64,000 nt of DNA from Candidatus Poribacteria bacterium (lineage in GTDB: Bacteria > Poribacteria > WGA-4E > PCPOR2b), in assembly GCA_965218095.1 (NCBI GenBank), contig OZ244587.1, forward strand, positions 3,424,001-3,488,000. The letters run 5' to 3'. Below, one piece after another: positions 1 through 64,000 of the stretch. The translations under genes were made by a program, and so were the position numbers. The notes under the pieces were generated by a model. That model was not told the DNA's origin and did not search any database. It saw only the letters and a program-made list of their open reading frames with translations. Numbering within the stretch: position 1 is the first letter of the stretch; the number at the start of each line of letters is the position of its first letter.

Positions 1-72
1 GATAATAGAAATAACATACAAACGCAGATTCCTTCTACGTTTAGGCGATTTACGATTCGCTAGAGTAGGTCA
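1..72 (+). promoter_or_regulatory. CRISPR leader (partial, continues beyond window start)
   Basis: AT-rich non-repeat sequence abutting the first perfect repeat; repeats at this end are homogeneous and degenerate at the far end. Confidence 0.65.
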
Positions 73-1401
73 GTTTCAACCTTTGCCCCGATGAAAAGGG
101 GACTGAAAGTGACGAGATTCAGATCCCTCTGTAGTAGCACCTGAGTTTCAACCTTTGCCCCGATGAAAAGGGGACTGAAAGTATTCGTCAGTTACTGTAC
201 AGGTTATCGTAACTGTTGTGTTTCAACCTTTGCCCCGATGAAAAGGGGACTGAAAGTTATCTATATCCGCATCTGTCTCGTCATCAATATCGCGTTTCAA
301 CCTTTGCCCCGATGAAAAGGGGACTGAAAGGCAAATTGGGCGATGCTCGGTCTATTTCTGCGAGAGTTTCAACCTTTGCCCCGATGAAAAGGGGACTGAA
401 AGACTCCAATGTGATAGCGTGGACGGCACTGGCTATTCACGTTTCAACCTTTGCCCCGATGAAAAGGGGACTGAAAGTGCCGGTCCAGTGCGTTGTTGCA
501 GGTCCTGTTCTGCGTTTCAACCTTTGCCCCGATGAAAAGGGGACTGAAAGTCAAGTTGATAACCTTTTCCCTGACTGCTTGTAGCGATGTTTCAACCTTT
601 GCCCCGATGAAAAGGGGACTGAAAGTGCACTCAAAGAATACATCGTGTTCTCAGATGTCGGTGTGTTTCAACCTTTGCCCCGATGAAAAGGGGACTGAAA
701 GTGCTCGGCGACTTCGCAAATAGCAACGCCGAACAACCGTTTCAACCTTTGCCCCGATGAAAAGGGGACTGAAAGGGTAGTCTCAGTTTCACTTAATGTC
801 GCTCCTTTGGGTTTCAACCTTTGCCCCGATGAAAAGGGGACTGAAAGAACGTGATTCAGGTGGCTCTCTTAGAGTTGTTTCCGCCGTTTCAACCTTTGCC
901 CCGATGAAAAGGGGACTGAAAGCAAGTATCCTATACTTGGTGCTGCAGGACTTGGAGCAGTTTCAACCTTTGCCCCGATGAAAAGGGGACTGAAAGTCTG
1001 AATTGACTGCACGGACCTGGAAATCATATTCGGGTTTCAACCTTTGCCCCGATGAAAAGGGGACTGAAAGGTCATTAAAAATATTACGGAATAGCGCACT
1101 CTCAAGTTTCAACCTTTGCCCCGATGAAAAGGGGACTGAAAGACCGATCCTACATGGCCCGATCTCCCGTCTGTCCCTGAGTTTCAACCTTTGCCCCGAT
1201 GAAAAGGGGACTGAAAGCACTAATTCACCTCAACAGCGTGGTCGTTATATCGGTGGTTTCAACCTTTGCCCCGATGAAAAGGGGACTGAAAGGATAAGCA
1301 CCCGTCACTAATATTGGGGCAGGGGAGGTTTCAACCTTTGCCCCGATGAAAAGGGGACTGAAAGGAAGCCCCTGCGCCACTTCCGACCGCCGTTTTGACG
1401 A

Positions 1402-4400
1402 GTTTCAACCTTTGCCCCGATGAAAAGGGGACTGAAAGGCTTCAGGACATCATCAATAATCTGTTTCCGGGGTCGTTTCAACCTTTGCCCCGATGAAAAG
1501 GGGACTGAAAGCGCGATAGTGTGAAAGAAATGTTTGAGAATGTGGGTTTGTTTCAACCTTTGCCCCGATGAAAAGGGGACTGAAAGTTTCAGGAAGTTGA
1601 CACGGTGGCAGCAGTTCTGGGTTTCAACCTTTGCCCCGATGAAAAGGGGACTGAAAGGAATCAGTGATGGACGCGGTGGTGTCATTTCTGTATCGTTTCA
1701 ACCTTTGCCCCGATGAAAAGGGGACTGAAAGAGCCCGTATCTTGGACGAGCAGGTGTTCGGTATCAGTTTCAACCTTTGCCCCGATGAAAAGGGGACTGA
1801 AAGGACCGACTTTGTGCATCTCCCGATAGGCGGAGAGTCAAGTTTCAACCTTTGCCCCGATGAAAAGGGGACTGAAAGTTCACATACGCGCCGAGAGGGA
1901 TTCGCTTCTCGACTGCGTTTCAACCTTTGCCCCGATGAAAAGGGGACTGAAAGGATACCAACATTCGATCACTTCATAGGTGTCTTGGCGGGTTTCAACC
2001 TTTGCCCCGATGAAAAGGGGACTGAAAGACATCGTCAAGCCATTCTATATACTTCTCATCAGAATGTTTCAACCTTTGCCCCGATGAAAAGGGGACTGAA
2101 AGACTCGCATCTATCGGGAGAACGGGCAGACGCTTTAGTTTCAACCTTTGCCCCGATGAAAAGGGGACTGAAAGATAAAGTCTTGCACGAGCACGGAGGC
2201 GCGACCAAGTTTCAACCTTTGCCCCGATGAAAAGGGGACTGAAAGTGACCACTTTCGTCGCGGCGGCAGGAAAGCCGTCTGGGTTTCAACCTTTGCCCCG
2301 ATGAAAAGGGGACTGAAAGATATCAGGATTGAGAAGCCGATACCATGCATGACCCTGTTTCAACCTTTGCCCCGATGAAAAGGGGACTGAAAGAGTGTTC
2401 GGACGGTCGATGCCTCGACCATTTTTGTTAGTTTCAACCTTTGCCCCGATGAAAAGGGGACTGAAAGGGTCCCCATCATGCAACTCATTGTGATGGATCT
2501 GAAGTGTTTCAACCTTTGCCCCGATGAAAAGGGGACTGAAAGCGCTTAGGGCGATACTTGTCGGTGCGTACCCGAAATAAGTTTCAACCTTTGCCCCGAT
2601 GAAAAGGGGACTGAAAGGCGACATCCAGTTCTGGGGTAACGATACCCGCGGCTGTTTCAACCTTTGCCCCGATGAAAAGGGGACTGAAAGTGCAGAAGAT
2701 TTGGAAGGGGAGTTTAGGATTATATTGTTTCAACCTTTGCCCCGATGAAAAGGGGACTGAAAGTGAAGCTGAAACTTGGCAAATGCGAAATGTTTTGATG
2801 TTTCAACCTTTGCCCCGATGAAAAGGGGACTGAAAGCTCTCAAGTATCAACGCACTATTCGACCGTGCCCCGTTTCAACCTTTGCCCCGATGAAAAGGGG
2901 ACTGAAAGTTACCCAGTGGCTTGGTAATGTCTCAAGGCCTGTTGCGTTTCAACCTTTGCCCCGATGAAAAGGGGACTGAAAGTTTGCTTTTAACATGTTT
3001 AGGAATGCCGCTGCGTGGTGTTTCAACCTTTGCCCCGATGAAAAGGGGACTGAAAGGACACAAAGAAGAATATGTGAAAGTGTATCCTTCGGGTAAGTTT
3101 CAACCTTTGCCCCGATGAAAAGGGGACTGAAAGCAGAGCCGGTAGCCGTTCAGCCGAATAATCGTAGTTTCAACCTTTGCCCCGATGAAAAGGGGACTGA
3201 AAGGCTTCAGGACATCATCAATAATCTGTTTCCGGGGTCGTTTCAACCTTTGCCCCGATGAAAAGGGGACTGAAAGCGCGATAGTGTGAAAGAAATGTTT
3301 GAGAATGTGGGTTTGTTTCAACCTTTGCCCCGATGAAAAGGGGACTGAAAGTTTCAGGAAGTTGACACGGTGGCAGCAGTTCTGGGTTTCAACCTTTGCC
3401 CCGATGAAAAGGGGACTGAAAGGAATCAGTGATGGACGCGGTGGTGTCATTTCTGTATCGTTTCAACCTTTGCCCCGATGAAAAGGGGACTGAAAGAGCC
3501 CGTATCTTGGACGAGCAGGTGTTCGGTATCAGTTTCAACCTTTGCCCCGATGAAAAGGGGACTGAAAGGACCGACTTTGTGCATCTCCCGATAGGCGGAG
3601 AGTCAAGTTTCAACCTTTGCCCCGATGAAAAGGGGACTGAAAGTTCACATACGCGCCGAGAGGGATTCGCTTCTCGACTGCGTTTCAACCTTTGCCCCGA
3701 TGAAAAGGGGACTGAAAGGATACCAACATTCGATCACTTCATAGGTGTCTTGGCGGGTTTCAACCTTTGCCCCGATGAAAAGGGGACTGAAAGACATCGT
3801 CAAGCCATTCTATATACTTCTCATCAGAATGTTTCAACCTTTGCCCCGATGAAAAGGGGACTGAAAGACTCGCATCTATCGGGAGAACGGGCAGACGCTT
3901 TAGTTTCAACCTTTGCCCCGATGAAAAGGGGACTGAAAGATAAAGTCTTGCACGAGCACGGAGGCGCGACCAAGTTTCAACCTTTGCCCCGATGAAAAGG
4001 GGACTGAAAGTGACCACTTTCGTCGCGGCGGCAGGAAAGCCGTCTGGGTTTCAACCTTTGCCCCGATGAAAAGGGGACTGAAAGATATCAGGATTGAGAA
4101 GCCGATACCATGCATGACCCTGTTTCAACCTTTGCCCCGATGAAAAGGGGACTGAAAGAGTGTTCGGACGGTCGATGCCTCGACCATTTTTGTTAGTTTC
4201 AACCTTTGCCCCGATGAAAAGGGGACTGAAAGGGTCCCCATCATGCAACTCATTGTGATGGATCTGAAGTGTTTCAACCTTTGCCCCGATGAAAAGGGGA
4301 CTGAAAGCGCTTAGGGCGATACTTGTCGGTGCGTACCCGAAATAAGTTTCAACCTTTGCCCCGATGAAAAGGGGACTGAAAGGCGACATCCAGTTCTGGG

Positions 4401-4931
4401 GTAACGATACCCGCGGCTGTTTCAACCTTTGCCCCGATGAAAAGGGGACTGAAAGTGCAGAAGATTTGGAAGGGGAGTTTAGGATTATATTGTTTCAACC
4501 TTTGCCCCGATGAAAAGGGGACTGAAAGTGAAGCTGAAACTTGGCAAATGCGAAATGTTTTGATGTTTCAACCTTTGCCCCGATGAAAAGGGGACTGAAA
4601 GCTCTCAAGTATCAACGCACTATTCGACCGTGCCCCGTTTCAACCTTTGCCCCGATGAAAAGGGGACTGAAAGTTACCCAGTGGCTTGGTAATGTCTCAA
4701 GGCCTGTTGCGTTTCAACCTTTGCCCCGATGAAAAGGGGACTGAAAGTTTGCTTTTAACATGTTTAGGAATGCCGCTGCGTGGTGTTTCAACCTTTGCCC
4801 CGATGAAAAGGGGACTGAAAGGACACAAAGAAGAATATGTGAAAGTGTATCCTTCGGGTAAGTTTCAACCTTTGCCCCGATGAAAAGGGGACTGAAAGCA
4901 GAGCCGGTAGCCGTTCAGCCGAATAATCGTA
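1402..4931 (+). repeat. Tandem duplication of a 1765-bp block (24 repeat-spacer units): 1402-3166 = 3167-4931
   Basis: Same spacer series at constant 1765 offset (1439 vs 3204; 3134 vs 4899). Confidence 0.97.
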
Positions 4932-7900
4932 GTTTCAACCTTTGCCCCGATGAAAAGGGGACTGAAAGGCAGAGAGCTTCCGACCTTTGCCACGATTCCA
5001 GGTAGGTTTCAACCTTTGCCCCGATGAAAAGGGGACTGAAAGCTAGGCGAATGCCGGTCTTTTCGGCTATCAGGTTGATGTTTCAACCTTTGCCCCGATG
5101 AAAAGGGGACTGAAAGATATTGACACCACCCCCCCGATTATCCCAATAATCCCAGTTTCAACCTTTGCCCCGATGAAAAGGGGACTGAAAGTTCACCACA
5201 ACAGCGTGGTCGGTACAATTCTTCTAATGGTTTCAACCTTTGCCCCGATGAAAAGGGGACTGAAAGATGACCTCCATGGTTTGGATTAGCTCCGGCAACA
5301 GCGGTTTCAACCTTTGCCCCGATGAAAAGGGGACTGAAAGAGCCTTGCTTTTCAGGCTGCCGTCGCCATCTGGCCTGTGTTTCAACCTTTGCCCCGATGA
5401 AAAGGGGACTGAAAGTCGTCAAATTGCCAACCACATCGGTCTGCTTCGTAGCCGTTTCAACCTTTGCCCCGATGAAAAGGGGACTGAAAGAACCAGTCGT
5501 AGGATTCCCCCAGAACTTGAGATTGCCAGTTTCAACCTTTGCCCCGATGAAAAGGGGACTGAAAGACTCACGGGACTTCTGGAGATGTTTTCTGGTGTAT
5601 GCTGTTTCAACCTTTGCCCCGATGAAAAGGGGACTGAAAGACTCACGGGACTTCTGGAGATGTTTTCTGGTGTATGCTGTTTCAACCTTTGCCCCGATGA
5701 AAAGGGGACTGAAAGTGGCAATTACAATGAGATTTATGGTAATCGCTTTGGTATGTTTCAACCTTTGCCCCGATGAAAAGGGGACTGAAAGATTGATGTT
5801 GCCTAATAATCTCCCTCCCTGGTCCGTAGTTTCAACCTTTGCCCCGATGAAAAGGGGACTGAAAGTCAAAGTAAGAGCCAAGGTCCTGGACGCTTTGAGC
5901 AAGTTTCAACCTTTGCCCCGATGAAAAGGGGACTGAAAGTAGCGTCATGGAGAATTGAGAACATCCGCCGCTCCGAGTTTCAACCTTTGCCCCGATGAAA
6001 AGGGGACTGAAAGAGACGGAACGGGCATCCTGCCGGAAGGACTTCAAGCCGTTTCAACCTTTGCCCCGATGAAAAGGGGACTGAAAGGGTGACGGCGTGG
6101 AAGTAAACGCTCATATCCGGTGGTAGTTTCAACCTTTGCCCCGATGAAAAGGGGACTGAAAGCAGAAAGAATTAGTTGTACAGCATCAATAATCATAGTG
6201 GTTTCAACCTTTGCCCCGATGAAAAGGGGACTGAAAGGCTGTTGTGGCTTGGACTGTGCTATCTACTGCAGTGTTTCAACCTTTGCCCCGATGAAAAGGG
6301 GACTGAAAGCAGCCGACCAAATACCGCTTCCTTTGGTAATTAGACGCGTTTCAACCTTTGCCCCGATGAAAAGGGGACTGAAATCGAAGAACAAGGCACA
6401 CTTTGCGAAATGGTATACAGAGTTTCAACCTTTGCCCCGATGAAAAGGGGACTGAAAGCCCGACGACCGTAACCCTGTCCTTATCCCACCCTTCCGTTTC
6501 AACCTTTGCCCCGATGAAAAGGGGACTGAAATCGAAGAACAAGGCACACTTTGCGAAATGGTATACAGAGTTTCAACCTTTGCCCCGACGAAAAGGGGAC
6601 TGAAATACGAGTAGTCCGTTGGCCTTCGTCGATTTCGCTGCGTGGTTTCAACCTTTGCCCCGACGAAAAGGGGACTGAAATACTCGTCGATCAGCGCCCG
6701 GCACGTCGCGGTCCCGGCGTTTCAACCTTTGCCCCGACGAAAAGGGGACTGAAATTGTTGTAATGCCATGTCTCATTGAGAAATGGTAAACCTGTTTCAA
6801 CCTTTGCCCCGACGAAAAGGGGACTGAAAGCATCATCAATCGGATCAATACTAAACAGCGTTCCGTTGTTTCAACCCTTGCCCCGACGAAAAGGGGACTG
6901 AAAGTAATTCTTTGATTGGAGATTCATAGATGGCTAGCGTTGTTTCAACCCTTGCCCCGACGAAAAGGGGACTGAAAGCCACAATAAGTGGGTGGCTCGC
7001 CTCTGTGGCATGATAGTTTCAACCCTTGCCCCGATGAAAAGGGGACTGAAAGTGGTCGGGAAAGTGCTGCAGCGTACTGAGTCCGACATGGTTTCAACCC
7101 TTGCCCCGATGAAAAGGGGACTGAAATGCTCACCTGCGGCTTTGGTCTTCATCACCTGCTCACGTTTCAACCTTTGCCCCGACGAAAAGGGGACTGAAAT
7201 AGACATCTATTTGGCGACTATCATTCTCTTCAATCCAAGTTTCAACCTTTGCCCCGACGAAAAGGGGACTGAAATACTTCTTGAATTGCGTGATCGGGCT
7301 TTTGAGGCTTCAGGTTTCAACCTTTGCCCCGACGAAAAGGGGACTGAAATAAAAGGAGTCGAACATGACCCACTATCAATTAACTCAGTTTCAACCTTTG
7401 CCCCGACGAAAAGGGGACTGAAATTCACGCCAATACTCCCCAACTGGTGGGCAATCACCTGGTTTCAACCTTTGCCCCGACGAAAAGGGGACTGAAATAC
7501 TTTCCCACTTTCGCTTCCCTCCTTCTCTCCTTTAGTTTCAACCTTTGCCCCGACGAAAAGGGGACTGAAATAAGACGAACAAATGCCTACCGCTCGGCTC
7601 ACGTGCGGTTTCAACCTTTGCCCCGACGAAAAGGGGACTGAAATTGAACTCATGGTATTTTGACCGATTCTTTCCTCCGCTGTTTCAACCTTTGCCCCGA
7701 CGAAAAGGGGACTGAAATCTCCGAATGCAATGCTGTCACCCATGCAGCCAAGCAGTTTCAACCTTTGCCCCGACGAAAAGGGGACTGAAATCATGTAGAA
7801 GCCAAGGGGATAATCTATTGCTACAGGTTTCAACCTTTGCCCCGACGAAAAGGGGACTGAAATTGCACTCCAAAAAGGAATGCCATCTCGGACATCGCTG

Positions 7901-8536
7901 TTTCAACCTTTGCCCCGACGAAAAGGGGACTGAAATCTCCGAATGCAATGCTGTCACCCATGCAGCCAAGCAGTTTCAACCTTTGCCCCGACGAAAAGGG
8001 GACTGAAATGCGTAATATTGTCATGACCAGATAGGCATTCGTCTAGTTTCAACCTTTGCCCCGACGAAAAGGGGACTGAAATTTTCCCGTCAAGTTCCGA
8101 CCAATGCCGATGGTCACTGTTTCAACCTTTGCCCCGACGAAAAGGGGACTGAAATGGGAAATGGGGGAACGTGGCGTGGAGTGCGGTTATAATGCACTCT
8201 GCATGTTTCAACCTTTGCCCCGACGAAAAGGGGACTGAAAGCCTCACACTTTCTCACCTGCGCCTTCCTCCTATAGTGGTTTCAACCTTTGCCCCGACGA
8301 AAAGGGGACTGAAAGTATCTAACATGCTTGACTTGCAACCTAGTAGCAGAATTGTTTCAACCCTTGCCCCGATGAAAAGGGGACTGAAAGACGATTTTAG
8401 CGTTCCCTACCGGGACACAACAAATGGTTTCAACCCTTGCCCCGATGAAAAGGGGACTGAAAGCATCTTTGATTTGTTCATTATGTTCATAAGATTTGGG
8501 TTTCAACCCTTGCCCCGACGAAAAGGGGACTGAAAG

Positions 8537-8749
8537 TTGCAACGACGAGGCAAAAGAGCGAATAGAGGGGCTAAAAAGGGCAAAATTTCATGACGCACGC
8601 GGGGCAGCCCGGCGTAGTGCTAGCAAGGCGTTAGAAGCGCTTGAGATCATATTTGAAGCCTTGCCCCTCACTCTCGCCAAGGCCACACCCAAAACGCTTG
8701 AGGATTTCAAGAAGATCCCAAGCCGAGACATCCGCCGTCTCCTCGACAG
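8537..8749 (+). other. 213-bp oversize spacer carrying a stop-free, helical-looking protein-coding fragment with no start or RBS
   Basis: Between repeats 8500-8536 and 8750-8786; frame reads CNDEAKERIEGLKRAKFHDARGAARRSASKALEALEIIFEALPLTLAK...RRLLDR. Confidence 0.6.
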
Positions 8750-8792
8750 GTTTCAATTCGTGCCCCGACGAAAAGGGGACTGAAAGTAGTTT

Positions 8793-8819
8793 TGCTATAC
8801 TATATGATCGAAAGGAGGT
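8793..8819 (+). promoter_or_regulatory. Extended -10 promoter (TGcTATACT) and Shine-Dalgarno (AAGGAGGT) at the start of the 1.9-kb spacer
   Basis: TG at 8793-94, TATACT 8796-8801, AAGGAGGT 8812-8819, ATG 8827. Confidence 0.65.
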
Positions 8820-8826
8820 TTTCATC

Positions 8827-10686
8827 ATGTCAAGTTTCCGTACCATTTCACGGCTACTCATTTGTCTGTTTCTCCTGTGCAGCTCTGCCATCGCACAAAT
8901 CGTCGAAATTCCCGACCCTAACCTCGCGGCGGCGATACGGGATAACCTCGGCTTAAACCCAAACGAACCAATACAGCAAGAAGATTTGTTGCGCCTCACC
9001 AGTCTTGAAGCAATAGACAGAGGCATCAAAGACCTCACAGGTCTCGAGTATATGACAAATCTTAGAGGATTTAATCTCTACAAAAACGAAATCGTTGACA
9101 TAAGCCCACTGGCGAGTCTAACCAAACTCACATGGTTTAACCTCTTGAGCAACCAGATAGTTGATCTAACTCCCCTCCGTAAACTCGTAAGACTAAGAAC
9201 CATCATACTTAGCAACAACCGAATTAAAGATGTTCATCCACTCGGATCTCTCACAAATCTAGTTTATCTAAATCTACGCCACAATCAGATTACAGATTTC
9301 ACACCACTTGCCAATCTAGTAAACCTTGAAAGACTTAGAATCGAGTACAATCCCAGCACCGATATCAGTTTTGCCAATGGTCTAAACCTAATCGAGTTTA
9401 TTTATCACGAAATCTGTGACCTGCCGAGACTTCCAATTCAAGAACGCATAGATAATCGAAGTTTCCCATCGATCTTTCAAGCATGGAATGGACTGATAGA
9501 TGATTCATTAACAGAAGACGATCGAACAGCACTCCATGATATCTATTGGGGACCATATTTTAGGCTCGATTGGCGAGAAGGCTTCCAGCTAGTCGGCGAC
9601 TTAAAAGCCTCCCGGGCGAGCCGTGACCTATTGCTCACCAAAAATCCCAACATGCTGATCGTTACTCATATTTTCATGCGAGGCGGCTCCATAACGAATT
9701 TCTTCCCCGAAAACTTTCCCTACTGGATTAGAGATGAAAACGGCAACCCTATCGTCGGAGGACCGAATTCATTTCTCCTGGATTTCACACACCCCGGCAT
9801 GCAAGATATAATTGTTCAACAAGCCATCGCACTCTCAAGATGTGGGTTGTTTGATGGTATCCTCATCGACTGGTGGCGTGAGGATGTAAACGTTTTACGC
9901 GATCATCGAAGCTTTGAGGCAGAGCAACAAGCGCGAGATATAATTATTCAAGCCGTCCGCGCTGCGGTTGGCCCTGATTTTTTAATCATAGTCAACAGCA
10001 ATCGGAGTAAAATTCCACGCACGGGGCCTGGCAATATCAACGGCATCTTCATGGAAACCCATCGCGACCACGACGACGGCTACACACATGAGTCCCTTAT
10101 GCGGATTGAAAGCACCCTGCTCTGGGCAGAAGAAAACCTCAGGGCGCCACAGCTTAACTGTTTAGAGAACACAAGCGTTAAATATGGCGCACCAGACTCC
10201 CCCGAGAACCAACAATGGATGCGAGTCTTCACCACCCTGACCCTCACCCACTCCGATGGGTATGTGCTCTCAGTGTTTGGCGACTTGCACGCGCATATTT
10301 GGTATGACTTCTGGGGCGCCGACCTCGGACGCCCCATTGGACCAAAGGGTCAACCCTACCAAAACCACGAGGGAGTCTTTATCCGAGAGTTCACCAACGG
10401 CTGGGCGGTCTACAACCGCAGCAGCAAACCCCAAGAAATCACCCTGCCGAGCCCCGCCACAGGTGTCGAAAGCCAACACACCGGCGCCACCCACCAGCTT
10501 CCTGACCTCGACGGCGAAATCTACCTCAAATCCCCCGTATCGCCATACGACCTGAACAAAGATGGCATGGTGAATATCTTCGATTTAATCATCGTCGCCA
10601 ATCGGTTCGGCGCCCCCACTGGCGATGTCAACGGAGATGGGACCACCGACATCTTCGACCTCGTTCTCGTTAGCCAGAATTTCTAA
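8827..10686 (+). CDS. Secreted internalin-like LRR protein with putative glycoside-hydrolase-like TIM-barrel and C-terminal dockerin/EF-hand domain (619 aa), inside the CRISPR array
   Basis: Signal peptide MSSFRTISRLLICLFLLCSSAIA; LRR cap EIPDPNLAAAIR; six 22-aa LRRs; FDGILIDWW motif; DLNKDGMVNIFDL...DVNGDGTTDIFDL dockerin repeats; strong RBS. Confidence 0.9.
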   Translation: MSSFRTISRLLICLFLLCSSAIAQIVEIPDPNLAAAIRDNLGLNPNEPIQQEDLLRLTSLEAIDRGIKDLTGLEYMTNLRGFNLYKNEIVDISPLASLTKLTWFNLLSNQIVDLTPLRKLVRLRTIILSNNRIKDVHPLGSLTNLVYLNLRHNQITDFTPLANLVNLERLRIEYNPSTDISFANGLNLIEFIYHEICDLPRLPIQERIDNRSFPSIFQAWNGLIDDSLTEDDRTALHDIYWGPYFRLDWREGFQLVGDLKASRASRDLLLTKNPNMLIVTHIFMRGGSITNFFPENFPYWIRDENGNPIVGGPNSFLLDFTHPGMQDIIVQQAIALSRCGLFDGILIDWWREDVNVLRDHRSFEAEQQARDIIIQAVRAAVGPDFLIIVNSNRSKIPRTGPGNINGIFMETHRDHDDGYTHESLMRIESTLLWAEENLRAPQLNCLENTSVKYGAPDSPENQQWMRVFTTLTLTHSDGYVLSVFGDLHAHIWYDFWGADLGRPIGPKGQPYQNHEGVFIREFTNGWAVYNRSSKPQEITLPSPATGVESQHTGATHQLPDLDGEIYLKSPVSPYDLNKDGMVNIFDLIIVANRFGAPTGDVNGDGTTDIFDLVLVSQNF

Positions 10687-10748
10687 ATAGGGTTTGTTTC
10701 AATCCTTGCCCCGACGAAAAGGGGACTGAAAGCAACCAAGGAGGTTTT

Positions 10749-10934
10749 ATGACATTACGAATTTGGGAAGCAATTATTGGCGTGCTTTTCTACATCGCCG
10801 CTGGCATTATTGTCGGGGGCATAATCCTATTGATTTTCTATGTTAGACATGAATTAGGACTTTCTGATTCATTCTGGCCCGCCGAACTCGAAGATGTATT
10901 CGAGAAAATTCGAGATAAGAGGAAGGAGAATTAA
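10749..10934 (+). CDS. Small single-pass membrane protein (61 aa), inside the CRISPR array
   Basis: AAGGAGGT at 10738-45; hydrophobic N-terminal helix, charged tail. Confidence 0.7.
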   Translation: MTLRIWEAIIGVLFYIAAGIIVGGIILLIFYVRHELGLSDSFWPAELEDVFEKIRDKRKEN

Positions 10935-11081
10935 GATGAACAAGACTTTTATCGACGACCATTTAGTTTCAACCTTTGCCCCGACGAAAAGGGGACTGAA
11001 AGCCGGCGACGCCTACACCGTTGGATTCGGATTCGCGCCGTTTCAATCCTTGCCCCGATGAAAAGGGGACTGAAAGAGCAC

Positions 11082-11120
11082 AAAACTAGGCGACCGCCCC
11101 GAAGGACAATCGCCTAGTTT
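11082..11120 (-). terminator. Terminator-like hairpin forming a spacer
   Basis: Minus strand TAGGCGATTGTCC-TTCG-GGGCGGTCGCCTA followed by GTTTT. Confidence 0.6.
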
Positions 11121-11232
11121 CAATCCTTATCCCGACGAAAAGGGGACTGAAAGAGCACTTTCCCACTTTCACCCCCTCTCACCTGCTTCTTGTTTCAATC
11201 CTTGCCCCGACGAAAAGGAGACTGAAAGAGCA

Positions 11233-11268
11233 CAAAAAAAGGTGACCGCCCCGAAGGACAATCGCCTA
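11233..11268 (-). terminator. Intrinsic terminator forming the last spacer
   Basis: Minus strand AGGCGATTGTCC-TTCG-GGGCGGTCACC followed by a T7 run. Confidence 0.7.
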
Positions 11269-11353
11269 GTTTCAATCCGTTCAAAGCATTACGTCGTCAA
11301 ATGGAGCCCTGTCGCGTTGGGCAAAGGAAGGCACAGCATGAAGGTGTATTTGC

Positions 11354-11418
11354 TAACCCCCCTGACAAGGGGGGACGGGAAAACGCCTCCCTTGTCAGAC
11401 CCCCTTCTCAGGGGGTTA
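11354..11418. repeat. REP-like nested palindrome
   Basis: TAACCCCC...GGGGGTTA enclosing CTGACAAGGG...CCCTTGTCAG. Confidence 0.55.
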
Positions 11419-11540
11419 CGACATCCCGATGAAGTTGGGATTTTTCAAAGCTGTCCCTTTGCCGGGCTTTGTCTTCCATGAGAACGTGCAGGAAGCATCA
11501 ACGGCGGACAACTTCGAGGTGGTGGTCAAGAACGAATAAG

Positions 11541-12806
11541 TTAGTCTCTCACCCTGATTATATCCGCACCAATCCCCGCAAGTTTCTTTTCGATCAATTC
11601 ATATCCGCGATCGATATGGTAGACGCGGGAAACCACCGTTTCTCCTTCAGCCGCTATGCCAGCAAGAACCAAAACCGCCCCGGCACGCAGATCCGATGCC
11701 ATAACAGGGGCGCCGCTCAGTTTAGGCGCACCGCGTACCACCGCCCGGTTTCCTTCGACGCGAATATCCGCACCCATGCGATTGAGTTCGCTGGCATGCA
11801 TGAAACGATCTGAGTAGATGCCTTCTGCGATAACGCTGACACCTGGCATAATACTGAGAAGTCCCATCATCTGCGCTTGCATATCGGTTGGAAAGCCCGG
11901 GTATATATCGGTGATCACATTGACAGCTTGGAGGCACCGTGGCGTCGTCACGCGAACCCCATTATCCGCCCAATCCAGTTGAACGCCTGCCTTAAGTAGT
12001 TTTTCGCACACGGCGCCGAGGTGCTCCGGTAGCGCATGCTTGACAAAAACATTCCCCTTCGTGATGGCGCCCGCAACCATGAATGTTCCCGCCTCGATAC
12101 GGTCTGGAATGACAGTATGTTCCGTGCCGCGAAGTCGCTTGACGCCATGTATCGTCAAGGTGGAAGTCCCGGCCCTTTTGACCTTTGCTCCCATTGCATT
12201 GAGGAAATTCGCTAGGTCAGCGACCTCCGGCTCACAGGCAGCGCCACGGATAATCGTCGTGCCTTCCGCCAGCGTTGCCGCCATCATGACGTTTGCCGTT
12301 GCACCGACGCTTGAACCGTGTGGTCCTCTCAGATACATCTCCGCACCGACCAGCCGATCCGCTCGCGCAACGATATAGCCGCCGTCAATCTCAATCTCTG
12401 CACCGAGTTGCTCCAACCCTTTCAGGTGCAGATCTATCGGACGTGGACCGATTGCACAACCGCCAGGGAAAGAGACCTTTGCCATGCCTAAACGCGCAGC
12501 GAGCGGCCCCAGCACATAGATCGACGCCCGCATTTTCCGGACGAGATCGTAAGGGGCTTCATAAGCAATCCGGTTTCCCGGTTCGATATAGAGGCTTGAA
12601 TTTTTGAACTTTGCCGTTGCCCCTAGCACCTCAAGCACCGCGCACAGGGTATCAATATCCCTCAGATTTGGAACATTGTGGATGACACTTGCGCTGTCTG
12701 CCAAAATCGCGGCGGCGACAGCGATGGGAAGCGTCGCATTTTTAGAACCGCTGACTGAAATTGTGCCTTCGAGTCGTTTGCCGCCGTTGATGATTAACTT
12801 ATCCAT
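11541..12806 (-). CDS. murA: UDP-N-acetylglucosamine 1-carboxyvinyltransferase
   Basis: GSKNA, PGGCAIGPRPIDLH, PGFPTDMQ, SDLRAG motifs. Confidence 0.97.
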   Translation of the reverse strand: MDKLIINGGKRLEGTISVSGSKNATLPIAVAAAILADSASVIHNVPNLRDIDTLCAVLEVLGATAKFKNSSLYIEPGNRIAYEAPYDLVRKMRASIYVLGPLAARLGMAKVSFPGGCAIGPRPIDLHLKGLEQLGAEIEIDGGYIVARADRLVGAEMYLRGPHGSSVGATANVMMAATLAEGTTIIRGAACEPEVADLANFLNAMGAKVKRAGTSTLTIHGVKRLRGTEHTVIPDRIEAGTFMVAGAITKGNVFVKHALPEHLGAVCEKLLKAGVQLDWADNGVRVTTPRCLQAVNVITDIYPGFPTDMQAQMMGLLSIMPGVSVIAEGIYSDRFMHASELNRMGADIRVEGNRAVVRGAPKLSGAPVMASDLRAGAVLVLAGIAAEGETVVSRVYHIDRGYELIEKKLAGIGADIIRVRD

Positions 12807-12861
12807 TATGAATTCTCCTCAGCTTAGAATAGATTCGCGATGTATATAGGCATCAACGGCG

Positions 12862-13081
12862 CCAGGTCATTAATCGTTTCGTTGAAGGGGTTGTACGGCT
12901 GTCAACCCTCAAAACCGACGTGTCGGAACAACCGCATGTCGTGGAAACACCTCACGGATTTCATCCGCTTAGGGTCTACATTCGCTGGTCCCTGGAACAC
13001 GAAGGCCGGTCGTCCGTTGAGGTTGAGAATTGGATGGCCCGCAATGTAGCGACGATGAGTTTGAACAGGATCATGACCAGG
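12862..13081 (+). ncRNA. Candidate highly structured ncRNA (~220 nt), family not recognised
   Basis: Closing stem 12862-74/13068-81 and several internal hairpins with G-U pairs that favour the + strand. Confidence 0.5.
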
Positions 13082-13230
13082 TTGGAAGAAAAATGATTAA
13101 TACCAGTTTTCGATCAGATCCTTAGTAACCTTTAGATCTGGTATAAGGAAGCGTTACTCCTTGTGATCACCCGTTGAAGAGGATTGTGCCTCCGATAAAT
13201 CGGGAAAAGTCCACGTACAATCCGAAATCG

Positions 13231-14139
13231 TCAACCCAAAATCGCTTGACACTGCTCCCTTGCTTCCACCAGTTCTTCCACCTGTCCGCCTCGGACTTCC
13301 AAAACCACTGGGATATCCGGTGAAATCCCCGCCAGAATCTCCTCGAAATCAAGGTCTCCAAAGCCGGGTGGGTGATACGCCTCAAGGTCTTTGAGATCGT
13401 GGAGGTTAATGCCAATGAGGTCCCCTTTGTACACCTCCAGCCAACGATTTGACCAACAGAGTCCAATCCGCTCCTGTAATGCGGCATGTCCGACATCGTG
13501 CCAATACCGCATGTTACTCCCCTCAAACTTCTCCAAAAACAATCCGGCCTCGTCAAAGTTAGGGATTTGATAATAGCGGGGTCGATTCTCGATTGCCAGG
13601 TAGAGCTCCATGCGCAACGCCGTTTCGTTCAACGTATCGAGGCTGAACATCACAGCGTCCTGATGCTTCGCCTCCTTGCGTTTACGCCATTCAGTTGCTT
13701 CCTCGACCTTCACCCCGAACGCCTCAAATTCTCGTTCACCATACTCATACAGATCATACATGAGGTAAGAGCGATCGTAGGTATCCACCTCGCCCAAATG
13801 GAGCACAACGATCGTGACCTCAAGATCGACTGCCAACTCCATCGTCTGGATCGTTTGCTTGACAGCCTCCCTTCGCTCATCCGCATCTAGGCTTGATAGG
13901 TGAATCGGGTCATTTTCCGCGTCGGACTGCGGAATACCGGGCAGAGTGGGACAAAAGTTGTGGATGGAGCAGATCTGGATTTCGTTCAAGTGGGGCTTGA
14001 TTTGCTCGATCTGTTCCCGCGTCAGGTGTCGGCTCAGTTCAATAGCATCAAACCCAGGTTCTTTAAGTTCGTCAAGCATCGCCGCTCCATCAGGTTGCTT
14101 CAGGGCATTCCACATCGTCGAAATCGCTATCATCCTCAC
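13231..14139 (-). CDS. Sugar phosphate isomerase/epimerase (xylose isomerase-like TIM barrel)
   Basis: SIH, LHLG, AIEN, HDVGH, LHD, LEV metal-binding pattern. Confidence 0.85.
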   Translation of the reverse strand: MRMIAISTMWNALKQPDGAAMLDELKEPGFDAIELSRHLTREQIEQIKPHLNEIQICSIHNFCPTLPGIPQSDAENDPIHLSSLDADERREAVKQTIQTMELAVDLEVTIVVLHLGEVDTYDRSYLMYDLYEYGEREFEAFGVKVEEATEWRKRKEAKHQDAVMFSLDTLNETALRMELYLAIENRPRYYQIPNFDEAGLFLEKFEGSNMRYWHDVGHAALQERIGLCWSNRWLEVYKGDLIGINLHDLKDLEAYHPPGFGDLDFEEILAGISPDIPVVLEVRGGQVEELVEAREQCQAILG

Positions 14140-14744
14140 ACCTCCTTTACGATGACCTTCTTGCCAACAACTTCAAGCCTGCCTGCCGCATACCACTTGA
14201 TGACCTGCGGATAGAGCTTATGCTCCTCGACCTTAATGCGCGTGTGCAGGATGTCCTCGTCATCGTCATCGTATACAGGAACCGCAGCCTGCGCGATGAT
14301 TGGTCCTGAATCAACCCCCTCGTCGACAAAATGGATGGTCACGCCGCTGACCTTCACACCGTGCACGAGGGTATCACGTACCGGGTGCGCTCCCGGAAAG
14401 GCAGGCATCAGTGCAGCATGGGTGTTGATGATGCGGTTTCGATACTTTTGCACAAATGCGGACTGAAACAGCTTCATAAAGCCTGCCAGAACGATTAGCT
14501 CGACTTCATACTTGTCAACGATTCTTGAAATTTCTGCATCAAACGTATTGCGATTGGGAAAATCTCTGACCCTGACGACACAGGTGGGAATGCCTGCTTT
14601 CTTCGCACGAGTGAGTGCGTAGGCTTTTCTTCGATCGCTGATGACCACGGCGATCTTAACCCCGCTGTCATTACCTTGGTGGAGCTGATCGATTAGGGTC
14701 TGTAAATTGGTGCCGCTACCAGAAACTAAAACTGCTATTTTCAT
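14136..14744 (-). CDS. purN: Phosphoribosylglycinamide formyltransferase
   Basis: SGSGTNLQ, LAGFM, INTH, HFVDEGVDSGPII. Confidence 0.96.
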   Translation of the reverse strand: MKIAVLVSGSGTNLQTLIDQLHQGNDSGVKIAVVISDRRKAYALTRAKKAGIPTCVVRVRDFPNRNTFDAEISRIVDKYEVELIVLAGFMKLFQSAFVQKYRNRIINTHAALMPAFPGAHPVRDTLVHGVKVSGVTIHFVDEGVDSGPIIAQAAVPVYDDDDEDILHTRIKVEEHKLYPQVIKWYAAGRLEVVGKKVIVKEV

Positions 14745-15254
14745 GTTCTCTGATAGATCTCCTTTGCAAACTCACGTGTACACCTAGCGAAGAAAATCGC
14801 TGATTTCGACCTCCGCCGCTGTGGAAAAAAGATCCTTCGATTCATCAGTGACCAGTTGAAATGTCTTCTTGGCTTCTCTCGACGTAAAACGATTATAAGC
14901 CATCTTCCGTCTTCCCTTCGTGCGATGACGTGTGAAGTTATTGACACCTGATGGATTATTTCTATTGTAGCATATGAGCAAGCCGGACGTAAAGCGTAAT
15001 TCGAGATTTTTTGTTTGACCACATGTTCGTAGGGTGATATAATGCTTAACCGACCAATTACGATTGGATACAGCAGGCAACCCTTGCCGTCACCAATGCG
15101 GTCTCCAGGTCTGGCTTGTTTGAAAACGCCGAAAGTCAGGGCGTTGGCGATCTCATCTTAAAGACGGAGGTCTTGTCTGTTGAGACAGAGCGGTTCGGTC
15201 ATCCGAGCAGCGTGACGCTCGACGAGCGAGGTGCGTGGCAAGCTCTACGACGCC

Positions 15255-15340
15255 GTCATGTGTTTGTCTACTACTCCGGTCACGGTGCGCCGCACCCTGA
15301 GAGTGAGCGTGGATACCTGATTCCTGTCGATGCAGGGGCA
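15255..15340 (+). pseudogene. Caspase-family (peptidase C14) remnant
   Basis: VFVYYSGHG...GYLIPVDA catalytic-His motif with no intact ORF. Confidence 0.6.
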
Positions 15341-15440
15341 AGCAGATCTTGTTTTGGTTAGATTGAATTGAGGTATGGAACGTGAAACATGAAACGTAAA
15401 AAATCTGTATCTACCACGCAAACAGAATTCGGAGGAGCTC

Positions 15441-16247
15441 ATGCGGCAAGCATCCGCAGTCGGAATGATTAACACATTTCGGCTTGATGATAAAGTCAGC
15501 ATCGTGACAGGCGCCAGTCGCGGAATTGGGCTGGCAATGGCAGAAGGCCTGGCTGGGGCGGGTTCGGATCTGGTCATTGTGGGGCGAAACATCGAAACGC
15601 TCAACCCCGTCGCTGAACGAATCGCGAATGAAAGTGGTCGGCAGGTGCTCCCAATCCAAACTGACATTGGCAATATGGATGAAATCGAGCCGCTTGTCAA
15701 GCAGGCCATGGATCGATTTGGCAAAATCAACGTCCTCGTCAACAACGCCGGGATTAACGCCCGCAACCCTGCTGAAGCGTATACCGAAGCAGATTGGGAT
15801 GCCGTCACCGATGTCAACATCAAGGGAACCTTTTTTCTGACGCAAGCGTGCGGGAAGGTGATGATTGAGCAGAAGGGGGGCAAGATTATCAACACGCTTT
15901 CCTTGACTTCGGCGGTTGGGCTTCCCACTGTTATTGCGTACACGGCGGCAAAAGGGGGGTTGATGCAGCTCACGAAGTTGCTCGCCGTTGAATGGGCGGT
16001 CCATAACATTCAGGTCAACGGCATCGCCCCTGGTTTTATCCGAACGGAACTGACCAAACCGTTGCAAGAAGATAGCCGTAACCAATGGGTGCTGAATCGC
16101 ACGCCGGCCTATCGCTGGGGAGAACCGGAAGATCTGGCTGGCTTGACCATTTACCTTGCATCTGCTGCTTCCGATTTCGTCACAGGACAGGTGATTTTTG
16201 TCGACGGCGGTTATATGGCGGGAAGTGATTGGCGGTATCAGGCTTAG
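15441..16247 (+). CDS. SDR oxidoreductase (KduD/gluconate 5-dehydrogenase-like)
   Basis: TGASRGIG, NNAG, YTAAK. Confidence 0.93.
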   Translation: MRQASAVGMINTFRLDDKVSIVTGASRGIGLAMAEGLAGAGSDLVIVGRNIETLNPVAERIANESGRQVLPIQTDIGNMDEIEPLVKQAMDRFGKINVLVNNAGINARNPAEAYTEADWDAVTDVNIKGTFFLTQACGKVMIEQKGGKIINTLSLTSAVGLPTVIAYTAAKGGLMQLTKLLAVEWAVHNIQVNGIAPGFIRTELTKPLQEDSRNQWVLNRTPAYRWGEPEDLAGLTIYLASAASDFVTGQVIFVDGGYMAGSDWRYQA

Positions 16248-16454
16248 ATTCATCCAACCTTGCGAGGGTTTGATGAAGATTAAGAAAATAATTTGTAGTG
16301 GTCAACATGATGATCGACACCTCGATCGGCGTGGCCCCGATGGATCGGGAGGCGAGCCATTGCCAAATCATGGGATTACCGAAATAAATAATGAAGTTCC
16401 ATAAACCTTCGCAAAATTCAATCAATGAAAAGCACGTTTGAACGGAGGACTTTT

Positions 16455-17714
16455 ATGAAAATCACGGAGATTGAACCTATCGCGTTGCGTGTGCCTTACG
16501 AAGAACGCATTCGCAAGAGATATTACCATTTTGCTATGAACGAAGAGGTTACAGTCTATGAATTTCATACGGATACCGGCTTGATTGGGCTCGGAGAGAA
16601 CCCCGGTCCGCCCTTTGAGCAGGAGCTCCTCGATGCCTACCTCGGCACCAATCCGTTCGATCATGTTATGGGGCGAGGACGGTTCAACCTCGATATGGCT
16701 TGCTATGACCTGATGGGCAAACATTTGGGGCTACCGGCCTGGAAACTGATGGGGCAGCAGGTACGCCAATGGGTATCGATGGGCTGGTGGATGCCCTGCA
16801 TGTCTCCCGAAGATTCGGCCGCCGAAGTACAGGTAGCTGCTGAGCGCGGGTATCGCGGACTCAAGTGCAAGGCCAGAGCATTTTATGATGTGGTCGAGCA
16901 ATCGCATGCCATTCAGGAGGTGGCGCCGCCGGACTTTCGGGTGGAGTACGATTTCAACGGCGCATTGATTAACGTGGAGAAGGCACTGCCTATCCTGCGC
17001 GAGTTGGAGAAGATTCCGGTGGTCAAAGGCGTGGAAGAACCAATCTTTGCTTATGATGTCGAGGGTTGGCGACGACTCCACCGGGAGATTCGCATTCCCT
17101 TCTACCTGCACGGCATCGGCGTCATCCAAGAGGGGGCTTCACGCACGCCTTCGGGACCCTGGATTGGGCTCCGCGCGGGCGATTTCGATGGCGCGCTTTG
17201 TAGTCATGAATCTGTCAGGAGCGCGTTGGCGTCCTGTTGGGCGTTTGCCGCCGCAAACACGCCTATTCTGTTACAGTACGTGGGCACCGGCATTACCGCA
17301 GCGTTTGCCTGTCATCTGGGAGCGGTGATGCCGACAGCGACCCTGCCGGGCGTGACGGCAAGCCACACCTACGAAGATGACCTGATTACGGAAGCGCATA
17401 CGATCCAGCGAGGGTTCATGAAGGTCCCTGAAGGTCCAGGCCTGGGTGTGGAGTTGGATGAGGATGCTGTTAAGCGTTATGCCCAGACCCCTGTGCCGGA
17501 ATGGCCCCGACATCTCTCCGTAGTTTCGCTGCCCGGTGGAGTCAAGCACTATTACCGGAATTTACGGCAAGCTGAGGGGCTCATGAAACAGGGGGTGGAC
17601 GAATCTTTTGCACCCGGTGTCCGGCTGGACGAATGGGAGGACGATGGTAGCGAAGAGTTCGATAGCCTCTGGAAGCAGCTCCAGGAGACCGATTGGCCGG
17701 TGTGGGAGACGTAA
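16455..17714 (+). CDS. Mandelate racemase/muconate lactonizing enzyme family protein
   Basis: MKITEIE start after GGAGG; KCK, D.N, EEP, PEGPGLGVELDE. Confidence 0.9.
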   Translation: MKITEIEPIALRVPYEERIRKRYYHFAMNEEVTVYEFHTDTGLIGLGENPGPPFEQELLDAYLGTNPFDHVMGRGRFNLDMACYDLMGKHLGLPAWKLMGQQVRQWVSMGWWMPCMSPEDSAAEVQVAAERGYRGLKCKARAFYDVVEQSHAIQEVAPPDFRVEYDFNGALINVEKALPILRELEKIPVVKGVEEPIFAYDVEGWRRLHREIRIPFYLHGIGVIQEGASRTPSGPWIGLRAGDFDGALCSHESVRSALASCWAFAAANTPILLQYVGTGITAAFACHLGAVMPTATLPGVTASHTYEDDLITEAHTIQRGFMKVPEGPGLGVELDEDAVKRYAQTPVPEWPRHLSVVSLPGGVKHYYRNLRQAEGLMKQGVDESFAPGVRLDEWEDDGSEEFDSLWKQLQETDWPVWET

Positions 17715-17746
17715 ATTTCAATGTTCAGAAATGAGGAAGTACAACG

Positions 17747-19180
17747 ATGAAGAAAACTCCGAGACAACTGCTTACACTTATCTTTTTGATTTCAGGGGTG
17801 ATTTGGCAGATGACGCATGCGGATTCCGGGGTGGCTAACCCGCTGGGTGTGACTGGAGAGGGACTGCTAGGCGTCGAATCCATCGCGGACCTAGACCGGC
17901 GGGCAAGTCTCCACTTTGCCATTATGAGCGACAACAAGGGCGACTCACCCCTCAGTAGCGTGGAATTTGCCCGAATGACTGCCTGGATTCGGGAAGGAAA
18001 TTCCACCTTTGTGGTGGGCTTGGGAGACCACCTCAAATATCGCTGGGAAAATACCTTCATCCCCTGGCTACAATCCGAGCCCTGGTGGCGCGAGCACTTC
18101 TACCCCAACGTTGCGGATGGTGAGAACGAATACTACAGTCCGACCCACAGACAGTCGGACTACGGCGAGGGTGCACCGTTACTCGACTTGGTGGAACTGG
18201 AAGCCCATGCCAGCGTTATTCGTCCGAACAAATCAGAATACTATGCCCAGATTTCAGTCGGAGATTATACCGTTCATCTGATTCAAATCCACTTTTCAGA
18301 TCAGCCCGAGGATGCAGCGGTAGCGTTCCCGGAAACCAGCCGGGTGTGGATGATCGAAACCCTCAAAGGCATCGAGAAAGGGGACAAGGACTTCATCATG
18401 GTGGGGGCGCATTCACGGGCGGGGTCATGGGACATGGTACTTTCTCCAGAACGACGTGAATTCCTGTTCAACAAGGTGGATCTGATTCTCTCTGCTACGA
18501 CCCACAGATTTGAGGCATGGGTGCCGGAGGGATTTGAGGAGGGACGCGCTGTCTGCATCAACACCGGGGCTGTGAACTATCCTGGACACATGACCCCCAA
18601 CGGTTATGTCGAAATCCATGTAATCGAATCGGCGGGCGTTGTGGGACAGTACATTGACCTCACGCAGCCCAGTCGGCGGCTCCAGCGGACGCCCTTTGCC
18701 TGGATTAAACCCAAAGACGGCCCCATGCGCCACCTCAACCTCCGACCACCTGCCGCCGATGACGCCAGTGTCGAACCAATTGCCAATCTCAGCGAACCTC
18801 TCGACGTAGTACAGATCAATCAGGCGCTCTCTGCGCTGCTCAGAGAAAAAACTGGCGCCGATTTTGCCCTGGTGGGTGCACGAAATGGCCTTGACCGGGG
18901 ACCGATAACTCAAGAGCAGGCGTGGCGGGTTTTTGAGAAGAACATTAACCTCCAGGTCATTCGCGTCCCCATGGCCAAACTGAACACCGTCCTCGATCTT
19001 CTGAAACAACTGCCCGTTCCCCTGGGCAAAGACCACATCCGTATTGCAGCGCCCCATCCCAACATCACCTACATCATCAATTATGCTGGCCTTACGTGCG
19101 ATGCCGTTGAGCCCCAGGCGTTGGACGAAAAGGGGCTGCGGCAGGTTAATTTGCTCATCGAATGGCTGAACGCCCGGTGA
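17747..19180 (+). CDS. Exported metallophosphoesterase-like protein, possible 5'-nucleotidase C-terminal domain
   Basis: Signal peptide; SD, GLGDH, GENE and His motifs. Confidence 0.6.
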   Translation: MKKTPRQLLTLIFLISGVIWQMTHADSGVANPLGVTGEGLLGVESIADLDRRASLHFAIMSDNKGDSPLSSVEFARMTAWIREGNSTFVVGLGDHLKYRWENTFIPWLQSEPWWREHFYPNVADGENEYYSPTHRQSDYGEGAPLLDLVELEAHASVIRPNKSEYYAQISVGDYTVHLIQIHFSDQPEDAAVAFPETSRVWMIETLKGIEKGDKDFIMVGAHSRAGSWDMVLSPERREFLFNKVDLILSATTHRFEAWVPEGFEEGRAVCINTGAVNYPGHMTPNGYVEIHVIESAGVVGQYIDLTQPSRRLQRTPFAWIKPKDGPMRHLNLRPPAADDASVEPIANLSEPLDVVQINQALSALLREKTGADFALVGARNGLDRGPITQEQAWRVFEKNINLQVIRVPMAKLNTVLDLLKQLPVPLGKDHIRIAAPHPNITYIINYAGLTCDAVEPQALDEKGLRQVNLLIEWLNAR

Positions 19181-19299
19181 CCTTATGTCAAGGCGATTGG
19201 ATATTTTCTATTTTCTGAATATTGACCTCACGAATAAGACAGGGCGTATTTTAGCTTGCCCAACGATATTGACTGTCAATGCGCAAAAGGAGGCTAACA

Positions 19300-19680
19300 A
19301 TGATTAATAAAATTCACAAGATAGCTCTGGTTACTGACGACGTCGAGGGTGCTGTCAAATTTTATACCCAGACACTGGGACTGGAAATTATCGAGCGTTT
19401 CCCCGTCGAAGACGATGAGGACTACGTTTTTCTGAAAGCCGGCGACATGATCTTAGAACTGATGCCGAAAAAATCAATACAGGCGGAAGAAGGCTTCCAC
19501 CATATATCCTTCAGGGTCGATAGCGTCGATACCAGCGTGCAAGCGTTGAAGGACAAGGGAGTACCCATCGAGGTAGAACCGTTCGACACCGGTGTCGGAG
19601 GCATTCGTCTGGCGTTCTTCAAAGGTCCGAATGAGATGCTTTTGCAGTTGTTCGAGCGGAATCCACAGGAAGGAAGATAA
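19300..19680 (+). CDS. VOC/glyoxalase family protein
   Basis: FYTQTLGL, HHISFRVD, FFKGP motifs. Confidence 0.88.
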   Translation: MINKIHKIALVTDDVEGAVKFYTQTLGLEIIERFPVEDDEDYVFLKAGDMILELMPKKSIQAEEGFHHISFRVDSVDTSVQALKDKGVPIEVEPFDTGVGGIRLAFFKGPNEMLLQLFERNPQEGR

Positions 19681-20060
19681 TGTCTACGCTGTCCATACCA
19701 CGCCACCGTTTGGGGCGAACAGAACTAAATATTCCTGTCATCCTGTTCGGGACTATGGGATTCAGTAACCATTTTGGATTCGTTTCCGATGAAGACGCTG
19801 TTGCCCTAATCAAGCACGCCATCAGCATTGGCGTCAATCACTTTGACGGCGCTCGCTGCTATGGGAATTCAATGCGTAAACTCGGCCTGGCGCTAAAGGA
19901 AATCCCCCGCGAGGACGTAATTATTACGGGGCGTGTCTGTTGCCATTCCGGGGCGGAATGGGGCGGATACGGTGAGGGGACGCCGGATTACTCTGCCGTG
20001 CGCGTGATTGCAGACGTCGAAGATTAGTTGCAATTGCTCGGCGCCGACTATTCTTACAGT
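19680..20060 (+). pseudogene. Truncated aldo/keto reductase
   Basis: LGRT..FGTM, GVNHFDGARCYG; in-frame TAG at 20025-27 then LQLLGADY and loss of the C-terminal part. Confidence 0.75.
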
Positions 20061-20122
20061 GTACTACATCGGAGTCAGTGCATATTCGAAGGTTTATGAA
20101 TACTCAGATTGGAGGATATATC

Positions 20123-21127
20123 ATGGCAAAATATCGAGTTGGCGTTATTGGGTGTCGCGGTATCGGCGCCAGGCATGCATCCGGTTTGGTTGGTCTGACC
20201 AATGTAGAGTTGGTTGCTGCTTGCGATATTTCGCAAAGTACACTGGAAAGCTTCAAGGAACATTGGAAGGATGAGTGGCCGAACATTGCGCTCTACACAG
20301 ACCACCAGGAAATGCTGGCGAGGGAAAACCTGGATATCGTGACGGTGGCAACCTCTGACCATCGGCACGCCGATCTGGTGGTGAACGCCGCCAATGCGGG
20401 CGCGAAGGGCGTTTTCTGCGAAAAGCCGATGGCGACGAGTCTGGTTGATGCCGATCGTATGATTGAAGCCGTCGAGCGCAATGGCGCAATTTTGTCCATT
20501 GACCATACCCGCAGATGGCAGCCGCTGTGGCGGCATACCAAAGAAGAGGTGGTCGGAGGGGGCGCGATCGGACCAGTCCAGTACATCATCGGCACATTGA
20601 GTGGGAGGCGTGCCATGCTGTTCCGCAACGGCACTCACCTAATCGACGCGATTTGCTATTTCGCGGAATCTGACCCGGAGTGGGTTGTCGCCGAGTTGGA
20701 AGCCGGGTACGAAGATTACTGGGAATATCGGGGTGATGGTGGGCATGATCCGAAAACGGAGCCCGCAGTCAGCGGTTACATCCATTTTGCCAACGGCGTC
20801 CGCGGATTTTACGCGGGCGGATCTAAGACCACCCCGGCCCCGAAATTCCGCGTTGAAATCGTTGGCGCCACGGGCTATATCCTTATTGATAACCAAAAAG
20901 CAATCATCCAGAAAGGGGATACGTCCGAGGCCATCAAGCCGCCAGTGTGGCCGGTCGAGGGAATACCCGCCGGCGTCCAGGAATTGGTTCGCTTGGTTGA
21001 TGAGGGTGGGGAACCCCTATCATCGGGCAAAGATGGACACAAGGTTGTCGAGATCATCATCGGCTTTTTGGAATCCCAACGCCGGGACAACGCGAAAGTC
21101 CCTATACCCGTTCCTCGCAATCGATGA
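20123..21127 (+). CDS. Gfo/Idh/MocA oxidoreductase
   Basis: GVIGCRGIG, CEKP, GTHLID. Confidence 0.92.
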   Translation: MAKYRVGVIGCRGIGARHASGLVGLTNVELVAACDISQSTLESFKEHWKDEWPNIALYTDHQEMLARENLDIVTVATSDHRHADLVVNAANAGAKGVFCEKPMATSLVDADRMIEAVERNGAILSIDHTRRWQPLWRHTKEEVVGGGAIGPVQYIIGTLSGRRAMLFRNGTHLIDAICYFAESDPEWVVAELEAGYEDYWEYRGDGGHDPKTEPAVSGYIHFANGVRGFYAGGSKTTPAPKFRVEIVGATGYILIDNQKAIIQKGDTSEAIKPPVWPVEGIPAGVQELVRLVDEGGEPLSSGKDGHKVVEIIIGFLESQRRDNAKVPIPVPRNR

Positions 21128-21930
21128 GGCGAATACGGATGTTCAAAATGGCACTGACAACCGCACAGAAAGACTTCTTTGATCACAACGGTTACGTGGT
21201 GATACGACAACTATTTTCTGACGAAGCGATTCAGCTGCTTCGTCAGCGGGCGGACGAGATTGCGACGGGAAAGGCGCCCCATGTGCCGGACGACTGTGTA
21301 CAGGTCGAGCCGAAGATTCAGCACGGTGAGGTCACGGTTGAGGACAGGGTGCTTTCTATCCGAAAACTGTATAAACTGCATTGGGTTGATGATGTGATGC
21401 AGGCCCATGCCACTCATCCGAAGATCGTGGACATTATCGAAGATCTGTTTGATTGGCCTAATATCAAGGTCTACAACGACCAGCTCTTTATGAAGGCGCC
21501 GCAGCACGGCTCCCGTCAGGGGTATCATCAAGACTCCCAGTCATGGAAGCAATGGATTTTTCCCCATGACCTGATCAGTTGCTGGGCGGCGCTGGACGAC
21601 GCGACGATCGAAAACGGGTGTCTGTGGATGATCCCCGGTAGCCACAAATCGGGACTTCTTGACAGAGAACGGTTGCGGGAAATTGAACAGATGGCGCAGG
21701 AAGAAAAGCTCGGTGAAGCCGGGCTCCGGGAAGATCCGGTAGAGTTGAAAGCTGGCGACTGTTCCTTCCATCACAGTCTGATCCTCCATTGCAGCCATGC
21801 CAATCGATCTTCCCGTCGCCGACGGGGGTATGCGACGCACTACATGCGGTCGGAATCCCAGTATGTCGGCACAGACAAAAAACCGAAATATATTCTCGTG
21901 CGAGGGCGAGAATTTGCCGGGTGCGTTTAA
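21124..21930 (+). CDS. Phytanoyl-CoA dioxygenase (PhyH) family protein
   Basis: HQD, NGCL..IPGSH, H.S..N.S..RR. Confidence 0.92.
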   Translation: MRRIRMFKMALTTAQKDFFDHNGYVVIRQLFSDEAIQLLRQRADEIATGKAPHVPDDCVQVEPKIQHGEVTVEDRVLSIRKLYKLHWVDDVMQAHATHPKIVDIIEDLFDWPNIKVYNDQLFMKAPQHGSRQGYHQDSQSWKQWIFPHDLISCWAALDDATIENGCLWMIPGSHKSGLLDRERLREIEQMAQEEKLGEAGLREDPVELKAGDCSFHHSLILHCSHANRSSRRRRGYATHYMRSESQYVGTDKKPKYILVRGREFAGCV

Positions 21931-21959
21931 CGACTATTTTTACAGTGAAAAGAAACCTT

Positions 21960-22976
21960 ATGAGCGAAATCGGAAGCAGACTGGTATTTGTCGGGACGAA
22001 CAGCGTGGAGGTTGAAACCTTTGATGTCCCTGATCCGGGGCCGGGGCAGATCCTGGTGCGTGTCCATCGCAGTCAAGTCAGTGCGGGAAGTGAGAAGAAC
22101 GCCCTACTTGGGGCTTCAAGTTCAGACGCCCGCCGTCCTACGGGCTATACAACGGTCGGTGAAGTACTTGCCGTCGGATCGGGGCGGGAAGATTTTGACC
22201 CCGACGACAGGGTTCTCGCTTTCGGAAACCATGGATCCCATTGGCTGGTTGATCCGGCTGCGGACACCGAAGCAGGTTCGCCAATTCAACGCGTTGAATA
22301 CGACATCACTGATGAGCAAGCAGCCTTTGCGGTTCTTGGTGACGTGTCCCTCCATGGCGTTCGGCGTGCCCAGCTTCAGATTGATGAATCCGTCACCATT
22401 TTTGGGGGTGGCGTGGTCGGACAACTGGTAACGGCTTTCTGTCGTCTTTCTGGGGCTTACCCGATCATCGCTATCGATTTAGACGCCGAGCGCCTGAGCC
22501 TGGCGAAGAAGAGTGGGGCAACACACACCGTGCATGCGTCAAATGTTGATCCGGTTGAAACCGTCCGTGAAATCACCGGCGATGGTGCGCAGTGCGTTTT
22601 CCACGCAACCCGTGACCCAAAGGTTCTCGTCCCTTGCATGAAGGCGGCCTCAAACCGGGGAAAAGTGGTTCTGGTCGGAAGCCCGCCGGGGACTGTAGAA
22701 ATCGGGCTTCAGGTCGAACTGCTCCGTCGGGAACTGGATATCCGAGGCGTCTACGAGCGGGGGCTGGAAAATAATCCGCATCCGTATTGGCCATGGACAC
22801 GCCAACGCAATCGAAAGGCGGTCATGCGGTTAATCGCTAACGGAGACCTTCAGGTAGACCATCTCATCAGCCATGTGGCCAAACCTGAAGAAGCAAATGA
22901 GATCTTTCAAAAAATCCTGGATGGTCCTGAAGGCTGGATGAGCGTGTTCTTTGATTGGACCCACAAACAGCCGTAG
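21960..22976 (+). CDS. Zinc-binding alcohol dehydrogenase (MDR) family protein
   Basis: SAGSE, GY..VG.V, GGGVVG Rossmann motif. Confidence 0.88.
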   Translation: MSEIGSRLVFVGTNSVEVETFDVPDPGPGQILVRVHRSQVSAGSEKNALLGASSSDARRPTGYTTVGEVLAVGSGREDFDPDDRVLAFGNHGSHWLVDPAADTEAGSPIQRVEYDITDEQAAFAVLGDVSLHGVRRAQLQIDESVTIFGGGVVGQLVTAFCRLSGAYPIIAIDLDAERLSLAKKSGATHTVHASNVDPVETVREITGDGAQCVFHATRDPKVLVPCMKAASNRGKVVLVGSPPGTVEIGLQVELLRRELDIRGVYERGLENNPHPYWPWTRQRNRKAVMRLIANGDLQVDHLISHVAKPEEANEIFQKILDGPEGWMSVFFDWTHKQP

Positions 22977-23034
22977 GCGTACGATTCTTCTGTTACGGAA
23001 TGACATCTTTCACTTCGCGTCAGAGGGGAAAACA

Positions 23035-24252
23035 ATGAACGACAAAAGACATTATCGCCATCGCGCATTGACCATCTGCACACTTGGGGGTACAGGACAC
23101 GGCAAAACAACGCTGACCACAGCGATGATAAAGGTAGTTTCACGAATTGGCTCAACACAAATGAGTGCGGAGGGATTTGAAATGCAGGAGCCGACGCACC
23201 ATTCGATAGGGACGCAGGTTTACATTAGTCATAGAGCGGTCGATTATGAGACAAGTGGCAGACACTACATGCATATTGACAACCTGAGTCATGCAGACAA
23301 TGTTAAGATGTTAGTCAGTGGTGCGCTGCCGATTCGTGGGGCGATTTGGGTGGTCAATGCGGTTGATGGTGTAACGGAGGAAGCCGAAGCCCAGATCCGT
23401 CTTGCGAGTCAAGTCCGTGTGCCTGCGATTGTCACGTTCCTGAACAAGAGCGAGAAAGCCAAAGATCTAGAATTAATCGAGATCTGCGAGATGGAGATTC
23501 GTGAGATGCTCACGAATTGCGGTTACGCAGATGAGGAATCGCCTATTATCATTGGCGATGCTGCGAAGGCACTCAGCTATAAAGGGCAGAACCTTAATTC
23601 AGATCACTGGAAACCGATCGTCGATCTCATCTTTGCGATGAATCGATGCATACCTCAGCCGCTCAACCCATTAGATCTACCGCTGCTAATGCCCATCCGC
23701 AAGGTCATCAACGACCCTAAAGGCGCCTCATCGTTGTACGGTGAGTTGCTTCAAGGAAGACTCGCAGTTGGCAACCCGGTTGATGTTGTCGGTAAAGGAG
23801 ATCGAATCAAGACCCGCTGCGTCGAGTTGCGACATGGCGACGTTTCTTCCCCGGCTGGCGAGAAAGATAACGGAGATAGCGAAAGTGGAGAACATGAAAT
23901 TAAAGTTGATGCAGAGCCAGGATGGATCACGCCAGGGCAGGTCGTTTCGGAGCCAAAGCGCATCAAGTCACACGCCGACTTTGAAGCTGCAGTTTACGTC
24001 ATGACGCAGGAGGAGTGCGGGACGCATATTCCCCTCGTTGGGAACGATAAGCCGGAGATTCACCTCTGGACAATCGACGTTACCGGCCATCTACACCTGC
24101 CATCAGAGGTTGCCATTATCAATCCAGGTGAACACGCAACAATACGAATCTCACTCGATACACCGATGGCGATGGAGGTCGGCACACAGTTTGAGATCAA
24201 GAAGATGGGGATAAAGATTGGGATGGGGGTCGTGACGGAGATCGTGGCGTAG
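23035..24252 (+). CDS. Divergent elongation factor Tu paralog
   Basis: Collinear with EF-Tu over three domains (HGKTTLT, YET..RHY.HID..HAD.VK, FLNK, H..FEA.VYV, G.GVVTEI) but with altered GTPase motifs. Confidence 0.85.
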   Translation: MNDKRHYRHRALTICTLGGTGHGKTTLTTAMIKVVSRIGSTQMSAEGFEMQEPTHHSIGTQVYISHRAVDYETSGRHYMHIDNLSHADNVKMLVSGALPIRGAIWVVNAVDGVTEEAEAQIRLASQVRVPAIVTFLNKSEKAKDLELIEICEMEIREMLTNCGYADEESPIIIGDAAKALSYKGQNLNSDHWKPIVDLIFAMNRCIPQPLNPLDLPLLMPIRKVINDPKGASSLYGELLQGRLAVGNPVDVVGKGDRIKTRCVELRHGDVSSPAGEKDNGDSESGEHEIKVDAEPGWITPGQVVSEPKRIKSHADFEAAVYVMTQEECGTHIPLVGNDKPEIHLWTIDVTGHLHLPSEVAIINPGEHATIRISLDTPMAMEVGTQFEIKKMGIKIGMGVVTEIVA

Positions 24253-24418
24253 CATCAATCTGTTGGAATAGAAACTGAGGTATTATTTCACAAAACGTGC
24301 TTGAAGACAAGAAAAAATGCTCTGCCACGAAAACCGTGGATTTGCCAATCCACACCGAGCGGTGTGTGTCGATCATCATGTTGACTAAAACCTGCGCCAT
24401 TTACTAGCGTGAAAAGTT

Positions 24419-24505
24419 TCAACCGGTTCTATGCGAAAAATAAAGGCCTATTGCCAACCCTTCATCGCGGAATGCGTTTATTACTTCGTCGGTAATGTCT
24501 GCATG
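24419..24505 (-). pseudogene. Alpha-L-fucosidase (GH29)-like remnant
   Basis: DITDEVINAFRDEGLAIGLYFS motif only. Confidence 0.5.
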
Positions 24506-24575
24506 TGGATTGCTGTGAATGTGGATTGCTGTGAAAAGGACACTCTGGACTCGTGATTTTATAATCTGACAGTAT

Positions 24576-27016
24576 TCAATTCCGCAACGGTTTCCCCGTC
24601 TTGAGGGTATGCTCAATCCGCTGCTGCGTTTTTTCCTCACCGCATAAACTCAGAAGCGCTTCCCGCTCAAGGTCGAGAATGTACTGCTCGGACACAAACT
24701 GCGCTGCGGAAAGTTCACCGCCGGAAAGGACATACGCCAACTGATTGGCGATCTTCACGTCGTAGTCGCTGACATTCTCCGCACGATGCCTGAGATGAAC
24801 CTCCAGCTTGAGCCACGCGATTCCTGATTCGCCCTGCACAAAAACCTTCCTCGGCTGCGGTTGCTGATACCCGTTTGCTGCCATCGCCTGTACTCTCTGT
24901 TTGGCATCGTAGAGGTGATGCGCCCGATTGATCGAAATCCCGTCCGTATCATGGAGATAGCCGAGCGTTTTCGCATGTGCGCCACTCTCAGACACTTTGC
25001 AGTAGGCGATTGTTTCAAAAGCGTGCTTGAGGTACGGAAATGCATCCGTGCTAGCATCCAACGGCATAGCTTCCAAGCAGCGGATGGCGATCTCCTTTGT
25101 GCCACCGCCGGCGGGGATGAGGCCCACACGGACTTCGACGAGCCCCATGTAGGTTTCAGCCGCAGAATAGACCCCATCTGCACTAAGCGCAATCTCACAG
25201 CCACCCCCGAAGGTCATACCCGCGGGGGCAGCAACGACCGGTTTCGGGGAAAGCCTAAGCCGCATGTTTGCGCTTTGGAAGGCACGGACCATCGCGTCGA
25301 TGGCGTCCCAGTCTTTGTTTTGCGCCCGTTTAAGCATCAGAGCGAGATTGGCACCGACCGAAAAGTTGTCGGCGTGATTCCCGATGACGAGTCCCGCAAA
25401 ATTCCGATCCACCTCATCAAGGGCTTCGACTATCATCTCGATGATTGGGTGATCTATCGCGTTCATCTTGGTATGAAACTCAAGGCATGCCACGCTATCT
25501 CCGATATCAACGAGACTCGCGTCCGAATTTGATTTCACGACCTTTCCGTTTGCCTTGAGATCGGAGAGGTTGATAACCTCCGGGCGGCTTTCGATCTCAC
25601 GATAGTTGTTCGCGCCGAGATCGAAATAGGCTTTGACTTTGGAGTGCGAAAACTCTGTTTTCGCGTAGAATGAATTATGCCCTGCCTCCAGCAGATTGGC
25701 GACGAGCGGCGGGATGGGGTGTCCTTCAGATTTTATTGGTTCAACGGATTCCGGCACACCGATCGCATCCCACGTTTCAAAAATCCCAAGTTCCCAGTTG
25801 AACCCCCACTTCATCACGTTGTCAATACTAACCAGATCGTCGGAGATCTCGGAGATACGCGCCGCCGCATAAATCATGGTGTTGCTGAGGCACCTCCACG
25901 CAAACTGTCCCGCGCGGTCTTCACTGTAAACGAGTTGCTTAATCCGTTCCCCTGCGTCAGCAACCCGTTTGACCGTATTGAGCGAATCAAACTGGACTTT
26001 GGAACGTGGCACGTATTCAAGTGTGTTATAGTCGAGTGTCCAGATCTCGCTGCCCGCTTCCCCGCGACGTTTTGATAGAAGCCCTGACCCTTTTTATCAC
26101 CGAGCCAGCCCTTTTCAATCATTTGTGAAATGAAATTGGGAATGCGAAAGATCTCACGTCGCTCATCATCGGGGACAGATTCGTAGAGGTTGTTCACCAC
26201 ATCGACGAGAATATCAATCCCAATAAGGTCGCCTAAGCGAAAGGTCGCGCTTAGGGGGCGTCCCATCGGCGGACCCGTAATTGCATCGACCTCATCGATC
26301 GTGTATCCTTCTTCGAGCATCAGGTGGGTGGCGTACATAATCGTGAAGGCGCCGACCCGGTTGGCGATGAAGTTCGGCGTATCTTTACAGCGGACGATTC
26401 CTTTGCCGAGAACTCGCTCCGCGAAATCGGAGATGAATTCGACCAGATCTTGGCGGGTTTTATCTGTCGGAATGATTTCGATCAGGTGCATGTAACGCGG
26501 TGGATTGAAGAAATGCGTTCCCAAAAAGCATTCTTTGTAATCCTCCGAGAGGTTTTCAGCGATGGCGCAGATCGAGATTCCCGATGTATTGGTGCTGACA
26601 AGTGTACCGTGAATGCGATGCTGATCAATCAGCGCGTGAACCCCCTTCTTGACATCAAGGTCTTCGACTACCGCCTCAATGATCCAGTCCGCCTCCACCA
26701 GCCAGTCAGCGCGATCACTCAAATTCCCCACCCGAATCAACTGTGCGGTGTCGGGGGCGTAAAACGGAGATCGGGTTTTCGCGCTTTTCATCCAATCTAG
26801 CGCGGCTTGCGAAATCCGATTCCGCACGGCGAGGCTATCAAGCGTTAGGTTATTGGCGCGTTCTTCAGCTGTGAGTTCGGTGGGGGAAATATCCAGCAGG
26901 TCGCACGGAATCCCGACGTTGGCGATATGGGCGGCAATCTGCGAACCCATCGTTCCGGCGCCAATCACAGTGACTTTCCTTATTTTTCGGTATTTCTTAT
27001 GTTTCAAACGAATCAC
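24576..27016 (-). pseudogene. fadN: 3-hydroxyacyl-CoA dehydrogenase/enoyl-CoA hydratase (FadN-like), split by a 1-bp frameshift near 26070
   Basis: GAGTMG, HFFNPPRYM, FIANR in upstream frame; GGGCE, VGLIPAGGG, TGKPLRN in downstream frame. Confidence 0.85.
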
Positions 27017-27034
27017 CCTTTCCGTTAAAGCAAC

Positions 27035-27059
27035 AAAAAAGCCCGGTGAGTGCCGGGCG
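27035..27059 (-). terminator. Intrinsic terminator of the AAA remnant
   Basis: GCCCGG-cactca-CCGGGC followed by TTTTTT on minus strand. Confidence 0.65.
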
Positions 27060-27091
27060 AAATTTGGAAACGTTGTACTTTCGCAATATGC

Positions 27092-27345
27092 TACATCCCC
27101 CAAACCATCATCGTTTTTCCGCGATAGCTTTCTGCCCGACGGAAAATCTTCTCCTCCCACGCTTTGGCCACGTCTCGGTCAAAGATTACCAGATGCCCCT
27201 CTTCGGTACGGTACGGATCAACCCGAGATCTCGCACATACTGGATGTCGTCTGTGGGAATGAGATTCGGATTGCCCGTTCCCGCTAACATCAGTTCAATT
27301 ACTCACTGGACGCGAGTTTCGGACAGCTTATCCACCAACTGGTCA
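27092..27345 (-). pseudogene. Remnant of an AAA-ATPase family gene (C-terminal pieces)
   Basis: DKLSETRVQ*VIELMLAG...DDIQYVRDLGLI and WEEKIFRR...VWGM* in different frames. Confidence 0.6.
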
Positions 27346-27682
27346 ATGGTGGAAGGCAATAGTGTTTTTCAGGCCGAACAGGACCTGCGGTATTAAAAAA
27401 ACGCATCTCAAACCTTCTCTCGTCTCAATAGCCGAAGGAAAAACTAGCGATAGATAGAATACAACAGCTTTTAACAGATGTCAAGCAGACAAAAAGGGTG
27501 TTTTTCGGTGGATTTTTGTATTGGTCAGGAAGATGGTAGACATTATCTCCTACAATTTGCGGCTTGGATTTGGCGAGCAAAAGTGTCGATCATCCTATTG
27601 ACCATTACATTTTCGGTGAATTTTCCAAAAACTGTTTCCGCTACTTGCCCATTTGGCTCGAGCCAAGACTGTTTCGTTTCTG

Positions 27683-29236
27683 TCATTCTTCCGGCTTGCA
27701 ATTCCCTGATTTTCTCATTTCCTCATCCTCCTGTCTGCTGAATTGCGTGAGTACATCCCCGATTTTATCTTGCAGCGCACGACGTGGATTGGAAGCGCTG
27801 ACATAATGACTCATTAAAATGGAGAAAGCCAGTATTTCACCATCCGCTGTTGGGGTATAGCCGGCGAGCGCCGTGACGCCTCTCAACGTCCCCGTTTTGG
27901 CGCGTAAAACCCCTTCTGAAGCCATGCCTTTCATCCGCCGTTTTAGCGTCCCATCAACGCCGCCGATCGGCAGGGAGGCAAGATATTCAGGCATCACCTC
28001 AAAGTTACGGAACATATAGAGGAGTAAATCCGTCAGCATAGAAGCTGTTACTAAATTATAGCGGGAAACCCCCGACCCATCAGCAAAGGTATAACGCCCC
28101 GTATCCATCCCAATTTCGTTTAGAAATTCGCTGATCACTTTTAGCCCTTTTTCCGCCGTACCAGGAGTTCCTTTTATTTCTGCGCCAATTGTTTTTAAGA
28201 GGAGTTCGGCGATCAAGTTATCACTTGGTTTGTTCATTTCCCAGAGAATGCGAGATAGCGGCGGCGATATGTGATTTGCGATCTCTGTTAAACCTTCAGG
28301 AACTTCACCATAACGCACATTTCCTTGAAGTGCAACGCCTCTCTGTGCAAGCATCTCTTTTAGCAAAGTCCCACAGTAGAGCGCCGGGTCAACCACATCC
28401 ATACGTCGGATCTTCTCAACACTACCCATTGCCATCGATCCACAAATTGTCAAAACGTTTGCCGCAACGGGTTCCCCCTGTCGTTTGATATTCAGGCGTG
28501 CTTTTTCTGAGGGAGCAACTGTTATTGCTTCATTGATCACTTCCATATATCGCGTTGGTGGTTGAAGATGGGTGTGAACCGAATCGCCGACTTTACTGCC
28601 GGGTGATATGCGCACAAGCACACCGTTATGATTAATCGTCAGCGCACTCAAATGTGAGTAATATCCACCAAGAGGCCCATCGTCCCACATCCAACCTTTG
28701 CCCTTTCTGACGTCGTCAAAATAGGTTTCGTCTACGACAATATCGCCCTGTATATCTTTAACACCCGTTTCCACCAATTTTTCAGTCATCTTCTCCAAAT
28801 CATCATTGGTAAACACCGGATCGCCGCTGCCTTTGAGATACATATTGCCCAGAATGTGACTATCTTCAAGACTATCAACATAAAGCGTAGTATGGAAACG
28901 ATAGTTTGGTTTCAGTTTTACAAGCGCGGTTGCGGCGGTAATCAGTTTCATTGTTGATGCAGGGTGATACAATTTATCGGCGTCTTTCTCATAGAGCACC
29001 TCTCCCGTCGCAAGCGAAATGACTTTCATCCCAACATTCGAGGGAACAAGAAGCGGATCGCGCAGAATGGTTTCAATTTCACCCTGCAATCGCTGGACGG
29101 GTTTCGATGGGTGTTCGGCTTCGGGCACAGGAACTTCGATTGTTGAAGTTGTCCCACAACTGTATAATACAGCACCACAAAACAGTAAGAATAACCAGCG
29201 ACAAGAAGAAAGCTGATCGCGGATATGTTTAATCAT
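27683..29236 (-). CDS. dacB: D-alanyl-D-alanine carboxypeptidase/endopeptidase (PBP4, peptidase S13)
   Basis: PASTMK, GSGDP, SDN, DGSGVSR, KTGT; lipoprotein-like signal; ORF extension beyond 29236 runs into the IS. Confidence 0.93.
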   Translation of the reverse strand: MIKHIRDQLSSCRWLFLLFCGAVLYSCGTTSTIEVPVPEAEHPSKPVQRLQGEIETILRDPLLVPSNVGMKVISLATGEVLYEKDADKLYHPASTMKLITAATALVKLKPNYRFHTTLYVDSLEDSHILGNMYLKGSGDPVFTNDDLEKMTEKLVETGVKDIQGDIVVDETYFDDVRKGKGWMWDDGPLGGYYSHLSALTINHNGVLVRISPGSKVGDSVHTHLQPPTRYMEVINEAITVAPSEKARLNIKRQGEPVAANVLTICGSMAMGSVEKIRRMDVVDPALYCGTLLKEMLAQRGVALQGNVRYGEVPEGLTEIANHISPPLSRILWEMNKPSDNLIAELLLKTIGAEIKGTPGTAEKGLKVISEFLNEIGMDTGRYTFADGSGVSRYNLVTASMLTDLLLYMFRNFEVMPEYLASLPIGGVDGTLKRRMKGMASEGVLRAKTGTLRGVTALAGYTPTADGEILAFSILMSHYVSASNPRRALQDKIGDVLTQFSRQEDEEMRKSGNCKPEE

Positions 29237-29289
29237 AGAGAAATTGATCTTAACCCTCGAATTTTTGCCCTGACAATACCATATTATCT

Positions 29290-30398
29290 GAGGGGTGTGC
29301 ATAAATATAGTTGACATAATCAAGCCAAAAGGGTTTCCTATTGTTATCATAGCAAAAGGAGCCCCAATATGGTACAAAGACCAATGTTGGCTGATTATGT
29401 CACTCTTATTATGCAACTCTTTGAGCAGTTTATGCAACACCGTATTGACAAACCAGGTGTCACACACGCAAAACCATTGACATATTCAACCACCTCGTTT
29501 ATCATTTTCTTCATGTTGATGCAGTTTCACGGCATCTATGGCTTCAAAACGCAATGGCGGTGGCTAATCAATCACCCAGAAGTGTTACAAATGCTGGGGT
29601 GGCAACAGCCCCCTCATCGAACCACGATTGCACGTCGCTATAAGGCATTATATGAAGTGATAGAGGCATTTGTATTGTTTATCGGTCAGTATGCCACTGA
29701 CTTGTCCCAACAATTCAACTTGGCTCATCTGGTAGCCGACAAAAGTTTATTTAAGGCACGAGGACCCGTCTGGCATCAAACTGACCGCAAAGCAGGAAAA
29801 GTACCTAAACATCTACGCAACCTCGACACCGATGCCACGTGGAGCAAGAGTGGTTATCATGGCTGGGTCTATGGCTACGGACTTCACATTATCTGCACAC
29901 AAGGTGCGTTCCCAACACTGATAACTGTGCACCGTGCGTCGGTCTCCGAAAGTTGGGCGATAGATGCTAAAGCGTCTGAGATTCTGACACAACTTTCACC
30001 GCAGACACTCACTGCCGATGATGCCTATACCCAAGCAGACCGTATCCGTCGTTGGGCGAAGGCACAAGTCGCTTTGATTACCCCGGCACTTAGATGGACA
30101 AAGGGACGGTTTGCCAAGGCGTATCATCGATTTATCAACCAACCCAAGCAGCGTCTCTGTTTAAGCAAACGTCGCAGTTCGGTTGAACCGTTGTTTGACT
30201 TGATTGCTAAAGTGATAGGCACCACTCCTCAACAGAAGCAGTTACCGGTCAAGGGGTTTTTCAATGTACGCTGTTGTTTAGCTATCGGGGTGTTATCAGT
30301 GCAAGTGGCTATGATTGCCAATGCCATATGGAAGTTACCTGCTCGCAATATCTCTCATATGGCGGCTGTTTTCCAATGAACTACTATGCACACCCCTC
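29290..30398 (+). mobile_element. Insertion sequence (DDE; IS982/IS4-like), 1109 bp
   Basis: 14-bp perfect TIR GAGGGGTGTGCATA; direct repeat ATATTATCT on both sides. Confidence 0.92.
29369..30379 (+). CDS. DDE transposase
   Basis: VADKS, DTDATW, GYGLH, ADDAY, R..VE motifs. Confidence 0.9.
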   Translation: MVQRPMLADYVTLIMQLFEQFMQHRIDKPGVTHAKPLTYSTTSFIIFFMLMQFHGIYGFKTQWRWLINHPEVLQMLGWQQPPHRTTIARRYKALYEVIEAFVLFIGQYATDLSQQFNLAHLVADKSLFKARGPVWHQTDRKAGKVPKHLRNLDTDATWSKSGYHGWVYGYGLHIICTQGAFPTLITVHRASVSESWAIDAKASEILTQLSPQTLTADDAYTQADRIRRWAKAQVALITPALRWTKGRFAKAYHRFINQPKQRLCLSKRRSSVEPLFDLIAKVIGTTPQQKQLPVKGFFNVRCCLAIGVLSVQVAMIANAIWKLPARNISHMAAVFQ

Positions 30399-30409
30399 AT
30401 ATTATCTTA

Positions 30410-30418
30410 ATTATACCA
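30410..30418 (-). promoter_or_regulatory. Extended -10 promoter TGGTATAAT, probably the original dacB promoter
   Basis: Consensus TGnTATAAT immediately beyond the IS, pointing towards dacB. Confidence 0.55.
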
Positions 30419-30813
30419 AGATACTAAAATAAGACTATTAGGAGGAAGACAATGACTAACGCGAAAACACAATCAACCTCAAAAGAGAGTGGATTGCTGT
30501 TTCCTGTATCTGATTTCACCAACCCAACCGATCTGGTAGTCAAGCTACGGGCTCCCGGAGACCCGCTATCCCAACTCGCAAAGAATAAATCGTTGTTATG
30601 ACTGGATCTTTGGTCTCAAACTAGCACCATTAGTTATTATCCTCCACGCCTTTGAAGGCGTTTACACTTTTGAACTGAAATCCCTGCAACGCATCGCTGC
30701 CCTGAAGGAAGTTTATGATATGGACTATGACATTCATGCGAGCGATCGGTTCATTGAGGAGACATCACAAACCAAGTGAAAATTTTAGATTGTCACTTGA
30801 TAATCCGACGGTG

Positions 30814-32007
30814 CTAAACCACCCCATTCCGTCGCAATTCCGCAATCGCACTGCCATCCAGCGAAAGTGCATTGGTGAGAATCTTATCGGTGTGCTCCCC
30901 CAGCAGCGGCGGCGGCAGACGCATTTTCGCCGGCGTTTTTGAAAGATTGAGCGGTGTACCAGCCAGCCGCACAGTTTCCGCTGTCGGGTGCGGCATCTCC
31001 ACCAGCATACCTCGCGCCAGCGCCTGTGAGTCAGCGAAAACCTTATCGAGGGTATTGACTGGTCCTGCGGGGACATCGGCATCGGCGCAGAGTTGCAGCC
31101 ATTGGGCGATGGTCTTCTGGTGGAACAAATCTTCCAACATCGGGATTAACACCGCGCGGTGGGCGACGCGCTGCGGATTGGTCGAAAACCGTTTGTCCTT
31201 TGCCCATGCGTTCACCCCCGCCGCCCCACAGAAACGCCTCCACTGCCCATCGTTGCCGATGGCTAAGATTAGGTAATCGTCCGCCGCCTCAAACGCCTGA
31301 TATGGGACAATGCTGGAATGCGCGTTGCCCCAACGTTTTGGCGCCTCGTCCGAGCAGAGGTAATTGCTGCCGACGTTCGCTAGCAGCGCAATCTGCGAAT
31401 CGAGCAGCGCCATGTCAAGGTGCTGTCCCTCACCGGTACGCTCGCGGGCGAACAGCGCGGCGAGGATGGCGTTGCACGCAAACAGCGCCGTGGCGACATC
31501 CACGATGGCGACCCCAACTTTCAAGGGCGGACCGTCGCACTCACCGGTGATAGACATGAAGCCTCCTCGCCCCTGGATGAGGAAGTCGTAGCCGGGCAAC
31601 TCACGGTCGGGACCGGTGTGTCCAAAGCCGCTGATGGAGCAGTAGATCAAGCGCGGGTTGATCACTTTCAGTTCTGCGTAACCCAAACCCATTTCATCCA
31701 AGCCGCCGATACGAAAATTCTCGATCAACACATCACTACGCTCCACGAGTTTCCGTGCGATGCCGATGCCCCGCTCATGCTTGAGGTTAAGCGTGAGACT
31801 TTTCTTGTTGCGGTTGCAGCAGAGGTAATACGCCGACTCGCCGCCGACAAACGGTGGGCCCCAGTGGCGGGTTTCATCGCCGACGCCAGGGCGTTCAACT
31901 TTGATGACCTCCGCGCCTAAATCGCCCAGCATCATCGCACAGTAAGGTCCCGCCAAGTGCCGTGACAAGTCCAGTACCCGTATACTGTCCAATGTACCAA
32001 CGATCAT
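30814..32007 (-). CDS. CaiB/BaiF family III CoA-transferase
   Basis: LDLSRHLAGP, GAEVIKVE, NRNKKS, ENFR, PPLLGEHT. Confidence 0.95.
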   Translation of the reverse strand: MIVGTLDSIRVLDLSRHLAGPYCAMMLGDLGAEVIKVERPGVGDETRHWGPPFVGGESAYYLCCNRNKKSLTLNLKHERGIGIARKLVERSDVLIENFRIGGLDEMGLGYAELKVINPRLIYCSISGFGHTGPDRELPGYDFLIQGRGGFMSITGECDGPPLKVGVAIVDVATALFACNAILAALFARERTGEGQHLDMALLDSQIALLANVGSNYLCSDEAPKRWGNAHSSIVPYQAFEAADDYLILAIGNDGQWRRFCGAAGVNAWAKDKRFSTNPQRVAHRAVLIPMLEDLFHQKTIAQWLQLCADADVPAGPVNTLDKVFADSQALARGMLVEMPHPTAETVRLAGTPLNLSKTPAKMRLPPPLLGEHTDKILTNALSLDGSAIAELRRNGVV

Positions 32008-32364
32008 GATGTCCCCTCCTTGATCCGAACTTTCCCTCCGTAAAGGTATTTGTCCAAGTTCACTGATAAATCCGCTGGTGCTTCGGAACTATACCCTTCC
32101 ATCTGATAAACCGGGTCTTGTGTCATATCAAACGATTCTCCCAACTCAGGCAAAAGTTGCCGAATCCATTCTTCTGGAGTCCGTCGATTTAACAATTCTT
32201 CCACCGAAATCACTTGCTTGCTGGTGCCATGGTAATTCAACTCCTTTCTGATCACGGACAGAAAACACACGAACGCAGCTTTTTTCTCGTACTGCAATGC
32301 GTGTTTGCCCATCCGCGACGAACGTTCGTTTGATTGTATGGTAGAACTTATAGCGAGTAAAACG

Positions 32365-32545
32365 TTTTAGAAGTCGAAAAGTTCAGAGACCGCGATCTTT
32401 AGCCCAGGAATTGTCGGTGATGCGTCCAATGTATCTCCATGAACATAGGTTTCACACGCCTGATCTGCAAGCGGGACATTCGGCGTCCAACTTTTATAAA
32501 CCTTCACATTGATAGGCATTAAGTTCGATCGGTGGGGCAATATCC
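32365..32545 (-). pseudogene. Uma2-family endonuclease C-terminal remnant
   Basis: ...GDTLDASPTIPGLKIAVSELF* ending, broken upstream. Confidence 0.45.
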
Positions 32546-33736
32546 CTACTCAAATGGATAAGACGGCAGTAGCTTACTCACGGGTTTATCAACCCGATAG
32601 CCGAGCGCGTATTCCGCTTGAATCAACTGATGGATTTCCTGTGTCCCCTCATAAATCAGCGTCCCGCGTGCGTTTCGGAAGTAACGTTCAACAGGGTGCG
32701 CGTCACTGTAGCCGTGCGCCCCGTGAATCTGTATGGCATCGTCTGCGGCCTGGAAGGCGTTCCGGCAGTTTGTCCACTTGGCGAGGCTGGCCTCGCGGGT
32801 GCACCGTATCCCCTGATTCTTCATCCAGCCGACCTGATAGTAAAACAGCCGTCCGATGTCGCGTCCGGCGACCATGTTGGCGATTTTTTGCTGGACAAGC
32901 TGGTGTTTGCCGATGGGCTGTCCGAAGGTCTCGCGCTGCCTAGCATAAGTTACACTCGCCTCAAGACACGCCTCTATCAAACCAACTGCGCCCGCCGCGA
33001 CCATGTAGCGTCCGTTGTCCAGCGCACTCATGGCGATTTTGAAGCCCTCACCTTCCTCACCGACGTGGTTTTCAGCGGGTACGCGCACGTCTTTCAAGAC
33101 GATACCCCCGGTGTTACCGACGCGCCCACCTAACTTGTGGCGGATACTCGAAGTACTCACACCGTCAAAACTGCGCTCGACAATAAACGCCGAGATACCA
33201 CGATGTTTCGCCGCACGGTCTGTGTAGGCGAAGATGATAAAGTGGTCTGCGACATCGGCAAAGCCAATCCACGCCTTCTCTCCGTTGAGGATGTAGGTAT
33301 CGCCATCACGCTGAGCAGTCGTGCGGATATCGACGACATCACTGCCCGCGCCCGGCTCGGTCAGCCCAAACGCCGCTAATTTCTCCCCACGCGCCTGCGG
33401 GACGAGATACTTTTGCTTCTGCGCTTCGTCCCCCCACTGAAACAGCGTCAGCGAATTAAGCCCAAGGTGGACGGCAATTAGCACGCGAAACGCGCTGTCG
33501 GCTCGCTCCAGTTCTTCGGAAACGATGCCGAGGCTTAAGTAGTCCAGGCCCAACCCGCCATAGCGCCGGGGGATGCAAACCCCCAACAGCCCCTCGTCCG
33601 CCATCTTCGGCACAACCTCCCGCGGAAACTGCTGGACGCGGTCCCAGTTGCGCAGGTGCGGCAGAATCTCACGACGACAGAATTCGCGGGTCGAACTGCG
33701 GAAGGTATCGTGGTCCGAGGTTAATGTGAAGTCCAT
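32546..33736 (-). CDS. Acyl-CoA dehydrogenase
   Basis: FGLTEPGAGSD, LNGEKAWI, QIHG..GYS, IYEGT. Confidence 0.95.
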   Translation of the reverse strand: MDFTLTSDHDTFRSSTREFCRREILPHLRNWDRVQQFPREVVPKMADEGLLGVCIPRRYGGLGLDYLSLGIVSEELERADSAFRVLIAVHLGLNSLTLFQWGDEAQKQKYLVPQARGEKLAAFGLTEPGAGSDVVDIRTTAQRDGDTYILNGEKAWIGFADVADHFIIFAYTDRAAKHRGISAFIVERSFDGVSTSSIRHKLGGRVGNTGGIVLKDVRVPAENHVGEEGEGFKIAMSALDNGRYMVAAGAVGLIEACLEASVTYARQRETFGQPIGKHQLVQQKIANMVAGRDIGRLFYYQVGWMKNQGIRCTREASLAKWTNCRNAFQAADDAIQIHGAHGYSDAHPVERYFRNARGTLIYEGTQEIHQLIQAEYALGYRVDKPVSKLLPSYPFE

Positions 33737-33987
33737 AATTCGCATCTCCGAAAAAGAAGGGTTCACGTCGGTTCGGTAATGGGTTACAATATACCAGATT
33801 TTGCTCTTCTGGTAAACCCAAAAACTCAATTTCTCAACACCTTCAGTCATCGTGAAAGTTCGTTAAAATGTGCGTAACTCCCAAAATCGTGTTATAATAT
33901 TAGTTATCCTGGCGCCAAAAGGTAAGCCTCAACCATTTTGAATGAGGCACATGATCAAGGCGGCTAATCAAAAGAAAGAGGTTGAAC

Positions 33988-34926
33988 ATGAGCCATACAT
34001 TTTCTGGAGGTCGTCGGCTCCGCGATGCGCTATCCGCGGAAACCCCTTTACAAGTCGTCGGAACTATTAACGCCTACTCAGCGTTGATGGCGGAGTCCGT
34101 AGGGTTTCGGGCGATCTACCTTTCGGGCGCGGGCATCGCAAACGCTTCTTATGGCCTCCCAGATCTGGGCATGACTACTCTAAATGATGTGCTGGAAGAT
34201 GTGCGTCGCATTACTAGCGCAACGCAACTCCCGCTTCTGGTCGATGCGGACACCGGCTGGGGAAATGCGTTCATGATTGCCAAAACCATCCGCCAGATGA
34301 TCAAGGCTGGCGCCGCTGGCGTACATATCGAAGATCAGGTGCAGGCAAAGCGTTGTGGCCACCGCCCGAACAAGGAAATCGTGACCGCAGAAGAGATGGC
34401 TGATCGGGTCAAATCCGCTGTCGATGCCAAAACAGACACGGCCTTCGTCCTCATCGCGCGGACCGATGCCGCCGCTGTCGAAGGCCTGGATGCCGCCATT
34501 GAGCGTGCGTGTCGCTATAAGGCAGCGGGTGCAGACATGATCTTCGCCGAAGCCTTGACGGAACTCGATCAGTACCGAAAGTTCGCCGACGCCGTTGGCG
34601 TTCCCATCTTGGCGAACATCACGGAATTTGGCAAGACACCGCTATTCGCCACCGAAGAACTCAAAGATGCCGGGGTTAGCTTGGTGCTTTATCCTCTATC
34701 TGCATTCCGTGCAATGAACGCGGCGGCGCTCAATGTGTATCAAACGTTGCGTCGTGAGGGGACGCAAAAGGGCGTGGTTGATACCATGCAAACACGAGCA
34801 GAATTGTATGAGTTCTTGAATTACCACGAATATGAGCAGAAACTCGATCAGCTCTTGACAGTAGAACGTAATACTAGCTTGTTTGGTGTAGAACGTGCTG
34901 CTAGCTCGCTCAAAAAGGAGGACTGA
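33988..34926 (+). CDS. prpB: 2-methylisocitrate lyase
   Basis: [28 protein letters not shown]. Confidence 0.96.
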
Positions 34927-36047
34927 TGCAAACTAAAAGAACTGGCGGTCTAGCCGGCGTCATCGCAGGCAAAACCGCAATCGCCACGGTGGGGAAAGAA
35001 GGCGTCGGATTCACCTATCGTGGGTATTCCATTCACGATTTAGTGGAGCATGCGACCTTTGAAGAAACAACTCACTTGCTGATTCACGGGGTGTTACCGA
35101 CGCAAACTGAGCTTGATGACTACAAGAAGAAACTGATTGGGCTGCGCGGTCTATCCGCCGGGCTCAAAACGGTTCTTGAGCAAGTACCGGGTGATGCACA
35201 TCCGATGGATGTCATGCGCACCGGCTGTTCCACCTTGGGGACAATGGAGCAGGAAAGCGAAACGAACGATCATTTTCACATTGCGGATCGGCTCGTCGCC
35301 TGTTTTGGTTCAATGCTGCTCTATTGGCATCATTTTCACGCAAATCGAGCACGCATCAATACCGAAACAGATGATGATACGATTGCTGGACATTTTCTCC
35401 ATCTGTTGCATGGCGAACAATCCGATGAATTGAGGCGTAGAGCCGTTGATGTTTCGTTAATCCTCTACGCCGAGCACGAATTTAACGCCTCAACCTTTGC
35501 AGCACGCGTCGCAACATCTACGTTATCCGATTTCTATTCGGCGATTGTCGCCGCTATCGGTACGCTGCGCGGTCCTCTTCATGGCGGCGCCAATGAAGCG
35601 GCGATGGAACTCATTTCAGGATTTCAGACGCCGGACGAAGCCGAAGCGGGTATTCTGGACATGCTTGCTAAAAGGCAGTTAATCATGGGATTCGGGCACC
35701 GTGTCTACAAGATTTCCGACCCACGCTCGGATATCATTAAAGGGTGGTCGCAGAAACTCTCCGAGGGGAGCAGCGACAAGGTGTTATACGAAATCTCTGA
35801 ACGTATTGATCAGGTCATGTGGCGGGAAAAGAAGTTGTTTCCGAATCTCGATTTTTACAGTGCCTCCGCTTATCATTTGTGCGGCATTCCGACGCCAATG
35901 TTCACACCCATCTTCGTCATGTCCCGGATTACCGGCTGGGCTGCGCACATCATTGAGCAACGAGGCGACAACAGGCTCATTCGCCCGAGGGCAGAATACA
36001 TCGGTCCCGAGCCGAAACCTTTCATTCCGATAGCAGACCAAACTTAA
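34926..36047 (+). CDS. prpC: 2-methylcitrate synthase
   Basis: YAEHEFNASTF, GPLHGGAN, GFGHRVY, FPNLD; follows prpB. Confidence 0.93.
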   Translation: MQTKRTGGLAGVIAGKTAIATVGKEGVGFTYRGYSIHDLVEHATFEETTHLLIHGVLPTQTELDDYKKKLIGLRGLSAGLKTVLEQVPGDAHPMDVMRTGCSTLGTMEQESETNDHFHIADRLVACFGSMLLYWHHFHANRARINTETDDDTIAGHFLHLLHGEQSDELRRRAVDVSLILYAEHEFNASTFAARVATSTLSDFYSAIVAAIGTLRGPLHGGANEAAMELISGFQTPDEAEAGILDMLAKRQLIMGFGHRVYKISDPRSDIIKGWSQKLSEGSSDKVLYEISERIDQVMWREKKLFPNLDFYSASAYHLCGIPTPMFTPIFVMSRITGWAAHIIEQRGDNRLIRPRAEYIGPEPKPFIPIADQT

Positions 36048-36162
36048 AGAGCAAAAGGAAAGGTGGAAGGTTCAGTTCCCAGTTCTCGCCGCAATGGTGT
36101 TGTAGATTGATTCTCTTCGGATGGGTCAAATTCGGCGACGAACCTTTCGAGGGTTTAAACTA

Positions 36163-36969
36163 GGTTCTGTTGACATTTCAAGGGAGCCATATAAGAGTGG
36201 CGACAAAGCTGAGAAATCCAAAATAACGGACAGCTAGCTTCTCAAACCGAGAGAAGATACGACGATACCATTTTATCTTGTTAATGAAACATTCAACCCG
36301 ATGTCTCTCTTTGTATAAGTGTTTGTCATACGTTCTTTGGTCAACACGATGACTTTTTGGCGGTATCACCGCAATCGCTCCATTCGCCTCAATAACGGCG
36401 ATAAAAGCGTCCGAATCGTACCCCTTGTCTCCAATCACATATTCACTGTTATATCCGATTATCAACCCTTCCGCCTCAGTTGTGTCATGTCTCTGACCGG
36501 GTGTCAGATGAATTCTTAGGGGATTGCCTAGTCCGTCAACTGTGATGTGAATTTTTGTACTGAAACCGCCCCGAGAGCGACCTAATGCTTGGTTTTCAGT
36601 TCCACCGTTTTTTTTAAGGCGCCCGCCGCAGACGGGTGAGCGCGGCAGATGGTACTGTCCACAATAAGCGACTCGATATCGGGGTCAGAGGCGAAGTGGT
36701 GGTGCATCTGTGTGAAGATACCTTTGTCGCACCATCGAGCAAACCGCTTGTAGCGGGTGTTCGATTTGCCATAGGTGTCTGGTAGAAGTCTCCATTGAGC
36801 CCCACTACGAGTCACCCACAGAACCGCTTCGACGAAGCGGCGTGTAGCAGCTAGATGGTGGGACAGCTTAGAAGAAACCGGTATATCTTATTCCATTGTT
36901 CATCAGGTAAGGTTATTGGCGTCATTCTTCTATTATGCCACAACCTTATACTCAAATGTCAACAGAACC
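36163..36969 (-). mobile_element. IS5-family (IS427-like) element, 807 bp, two-ORF transposase with damaged N-terminus
   Basis: 16-bp TIR GGTTCTGTTGACATTT, TA duplication; [26 protein letters not shown]; A8 slippery site; in-frame TAG near 36852. Confidence 0.92.
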
Positions 36970-37003
36970 TAATACCGATGACTCGTTGATTCACCGATCC
37001 ATT

Positions 37004-38293
37004 ATGAAAATCGCCTATATTGCCGCAGGCGCCGCAGGCATGTACTGTGGCACCTGTATTCATGATAATACCTTCGCCGCGGCTTTGCAGAGGAAGGGAC
37101 ACGAGGTTGCTCTTATCCCAACCTACACACCCATCCGTACCGATGAAGCCGATATCAGCATCGATCGCGTATTTTACGGTGGGATTAATGTATATCTCCA
37201 GCAGAAATCGGGGTTATTCCGGCATACGCCCTGGATGTTTGATCGCTTATTCGATAGTCCCGCGTTGTTGAATGGGTTATCGCGTTTTCGTACCTCCACC
37301 AACGCCAAAGCCCTCGGGGCGCTCACCACTTCGGTGCTTCAGGGCGAGGAGGGACGACAGAAAAAGGAACTGGCGAAATTGGTGAAATGGTTGAAAGATG
37401 TCTATCAACCCGATATCCTCCAACTCACCAACTCTATGTTTGTGGGATTTGCGAGGGAAATGAAAAAAGCGTTGGGGGTTCCGATTCTTTGTGCGCTTCA
37501 GGGGGAAGACATTTTTTTGGAAAATCTCACTGAGCCGTACCAGTCGCAAGCACTGAGACTGCTACAACAGCGGGCTTCGGATGTGGACGGGTTCATTGCC
37601 CCTTGCCAATACTACGCCGATTTCATGGCAGGTTATCTGAATGTTCCAGTGGATAAAATTCATGTCGTGCATCTCGGTTTGAATCTGGATGGTCACGGAG
37701 ATCATCAAAAGAACATCAGCAAACCGCTTTTTGTTATTGGATACTTAGCCCGCATTTGTCCTGACAAGGGCCTGCATCTGCTGGTCGATGCGTTTTATCA
37801 GTTGACGGAGCAGATCGGATTGGATAAAATTCGACTCAAGGTTGCTGGCTACCTTGGTAAGGGGGATAGGCATTATTTTGAGAAGATAGTCAAGCAGATC
37901 GACAGATGGGGCGTATCGGATGCTTTTGAACATTGGGGTGAAGTCGATCGCCCTCAAAAAATCGATTTCCTCAACAGCCTCCATGTCTTATCCGTACCGA
38001 CAACATACAAGGACCCGAAAGGACTTTTCGTTTTGGAAGCACTCGCCAATGGCGTTCCAGTCGTTCAGCCGCGACATGGCGCCTTCCCCGAATTGATAGG
38101 AGCGACAGGCGGAGGCATATTGGTGGACGTTGAATCTCCCAGCGCCATCGCGGAAGGCATTCTTCAGTTAATGAATGATCCAAACGAACGAGAAAAACTC
38201 GGTCGGCAGGGGAAGGAAGCGGTGCATCGAGCGTTTAGCGATGACGTGATGGCAGAGGCGACTATGGCGGTTTATCGGAAGTATCTTGCGTGA
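37004..38293 (+). CDS. Glycosyltransferase family 4
   Basis: ARICPDKG, GLFVLEALANGVPVV. Confidence 0.9.
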   Translation: MKIAYIAAGAAGMYCGTCIHDNTFAAALQRKGHEVALIPTYTPIRTDEADISIDRVFYGGINVYLQQKSGLFRHTPWMFDRLFDSPALLNGLSRFRTSTNAKALGALTTSVLQGEEGRQKKELAKLVKWLKDVYQPDILQLTNSMFVGFAREMKKALGVPILCALQGEDIFLENLTEPYQSQALRLLQQRASDVDGFIAPCQYYADFMAGYLNVPVDKIHVVHLGLNLDGHGDHQKNISKPLFVIGYLARICPDKGLHLLVDAFYQLTEQIGLDKIRLKVAGYLGKGDRHYFEKIVKQIDRWGVSDAFEHWGEVDRPQKIDFLNSLHVLSVPTTYKDPKGLFVLEALANGVPVVQPRHGAFPELIGATGGGILVDVESPSAIAEGILQLMNDPNEREKLGRQGKEAVHRAFSDDVMAEATMAVYRKYLA

Positions 38294-38380
38294 AACGTAA
38301 AACGTGATGCGTAAGACGTATTGTGTAAACGAACTCTTGAACCAATAAACCCTTGAACTCATGGAGAGGAGGATTTTTAG

Positions 38381-38857
38381 ATGCGTATGACTTGGCTCAT
38401 CTTCGCCTTAATGACCGTCGCCTCGTGGGGGCTTTACGGTGTCTTTCTTCATACGGGACAGGTGTCCATGAGCGATCCGGTTCATGGACGTTACAAAGCC
38501 TTTCTTTTCGTCGGGCTCGCTTATTTGTTGACAGCGGTTATCGGGTCAGCGATCATGTTGGTCGTCAACGGCGCCGCATGGAGCTTCCCGGCGAAGGGGA
38601 TGGTATGGTCAACCTTCGCAGGACTTGTCGGTGCGGTGGGGGCGTTCGGCGTCCTATTGGCGTTTGGCGCGAGAGGTACCCCGCCTGTGGTCATGTCCAT
38701 CGTTTTTGCCGGTGCACCGATTGTCAATGCGATTGTTGCGACAGCGTTGCATCCACCTGCGGGAGGCTGGGGAAGTTTACGTTGGCAGTTTATCCTCGGC
38801 ATTCTGTTAGCGGCAATTGGCGGCTGTCTGGTGACGCTCTATCGGCCGGGGTCGTAG
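38381..38857 (+). CDS. EamA/DMT-like membrane protein
   Basis: About five TM helices; RBS GGAGG. Confidence 0.75.
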   Translation: MRMTWLIFALMTVASWGLYGVFLHTGQVSMSDPVHGRYKAFLFVGLAYLLTAVIGSAIMLVVNGAAWSFPAKGMVWSTFAGLVGAVGAFGVLLAFGARGTPPVVMSIVFAGAPIVNAIVATALHPPAGGWGSLRWQFILGILLAAIGGCLVTLYRPGS

Positions 38858-39149
38858 GCAGCCTTGTGGGAAGGTGTTTTAGCTATGAGAAAGGTTGACT
38901 TCTCGACAGGGGGTACCTTTCAAAGAGTTGCTAAGTGCTAGCAAAGCTGGAGAACCTCATTCTCAGAACACCAGACTGACGCGAATTTCTGAGATAAAAT
39001 CCGCGAAAATCGGCGAAATCAGCGGATAATTCAGTTTTTGCTCTGTAGATGATGCGAGAGATAAGTAAGAGATTAGTAAACGTTCAGGTGGTAGACCATT
39101 CCAAAGCCTCCTCCCTTGTACCTCAGAGATCCGTTCGGTTGACTCCAAC

Positions 39150-39563
39150 ATGCCACACGAATACCGTACGAAACGACGAATAGAATTCTCCGACACCGAC
39201 ATGGCGGGCATCGTTCACTTTGCCCGGTTTTTTGTTTTCATGGAAACCACCGAACACGAATTCCTGCATTCCTTGGGAACAAGTGTCGCCACGGAATGGG
39301 AGGGAAACAAGATCGGTTGGCCCAGGCTGGCGGCGTCATGTGAGTATTTCCACCCCGTTAAATTTGAAGATGAACTGGACATCCACCTAACGGTTGCAAG
39401 AAAAGGGGTCAAATCGATCGCCTATCAATTCGTGTTTACGAAGGACGATGTGGAGATCGCTCGTGGTCAAGTGGCGGCGGCGTGCTGTATATGCAATCCC
39501 GGCGAAAAGATAAGAGCTATCCCGATACCCGATTTTATCGCTGACCAAATTGAAGAAGCGTGA
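39150..39563 (+). CDS. Acyl-CoA thioesterase (4HBT family)
   Basis: FSDTDMAGIVHF. Confidence 0.9.
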   Translation: MPHEYRTKRRIEFSDTDMAGIVHFARFFVFMETTEHEFLHSLGTSVATEWEGNKIGWPRLAASCEYFHPVKFEDELDIHLTVARKGVKSIAYQFVFTKDDVEIARGQVAAACCICNPGEKIRAIPIPDFIADQIEEA

Positions 39564-39609
39564 TGCGTAAAACGTAAATGAATCCCTGAACCCTTGTACT
39601 TCTGAACTT

Positions 39610-40278
39610 ATGAACTCCCTCAAAGTCTCCGCGATCTATAAAAACTTCGGGAATGAAGCACATCCCATCGAAGTACTTCGTGGTATTTCGTTTGAAATAG
39701 CTCAAGGACAATCGCTTGCTATTACGGGGCCCTCTGGCTCTGGCAAAAGCACGCTGTTGCATCTGATTGGTACGTTAGACCGACCTTCATCGGGAAAGAT
39801 CGAGATCAACGGTGAAGATCTATTTACGCTGCCTGAACCGCAACTCGCCAGATTTCGGAATCAGGTCATCGGCTTCGTCTTTCAAGACCACCATCTTTTG
39901 CCACAGTATTCTGTTTTGGAAAACGTGCTGATTCCGACCATGGCGTTCAAAAATCGGGATGGGAACGCCGAGGGACGTGCGCGTGAATTGCTGGAAAGTG
40001 TCGGACTCGCCCATCGACTCGATCATCGTCCCGCTGAACTTTCCGGCGGTGAACGTCAGCGGGTGGCTGTGGCGCGTGCGCTTATCAATAGCCCAAGCCT
40101 CTTGCTCTGCGATGAACCCACGGGAAACCTCGATCGTTCTACAGCAAACGCAGTCGCCTCGCTCTTGTTTGAATTGCACAAGGCCGAACGAAACATCCTG
40201 ATTGTGGTGACACATAGCCTCGAACTTGCCCGTCGTTTTGAACGCCGATTTGAACTGGTAAATGGTACAATTGTGTAA
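39610..40278 (+). CDS. ABC transporter ATP-binding protein (LolD/MacB-like)
   Basis: GPSGSGKS, LSGGERQRVA, DEPTGNLD. Confidence 0.95.
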   Translation: MNSLKVSAIYKNFGNEAHPIEVLRGISFEIAQGQSLAITGPSGSGKSTLLHLIGTLDRPSSGKIEINGEDLFTLPEPQLARFRNQVIGFVFQDHHLLPQYSVLENVLIPTMAFKNRDGNAEGRARELLESVGLAHRLDHRPAELSGGERQRVAVARALINSPSLLLCDEPTGNLDRSTANAVASLLFELHKAERNILIVVTHSLELARRFERRFELVNGTIV

Positions 40279-40321
40279 GGAATAAACTAACTTCGATTGA
40301 GATTAATTTGGAGGGTTCGCC

Positions 40322-42045
40322 ATGTCTGTAGATTCTTTGACTCTATGTGATTTTTCCTTTCAAAAGCCGACCGGCGGGACGTTGTTGGATACGTCCTCTA
40401 ATCAGAATCACGGTCAAATTCATAATACGACGTGGGAAACGGTCAATTCACATCAATACAGCTTGTCATTCGATGGTTCAGGTTTCGTGCGAGTGCTACA
40501 CCATAAATGCCTCAACCTGTTCGACCCCTTCACGATTGAGGTCTGGGCAAAGGGAACCGGGACCTCACTCAGTTGGCGGGAGATGACCTCCGGAGATCCA
40601 CCGACTCGCGATCTCTATTTTCAAGTCGTTGGCGAATGTGTCTACTTCGCGACGAATACAGATATTCCCCATCCCGAAAAGCGTCGTCGCATCGCACATC
40701 ATCTGATTACCGGCTCTGTTGATACGAACGGGGAAAACTGGACAATACGTGAACATCAGTTCACTCCCTTTTCGCTGATTGAGCCGAAGATGTAGGTCGT
40801 CGGCGATCAGATTTATTACAACTTCTTCGCCCTTGACAAGTCACAGCTAGATGTCACAGGTACTGGCCGCATGGGAGAATTCTACACGGCACGTTCAAAT
40901 CTGGACGGGAGCGATTTTCAGGCGAAACCGCGATTGACGCCAGAGGAATTCGGGCGACGTACTGAACAGAGTTGGTTACAGGTTGTTGGCGAACAGATTT
41001 ACCACGCCTATGTGAAGATGGATGAACACGGAAAATGGCAGTTGTGGACAGCGCAGTCGAATCTAGACGAAAGCGGTTGGCGAACTGTTCAGCGGACAAC
41101 AGAGGGCGGTTGGATTCCGCGCTTTCAAGCGACAACTGATGGCATTTACTACTACTATGGCTGCTATTACAAAACGCACCCGCAGGATACCTTCTACATC
41201 GCAAGATCGGATTTTGACGGGCGCAATTGGCAGGAGATCGCTAAGATTCACGATGAATTCGCTTTTCCTTGGGGATGGTTACTCGTCGCGAATGAGTTGA
41301 TTTATGTAACATACGCTGTGCTAGACAACGATGGAATTGCCTGTTTTCACACCGGACGCCTTGACGTCAATGGTGACCGGCGTCAATTTATCAAGCGAAC
41401 CGACCATTCGACCGGTGCCGGTCCCGGACACATTCGAATCATGGGAAACAGCCTTTATTACTGCTATGGGAAGCTCAAAACGTCCGAAACACCCACGCAG
41501 TTTTGGCTTGCAGAATCCGATCTGGATGGCGGAAATTGGAGGATAGAACCGATCGCCGACCCCAATGTTCGCCATCTCATGAATTACAGTGCCTTCCAGA
41601 TGGTCGGCGGAAGAACCTACTGGTCAGCCAACCGTGCACCGGATCTCTATCGTGATCAGCAAGTCGTTTTCGGAACGTCGGGCTCAAACCTCGTTAACAA
41701 AGATGGCGCATTCGGGATTGGTCTGACCGAAAAACAGCGTGCAAGGGGATTCATTAACTGTGGACAGGGGTATTTAAACCGCGGTGAGACGATAGATGGT
41801 TACACCGTTATGTGATTGAGACGGAGGTTGATGACGATTGGCATGCTTACGTGATGTCATTTGACGGAAGAGCGCTGACATTTTGGATGGACGGCGATGT
41901 TGTGGGAAAGAAATTGGTCGATGTCCCTGTTGAGGTGAATGAGGCACCAATGGTAATCGGCGAGGGTTTCATCGGTAGCGTTGCGCGGGTGTCTATCCGA
42001 AAGAGAGTGAACGTGGGGAAATTCCCGAAACCCGTGTTGAGATAG
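40322..42045 (+). pseudogene. Disrupted LamG-like protein with an inserted repeat (propeller-like) domain
   Basis: ORFs 40322 and 40871 are in one frame separated only by TAG 40793-95; frameshift near 41812; recurring QVVG..IY / S.LDG..W units. Confidence 0.65.
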
Positions 42046-42059
42046 ACTTGAGGTGTTCG

Positions 42060-42640
42060 TCAAATGGAAATTGTATGATTCAGAACCTGATATATCAGTA
42101 TCGAATCGTGCGAACATTTCAGCTACTGGTCAATGGTTTGGAGGGGCAATATCTCCCCGAAGATATGGACGCTAGCTTTTTCGATTACTTGACTGCAGAC
42201 GGGAAGATTGATATGCGACCCCTACTGGCGAACTTCCGCAACTCCATCGCTCGCGCGGGGTATCGCATCCTCGAAGTTCCAGAAATCCCTCAGGAGTTCG
42301 TCAGACAATACCTGTTGTTTGCCTATCTCAATGCCTTTGTGCGACAAATTCGTGGGTTCATGTATGTCGAGGTCAGAACTGGACGGGACAGATGGTTCTG
42401 ATCATCCTGCACAGTGGCGAGAAGTACATCGTCGAGACCAAGATCTAGGGTGGCAAAAGCCTCTATCAAGCGGGCAAGGGTCAACTGGCTGTGTATCTCA
42501 AATCCGAAGGCGCCAAGGAGGGATACTACATTGTGTTTGATCGCCGCCAGAAGCCCGGGTTGAAGAGGAAGTGATCGACAGCAAAGCGATTGTGAGTTAT
42601 TGTATTCCTGCGGTGCAAAAAAGACCGTCTAATGAAACCT
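42060..42640 (+). pseudogene. AAA-ATPase/PD-(D/E)xK nuclease remnant
   Basis: EVRTGR, YIVETKI*, QLAVYL..EG..EGYYIVFD across frames. Confidence 0.6.
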
Positions 42641-42675
42641 GATGCGTCAATCCTAATGGCCTAATACCTCTTCTC

Positions 42676-45600
42676 ATGCGTCGAAGCTTGATCTATTTTT
42701 GGAGAATTCATCTTGCGGTGTTGCTTGGTGCCGCCGTAGCGACAGCGGTCCTCACCGGTGCACTTCTGGTCGGTGATTCCGTTCGAGGCAGTCTACGAAA
42801 TTTGACTCTAGATCGACTCGGTAAAATCGATCATGCGATGATATCAGTGCGTTTCTTTCGAGAAATGCTGACAACAGATTTGTCAACCTCCGCGGCGTTC
42901 AAAACACAACTCGACCACGTCGTGCCTGCGATTCTCTTAAGCGGAGCCGCGGTGAACGCCAACACCCAAGCCCGAGCATCTCGTATCCAGATCCAGGGAA
43001 TCGACGAACGATTTTTGGACTTATGGTCGAACTCTGAAACAGTCAATCTGGACGATTTTCTGACAAAACAGCCAGGGCAGGTTTTTCCATCGGTCATCAT
43101 CAATAGGGCCCTCCAAAAAGAATTAGACACCAAAGTTGGCGACCCCATCCTCATCTCTTTTGAAAGACAGGGTGAGGTTCACCGTGAATTTTTACTCGGT
43201 CGTCGAGATTCCTCCGATGTCGTGCAAACCCTCCGACTCGACGTCACAAAAATCATCCCCGATCGCGGCATAGGCAGGTTTGGTCTACGTCCGCATCAAA
43301 GCCTGCCGTTGAATGCCTACGTTTCCCTACCCGTTTTACAAAAAGCCCTCGGACAAGCGGAAAAGGTAAACGCAATCCTCGTCTCTTGGCCCTCCTATTC
43401 TTCTGATCTCACGGCTGGCGCCGTACAGCCCCTGCAAAACAGACTGCATCGGGTTTTGAAATTAGAAGATCTTGGCTTGAAGCTTCGCCAGAGCAACGAT
43501 TATTTCTCCCTCGAAAGCACACAATTCCTGCTCAAGCCGAATATCATTGAGGGCGCCAAAACGGCTCTAATTGAAAGGCGGGCGCTGTTTCTGCCGATCA
43601 TGACCTACGTAGCCAACGCCATCACTGCCGACGGGCGAACGATTCCGTACTCGACGATTACAGGATTAGATACGCAGCGTGCCCCGTCCCTTAAATTGAC
43701 CGACGGGTCACCGGCACCTGCGCTTGCTGAGGATGAGATCCTCCTCAACGAATGGGCAGTCGAAGATTTAAGCGCGAAGGTTGGGGATAAGATTGACGTG
43801 AGTTATTTTGTGGTTGGTTCCAGAGAAGAATTGTTGACGCGACACGCCCAATTTCGCTTGAAAGGCATCCTGGCATTAGAAGGTTTAGCCGCCGATTCGG
43901 TACTGACACCGGAATTTCCGGGAGTTTCTGATGCGGATGACATGTCCGAATGGGATGCGCCATTTCCGATTCATCTGAGTCAGATTCGCCCCAAAGATGA
44001 AGCATATTGGGATCTATTCGGCGCCGCTCCCAAGGCTTTCGTGTCAGAAAAAACGGGCCAGCAGTTGTGGCGCAGCAGATTTGGCGATTTGACCGCTATT
44101 CAGGTTAGGACAAATTTTGGCGCTGATGTTCAGAAAACTCATGCAAATTTTCAAAGGCGGTTGCTGGAAAAAATTCGCCCTGAACAGGTTGGTTTTGCCT
44201 TTCAGCCGGTCAAAGCCCAGGGCTTAGAAGCCGCTTCAGGGGCAACAGATTTTAGCATGCTTTTTATTGGATTCAGTCTGTTTCTCATTGTATCCGCCGC
44301 CCTTTTGGTGGGACTGCTTTTCAGGCTTGGTGTTGAACAGCGGGCCGGCGAGATGGGTGTTTTGCTGGCTGCGGGTTATCCTATTTCCGCTGTCCGCTGG
44401 CGTTTTGTGAAAGAAGGTGGGCTGCTCGCTGGGATTGGCGGCGTGATTGGCTTAGGCGGGGCTGTCATTTATGCCTGGCTCCTGATGGTAGGACTGCGCA
44501 CCTGGTGGTTGGCGGCGGTGGGGACGCCTTTCCTGTCCCTGCATATCAACCCATTGAGTTTGCTCCTTGGATATTTGATCGCCGTCGTCGTCGTCTTATT
44601 TTCAATCGGGTGGACGGTTCGGCAATTCGGCAAAATGCCTGTTTGGGCGCTGATGGCTGGTATGTCGAGCGCTGGAGCACTCTTCTCCAGAAGTTCGGGA
44701 GGACTCGCTCGCAGGCGGATCATCGCTTTTGCCAGCTTGGGGCTCACCGTCGCTTTGACGATATTCGCCATCCTTTCTGGCGCGACATCTTCAGCCGGAC
44801 TATTTTTCGGAAGTGGGGTGCTCTTGTTGACTGCGGGGCTGGTTTTCTTTTCCCTGTGGCTGCGGGCGGCTACCCCCTCTAACGCCGCCTTTGTAAGAGG
44901 GAGAACCGTCAAGATGGGCGTCAGAAATAGCGCGCGCCATCCGGGGCGCAGCATACTCTGCACGGCGCTGGTCGGCTGTGCCTGTTTTGTCATCGTTTCG
45001 GTAGGCGCCAACCGTCACACGGAGACACAGCACGACACATCTCTGAGAAAAGCGTCTGGCGCGGGGGGATTTGCTTTGGCGGCGGAATCAGACATCCCGC
45101 TGCATCACGACTTGAATTCTGAGGATGGGCGGTTCGAGTTGGGGTTTTCCAAATCGGATTCGGCAATCACGGCTGGCACCCACATTGTTCCATTCCGCGT
45201 CCTGCCGGGGGAGGACGCCAGTTGTCTCAACCTTTACCAACCGCAAAAACCTCGAATCTTGGGCGTTCCCAACGATCTAATCAAACAGGGTGGATTTCAA
45301 TTTCAGCAAACGACCACAACACAAGAGAATCCATGGCGTTTGCTCAAAGGTGAGATCGAACCCGGCGTGATTCCGGCGATTGGGGATTACAACTCAGTCC
45401 TTTGGATCTTGCATCTTGGACTTGGTAAAGATTTAATCATACAAGATGAATTGGGGCAGGAGTTAAAACTCCGTTTAGTAGGACTTTTACAGGAAAGTAT
45501 TTTTCAAAGCGAACTACTGATTTCAGAAGCTAATTTCACCAAACACTTTCCGAGCCAGAGTGGGTATTCCTATTTCTTGATTCAAACGCCTGTAAGTGCA

Positions 45601-46101
45601 AATTCCAAACCTGCGCCTACGGAAAAGATGGCGCAAACTTTGGAGAAGGCTCTGAGTAATTACGGCTTTGATGTTACCTCAACAGCCGAAAAGTTAGCCA
45701 ATTATCAAGCCGTTGAAAATACGTACCTTTCTACGTTTCAAACGCTCGGTGGACTCGGGCTGCTCCTTGGAACGCTGGGTTTAGGGATTGTTTTGTTGAG
45801 GAACGTCATTGAACGAAGCAGAGAGCTGGCAACCCTGCGCGCCTTCGGTTTTCGCCGATCGACTTTATCGATGATGCTTTGGGTGGAAAATGGAGTTCTC
45901 CTTGTGATAGGGATACTGATCGGCAGTTTTTCGGCGCTCATCGCGGTGGCGCCGCAATTGATTGCCCCAGGCAAACAAGCTCCCTGGCTCTCGCTATCGA
46001 TTACCTTGATTGTTGTGTTTTTCGTAGGCATGATTGCCAGCGCGATAGCTGTCTTTTTTGCCATGCGGTGGCCCCTGCTTCCTGCGCTGAAAACAGAGTA
46101 A
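42676..46101 (+). CDS. ABC transporter permease (FtsX/MacB-like, duplicated)
   Basis: EQRAGEMGVLLAAG and ERSRELATLRAFG repeats; many TM helices. Confidence 0.92.
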   Translation: MRRSLIYFWRIHLAVLLGAAVATAVLTGALLVGDSVRGSLRNLTLDRLGKIDHAMISVRFFREMLTTDLSTSAAFKTQLDHVVPAILLSGAAVNANTQARASRIQIQGIDERFLDLWSNSETVNLDDFLTKQPGQVFPSVIINRALQKELDTKVGDPILISFERQGEVHREFLLGRRDSSDVVQTLRLDVTKIIPDRGIGRFGLRPHQSLPLNAYVSLPVLQKALGQAEKVNAILVSWPSYSSDLTAGAVQPLQNRLHRVLKLEDLGLKLRQSNDYFSLESTQFLLKPNIIEGAKTALIERRALFLPIMTYVANAITADGRTIPYSTITGLDTQRAPSLKLTDGSPAPALAEDEILLNEWAVEDLSAKVGDKIDVSYFVVGSREELLTRHAQFRLKGILALEGLAADSVLTPEFPGVSDADDMSEWDAPFPIHLSQIRPKDEAYWDLFGAAPKAFVSEKTGQQLWRSRFGDLTAIQVRTNFGADVQKTHANFQRRLLEKIRPEQVGFAFQPVKAQGLEAASGATDFSMLFIGFSLFLIVSAALLVGLLFRLGVEQRAGEMGVLLAAGYPISAVRWRFVKEGGLLAGIGGVIGLGGAVIYAWLLMVGLRTWWLAAVGTPFLSLHINPLSLLLGYLIAVVVVLFSIGWTVRQFGKMPVWALMAGMSSAGALFSRSSGGLARRRIIAFASLGLTVALTIFAILSGATSSAGLFFGSGVLLLTAGLVFFSLWLRAATPSNAAFVRGRTVKMGVRNSARHPGRSILCTALVGCACFVIVSVGANRHTETQHDTSLRKASGAGGFALAAESDIPLHHDLNSEDGRFELGFSKSDSAITAGTHIVPFRVLPGEDASCLNLYQPQKPRILGVPNDLIKQGGFQFQQTTTTQENPWRLLKGEIEPGVIPAIGDYNSVLWILHLGLGKDLIIQDELGQELKLRLVGLLQESIFQSELLISEANFTKHFPSQSGYSYFLIQTPVSANSKPAPTEKMAQTLEKALSNYGFDVTSTAEKLANYQAVENTYLSTFQTLGGLGLLLGTLGLGIVLLRNVIERSRELATLRAFGFRRSTLSMMLWVENGVLLVIGILIGSFSALIAVAPQLIAPGKQAPWLSLSITLIVVFFVGMIASAIAVFFAMRWPLLPALKTE

Positions 46102-46308
46102 GGGAAGTTGAAGGTAAATGTGTGCTATCATTAAATGCGTGAGAAAACCTGTTCCAGTTAGCGTATCAAGAACACGATAGGGGATTTGAGTTCAAGAATT
46201 GAAGGGTTCAAAAGTTCAATGAACCCCTGAACTGTTGCGAGTTTAATTTCCAGTTCCGATGCGGTTTCTCAAAGATTTAGTGATAGTACAGAAAATGACC
46301 AGCCCCCG

Positions 46309-46911
46309 TCAACCTTTCACATATTCCCACCCATCGACCAGAACAGGGATGCCGCGAACCACGCACATCGCAACAGCAATAGTTGCGATGACGACGCCCG
46401 CCGCCTCGAATCCCGCGATGACTTCTACAGATAGCGATACACCCTTGAGCGCAATAACGCCCCCCAGATAGAGAAACGTGATCGTTTTGAAAGTGCCGTA
46501 GATGCTGCGACTCGCCCGTGAACTAGTGAGCATACGCGTCCATCCGGATCGCATCATCGTTTTCTCACCAAATGCGCTCTTTCCCTGCGCAAATGCCGCG
46601 CTCCGCAAACCGTCCGTCACAAACCCTCGTGTGAGAACGATCATCGGGATCCAGAAGGGAATCAAGCCAACAATGGCAAAATAGATCCAGTAGACATTTT
46701 CGACAACCCGATCGCCGATGATGTCAAACAACCCGCCGAAATCTGAAGTCTGCCTCAGCTTGCGGGCAACATAGCCGTCAACCGCATCGAGTGCGAGGAT
46801 TAGGGCTGTCATTATAATCATTAGGAGATCGAGATAGACATGCTGACCGAAAAGCGCAACAACGACAAAAACGAGAATTAATCGAATGAGGGTAATAAAG
46901 TTCGCAACCAT
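46309..46911 (-). CDS. CDP-alcohol phosphatidyltransferase (PgsA-like)
   Basis: DAVDGYVAR....SDFGGLFD..GD. Confidence 0.92.
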   Translation of the reverse strand: MVANFITLIRLILVFVVVALFGQHVYLDLLMIIMTALILALDAVDGYVARKLRQTSDFGGLFDIIGDRVVENVYWIYFAIVGLIPFWIPMIVLTRGFVTDGLRSAAFAQGKSAFGEKTMMRSGWTRMLTSSRASRSIYGTFKTITFLYLGGVIALKGVSLSVEVIAGFEAAGVVIATIAVAMCVVRGIPVLVDGWEYVKG

Positions 46912-47077
46912 TTTTTGCCTCCGAAAGTGTATGTTATACCGTTTACAGTTCATAATGACACTTTTCAGATAGACTAACGCCGAAATCTGCCCGTATATCT
47001 TGCATAATGAGGATTTTGGAAAGCTGTCATTTTAAAGTGCATTTGGTATTATGCCTTTTTGAGCAAGCCTCATGCCA

Positions 47078-47121
47078 AAAAAAGCCCGCGGGAACACAAC
47101 GTGCGGTGTTCCGACGGGCTG
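47078..47121 (-). terminator. Intrinsic terminator
   Basis: AGCCCG...GGAACAC..GTGTTCC..CGGGCT followed by a T run on minus strand. Confidence 0.6.
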
Positions 47122-47291
47122 ATGCGTTTCATCCCTGGAAATGAGACGGAATGTTACTCCTCATGAATACACCGAATTTCATGAATTCTGTACGTCAGGC
47201 TGTGTTTTTGGGGCTCTCGTTTGGGTGGGAACGCCGAAAATTTTGCGTCTGTCTGCATAAATTGCGCAATGGTTGGAAAACCATCCCCTAT

Positions 47292-48134
47292 TCAACTTAA
47301 ATTAACTTCAAGAGCCGATACACACCGAAAAAGGTCTGCATAGGTACAGGGCGTCAACCCAAGTTCGCGGACGAAAGCAAACGTCAGTTCAAGCATTTTC
47401 ATTTCGGGGTCAAACGCATTGAGCGACCACGGATGCCAGATGAGAGAGACAAAGATAAGGCCTGTCTCCGCGGCTCGCTCCAGGAAAACTCGGTTGATAG
47501 CAAATTCCTCCGCCGGGGTGGAAATGAATGAAGAGGGAATTGATTCGGGCATCTCTGGCGGCCAAAGCGTCACCCGCCGCGCTCCCCAACGGTTGTGGTC
47601 TTTCAACAGGTTTTCGTGCCAACCGTGTCCCGGGAGTTCCCACAAATTGGGGAAGCCATCCGAGGTATAGGAAAACGGCTGAATCAGTAGGGCGGGCAAT
47701 GAATAGTCTGGGCCCCAGGTCATACTGCTCATGTAATGAAACCTCGCTTCGGTGATGAAGCGGAGGACATCCGGTGCGCCTTTCAACCCATCATCAAAGC
47801 CGCACCCGGGGCGGATGCCAAGACACGGACGCTCGAAGACGCTTTCAATCGCGGCTTTTCCCTGAAAAATCTCTTCACGCTTCTGTTCTTCCGGTGCGGC
47901 TGGTCCACAGAAGGGATGGTCCCGCAGCATCTTGTGGGAATAGGTATGAGACGCAACCTCGAAAAGCGGATCGTCCAACAGCGCCCGGTATTCCACTGGA
48001 TTTGCTGCAAGTGTTTTGCCGGTGATGAAGAATGTGGCGGGCATTTCATATCGGTGATGGACCTGGACAATCTTACGGCAAGCTGCGAGGCAAGCAGGGG
48101 ATTCTGTGTCGTAAGCGGCGATGTAATGAGTCAT
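47292..48134 (-). CDS. Polysaccharide deacetylase family protein
   Basis: YDTE, ATFFITG, ASHTYSH, WHPW. Confidence 0.85.
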   Translation of the reverse strand: MTHYIAAYDTESPACLAACRKIVQVHHRYEMPATFFITGKTLAANPVEYRALLDDPLFEVASHTYSHKMLRDHPFCGPAAPEEQKREEIFQGKAAIESVFERPCLGIRPGCGFDDGLKGAPDVLRFITEARFHYMSSMTWGPDYSLPALLIQPFSYTSDGFPNLWELPGHGWHENLLKDHNRWGARRVTLWPPEMPESIPSSFISTPAEEFAINRVFLERAAETGLIFVSLIWHPWSLNAFDPEMKMLELTFAFVRELGLTPCTYADLFRCVSALEVNLS

Positions 48135-48326
48135 GGTCTCTCCAATAGAATGTGATGGAAGACTGCTGTCGGTTCAATTGGGCCGGTCTGAACCTCACTT
48201 CGAGCCGATTTTGCAAACGGCGTGGCAAAGTAGCAGTTCATATCGCTTTGCGCTTTGACGGACAGGTAACGCAAGTTGATGTCATAACCTTTCCCCTTCT
48301 AATAGCTTTGATTCTCTGTTAACCTT

Positions 48327-48439
48327 TGGTGCTAGTTGGTGAGGATGTAGTCTCCACAAGGGTTGTAGAATTTACATATTCGACCTCGCAAAGAATGGAT
48401 CGTTGCTATGACTGGATCTTTGGTTTCAAACTAGCACCA
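48327..48439. mobile_element. Small MITE-like element; its right ~60 bp recur at 30575-30635
   Basis: 11-bp TIR TGGTGCTAGTT/AACTAGCACCA. Confidence 0.5.
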
Positions 48440-48538
48440 TTAGTTTATTATACGCATTCGGAGGGCAAAGTCAACGAGAAAATGGCAAGGTCATCTGTGA
48501 TCACACACCAAATACGCAGATTTCGCGAAAGGGTATAA

Positions 48539-48774
48539 CTTGACTTTGTTACATTCGCCCCCCGGCCCCCAATTCTGGGGGAGTTTTTGCGATTCTCCCA
48601 TTCGTATCAACTTTAGCCCGGTACGGGCGATATGTTTATAGAAATCGCGCACCACCAGAACCCTAGCTCCAGAGGAGCTCTCCCCAAAGTTGGGGGGATT
48701 GAGGGGGGCGAGGTCCGGGGGGGTGAGCCAGCAGTGGATCTGCCGATGAGCCCTTTTAATCTAACAAAGTCAAG
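48539..48774. mobile_element. MITE (236 bp) with internal REP-like palindromes
   Basis: 13-bp perfect TIR CTTGACTTTGTTA; ATAA on both flanks. Confidence 0.75.
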
Positions 48775-48822
48775 ATAATTGGATTCAGTTTTTTTGAAGG
48801 TGTGCAGCGTAAACGTACTGTT

Positions 48823-49893
48823 TTACGCCTCGAAAAGTGACGCATCATAATCAGCTAGCGGAAACCTGGGGACGACATCTGGATTAACAATATGATTAGG
48901 GTGGGGCCAGTGACCGCTCAAGATTGCCACGGCGTTCTGGATTCCGCCGGTGGCAACGTCCTGTCCGGCTTGCACGGAAAAGGAGGCAACGTGGGGGGTG
49001 AGAATCACATTGTCAAGCATCAACAAGGGGTGGTCTGGCGGGGTCTCAACTTCAGTGAATGGGTCAATCCTCTCGAATGTATCGAGCCCCGCCCCGGCCA
49101 ACCTGTCCTCTCTAAGCGCATCCACCAACGCCATCTCATCCACAAGTGCCCCGCGCGATGTGTTTATTAAATACGCGCCCGGTTTCATTTTGCGCAGCGC
49201 AACTTCATCGAGGAAATGATAGGTCTCAGCAGTCAGGGGCAGGTGCAAGGAAACATAATCGGATTCTGCAAGCAGTGTATCGAGCTCTACCATTGTGACG
49301 CCAAGTTCATCAGCTTCATGGCGCGGGGCATTCATATTCCGCCGCGTGGCAATCACCTGCAAGCCAAACCCTCTTGCCTGCCTGGCAACTGCGCGTGCGG
49401 AGTTGCCAAAACCAACTAACCCCAGAACACACTCCGAAAGACGCTGGTTCGTCCGCGCGTGACGTTTTGCCCTGCTCCATGCTCCGTCAGCTATGGCTTG
49501 CGACATCTGAGGCAGTTTACGCGCCAGACCCAGCAATAACGCCATCGTGTGGTCTGCCTGTTCCTCGACGCAGAAGTTGGGCACGTTGGTGACCATAATC
49601 CCTTTACGGGTCGTCGCCGCAACATCGATCTTGTCTGTGCCAGTCCCGAGTCTTGAGATGACCCGGCAGTGGGACAGGCTTTCAATCACCACTTCCGGCA
49701 GAGCCACCGAAACAGCAAAAATCGCGGCAGAATCGACAACATGGGGAATGATCTCCTCCGGCGTGTAGGCTTCCACCTGAACGGGGTTGAGATTGTATTT
49801 CCGGTAAAGCTCGGCTTCAAACGCATTCACCGGGAATAGGGTCGTGTTTAAGCGCACAACTGAGAAATTTCTGAGATGATTCCAGGTAGACAT
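48823..49893 (-). CDS. D-2-hydroxyacid dehydrogenase (PGDH/CtBP-like)
   Basis: GLVGFG, INTSRG, AGLD, LTPHVA. Confidence 0.92.
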   Translation of the reverse strand: MSTWNHLRNFSVVRLNTTLFPVNAFEAELYRKYNLNPVQVEAYTPEEIIPHVVDSAAIFAVSVALPEVVIESLSHCRVISRLGTGTDKIDVAATTRKGIMVTNVPNFCVEEQADHTMALLLGLARKLPQMSQAIADGAWSRAKRHARTNQRLSECVLGLVGFGNSARAVARQARGFGLQVIATRRNMNAPRHEADELGVTMVELDTLLAESDYVSLHLPLTAETYHFLDEVALRKMKPGAYLINTSRGALVDEMALVDALREDRLAGAGLDTFERIDPFTEVETPPDHPLLMLDNVILTPHVASFSVQAGQDVATGGIQNAVAILSGHWPHPNHIVNPDVVPRFPLADYDASLFEA

Positions 49894-50143
49894 GTGGTGC
49901 CTCCGTCATATCATTCGATCCGTTGAAATTTTGGCTCTGTGAAAATGGATGTCGTTCCCGTTATCTTCGCAAAAATCCGCGTCGGCGTCAAGTAGAAAAT
50001 TCCTTGTCCTATCACTATTGTTAAGTAATTTCAAAAAGAAAGTAATGGTTTGTAGTGAGGTCTCTAGCGTAGCGAGATCCCGTGTAACAGGGCGATTTAT
50101 TTACCTGTGACGAAGGCAGACAGGTCGCCGTTCCAGACGCGCA

Positions 50144-50710
50144 ATGTTTATTTTTCATTTTGAACCGTTTGCATTACATGAAATTTCACTCATTGAATTG
50201 GCAATGGGCGATATCACCCAGGCCCTTGAAACCGTATCCCAAGGGTTGCGCCTTTCATATCAGATCCGGGATTTATCCGATTTACGTACTGAGTTTGCTT
50301 TCAAAGCCTATTGTGAATTCCCGCTGGGCAATATGCCCCGGGCGTATCAGGACTTTGAAATCGCCTTCTGCTATGCGCAAAGGCGCCAAGCCAATCAACA
50401 ATTCTTATACTCGGGATCGGGAATTTATCAAGCTGAATTCTTCATCCGTCTTGGGGCGTGGAAGTGGTTTGAGGCGGTGAATGCCTGGAATATGGAGATT
50501 TGCGAAGAAGAACATTGGAACCAGCATTTGGCTCTTTGCCATCTTCTTCAGAGCTGGTATGAGATATGCCGGAAAAGGTTTCCCCAGGCAAAAGCAGCGT
50601 TGACTCAAGCCGAGCGCATCCTGCGTTCATCCGGTTTGGTGGAGTATGCCTGCCGCTTGGACTGGGCATAGGCGCTGCTGGCGGAAGTTCGGGGGGATTA
50701 TGCAGCGTTT
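50144..50710 (+). pseudogene. TPR-like helical-repeat gene fragment
   Basis: Helical repeat pattern, no RBS, surrounded by degraded sequence. Confidence 0.4.
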
Positions 50711-51342
50711 TGGGTGGGGAAACGAGTCAGGAGGGCTAGCTTCCAGTTGGGTGCGATGAAAACGGAAAGCCATGTAGAATCGGGCTGTGTCAAATCTGCC
50801 AGCACACCAAAGTGATCCAAAACCCCAACCATAGTCGTTTCTATCTGTGCCTCCTCTCAAAATCCAGTTCCGACTTTGAGAAGTACCCACGTCTCCCTGT
50901 ACTGACCTGCCACGGCTATCACCTCTAGAAGCAGTACGCTTCAGGAGCAGACAGGTAGTCCGAAAGAACGTGCATCTAGATAAACCCCAGATCTCATGGA
51001 AAGGCGCAATTTAACTTGCCTGAGTGGGCCGTTGGCGACTAACCAATCGAGTCACTTCGTCTTCTCGAAGGCCACCTGATGCGGCCCCTTGCCATTCCTC
51101 GAAGATCACGCCTGCACCCCACTTCCTGTTGGCTTCTACTTCGCAAAAATCCGTCATGGTGTCAAGGAGAGAATTCTGGTATAAACGAGTGTGGACGGAA
51201 AAACTGGAAACGATAAACTCGAAATTCTTGCATTCTCGATAACTTTGATGTTGAATATCAGTCATGCTTCCCTTATAATATTTGACATTGGATTAGTCTG
51301 ACATATCAACTCACCAAACTTGTACTTCCATAGGAGGTTCTC

Positions 51343-51756
51343 ATGTTCAAACACACTGTTTCACTTCTGGCAGTATTGGTCCTATTTGTTGCCGCTTGCG
51401 CCAAAATTGACTATATTGGACAAGCCTATCCGCCTACCACTCATGTTGACCTTTACTTTTCAGAGGACGACGTAAGGGAAGATTATCAGGTGATGGGACA
51501 TGCTGTTGCACAAGCGGGCGAATTCCTCAGTACAGAGAACTTGCAGAAACAATTAGAAGCGAAGGCACGCGAGAGGGGTGCTGATGGAATGATTATTCAC
51601 GGATTCGATCGGATACAGACTGGAGAGACAACCACATATAGTGAGGAAACAAAGCGGAGAGGGAAGAAACACAGTACAACCGCTGTCACGACTACGAATA
51701 CCGAAGAGGAAAGACAGATTAAAGCGATTTTTATCAAGTATAAGAAGAAGATGTAA
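51343..51756 (+). CDS. Lipoprotein (YbjQ/heavy-metal-binding-like fold)
   Basis: VAAC lipobox, KARERGADG; RBS AGGAGG. Confidence 0.75.
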   Translation: MFKHTVSLLAVLVLFVAACAKIDYIGQAYPPTTHVDLYFSEDDVREDYQVMGHAVAQAGEFLSTENLQKQLEAKARERGADGMIIHGFDRIQTGETTTYSEETKRRGKKHSTTAVTTTNTEEERQIKAIFIKYKKKM

Positions 51757-51837
51757 GGCTTGGTGGATATGCGCTGTATAGTTGGGTCTTTTATTTCACC
51801 GACTGCCGCGAGGCAGTCAAAGGAGGATACACGTAGA

Positions 51838-53028
51838 ATGAACACCGCCGAAATTAAATCAATGGCGACAGAGTACATTATGAACACCTACGGCGACCGC
51901 TCGCTGGCGTTCGTCCGTGGGGAAGGGGCTTACCTCTGGGATGCGGATGGGAAAAAATACCTCGATTTTCTGGGCGGTTTAGCCGTCAACGGTTTGGGGC
52001 ATTGCCATCCGAACGTGGTCTCAGCCATCTGTGAGCAAGCGGGAAAACTCCTGCATGTCTCCAATCTTTACTACATCGAACCACAAGCACAGTTAGCGAA
52101 ACTGCTGATCAACAACTGCGATCTGGATCAGTGCTTTTTCTGCAACAGTGGTGCGGAAGCGAATGAGGCGGGGATTAAGTTAGCGCGGAAGTTCACTAAG
52201 GATCAAGGCAACATTGACGCCTACGAGATCATCACGATGGAGAACTCTTTCCATGGGCGGACGATGGCGACAATTACGGCGACAGCCCAAACCAAATATC
52301 ACGAAGGGTTTGAGCCGATGGTCCCCGGATTCACGTATGTTCCGTATGATGATCTCCCCGCAGTCGAAGCTGCAATCAGCGAAAAGACGTGTGCGATTCT
52401 TGTGGAACCGATTCAGTCTGAAGGGGGTGTCAACACACCGAGCAGTGACTATCTCCAGGGATTGCGCGAGCTTTGTGACAGACATAATTTCGTGCTGATT
52501 TTTGATGAAGTACAAACAGCAATGGGGCGTCTGGGACCATTTTTCGGGTATCAAAGCTATGGTGTGGTTCCCGACGTTATCACGATGGCAAAGTCGCTTG
52601 GTGGGAGCGTGCCAATCGGTGCGATGCTTGCGAAGAAGCATATTGCTGATAGTTTCGTTCCCGGCACCCACGCCGCAACGTTTGGGGGAAATCCGTTGGT
52701 GACTGCCGCAGCGTGCGCAACCGTGAAAACAATCCTTGATGAAAATCTCGGCGAAAATGCGCTTAAAATGGGCGAACGTTTGGCGGACAAATTGATGCAA
52801 CTCAAAGATCAGTACCCAATTAAAGAGGTCCGGGGTAAAGGCTTGTTGCTTGGATTGGTTTTGTCTGTCGATGCCAATGCGCTCGCCGGCAAATGTATCG
52901 AAAATGGCTTAATCACGATCTGCACGAACAACTACGTCCTCCGTTTCTTACCGCCGCTCAACATTACCGCGGCACACGTTGACGAAGCAGTTTCAATTGT
53001 TGAAAAGTCACTGGCTGAGACAATCTAG
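51838..53028 (+). CDS. argD: Acetylornithine aminotransferase
   Basis: NSGAEANE, SFHGRT, FDEVQT, AKSLG, TFGGNP. Confidence 0.93.
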   Translation: MNTAEIKSMATEYIMNTYGDRSLAFVRGEGAYLWDADGKKYLDFLGGLAVNGLGHCHPNVVSAICEQAGKLLHVSNLYYIEPQAQLAKLLINNCDLDQCFFCNSGAEANEAGIKLARKFTKDQGNIDAYEIITMENSFHGRTMATITATAQTKYHEGFEPMVPGFTYVPYDDLPAVEAAISEKTCAILVEPIQSEGGVNTPSSDYLQGLRELCDRHNFVLIFDEVQTAMGRLGPFFGYQSYGVVPDVITMAKSLGGSVPIGAMLAKKHIADSFVPGTHAATFGGNPLVTAAACATVKTILDENLGENALKMGERLADKLMQLKDQYPIKEVRGKGLLLGLVLSVDANALAGKCIENGLITICTNNYVLRFLPPLNITAAHVDEAVSIVEKSLAETI

Positions 53029-53141
53029 GTTTCACCTGTGATGCTTTGCTGACTGTTGGCAACTCAATCCGTTGGTGGCTTCAATCACCACCGGATTGTT
53101 TCGTCGAGGAAAGAACTATCATTCACGAGGAGGCAGCACCT

Positions 53142-54470
53142 ATGAAGACAATTACACCAGCAACTTTCATCATAGCTTACCTGACACTGATTTGTGGTTG
53201 CCAACAGGCATTCAAAAGTGCCTTCGTCGATGCGGGTGAAATTGACAAACAGCTTGTTAACTATGCACTGCCTGAGAACGGGGCTATGATTTTTGTTTCG
53301 CAAGATAATCCCAATCATCCCGCCTCAACCTTGACAGATGGGGTTACGAGTTCTGAAAACTGGGATTCAGGTGAAGGCTGGGAAGTGGACTTTGATGGCG
53401 CCTATGAATATGGGGGATACACGGAGGTTGGAGAAAGCGAGCGGCTGGCGGATTTCAGGTTTGGAGAACAAGCAACACGTCAGCGCGCCGATGGGAGTCA
53501 GAGCAATTACAAAAGCAGAGGCATTTCTGGTACCGGGTTCCGCGGCGCCACTTCTTCAGCAGTTGGATGGGTTGTTATTGAACTTCCAGAAGAAAAGCTG
53601 GTTACCCGCGTTATCGTCCACACCGTTGATTCGGAAAGGTATCCCGCGAGTAAGTATGGCATCAGCGATTTTGTTGTGCAATATTGGACGCCACAAGCGA
53701 AAGGATGGAATAATGTCAACCGGCTTGGGAAAAAAGTTGGAGAGCAGCACAATAGCATCCGCAACAACAAGCAAGGACGAGTTGTCGTGCGTTTTAAGCC
53801 GGTGCGGACTTCGAGGATTCGTCTGGTCATACGGTTGACAAACGACACCGAGATCTACAACAAAAGGCGTTCCTTTGGTTATGTACGTGGGATGTTCAGC
53901 CGCATCAACATCCACAACATGCAGGGAACAATCCGACTCACTGAGATCGAGATTTACGGGCTTGAGAAGAAGCATGAGGTTGCGTCAGTCACATCGAGCC
54001 AACCTGAAGCTGACGAACAATTTCTTGATGGGATCTTTGCAGAAACGCACCCCGAGCTCGCATCATCGCCGACTCTTGAAGAGACTCCACCTGCTATGGC
54101 GGTTGCGCCTGTCGATTCACGGACGCAAATCGAAAGCGTGATACGTGCTTATGAGTCCGCTTACAGGAATCAAGATCTTTCCGTGTTGATGGTAACCATA
54201 TCTCCCAACTATTCGAGAGATGGTGAAGATTACGAGCAATTCCGGGGAAAGATGGCAGGGCTATTCCAAAAATATATGCAGATTAATTTTTCGGTGCAAC
54301 GATTTCGGATTCAACCTGCAACCGGGACAGCAACAGTTGAGGCGGATTATGCCGTTGCCTTGACTTCGGCGGGAAGTTCACCCTCGACGCTTTCAGGCAA
54401 GCTGTTTTTTTCACTGATTGAATCGGAAAGCGGCTGGCAGATCACTCGTATTGATACACAAAGGCAATGA
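53142..54470 (+). CDS. Lipoprotein with discoidin-like domain and C-terminal NTF2-like domain
   Basis: ICGC lipobox; LTDG...W, RLTEIEIYG; IESVIRAYESAY. Confidence 0.65.
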   Translation: MKTITPATFIIAYLTLICGCQQAFKSAFVDAGEIDKQLVNYALPENGAMIFVSQDNPNHPASTLTDGVTSSENWDSGEGWEVDFDGAYEYGGYTEVGESERLADFRFGEQATRQRADGSQSNYKSRGISGTGFRGATSSAVGWVVIELPEEKLVTRVIVHTVDSERYPASKYGISDFVVQYWTPQAKGWNNVNRLGKKVGEQHNSIRNNKQGRVVVRFKPVRTSRIRLVIRLTNDTEIYNKRRSFGYVRGMFSRINIHNMQGTIRLTEIEIYGLEKKHEVASVTSSQPEADEQFLDGIFAETHPELASSPTLEETPPAMAVAPVDSRTQIESVIRAYESAYRNQDLSVLMVTISPNYSRDGEDYEQFRGKMAGLFQKYMQINFSVQRFRIQPATGTATVEADYAVALTSAGSSPSTLSGKLFFSLIESESGWQITRIDTQRQ

Positions 54471-54549
54471 CATGGATCCTATACATCTTCACTTCACACT
54501 TTGTGCTTCACAGCTCCGAAACGCAGTCTTGCTTCGCGGACCTGCCCCG

Positions 54550-55383
54550 ATGCTTCGGAGTTTTACGTTTCATGTCTTGCCAATTGTGCTCTGTTCTCTC
54601 GTTGCGCTCAATGGATGTAGCAGCCCGGCTGCCAATTTTCAGTTGTCCCCCGCTGACGCCGAAAAGTTGAATCCAATTCTCGCAGAGCTCCAATTGAGTT
54701 ATGATCTCATTTCGACCTTAAAAATACTGCAAATGATTGTGACCATTGAGGAACAGGGCAAAAAGGAGGAAGTCCGTGAATCCCTTTGGTACAAAAAATC
54801 GGAGACCGATGGCGATCTCTTGCACATTCAGGCATTAGGACCTCTCAATGAGACGCGAGTTGTTTCCATTGCCGCACGAAGGCAGTTTCTGCTCTACCTC
54901 GTCAATGAGCAAGAAGTGATCTTTGAACCATTGGAGGATGGGGTGTTACAAGAGATTTTTGGAATAGACTTGCGGGTTTCCGATGTTCGCATCGCGATTT
55001 TCGCTAATCCCTTCCTTGATAGGCGTACACACGAATTGTCCCTGGAACACTCCAGCGCAAAGTATGTCGTGACGCGGCCTGGCATCAAAAAGGGACAGAT
55101 CGAACAGATCACAATCTTCGTGCGTGATTCTGAACCACAGGTCAGCGATTGGAAGGTCCGTGAAAAGAATGGGGCAATCATTCAACAGGTAAAGTTCTCA
55201 GATTATCGAGAAGTCGGCGGCATTTCGCGGGCGCATAAAATTGAGATTGAGCGGCCCATTGAAGAGACGCGAGTTGTATTGAAAATTGTAAAACCGGAAA
55301 TCAATGGCGATATCAGCGATAAAAAGTTCGAGTTCGAGCCATTTTTAACGGAAGCTACAAAGCGCCGATCTTTGAGGAAGTAG
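54550..55383 (+). CDS. LolA/LolB-like lipoprotein (DUF4292-like); start uncertain
   Basis: LNGC lipobox, FSDYREVGG, position upstream of ispE like lolB. Confidence 0.6.
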   Translation: MLRSFTFHVLPIVLCSLVALNGCSSPAANFQLSPADAEKLNPILAELQLSYDLISTLKILQMIVTIEEQGKKEEVRESLWYKKSETDGDLLHIQALGPLNETRVVSIAARRQFLLYLVNEQEVIFEPLEDGVLQEIFGIDLRVSDVRIAIFANPFLDRRTHELSLEHSSAKYVVTRPGIKKGQIEQITIFVRDSEPQVSDWKVREKNGAIIQQVKFSDYREVGGISRAHKIEIERPIEETRVVLKIVKPEINGDISDKKFEFEPFLTEATKRRSLRK

Positions 55384-55384
55384 C

Positions 55385-56269
55385 ATGGGAAAGTTCGACC
55401 TGCGCGTACACGCATACGCGAAGATTAACCTGTATCTTGATGTTATCAGGAAGCGCCCTGATGGGTATCACGAGATCGAAACGATCTTTCATTCAATCGG
55501 GCTGCATGACGACGTTATCCTCCGCCGGCGGGCCGATCGACAAATCAAGGTGCACTGTGGTCACCCGCAAGTGGCATGTGATGAGCGCAACCTCGCCTAT
55601 CGTGCTGCAAAGTTGCTGCTTGACAACATGCCCGAGTTGACTGGGGTTGAGATTACGATTCTGAAACGGATACCGGTTGCAGCGGGACTTGGTGGTGGCA
55701 GTGCAGATGCAGCAGCGGTGCTTTGTGGAATGAACGTGCTTTTCGAGTTAGGTCTGACGCAGGCGGATCTGATGCGCCTGGGTGCGCAACTTGGTGCAGA
55801 TGTACCGTTCTGTATTTTGGGGGGCGCTGCTTTGGGGCGCGGCATCGGTGAAATTTTGACGCCTGCGCCCCCACTGGAGGAAGTATGGCTTTTGCTTGCA
55901 AACCCCGGTCTTGAAATCTCCACAGCCTGGGTCTACCAGCAGATCAATTTATCGTTGACTGCGCCAAAAAAAAATGTTACAATTTTGGTTCGCTGCTTGC
56001 AGAATGGTGAGTTTTCCAGCCTTGCGTCCCATTTCTATAACGGCTTAGAAGTACCTGTTTTCTCTAAGTACCCTGTTGTCGCTGAACTCAAAACGAAGCT
56101 CGCCAGATGCCCTGGCAGTGGTGGGACGCTCATGTCAGGTAGTGGCGCAACGGTGTTTGCATTCATGCGAAGCCAAGCTCAAGCGAACCTCGCTGTCTCG
56201 AACTTCAAGAGCGATTTCGCTTTCTGCATTGCAACGCCCACCAGCAACGTAGGATTGCGTATTTCTTAA
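55385..56269 (+). CDS. ispE: 4-diphosphocytidyl-2-C-methyl-D-erythritol kinase
   Basis: AKINLYL, GYHEI, PVAAGLGGGSAD, GADVPF, MSGSG. Confidence 0.97.
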   Translation: MGKFDLRVHAYAKINLYLDVIRKRPDGYHEIETIFHSIGLHDDVILRRRADRQIKVHCGHPQVACDERNLAYRAAKLLLDNMPELTGVEITILKRIPVAAGLGGGSADAAAVLCGMNVLFELGLTQADLMRLGAQLGADVPFCILGGAALGRGIGEILTPAPPLEEVWLLLANPGLEISTAWVYQQINLSLTAPKKNVTILVRCLQNGEFSSLASHFYNGLEVPVFSKYPVVAELKTKLARCPGSGGTLMSGSGATVFAFMRSQAQANLAVSNFKSDFAFCIATPTSNVGLRIS

Positions 56270-56341
56270 TGGGCGGTCGCCAAGCGGTAAGGCACGGGTC
56301 TTTGGCACCCGCATGCGTAGGTTCGAGTCCTACCCGCCCAG
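56270..56341 (+). tRNA. tRNA-Gln(TTG), CCA not encoded
   Basis: Acceptor TGGGCGG/CCGCCCA, anticodon arm CGGGT-CTTTGGC-ACCCG, GGTTCGAGTCC. Confidence 0.95.
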
Positions 56342-56350
56342 TATTTTGTA

Positions 56351-56388
56351 CAAGCCGTAGCTATTATCATAGCTGCGGCTTTCTTTTG
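56351..56388 (+). terminator. Terminator after tRNA
   Basis: AAGCCGTAGCTAT/ATAGCTGCGGCTT then TCTTTT. Confidence 0.65.
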
Positions 56389-56423
56389 TTCGGGAAAAAT
56401 CGTAAACTTTCAGGAGAATTATC

Positions 56424-57083
56424 ATGCAACTACTTAGATTTGAAGCCCAGAAACGGGAGGTTGCTGGCAAAGGGGCAGCGCGCTCCCTTCGCCGTGCAGG
56501 TCACATCCCCGCGGTCCTATATGGTCGCAAAGGCGAGGTTATCTCTCTCCGGATCGATGGCCGAGGATTTCAGCACTTCCTGCGATCACACGGGGAGAAT
56601 GCTTTTATTGATTTAGAAGTTGTTGATCACGGTGTCGAAACTGTTATGGTTAAAGAAATTCAGAGAGATCCGGCAAGCCATCAACTACTCCATACGGATT
56701 TCATGCGGATCTCGATGAAGGAGCCGATTACTTCACTAGTACCTATTGTCCTGGTCGGATCTGCTGCTGGTGTCCAAGAGGGAGGCGTCCTTGAATTCCC
56801 GTACCGACAATTAATGATACATTGCCTCCCAACGCTTTTACCCGAAGACATCGAGATTGATATCAGCCAGTTGGAGATTAATGACAGTATTTATGTCAGC
56901 GATCTCTCTCTTGCTGAAGACATGGAAGTGATCAGCGATCCTCACACAAGGATCGTCGCCATTAGCCCACCGAAGGTTGAAACGGAGGCGGTGGAAGCCG
57001 AGGAAGAAATCGAGGAAGAAGCCGAAACAACCGCTGATGAAGGACCAGAGGTTATCTCTCGGAAAGGTGATGATGAGGAATAA
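56424..57083 (+). CDS. rplY: 50S ribosomal protein L25/Ctc
   Basis: RSLRRAGHIPAVLYG, H.DF, acidic tail. Confidence 0.96.
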   Translation: MQLLRFEAQKREVAGKGAARSLRRAGHIPAVLYGRKGEVISLRIDGRGFQHFLRSHGENAFIDLEVVDHGVETVMVKEIQRDPASHQLLHTDFMRISMKEPITSLVPIVLVGSAAGVQEGGVLEFPYRQLMIHCLPTLLPEDIEIDISQLEINDSIYVSDLSLAEDMEVISDPHTRIVAISPPKVETEAVEAEEEIEEEAETTADEGPEVISRKGDDEE

Positions 57084-58237
57084 TGGCGCGACAATCGCTT
57101 CTACTTATTGTGATGTTGTTAGCGGGCTATAGAATGTTCAGTTTTGCGCAGTCATCGTCGATCCGCTTCATTGACGAGGGGGGCAAAGCCCTTGCCCAGG
57201 CGGAAGTTGTTGTGCAGAGCGGAGGTCTGTATCTCACAATTGACGCCTTGCGAGGTGCATTCGACCCGGACCTGAAGCAACAGTATAGCGCTCTGACAAA
57301 GCGGCTGACTTTAAATCTTAAAGGGAAGCAGATTCGTCTTCGGATTGATAGGCTTTCCGTGACGATCGATCCGGACGAGGGGCGGCTATCGCTGTCTCGT
57401 CCCCCGCTTACCATTGAGGGACAACGAATGCTCCCGCTCGAATTTTTTACTGAACTCATCCCCCAGGTCTACGATTTTGAGGTGTTTTATAACCCCGCGT
57501 TACAAACGATACACATTAAAGAAAAAACGGCGCCACTTCCCAGCTTTCCTTCCCTTTCGTCTCCGGCGCAACAGGCAGAATTTCTGGTCATTGTTGATCC
57601 GGGACACGGCGGCACCGATACGGGTTGCCGAGGAAGTACAGGGGTTCTCGAAAAAGATATCGTCCTCGATCTTGCAAAACAGATTGCGGAGGTTTCTCGC
57701 CAGAATCAGATTCGTGTCCTGTTGACGCGGGATGCAGACCTCGATCGAAGACCGACAGAACGAATCGATATTGCGAATCGGAATCAGGGGAAGCTCTTTC
57801 TGAGCCTGCACTGTAATGCTTCTTTTTCGATGCAGGCTGAAGGCATCCACCTTTACGTCAACAATCCCCGGGGCGAACTGCAATCAGGAGGCCCATTGAT
57901 GGACTCTGACGAAACATCGCAGAATAACACAATTATCCAGGCACTCTCCCAGGAAGATTTCCTGATGCAGAGCCGCCAGTTTGCCGCCATTCTCCAAAAG
58001 GAATTAGCGTTGCTCTCGCCTTCACTGATTCTTTTTACTGAAGTCCCTTTGGCAACATTGTCAGGCGTCTACATGCCGGCGGTTGTCGTTGAGATTGGCT
58101 ATTTATCCAACGAGACCGACGAAACGCGTCTCACAGACGCTGACAACGTTGCCTCTATGGCGGCGGCAATATTGCAGGCAATCCAGATATATATTACAGA
58201 ATCACATCAGGTCGGCGAAGCTGTAAACGGTGAATGA
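57083..58237 (+). CDS. N-acetylmuramoyl-L-alanine amidase (Amidase_3)
   Basis: DPGHGG, EKD, SLHCN, VEIGYLSN. Confidence 0.92.
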   Translation: MARQSLLLIVMLLAGYRMFSFAQSSSIRFIDEGGKALAQAEVVVQSGGLYLTIDALRGAFDPDLKQQYSALTKRLTLNLKGKQIRLRIDRLSVTIDPDEGRLSLSRPPLTIEGQRMLPLEFFTELIPQVYDFEVFYNPALQTIHIKEKTAPLPSFPSLSSPAQQAEFLVIVDPGHGGTDTGCRGSTGVLEKDIVLDLAKQIAEVSRQNQIRVLLTRDADLDRRPTERIDIANRNQGKLFLSLHCNASFSMQAEGIHLYVNNPRGELQSGGPLMDSDETSQNNTIIQALSQEDFLMQSRQFAAILQKELALLSPSLILFTEVPLATLSGVYMPAVVVEIGYLSNETDETRLTDADNVASMAAAILQAIQIYITESHQVGEAVNGE

Positions 58238-58859
58238 TGCAATGGGCGACGATGCAAAATCTAAGCGGATTTGGCGAATTGCTATCTCAGGTGCCGCCAT
58301 CATAATCGTTGTTTTTGTTTCAGCGATATTAATATCACGTTGTTCTAAACATCCCGATCGAATGCCTCCGCTCCTCCCTTCTTCTGTTGTCACACCTATC
58401 GACACCCCACTCGTGCTCCAGAAATGTACGCTTTTTTTCTTTGATATGGATGTGCTCGCGCTTGTTGGTGAAGAAAGAGAGTTGCGCGTATCCCAAGATA
58501 TTACCGAACGCCTTAAACAGATTATCTCTGAACTTTTCAGTAACTCTACCAGCGGCTTACACAAAACCATCCCTAATGGTACATTTCTTTATGAAGTGTA
58601 TATTGATGACCAATCAATCGCGTATTTGGACTTCTCACACCATCTCAAAGATGGACATATCGGTGGTACAACTGCCGAAATCCTTACCGTGAAAACCATC
58701 CTGCGAACTCTTCAGGCGAATTTTCCTGATCAGATCAAAAAGGTGCAGATCCTCATCGAAGGGCTCGAAGCGGATACGATTGCAGGACACGTCGATATTT
58801 CAAAACCGTTAGCCCTTCCACCTGAAGTCGTGAGTGAGGTAGTGGAGGAGCCGGAATGA
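58230..58859 (+). CDS. GerMN domain protein
   Basis: AYLDFS, GGTTAE, VQILIEG, GHVD. Confidence 0.88.
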   Translation: MNDAMGDDAKSKRIWRIAISGAAIIIVVFVSAILISRCSKHPDRMPPLLPSSVVTPIDTPLVLQKCTLFFFDMDVLALVGEERELRVSQDITERLKQIISELFSNSTSGLHKTIPNGTFLYEVYIDDQSIAYLDFSHHLKDGHIGGTTAEILTVKTILRTLQANFPDQIKKVQILIEGLEADTIAGHVDISKPLALPPEVVSEVVEEPE

Positions 58860-59031
58860 TCAAAAGAGGCAAGAAAGGAGGGATCAAAGGCACAGGACAC
58901 GAGCAAAAGCGGGAATGGGTCAATAAGTTCATGAGTTCAGTGGTTCATTGATTACACATTACGTTTTATGCATTACGCATTACGCATCACGTTTCACGCA
59001 ACATGGAATATGTTAAGTGCAGGTACTAACA

Positions 59032-59622
59032 ATGTCTAAGCCAGTAAAATTAATTGTTGGGCTTGGAAATCCTGGCCCACGCTATGAAAACACCAGGCAC
59101 AACCTCGGATTTTGGGTCGTCAATCAACTTCTCCTGAGATTGCGCTTAGATCGCCTGGAGCACTCGTGCCGGTCGCTTATCGCTCGGACGGAATTGCACG
59201 GCTTGGAAACGATCTTTGCCAAACCGATGACCTACATGAACAACAGCGGGCAAGCTGTCAGCCAGCTCGTTCAACGCTTTGACATCACCCTGGGTGATTT
59301 ATGCGTGGTCTGTGATGACCTGAACCTGGACATCGGTGTACTCCGCGTGCGGCAGGCGGGGAGTAACGGTGGGCATAACGGAATGAGTTCGATTATCCTC
59401 CATCTCGGTACACAGGATTTTCCACGTTTGCGCGTAGGAATTGGGAAAGCGGAGGGTGACTGGATGGATTACGTCCTTAGCGAATTTTCCACCGCCGATC
59501 GGGAGGAAATCGATTGGGTAGTTCAATTCGCCGCTGACGCGGTTGAGACATTCGTGACAGATGGCGTCCAGGCGGCTATGAACCGGTTTAATGGACGGGT
59601 CGAACCGAGGCGTGATTCCTGA
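59032..59622 (+). CDS. pth: Peptidyl-tRNA hydrolase
   Basis: VGLGNPG..Y..TRHN.G, KP.TYMN.SG, GGHNG. Confidence 0.97.
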   Translation: MSKPVKLIVGLGNPGPRYENTRHNLGFWVVNQLLLRLRLDRLEHSCRSLIARTELHGLETIFAKPMTYMNNSGQAVSQLVQRFDITLGDLCVVCDDLNLDIGVLRVRQAGSNGGHNGMSSIILHLGTQDFPRLRVGIGKAEGDWMDYVLSEFSTADREEIDWVVQFAADAVETFVTDGVQAAMNRFNGRVEPRRDS

Positions 59623-59649
59623 ACGTAACAAACGAATGTAAGCGTGGAA

Positions 59650-60276
59650 CTAAGGGTTGTCGTGCATCTGTGAAATCGAAGATCGAAGAATACCAGTAAT
59701 TTCGGATAAAACCTCTAAAGGCATGCCTGTCGCATCAACCTTTTTGATCAGGTGTGGCGAGTAATGGGATAAGGTTGGGGCAGTTTGGGCTTCATATTCC
59801 TCAAAACGCCGCCTGATGACCTCTTCATTAGCATCATCAAGCCGATTTTCATGCAGCGCCCGTTGCTTCATACGCCGAACTAGCACCTCGGTGTCCTGGC
59901 ATTGTAGATAGATGATCTGAAGGACATTGATATAATCCTCCATCGCCTGCGCCTGTGGCAGGTTGCGTGGAATACCATCCGAAACTAGATAATCTGTCTC
60001 CGGGTGAAACTGCTCGCCTTGTATCAGCTTATCAATATGGTCATACCATAATTGAATCGCCAGATCGTCAGGAACAAACTTGCCTTTGCTGGAATATGCT
60101 AGGAAGATCCTCCCGAGCTTGCTATTGGGGACGAGTCTGCGAAATACCTCTCCACAAGCGATATGCACAAACCCTGGAATCTGGTTGAGAATTTTGCCCT
60201 GAGTTCCTTTTCCCGTGCCCGGGGCACCAAAGATTAAAAATGTTCGATACCTGGTTGCGGGCTGCATCAATTCCAA
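59650..60276 (-). CDS. adk: Adenylate kinase (short, LID-less type)
   Basis: GAPGTGKGTQ, VPDD, DGIPR, RLDD. Confidence 0.85.
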   Translation of the reverse strand: MELMQPATRYRTFLIFGAPGTGKGTQGKILNQIPGFVHIACGEVFRRLVPNSKLGRIFLAYSSKGKFVPDDLAIQLWYDHIDKLIQGEQFHPETDYLVSDGIPRNLPQAQAMEDYINVLQIIYLQCQDTEVLVRRMKQRALHENRLDDANEEVIRRRFEEYEAQTAPTLSHYSPHLIKKVDATGMPLEVLSEITGILRSSISQMHDNP

Positions 60277-60300
60277 CTCCCTTTCCTTCGCTTTGGCTGA

Positions 60301-61292
60301 TCAATCGATTGATTCCACCCATTTGTTCGGCGCCATATCGATTTCGTATTCAGCAAAGACGCGATTAATTTCGGCCTTCACATCATCTGTCAGCTTCCAG
60401 CCAACAGCACCCATGTTGTCTTCAACTTCGGAAACGTGCCTTGCCCCGACGAGCGAGATGCTGACCGCCGGCTGGGAAAAAACCCAATTGAGTGCAAGAT
60501 GGGGAAGCTTTTTGCCGAGCCGTTCTGCAATCGTCTTGAGTTCATTAACCGCCTGAACGTTACGTTTGAAAACCTCTGGCATAAATAACTTCAGCGACAT
60601 ATTGGTGCCACCTTTGCGCCGCCAATCATCTTCCTCAAAGGTCGTTTCCTCTGTAAACGCTCCCGACAGCAAGCCGAAGGCAAGCGAACCATACGTCATG
60701 ACACCAATCCGTTGCTCCTGGCCATAAGGGAAGATCCATTTCGCCATGCGTCGATCAAAAAGATGGCAGCCGTACTGTAAAACATCGACACGCCGTGTTT
60801 CCATGCACGTCTTGATTTCGTCTAGCGTGAAATTGGATAGGCCGACATATCGACCTTTCCCTGCTGCACAATCTCCTCCAGCGCCCGTATTGTCTCATCA
60901 AACGGCGTTGCGCGATCGGGCCAATGAACCAGATACACATCGACATAATCGGTGTTAAGCGCTTTCAAGTTGCGATCGATGGTGGCATACACCATTGAGC
61001 GGCGGCTATCCCTCTCCTTCGGGCGATCGTTTTTGTAGTGTATGCCAAATTTCGTGACGACGATGACATCTTTACGTCGGTTTCCCAACGCTTTCGCTAA
61101 CAGTCTCTCAGACCTACCCATCCCATAGGCTTCAGCGGTATCAAAGCAGTTGATTCCGAGCTCGATGGCGCGATGGATCGCCGCAATCACCTCTGATTCC
61201 TCGATTGCACCGTAACCGCTACCCATCTCCCAGCAGCCAAACCCAATCGCTGAAACCTGCAGCCCTGTCTGCCCAAATGGTCGATATTCCAC
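60301..61292 (-). pseudogene. Aldo/keto reductase split by a 1-bp frameshift near 60851
   Basis: GFGCW, FDTAEAYG, YLVHWPD upstream; YVGLSNF continues in the next frame. Confidence 0.85.
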
Positions 61293-61480
61293 GATTTACC
61301 TCCAGTTTTTAACCTTTCTGAACTTCGGGAGCGCCTGACCGTAAATCCATTTCCGACCTCATCATTGTATTATGTTCTGCCGCAATTGTCAAGGATAGAA
61401 AGACTTAGAAAGTGTAGATCTGGTTTGTGCTTCAAAGTTGATGTTGCGCAGGGTATCGAGAAGGATCCTGAATATCGGAA

Positions 61481-61525
61481 AAAGAAAAGCCCCGCACTCA
61501 ATGTTGAGATGCAGGGCCTTTCTTT
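61481..61525. terminator. Bidirectional terminator-like hairpin
   Basis: AAAGAAAAGCCC...GGGCCTTTCTTT. Confidence 0.55.
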
Positions 61526-61541
61526 ATAGTTTAGGCAATCT

Positions 61542-61967
61542 CTATTGCTGTCCCTCAAGTATCTCCTCAATGTAACGGTTTACCACCGCTATCATGATGT
61601 CTAAGGATACGCCATTCTCTCTCGCTTTGTTGAACAAATACTCAGTGTCGAGTCTTAGTATAACAAGGTTGGCATCAAAATCTGGCTCGGCTTGGTATAT
61701 CCCTTCAATCTTGTCTGTCAGTTCGGTGTCCAGAAGATTTCTGCCTTCTTCAGTCAACACTTTCTTACCAGCCGTGGGCGCCAAATAACGAGGTATGGAA
61801 TTAACAACTACACTCTGGATTCGTCTCAAGTAGGACGGCCACACCGGATCGTCCAGATTGACTAACACCCTGGTATTTTCCGCGGTCTCCAACAAGTTCT
61901 TAAGAGTAAGATTTATCTGTTCATCACGACTCTCTAAACGTTCGAGCGTTGTCGAAGCATTAATCAA
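61542..61967 (-). CDS. Hypothetical protein (start uncertain)
   Basis: 141-aa protein-like ORF followed by terminator. Confidence 0.55.
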   Translation of the reverse strand: MINASTTLERLESRDEQINLTLKNLLETAENTRVLVNLDDPVWPSYLRRIQSVVVNSIPRYLAPTAGKKVLTEEGRNLLDTELTDKIEGIYQAEPDFDANLVILRLDTEYLFNKARENGVSLDIMIAVVNRYIEEILEGQQ

Positions 61968-62133
61968 ACTGACAAACCCTATAATGAGAGAAATTGTTTC
62001 TTACCCCACATTTTTTACACTTTGCACACCGGACAGACATATTACACTTTTGCTTTTAGCTTGTCAAGAACTTTTCCAAAATCTGACACATGATTGTGCA
62101 AGACGTATTTTCGACCACTACAATTTTTCAAAG

Positions 62134-62991
62134 TCACAATATAAACCGAACTTCCAAAAGCAGCAGCCGCCCACAAAACTCGCCTATAAACACCGTCAAC
62201 ATGGCAATATAGAGAAATCCTGTCGCGGCGCGTGTTGCACCGACGACATCCCTCCGGGTTGACTTATCGCGCAGGCAGTCCCAAATAATAATGTACATCA
62301 CAACCGATCCGCCAAACCCAAGGAGAATCCGCAGCGAGAACGCGAGTTGATGGAAAAAGTTCAAGGGATTCGCATCGGCTGCTTGCCATCGAAGAAACAC
62401 ATTCAGTACGAAAAACGAGATCGACAAAACCAGCGAAACCAGAAAAATTTGATTGAATCTCTTGAGGTGGATGATAGGCAGGCGTGGAGTCACAAGATAC
62501 CAGTGACCGAACCACATGCCGCTGTTCACCGCACCCAATAAAACAGCAGAAACGAGGAATTGCGCGGGTAACAAAAAGCCTTCCGCAGGAAGGTCAATCA
62601 ACGCTAGGTAGGATCTCGCGCTGTACACGATCCAAACGAAGCCATAGACTGAACCCACAATTAGGAGGGTACGGTTAATGATAGGCGGTTTCAGCCACAA
62701 ACTCACCGTGTAGAAAAGGAGAAGTAAAAAGAAAACGAGAGCGAAAACAGAATCTTGCCCCTGCCATGCGGAGAAAAAACTCCCGACATTGACTGTATGG
62801 TGGTTGATTGCCAAGTTGGCGCAGCGTGCTAACGCGACGATAAGCAGGTAGATTGCCCCCATGAGCCTGTAAAACCCGCGTCCTACCAAGCTCGTGGGTA
62901 TGATGAGCAGCAGCGCAAGACCGCCGACCGCTAATTGGCTGAAAACGAGATAAAAGATGAGAACCATACGAGTTAAGACGCTCCGTACCAA
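62134..62991 (-). CDS. Polytopic membrane protein (DmsC/NrfD anchor-like)
   Basis: About eight TM helices; MWFGHWYL, AATGFLY. Confidence 0.7.
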   Translation of the reverse strand: MVRSVLTRMVLIFYLVFSQLAVGGLALLLIIPTSLVGRGFYRLMGAIYLLIVALARCANLAINHHTVNVGSFFSAWQGQDSVFALVFFLLLLFYTVSLWLKPPIINRTLLIVGSVYGFVWIVYSARSYLALIDLPAEGFLLPAQFLVSAVLLGAVNSGMWFGHWYLVTPRLPIIHLKRFNQIFLVSLVLSISFFVLNVFLRWQAADANPLNFFHQLAFSLRILLGFGGSVVMYIIIWDCLRDKSTRRDVVGATRAATGFLYIAMLTVFIGEFCGRLLLLEVRFIL

Positions 62992-62994
62992 AAG

Positions 62995-63030
62995 AAAAAC
63001 CCATCACAGTCGAGAGACTGCAATGGGTTT
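62995..63030 (-). terminator. Terminator after rplL
   Basis: AAAACCCAT..CAGTC-GAGA-GACTG..ATGGGTTTT. Confidence 0.7.
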
Positions 63031-63055
63031 TGCGTTTATCTGGAGAAGTTTGAGG

Positions 63056-63463
63056 TTAGAGAATCTCTACAACAGCATTAACGGCTTCCAACTGTTCCTT
63101 AATCTTCTCAGCTTCCTCTTTGGTGATACCTTCCTTGATAACATTTGGAGTAGCTTCCACAGCCTCTTTAGCTTCTTTAAGTCCGAGTCCAGTGACTGCG
63201 CGCACCTCTTTAATCACGGGAATTTTATTGGGTCCAATTTCCTTCAGTTGGACATCAAACTCAGTCTGCTCCTCTTCTTCAGGCGCAGCTTCCTCAGCGG
63301 TGCCTTCTGCTGTTGCTCCTAGCATCATACCGGGACCAGGCATCACCATTGGTGCAGCAGCGGCGCTCACACCAAACTTATCTTCAAGCGCTTTCACCAA
63401 CTCAGAAAGCTCTAAAACTGTCATACCACTGATCTCATCAATCAGCTTTTCAACATCAGTCAT
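63056..63463 (-). CDS. rplL: 50S ribosomal protein L7/L12
   Basis: [37 protein letters not shown]. Confidence 0.98.
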
Positions 63464-63546
63464 TGTTCTATTCCTTTCTTATCTTAAGAAAAATAAGTCT
63501 ATCAGCATTCAGCTTTCAGCCGATTACTGACAACTTTGCTTAAAAG

Positions 63547-64000
63547 TTAGGCTTGTTCAGCCTCTTTTTTCTGATCGGCAATCGCCTGTAATACCGTCGT
63601 AATTTGACGGAGTGAACCATTCAAAACATTGACAAGTCCAGTTAATGGTGAACCTTGATGTAAAACGTTGACCAGGCCGGAAATCGGGGCTTTTAGGCCG
63701 CCAACGGCAAAAGCAATCAGTTCTTCCCTTGATGGCATATTGATCAGCTCATCAACGCTAGCCGCGTTGATGACCCTTTTACCAAGTATTCCACCCTTAA
63801 CTTTTAAATTTTCATGCTTATCGCTGAATGCTTTTAACATCTTTGCGGATGAAGCCGGATCACTACTCAATGCAACGGCTGTTGTTCCGTGAAGGTAAGG
63901 CTCTAAGCCTTCAATCTCCAGTTCCTGGGCGACAACATTTATGAGTTTGTTCTTGTAAACTTTATATTGGATCTCTGCTTCACGCAATTGATTCCGTAAC
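63547..64000 (-). CDS. rplJ: 50S ribosomal protein L10 (5' end outside window)
   Basis: KVYKNKL, G.TAVA, KGG, MPSREEL; upstream of rplL. Confidence 0.95.
   Translation of the reverse strand, partial: LRNQLREAEIQYKVYKNKLINVVAQELEIEGLEPYLHGTTAVALSSDPASSAKMLKAFSDKHENLKVKGGILGKRVINAASVDELINMPSREELIAFAVGGLKAPISGLVNVLHQGSPLTGLVNVLNGSLRQITTVLQAIADQKKEAEQA

Follow-up and report, generated by a model that had tools for sequence, protein, structure and literature searches.

Long DNA inserts, one of them holding a complete gene, lie between full repeats near the trailer of a type I-D CRISPR array in a Candidatus Poribacteria bacterium

The left part of the window (the whole 64,000-nt stretch analysed) is occupied by a CRISPR array of 121 full-length 37-nt repeats, called at up to 8 mismatches to GTTTCAACCTTTGCCCCGATGAAAAGGGGACTGAAAG, all on the + strand and none on the - strand. 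It is the single array of this repeat in the genome, a 6.35-Mb assembly in one contig without N, and Rfam CRISPR-DR32 and DR10 match it, weakly, on the + strand. Upstream lies a complete type I-D operon: cas6, WYL, cas10d, csc2, csc1, cas3', cas1, cas2 and cas4. The profile matches of Csc2 (97.3 bits, cut-off 38), Csc1 (92.1 bits, cut-off 41.4) and the type I-D Cas3' (165.5 bits, cut-off 69.1) are all above cut-off; that of Cas10d is weak (33.7 bits, below its cut-off of 60; E 1.1e-8). The adaptation genes are clear (Cas1 226.8 bits; Cas4 123.4 bits; Cas2 PF09827, E 9.5e-16), as is Cas6 (PF10040, E 2.5e-17). Cas1 is a stand-alone 362-aa protein with cas3', a REP-associated tyrosine transposase, cas2 and cas4 as neighbours, and no reverse transcriptase, fused to it or beside it, was found at the cas locus. 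With regular repeats, signature genes and an adaptation module plus cas6, this is a type I-D CRISPR-Cas system, and apart from its inserts the array is normal and active-looking. Its 120 inter-repeat gaps comprise 116 of 33-40 nt, one of 49 nt and three of 213, 1909 and 233 nt; these three inserts lie exactly between full repeats and close to the trailer, with the last four full repeats downstream. The features are as follows:

73..11228, + strand: type I-D CRISPR array with 121 repeats, each 37 nt long; the window begins past its leader and cas operon, and its trailer is on the right
8500..8536, + strand: full repeat 5' of insert 1, 2 mismatches to the consensus
8537..8749, + strand: insert 1 (213 bp), in-frame internal gene fragment with both ends cut at the repeats; a variant array from a second assembly (P0001) has it too
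8750..8786, + strand: full repeat between inserts 1 and 2; 5 mismatches, all in the 5' third; hairpin and ACTGAAAG end intact
8787..10695, + strand: insert 2 (1909 bp), a 40-nt upstream region with ribosome-binding site (RBS), one complete gene, then 9 nt
8827..10686, + strand: LRR-GHL15-dockerin gene, intact, 619 codons; signal peptide, LRR_4, GHL15 glycosyl-hydrolase-like domain and dockerin (Pfam)
10696..10732, + strand: full repeat between inserts 2 and 3, an old AATCC variant
10733..10965, + strand: insert 3 (233 bp), orphan small ORF and the start of a next ORF
10749..10934, + strand: putative 61-codon ORF with RBS and hydrophobic N-terminal half, orphan
10937..10965, + strand: start of a second ORF; RBS, ATG and first codons, then cut by the repeat
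10966..11002, + strand: full repeat 3' of insert 3, after which normal spacers resume
11003..11278, + strand: trailer end; decaying repeats at 11040, 11117 and 11192 belong to three normal units, the last spacer is duplicated, and the terminal repeat at 11269 is a partial one of 10 nt

The initial annotation had placed the inserts between four full repeats (at 8500, 8750, 10696 and 10966) with normal spacers after them, and the coordinates are exactly so: three normal units follow insert 3 before the partial repeat. It had also held that every flanking repeat keeps the CCCC/GGGG hairpin and the ACTGAAAG end; folding agrees, the hairpin being the minimum-energy or centroid fold in all four, and the end is present in all four. 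The hairpin is gone from the last two array repeats (11117 and 11192). The repeats bordering each insert differ from one another. Repeat-mediated gain, loss and duplication of units is active here: the array contains an internal duplication of 1765 bp and others at 75, 148, 152 and 218 nt, and the P0001 variant array has one unit fewer beside insert 1. The 118 array spacers match DNA outside the array over 16-20 nt only, so self-targeting spacers were rejected as guides of capture, and no partial self-match was seen among neighbouring spacers. A kinship of the repeat core with the REP family beside the paralog of the LRR gene was also rejected, with 10 loose matches only, genome-wide. Relic single repeat units are present elsewhere in the genome (3614381).

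Arrays are difficult to assemble, and the inserts could in principle be array pieces wrongly joined to unrelated genes. This is extremely unlikely: Logan contigs from runs X1 and X2 (study P1) and X4 (study P2) span 8508-8979, 8510-8830, 10392-10995 and 10707-10994 with 0 differences, bridging repeat-insert-repeat-gene and gene-repeat-insert-repeat in both studies. Run X1 may be the source sample, a point on the side of misassembly; X4 comes from a different study. The database ORF P0001, from another assembly, runs from spacer through repeat into insert 1, and the genome is itself one gapless contig. Skips of 2.3-2.6 kb in Logan joints (e.g. 8468 to 11040) were considered as deletion variants and discarded: all their sides are shorter than 30 nt and lie inside repeats, and we attribute them to cross-alignment among repeats. 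The inserts are genuine and persist across strains.

All three inserts read along the array direction, as first described, and beyond the CRISPR repeats they hold no transposase, terminal inverted repeat (TIR) or target duplication. Their coding content is the LRR-GHL15-dockerin gene and small ORFs only. In insert 2, the ATG (8827) does stand 40 bp past the repeat and the stop (TAA, 10684-10686) 9 bp ahead of the next one. A paralog at genome positions 2780397-2782263 (80% nucleotide identity) is a pseudogene; with a dN/dS of 0.20-0.29, the LRR gene itself was under purifying selection. That it is intact while its paralog is broken suggests that the gene may matter to the cell, and the array can shelter the sole intact copy of an ordinary gene. 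Its protein has no match in metagenome_contigs. The first 27 nt of the insert are unmatched in the paralog and could be a remnant of an old spacer. Expression of the gene probably starts from a promoter-like site where repeat and insert meet, or comes from read-through.

Insert 1 is 70% identical to residues ~67-138 of a 222-aa protein, P0002, and this homology extends to within 7 nt of each repeat border, meaning that the insert is bounded by full repeats without leftover of another spacer. The insert-1 frame has homologs in 0 of 28 family genomes and none in viral contigs, and the insert matches nothing in Pfam or PHROG. P0002 is similarly isolated, with no relative in viral contigs, no Pfam or PHROG family and one weak match (E 2.1e-4, 26% identity) among 172 other genomes of the class; insert 1 is an internal piece of a rare gene, probably of mobile-element type. 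Insert 3 has the RBS and small gene frame first noted, AAGGAGG standing 5 nt after the repeat end at 10732 ahead of the 61-codon ORF, for which we found homologs in none of the 28 family genomes, none in viral contigs and itself alone in the protein database. The ORF listed at 10894..11061 continues from this insert into the repeat.

Similar inserts occur in relatives. Nine genomes of the bacterial family contain 12 arrays of this repeat family with 10 or more repeats; gaps of more than 200 bp are found in 6 of the 12, in every case 1-4 repeats from the trailer. Repeat-bounded genes, whose absence elsewhere the initial annotation would have counted against capture, are therefore present in relatives. 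The literature searched, mostly at abstract level, yielded no account of such oversized spacers or of genes within arrays. Inserts of different arrays are not homologous to one another, and none recurs as a second copy in the genome, in the 28 family genomes or among the relatives' inserts. Their origins are mixed, as with spacers: a phage terminase-small-subunit-like gene (G015; PHROG 2538, E 5.6e-15; no match in viral contigs), a Cro/C1 HTH protein (G021) and native secreted or lipoprotein genes (G000 and G018). The G019 insert begins 2-6 nt past the repeat, within a 448-bp copy (95.8% identical) of the WYL-WCX gene of its own cas locus, ~10 kb from the inserted duplicate. No GTN-type motif, which we take to be the type I-D PAM, stands immediately upstream of this source boundary, an observation that goes against an integration view. 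In G021 and G019, the WYL gene of the cas locus is followed by a solitary repeat-like element, and the internal 'repeat' of the G019 insert is such an element, imported with the WYL fragment, so that some repeat borders can be imported; its inner gaps (513 and 1672 bp) are for this reason counted not as two inserts but as one of 2222 bp. The best ORF follows the array direction in 10 of 11 inserts, and mismatches in the first 13 nt against the rest of the repeat number 38:19 in 12 insert-adjacent repeats and 20:29 in 10 terminal repeats; the co-orientation and the 38:19 skew are unexpected under pure neutrality. Repeat positions 8-11 are also variable among working repeats, and the mismatch bias may reflect merely old repeat variants.

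The initial annotation had suggested for the inserts a possible integron-like use of CRISPR, in which genes captured between repeats would be co-transcribed with the array, freed as mRNAs by Cas6 and shuffled via the repeats. A working platform of this kind would be helped by the Cas6 encoded in the locus, the hairpin and end kept in all four flanking repeats, the co-orientation, the selected LRR gene with its dead paralog, and the lack of any + strand terminator-like site in 8300-11700. As in integrons, a platform with a promoter is followed by co-oriented genes that have short structured repeats between them. An integron cassette, however, carries a complete and usually promoterless ORF with its recombination site. 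Here the repeats are CRISPR repeats and not attC, truncated genes make up two of the three inserts (insert 1 an internal fragment, insert 3 cutting its second ORF after 10 codons) and also the G019 fragment, and no cassette is shared or found twice. The inserts lie where the array is oldest and least transcribed, not at an active capture site, and no IntI-type recombinase was found within ~350 kb: PF00589 (tyrosine recombinase/integrase) has 8 matches in the genome, 0 of them within 3,405,001-3,488,000 and the nearest at 3,073,338, ~350 kb off. The mismatches of insert-adjacent repeats do spare hairpin and handle, but the variation of positions 8-11 in working repeats offers another account of this. 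We consider such a platform very unlikely and do not retain the cassette interpretation.

Could the genes never have been inserted at all? They might be ancestral chromosomal DNA between tandem arrays, some of which collapsed to single repeats by repeat-repeat recombination. Collapse to one repeat is a discussed outcome in PMC8047081, the relic single units at other sites of this genome would fit it, and in G002 the two repeats past a 432-bp gap are another repeat variant and may be a separate array. Several findings nevertheless make this an unlikely account: (i), genes are cut precisely at repeat borders; (ii), the orthologous arrays of seven species of one genus (g4) share a syntenic trailer flank, yet the inserts present in four of them differ and no trailer spacers are held in common, implying independent events; (iii), the G019 fragment duplicates a gene that is still in place; (iv), no leader-like sequence stands ahead of the distal repeats (a leader of their own was sought for the G000 inserts, which are unmatched in the true leader/cas region, L001). 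Finally, a copy of the LRR gene, 91-95% identical, sits outside arrays with different flanks in related populations, so that the proposal of capture survives the objection, raised together with it, that this gene is ancestral at the locus. Single repeats beside protein genes also recall stand-alone repeat-like elements (crRNA-like regulators, solitary units, RNA anti-CRISPRs) as treated in PMC8616872, but unlike these the repeats of the window have their full length and continue a 121-repeat array in line and in register, and the neighbouring spacers lack a partial self-match.

A further alternative is decayed mobile DNA: a phage or plasmid using the repeat as attachment site, or recombining through a solitary repeat, or an array-targeting transposon, of which internal deletions left passenger fragments. 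There are precedents. According to PMC11837452, Tn7-like transposons insert in CRISPR arrays, often near the degenerate end, where large DNA is best tolerated, and phage PhiAP1.1 integrates at CRISPR repeats; in our family, phage-type genes occur in some inserts (the terminase-like and Cro/C1 HTH genes), and a repeat-like element moved with the inserted DNA in G019. Unlike those elements, the inserts are ordinary genes or fragments of 0.2-2 kb without tnsABCD (Pfam finds no tnsA/B, tnsC or tnsD among insert ORFs), integrase, element ends or 5-bp duplication, and no TIR or target duplication beyond the CRISPR repeats was found at them. The rve transposase, with 32 matches in the genome, has 0 within 3,405,001-3,488,000 and none within ~180 kb. 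The LRR gene and the WYL fragment are of host type, and the 213-bp insert 1 touches full repeats on both sides, for which decay would need two deletions ending at the borders. We therefore judge this origin unlikely.

The inserts cut genes arbitrarily, differ between arrays, arise independently in relatives and lie 1-4 repeats from the trailer. We hypothesize, giving it about an even chance of being correct, that they are rare integrations of long DNA at repeat borders, oversized and spacer-like, retained near the trailer. Each insert would result from one non-canonical event, the likeliest route being that the Cas1-Cas2(-Cas4) integrase joins an untrimmed long fragment, casposon-like, and duplicates the repeat; alternatively, repeat- or spacer-guided recombination might be responsible. 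Relaxed adaptation and repeat-repeat recombination, both raised by the initial annotation, thus remain the best class of explanation, while the RT-linked adaptation that it also mentioned does not suit a plain type I-D locus with a stand-alone Cas1. Once in place, an insert would hold its flanking 37-nt repeats 0.2-2 kb apart and would seldom be deleted by the slippage or recombination that drops 73-nt units. If new units join only at the leader, and normal units downstream of and between inserts are lost, old inserts would stack near the trailer, parted by single diverged repeats; trailer-end stability is described in PMC8047081. The insert genes would be passengers and any expression a by-product, not a cassette system.

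Cas1-Cas2 is a candidate for the integrating agent. As in canonical Cas1-Cas2(-Cas4) type I acquisition, arbitrary foreign or self pieces lie exactly between full repeats, with cas1, cas2 and cas4 present; unlike it, the inserts measure 213-1909 nt, so that all three fail the 33-40 nt length of canonical spacers seen in 116 of the 120 gaps, a PAM-type motif is lacking at the one known source, and the flanking repeats are non-identical, which requires age or recombination. Closer in scale is casposon integration (Hickman et al., 2020; PMC6977970), where the casposase, a Cas1 homolog, places kilobase DNA at a defined target with target duplication, a role that the repeat would play here; the same paper suggests that Cas2 favours one short piece of DNA. 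The inserts differ from casposons in having no casposase (Cas1-solo), family B polymerase (PolB) or TIRs, and in that their target is the array repeat. The strongest version of our hypothesis is improbable: that type I-D adaptation machinery at times acts casposon-like and writes 0.2-2 kb, including whole genes, between duplicated repeats, some captured genes being kept and expressed from the array transcript with an mRNA 5' end set by the upstream Cas6 hairpin and handle. If true, this would mean that a CRISPR array can capture genes in nature.

The Cas1-Cas2 ruler is believed to set spacer length within narrow limits, and Cas1-Cas2 itself probably evolved from a transposase whose cargo was kilobases long. 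Here, kilobase inserts lie exactly between repeats, independently in half of the examined arrays of one family. If the integrase made them, they would be in-vivo evidence of a surviving transposase-like ability and would point to a natural enzyme set that writes long DNA at a defined site. Even if they came about by recombination, they suggest a rule of array evolution, that long inserts are seldom deleted and come to lie at the trailer, which would account for many annotated 'split' or neighbouring arrays.

The array begins 72 nt after the window opens, and fuzzy matching recovers 121 full-length repeats of 37 nt on the + strand, between 73 and 11228, and zero on the - strand. Of the 120 inter-repeat gaps, 116 measure 33-40 nt, a moderately oversized spacer (8156-8204) has 49 nt, and the other three, inserts 1, 2 and 3, span 213, 1909 and 233 nt. 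Each of these three has a full repeat at both sides and lies where the initial annotation placed it, which confirms that observation. Repeats 1-85 are identical while variants and decay grow toward 11228, which places the leader on the left side. Four repeats separate the inserts from the trailer, the old end: beyond insert 3 there are three normal units and then a 10-nt repeat stump. The genome, a single 6.35-Mb contig without N, has no second array with this repeat. The cas set upstream is a complete type I-D set, although the cas10d assignment is a weak match, and by genes and repeats the array conforms to that type.

Features of the array and its cas locus (L001, the upstream cas region)
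Upstream of the array, same strand: cas6, WYL-WCX regulator, cas10d, unassigned 212-aa gene, csc2, csc1, cas3', cas1, REP-associated tyrosine transposase, cas2, cas4
L001:17222-17785 (genome 3422222-3422785), between cas1 and cas2: REP-associated tyrosine transposase gene (NF047646, E 2.1e-19, below cut-off)
8500, 8750, 10696 and 10966, + strand: repeats bounding the large gaps (fuzzy repeat scan)
8827-10686, + strand: intact 619-codon gene, the sole gene of insert 2

REP-like hairpin copies flank the transposase gene (L001 17176-17208 and 17812-17848), and the copy number of this hairpin in genomes of genus g4 runs from tens to hundreds. The array also contains a tandem duplication of a 1765-bp block with 24 spacers, in identical copies (1401-4930), and smaller duplications whose copies lie 75, 148, 218 and 152 nt apart (spacers 5566/5641, 6385/6533, 7719/7937 and 11077/11229). 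The last spacer (11077-11116) and its 92.5% copy (11229-11268) hold a strong hairpin which, on the minus strand, resembles a terminator followed by a T run and is directed at the end of a murA-like gene (11541-12806); the oldest "spacer" may serve to terminate that gene. A weak c-di-GMP-I-GGC riboswitch match in the trailer flank (11343-11391; 23.6 bits vs a gathering score of 59, E 0.017) is most likely due to chance.

The inserts are not an assembly artefact. Logan contigs match across the insert junctions with 0 differences, both on the left (8508-8979 in run X1; 8508-8790 and 8761-9056 in X2; 8510-8830 in X4) and on the right (10392-10995 in X1; 10393-10723 in X2; 10707-10994 in X4); X1 is possibly the source sample, and X4 belongs to a different study, the second of the two that supplied these contigs. 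In addition, P0001, an ORF on a 23.7-kb contig of another assembly, reads from the spacer at 8391 via one repeat directly into insert 1. Its array lacks unit 8464-8536 and contains an additional one higher up, and the window's genome encodes neither peptide, showing that a second strain has insert 1 in an array that differs by ordinary unit gain and loss.

Insert 2 carries a whole gene, whose product combines a signal peptide, LRR_4 (E 4.6e-22), a GHL15 glycosyl-hydrolase-like domain (E 4.2e-10) and a dockerin (E 1.8e-6), and belongs to a family with several paralogs both in this genome and in relatives. The nearest paralog shows 80% identity (genome 2780397-2782263), which starts at the ribosome-binding site and ends shortly ahead of the stop, and lies between unrelated flanks. 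Its reading frame (2780410-2782271) is broken by a single in-frame stop and a single frameshift, making it a pseudogene; 6 kb from it, at 2787985, there is a gene for an rve transposase. With dN/dS of 0.29 (codons 1-419, dS 0.41) and 0.20 (codons 422-619, dS 1.10), most of the divergence between the two copies arose under protein-level constraint. Runs X8 and X4 contain a copy 91-95% identical over the compared parts, whose flank match ends at 8824 and directly after 10686 (one record continues for 6 kb; that of X8 measures 6.3 kb); a close relative therefore has the gene outside any array. The other two inserts ignore gene boundaries. Insert 1 is open in one frame end to end and shares 70% identity with P0002, a 222-aa protein, over residues about 67-138 of the latter, the similarity reaching to within 7 nt of both repeat borders, so that it is an internal gene piece cut at both ends. 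P0002 matches no Pfam or PHROG family, and its near-absence among 172 further genomes belonging to the class (a single match, E 2.1e-4) hints at, without proving, an origin in a mobile element. Within insert 1, a 16-nt stretch (8652-8667) equals the 5' part of the repeat at 14/16 positions and falls in codons conserved with P0002 (IFEALPL); judging from this conservation, the source gene may also carry it. In insert 3, a strong ribosome-binding site lies 5 nt past the repeat and precedes a 61-codon ORF, for which no relative was found in family genomes, viral contigs, the protein database or PHROG, and at 10937 a second ribosome-binding site and ATG open an ORF that the next repeat ends after ten codons.

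Repeat-bounded genes recur in arrays of several genomes of the family, as the initial annotation had suggested searching for. The collection searched holds no further genome of the window's genus, and the repeat pattern is found in 14 of 29 family genomes, 14 loci from nine of which were compared. Of the arrays that contain 10 or more repeats, counting the one in the window, 6/12 have at least one inter-repeat gap >200 bp; the six without are in G007 (60 repeats), G014, G002 (two) and G017 (two).

Large gaps and their contents in the window's genome (G000) and related genomes of the family
G000: 213, 1909 and 233 bp
G019: 2222 bp; two tandem lipoprotein-like genes with AAGGAG sites
G018: 730 bp; lipoprotein gene with a 78% homolog in G007 at an ordinary locus
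G021: 732 bp; double Cro/C1 HTH protein
G002: 432 bp
G015: 1007 and 718 bp; terminase-small-subunit-like protein (PHROG 2538, E 5.6e-15)
G004, relic locus with genes between repeats or half-repeats: 1195 bp; endonuclease/exonuclease/phosphatase protein
G017, relic locus of the same kind: 2269 bp

The largest gap of the G014 array is an 81-nt spacer present twice with 100% identity (L024, 9678-9758 and 10463-10543). In every insert-bearing array only 1-4 repeats lie downstream of the inserts, and insert-to-insert comparison reveals no common sequence except a family-wide REP-like hairpin. Seven arrays of genus g4, four of them with inserts, share a syntenic trailer flank and thus represent one orthologous locus; since they have no trailer spacers or inserts in common, the insertions are independent.

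The G019 insert opens 2-6 nt past the repeat with a 448-bp copy, 95.8% identical, of the 3' part of the genome's own WYL-WCX regulator gene, which lies about 10 kb off in the cas locus in the same orientation. No GTN-type motif, which we take to be the type I-D PAM, is present directly upstream of the source boundary. An internal "repeat" appears to split this insert into gaps of 513 and 1672 bp, but its 5' half is unrelated to the CRISPR repeat and agrees at 10/15 positions with a solitary repeat-like element that follows the WYL gene in the cas locus of G021 (G019's own counterpart is more diverged). This resemblance indicates that it arrived with the fragment, and we dropped the count of two inserts in favor of a single one of 2222 bp.

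Solitary repeat-like elements
L030 (G021 locus), about 2830, minus strand
L028 (G019 locus), about 3535, minus strand

Both elements retain the 22 nt at the 3' end of the CRISPR repeat, joined to an unrelated 5' half. They come after the WYL regulator gene, the one in G019 being immediately upstream of cas6, and are candidate crRNA-like regulatory elements; the cas locus next to the window's array yielded no such element.

The inserts have neither terminal inverted repeats nor target duplication beyond the repeats, and within 3,405,001-3,488,000 there are none of the genome's 8 tyrosine recombinase or 32 rve matches, bearing out the earlier remark that transposase, inverted repeats and target duplication are absent. 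The 118 spacers match the genome outside the array over 16-20 nt only. Solitary repeats occur outside the array at genome 3272368 (-), 2803247 (+) and 3614381 (-): two are members of another repeat family, which has a CGC/GCG stem and makes up a 10-repeat array in G017, whereas the remaining one is a relic of a single unit from the family of the window's repeat and lies 1.7 kb away from a broken gene for an rve transposase.

Any account of the origin of the inserts must accommodate repeat-exact borders, arbitrary source cuts, a mix of phage, self and native DNA, independent recurrence, near-trailer position and single diverged repeats between neighbours. Exact borders, arbitrary cuts and mixed origin are all properties of spacers, only the length differing, which favors integration with repeat duplication; repeat- or spacer-guided recombination is a plausible alternative. 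The inserts are best read as giant spacer-like units: long untrimmed DNA would rarely integrate at a repeat border, duplicating the repeat, and the product would persist. Casposases use the same chemistry for kilobase elements (PMC6977970). Units enter an array only at the leader and disappear through slippage between repeats, a process whose activity shows in this array (the 1765-bp duplication, the four smaller ones and the variant array of P0001). Slippage probably falls with the distance between repeats; an insert, by setting its flanking 37-nt repeats 0.2-2 kb apart, would make deletion rare. The region downstream of an insert could then only shrink, old inserts would settle near the trailer, the stable end of CRISPR arrays (PMC8047081), and normal units between two inserts would dwindle to a single repeat.

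Two biases are left unexplained by this account. The best ORF follows the array direction in 10/11 inserts (7/8 among ORFs with family or homolog support), the sole exception being the G017 relic; we would guess at selection against antisense transcription into an active array. Mismatches in the 12 insert-adjacent repeats, which are non-independent events, number 38 in the first 13 nt vs 19 in the remaining 24 (20 vs 29 in the 10 terminal repeats). The Cas6 hairpin and handle could thus have been kept, but positions 8-11 vary among working repeats too. A consensus scan of 8300-11700 detects no terminator-like site on the + strand; promoter-like sites number 6 vs 3.5 +/- 1.8 in shuffles, all consensus matches only, as is the pair CTGAAA-17-TATGAT at 8780-8808, whose first hexamer is the repeat end. 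Gene capture by an integrase with Cas6-defined transcripts appears improbable, and the proposed use of the array as a cassette system finds no support, given that 2/3 inserts do not keep to gene boundaries and the defining features of integron cassettes are missing. Those of casposons, array-targeting Tn7-like elements and RT-linked adaptation are missing as well (the last had also been proposed; the cas set directly upstream contains no reverse transcriptase), and as spacers the inserts depart from the canon in length.

In the literature searched, whose coverage is incomplete, gene-sized repeat-bounded inserts recurring at array trailers are not described. Annotation pipelines would call such loci neighbouring arrays, meaning that the pattern may often have been seen and not discussed. 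Near-trailer position and single separating repeats would follow from array dynamics without any function being needed; the pattern that stands is one of giant spacer-like inserts recurring across the lineage.
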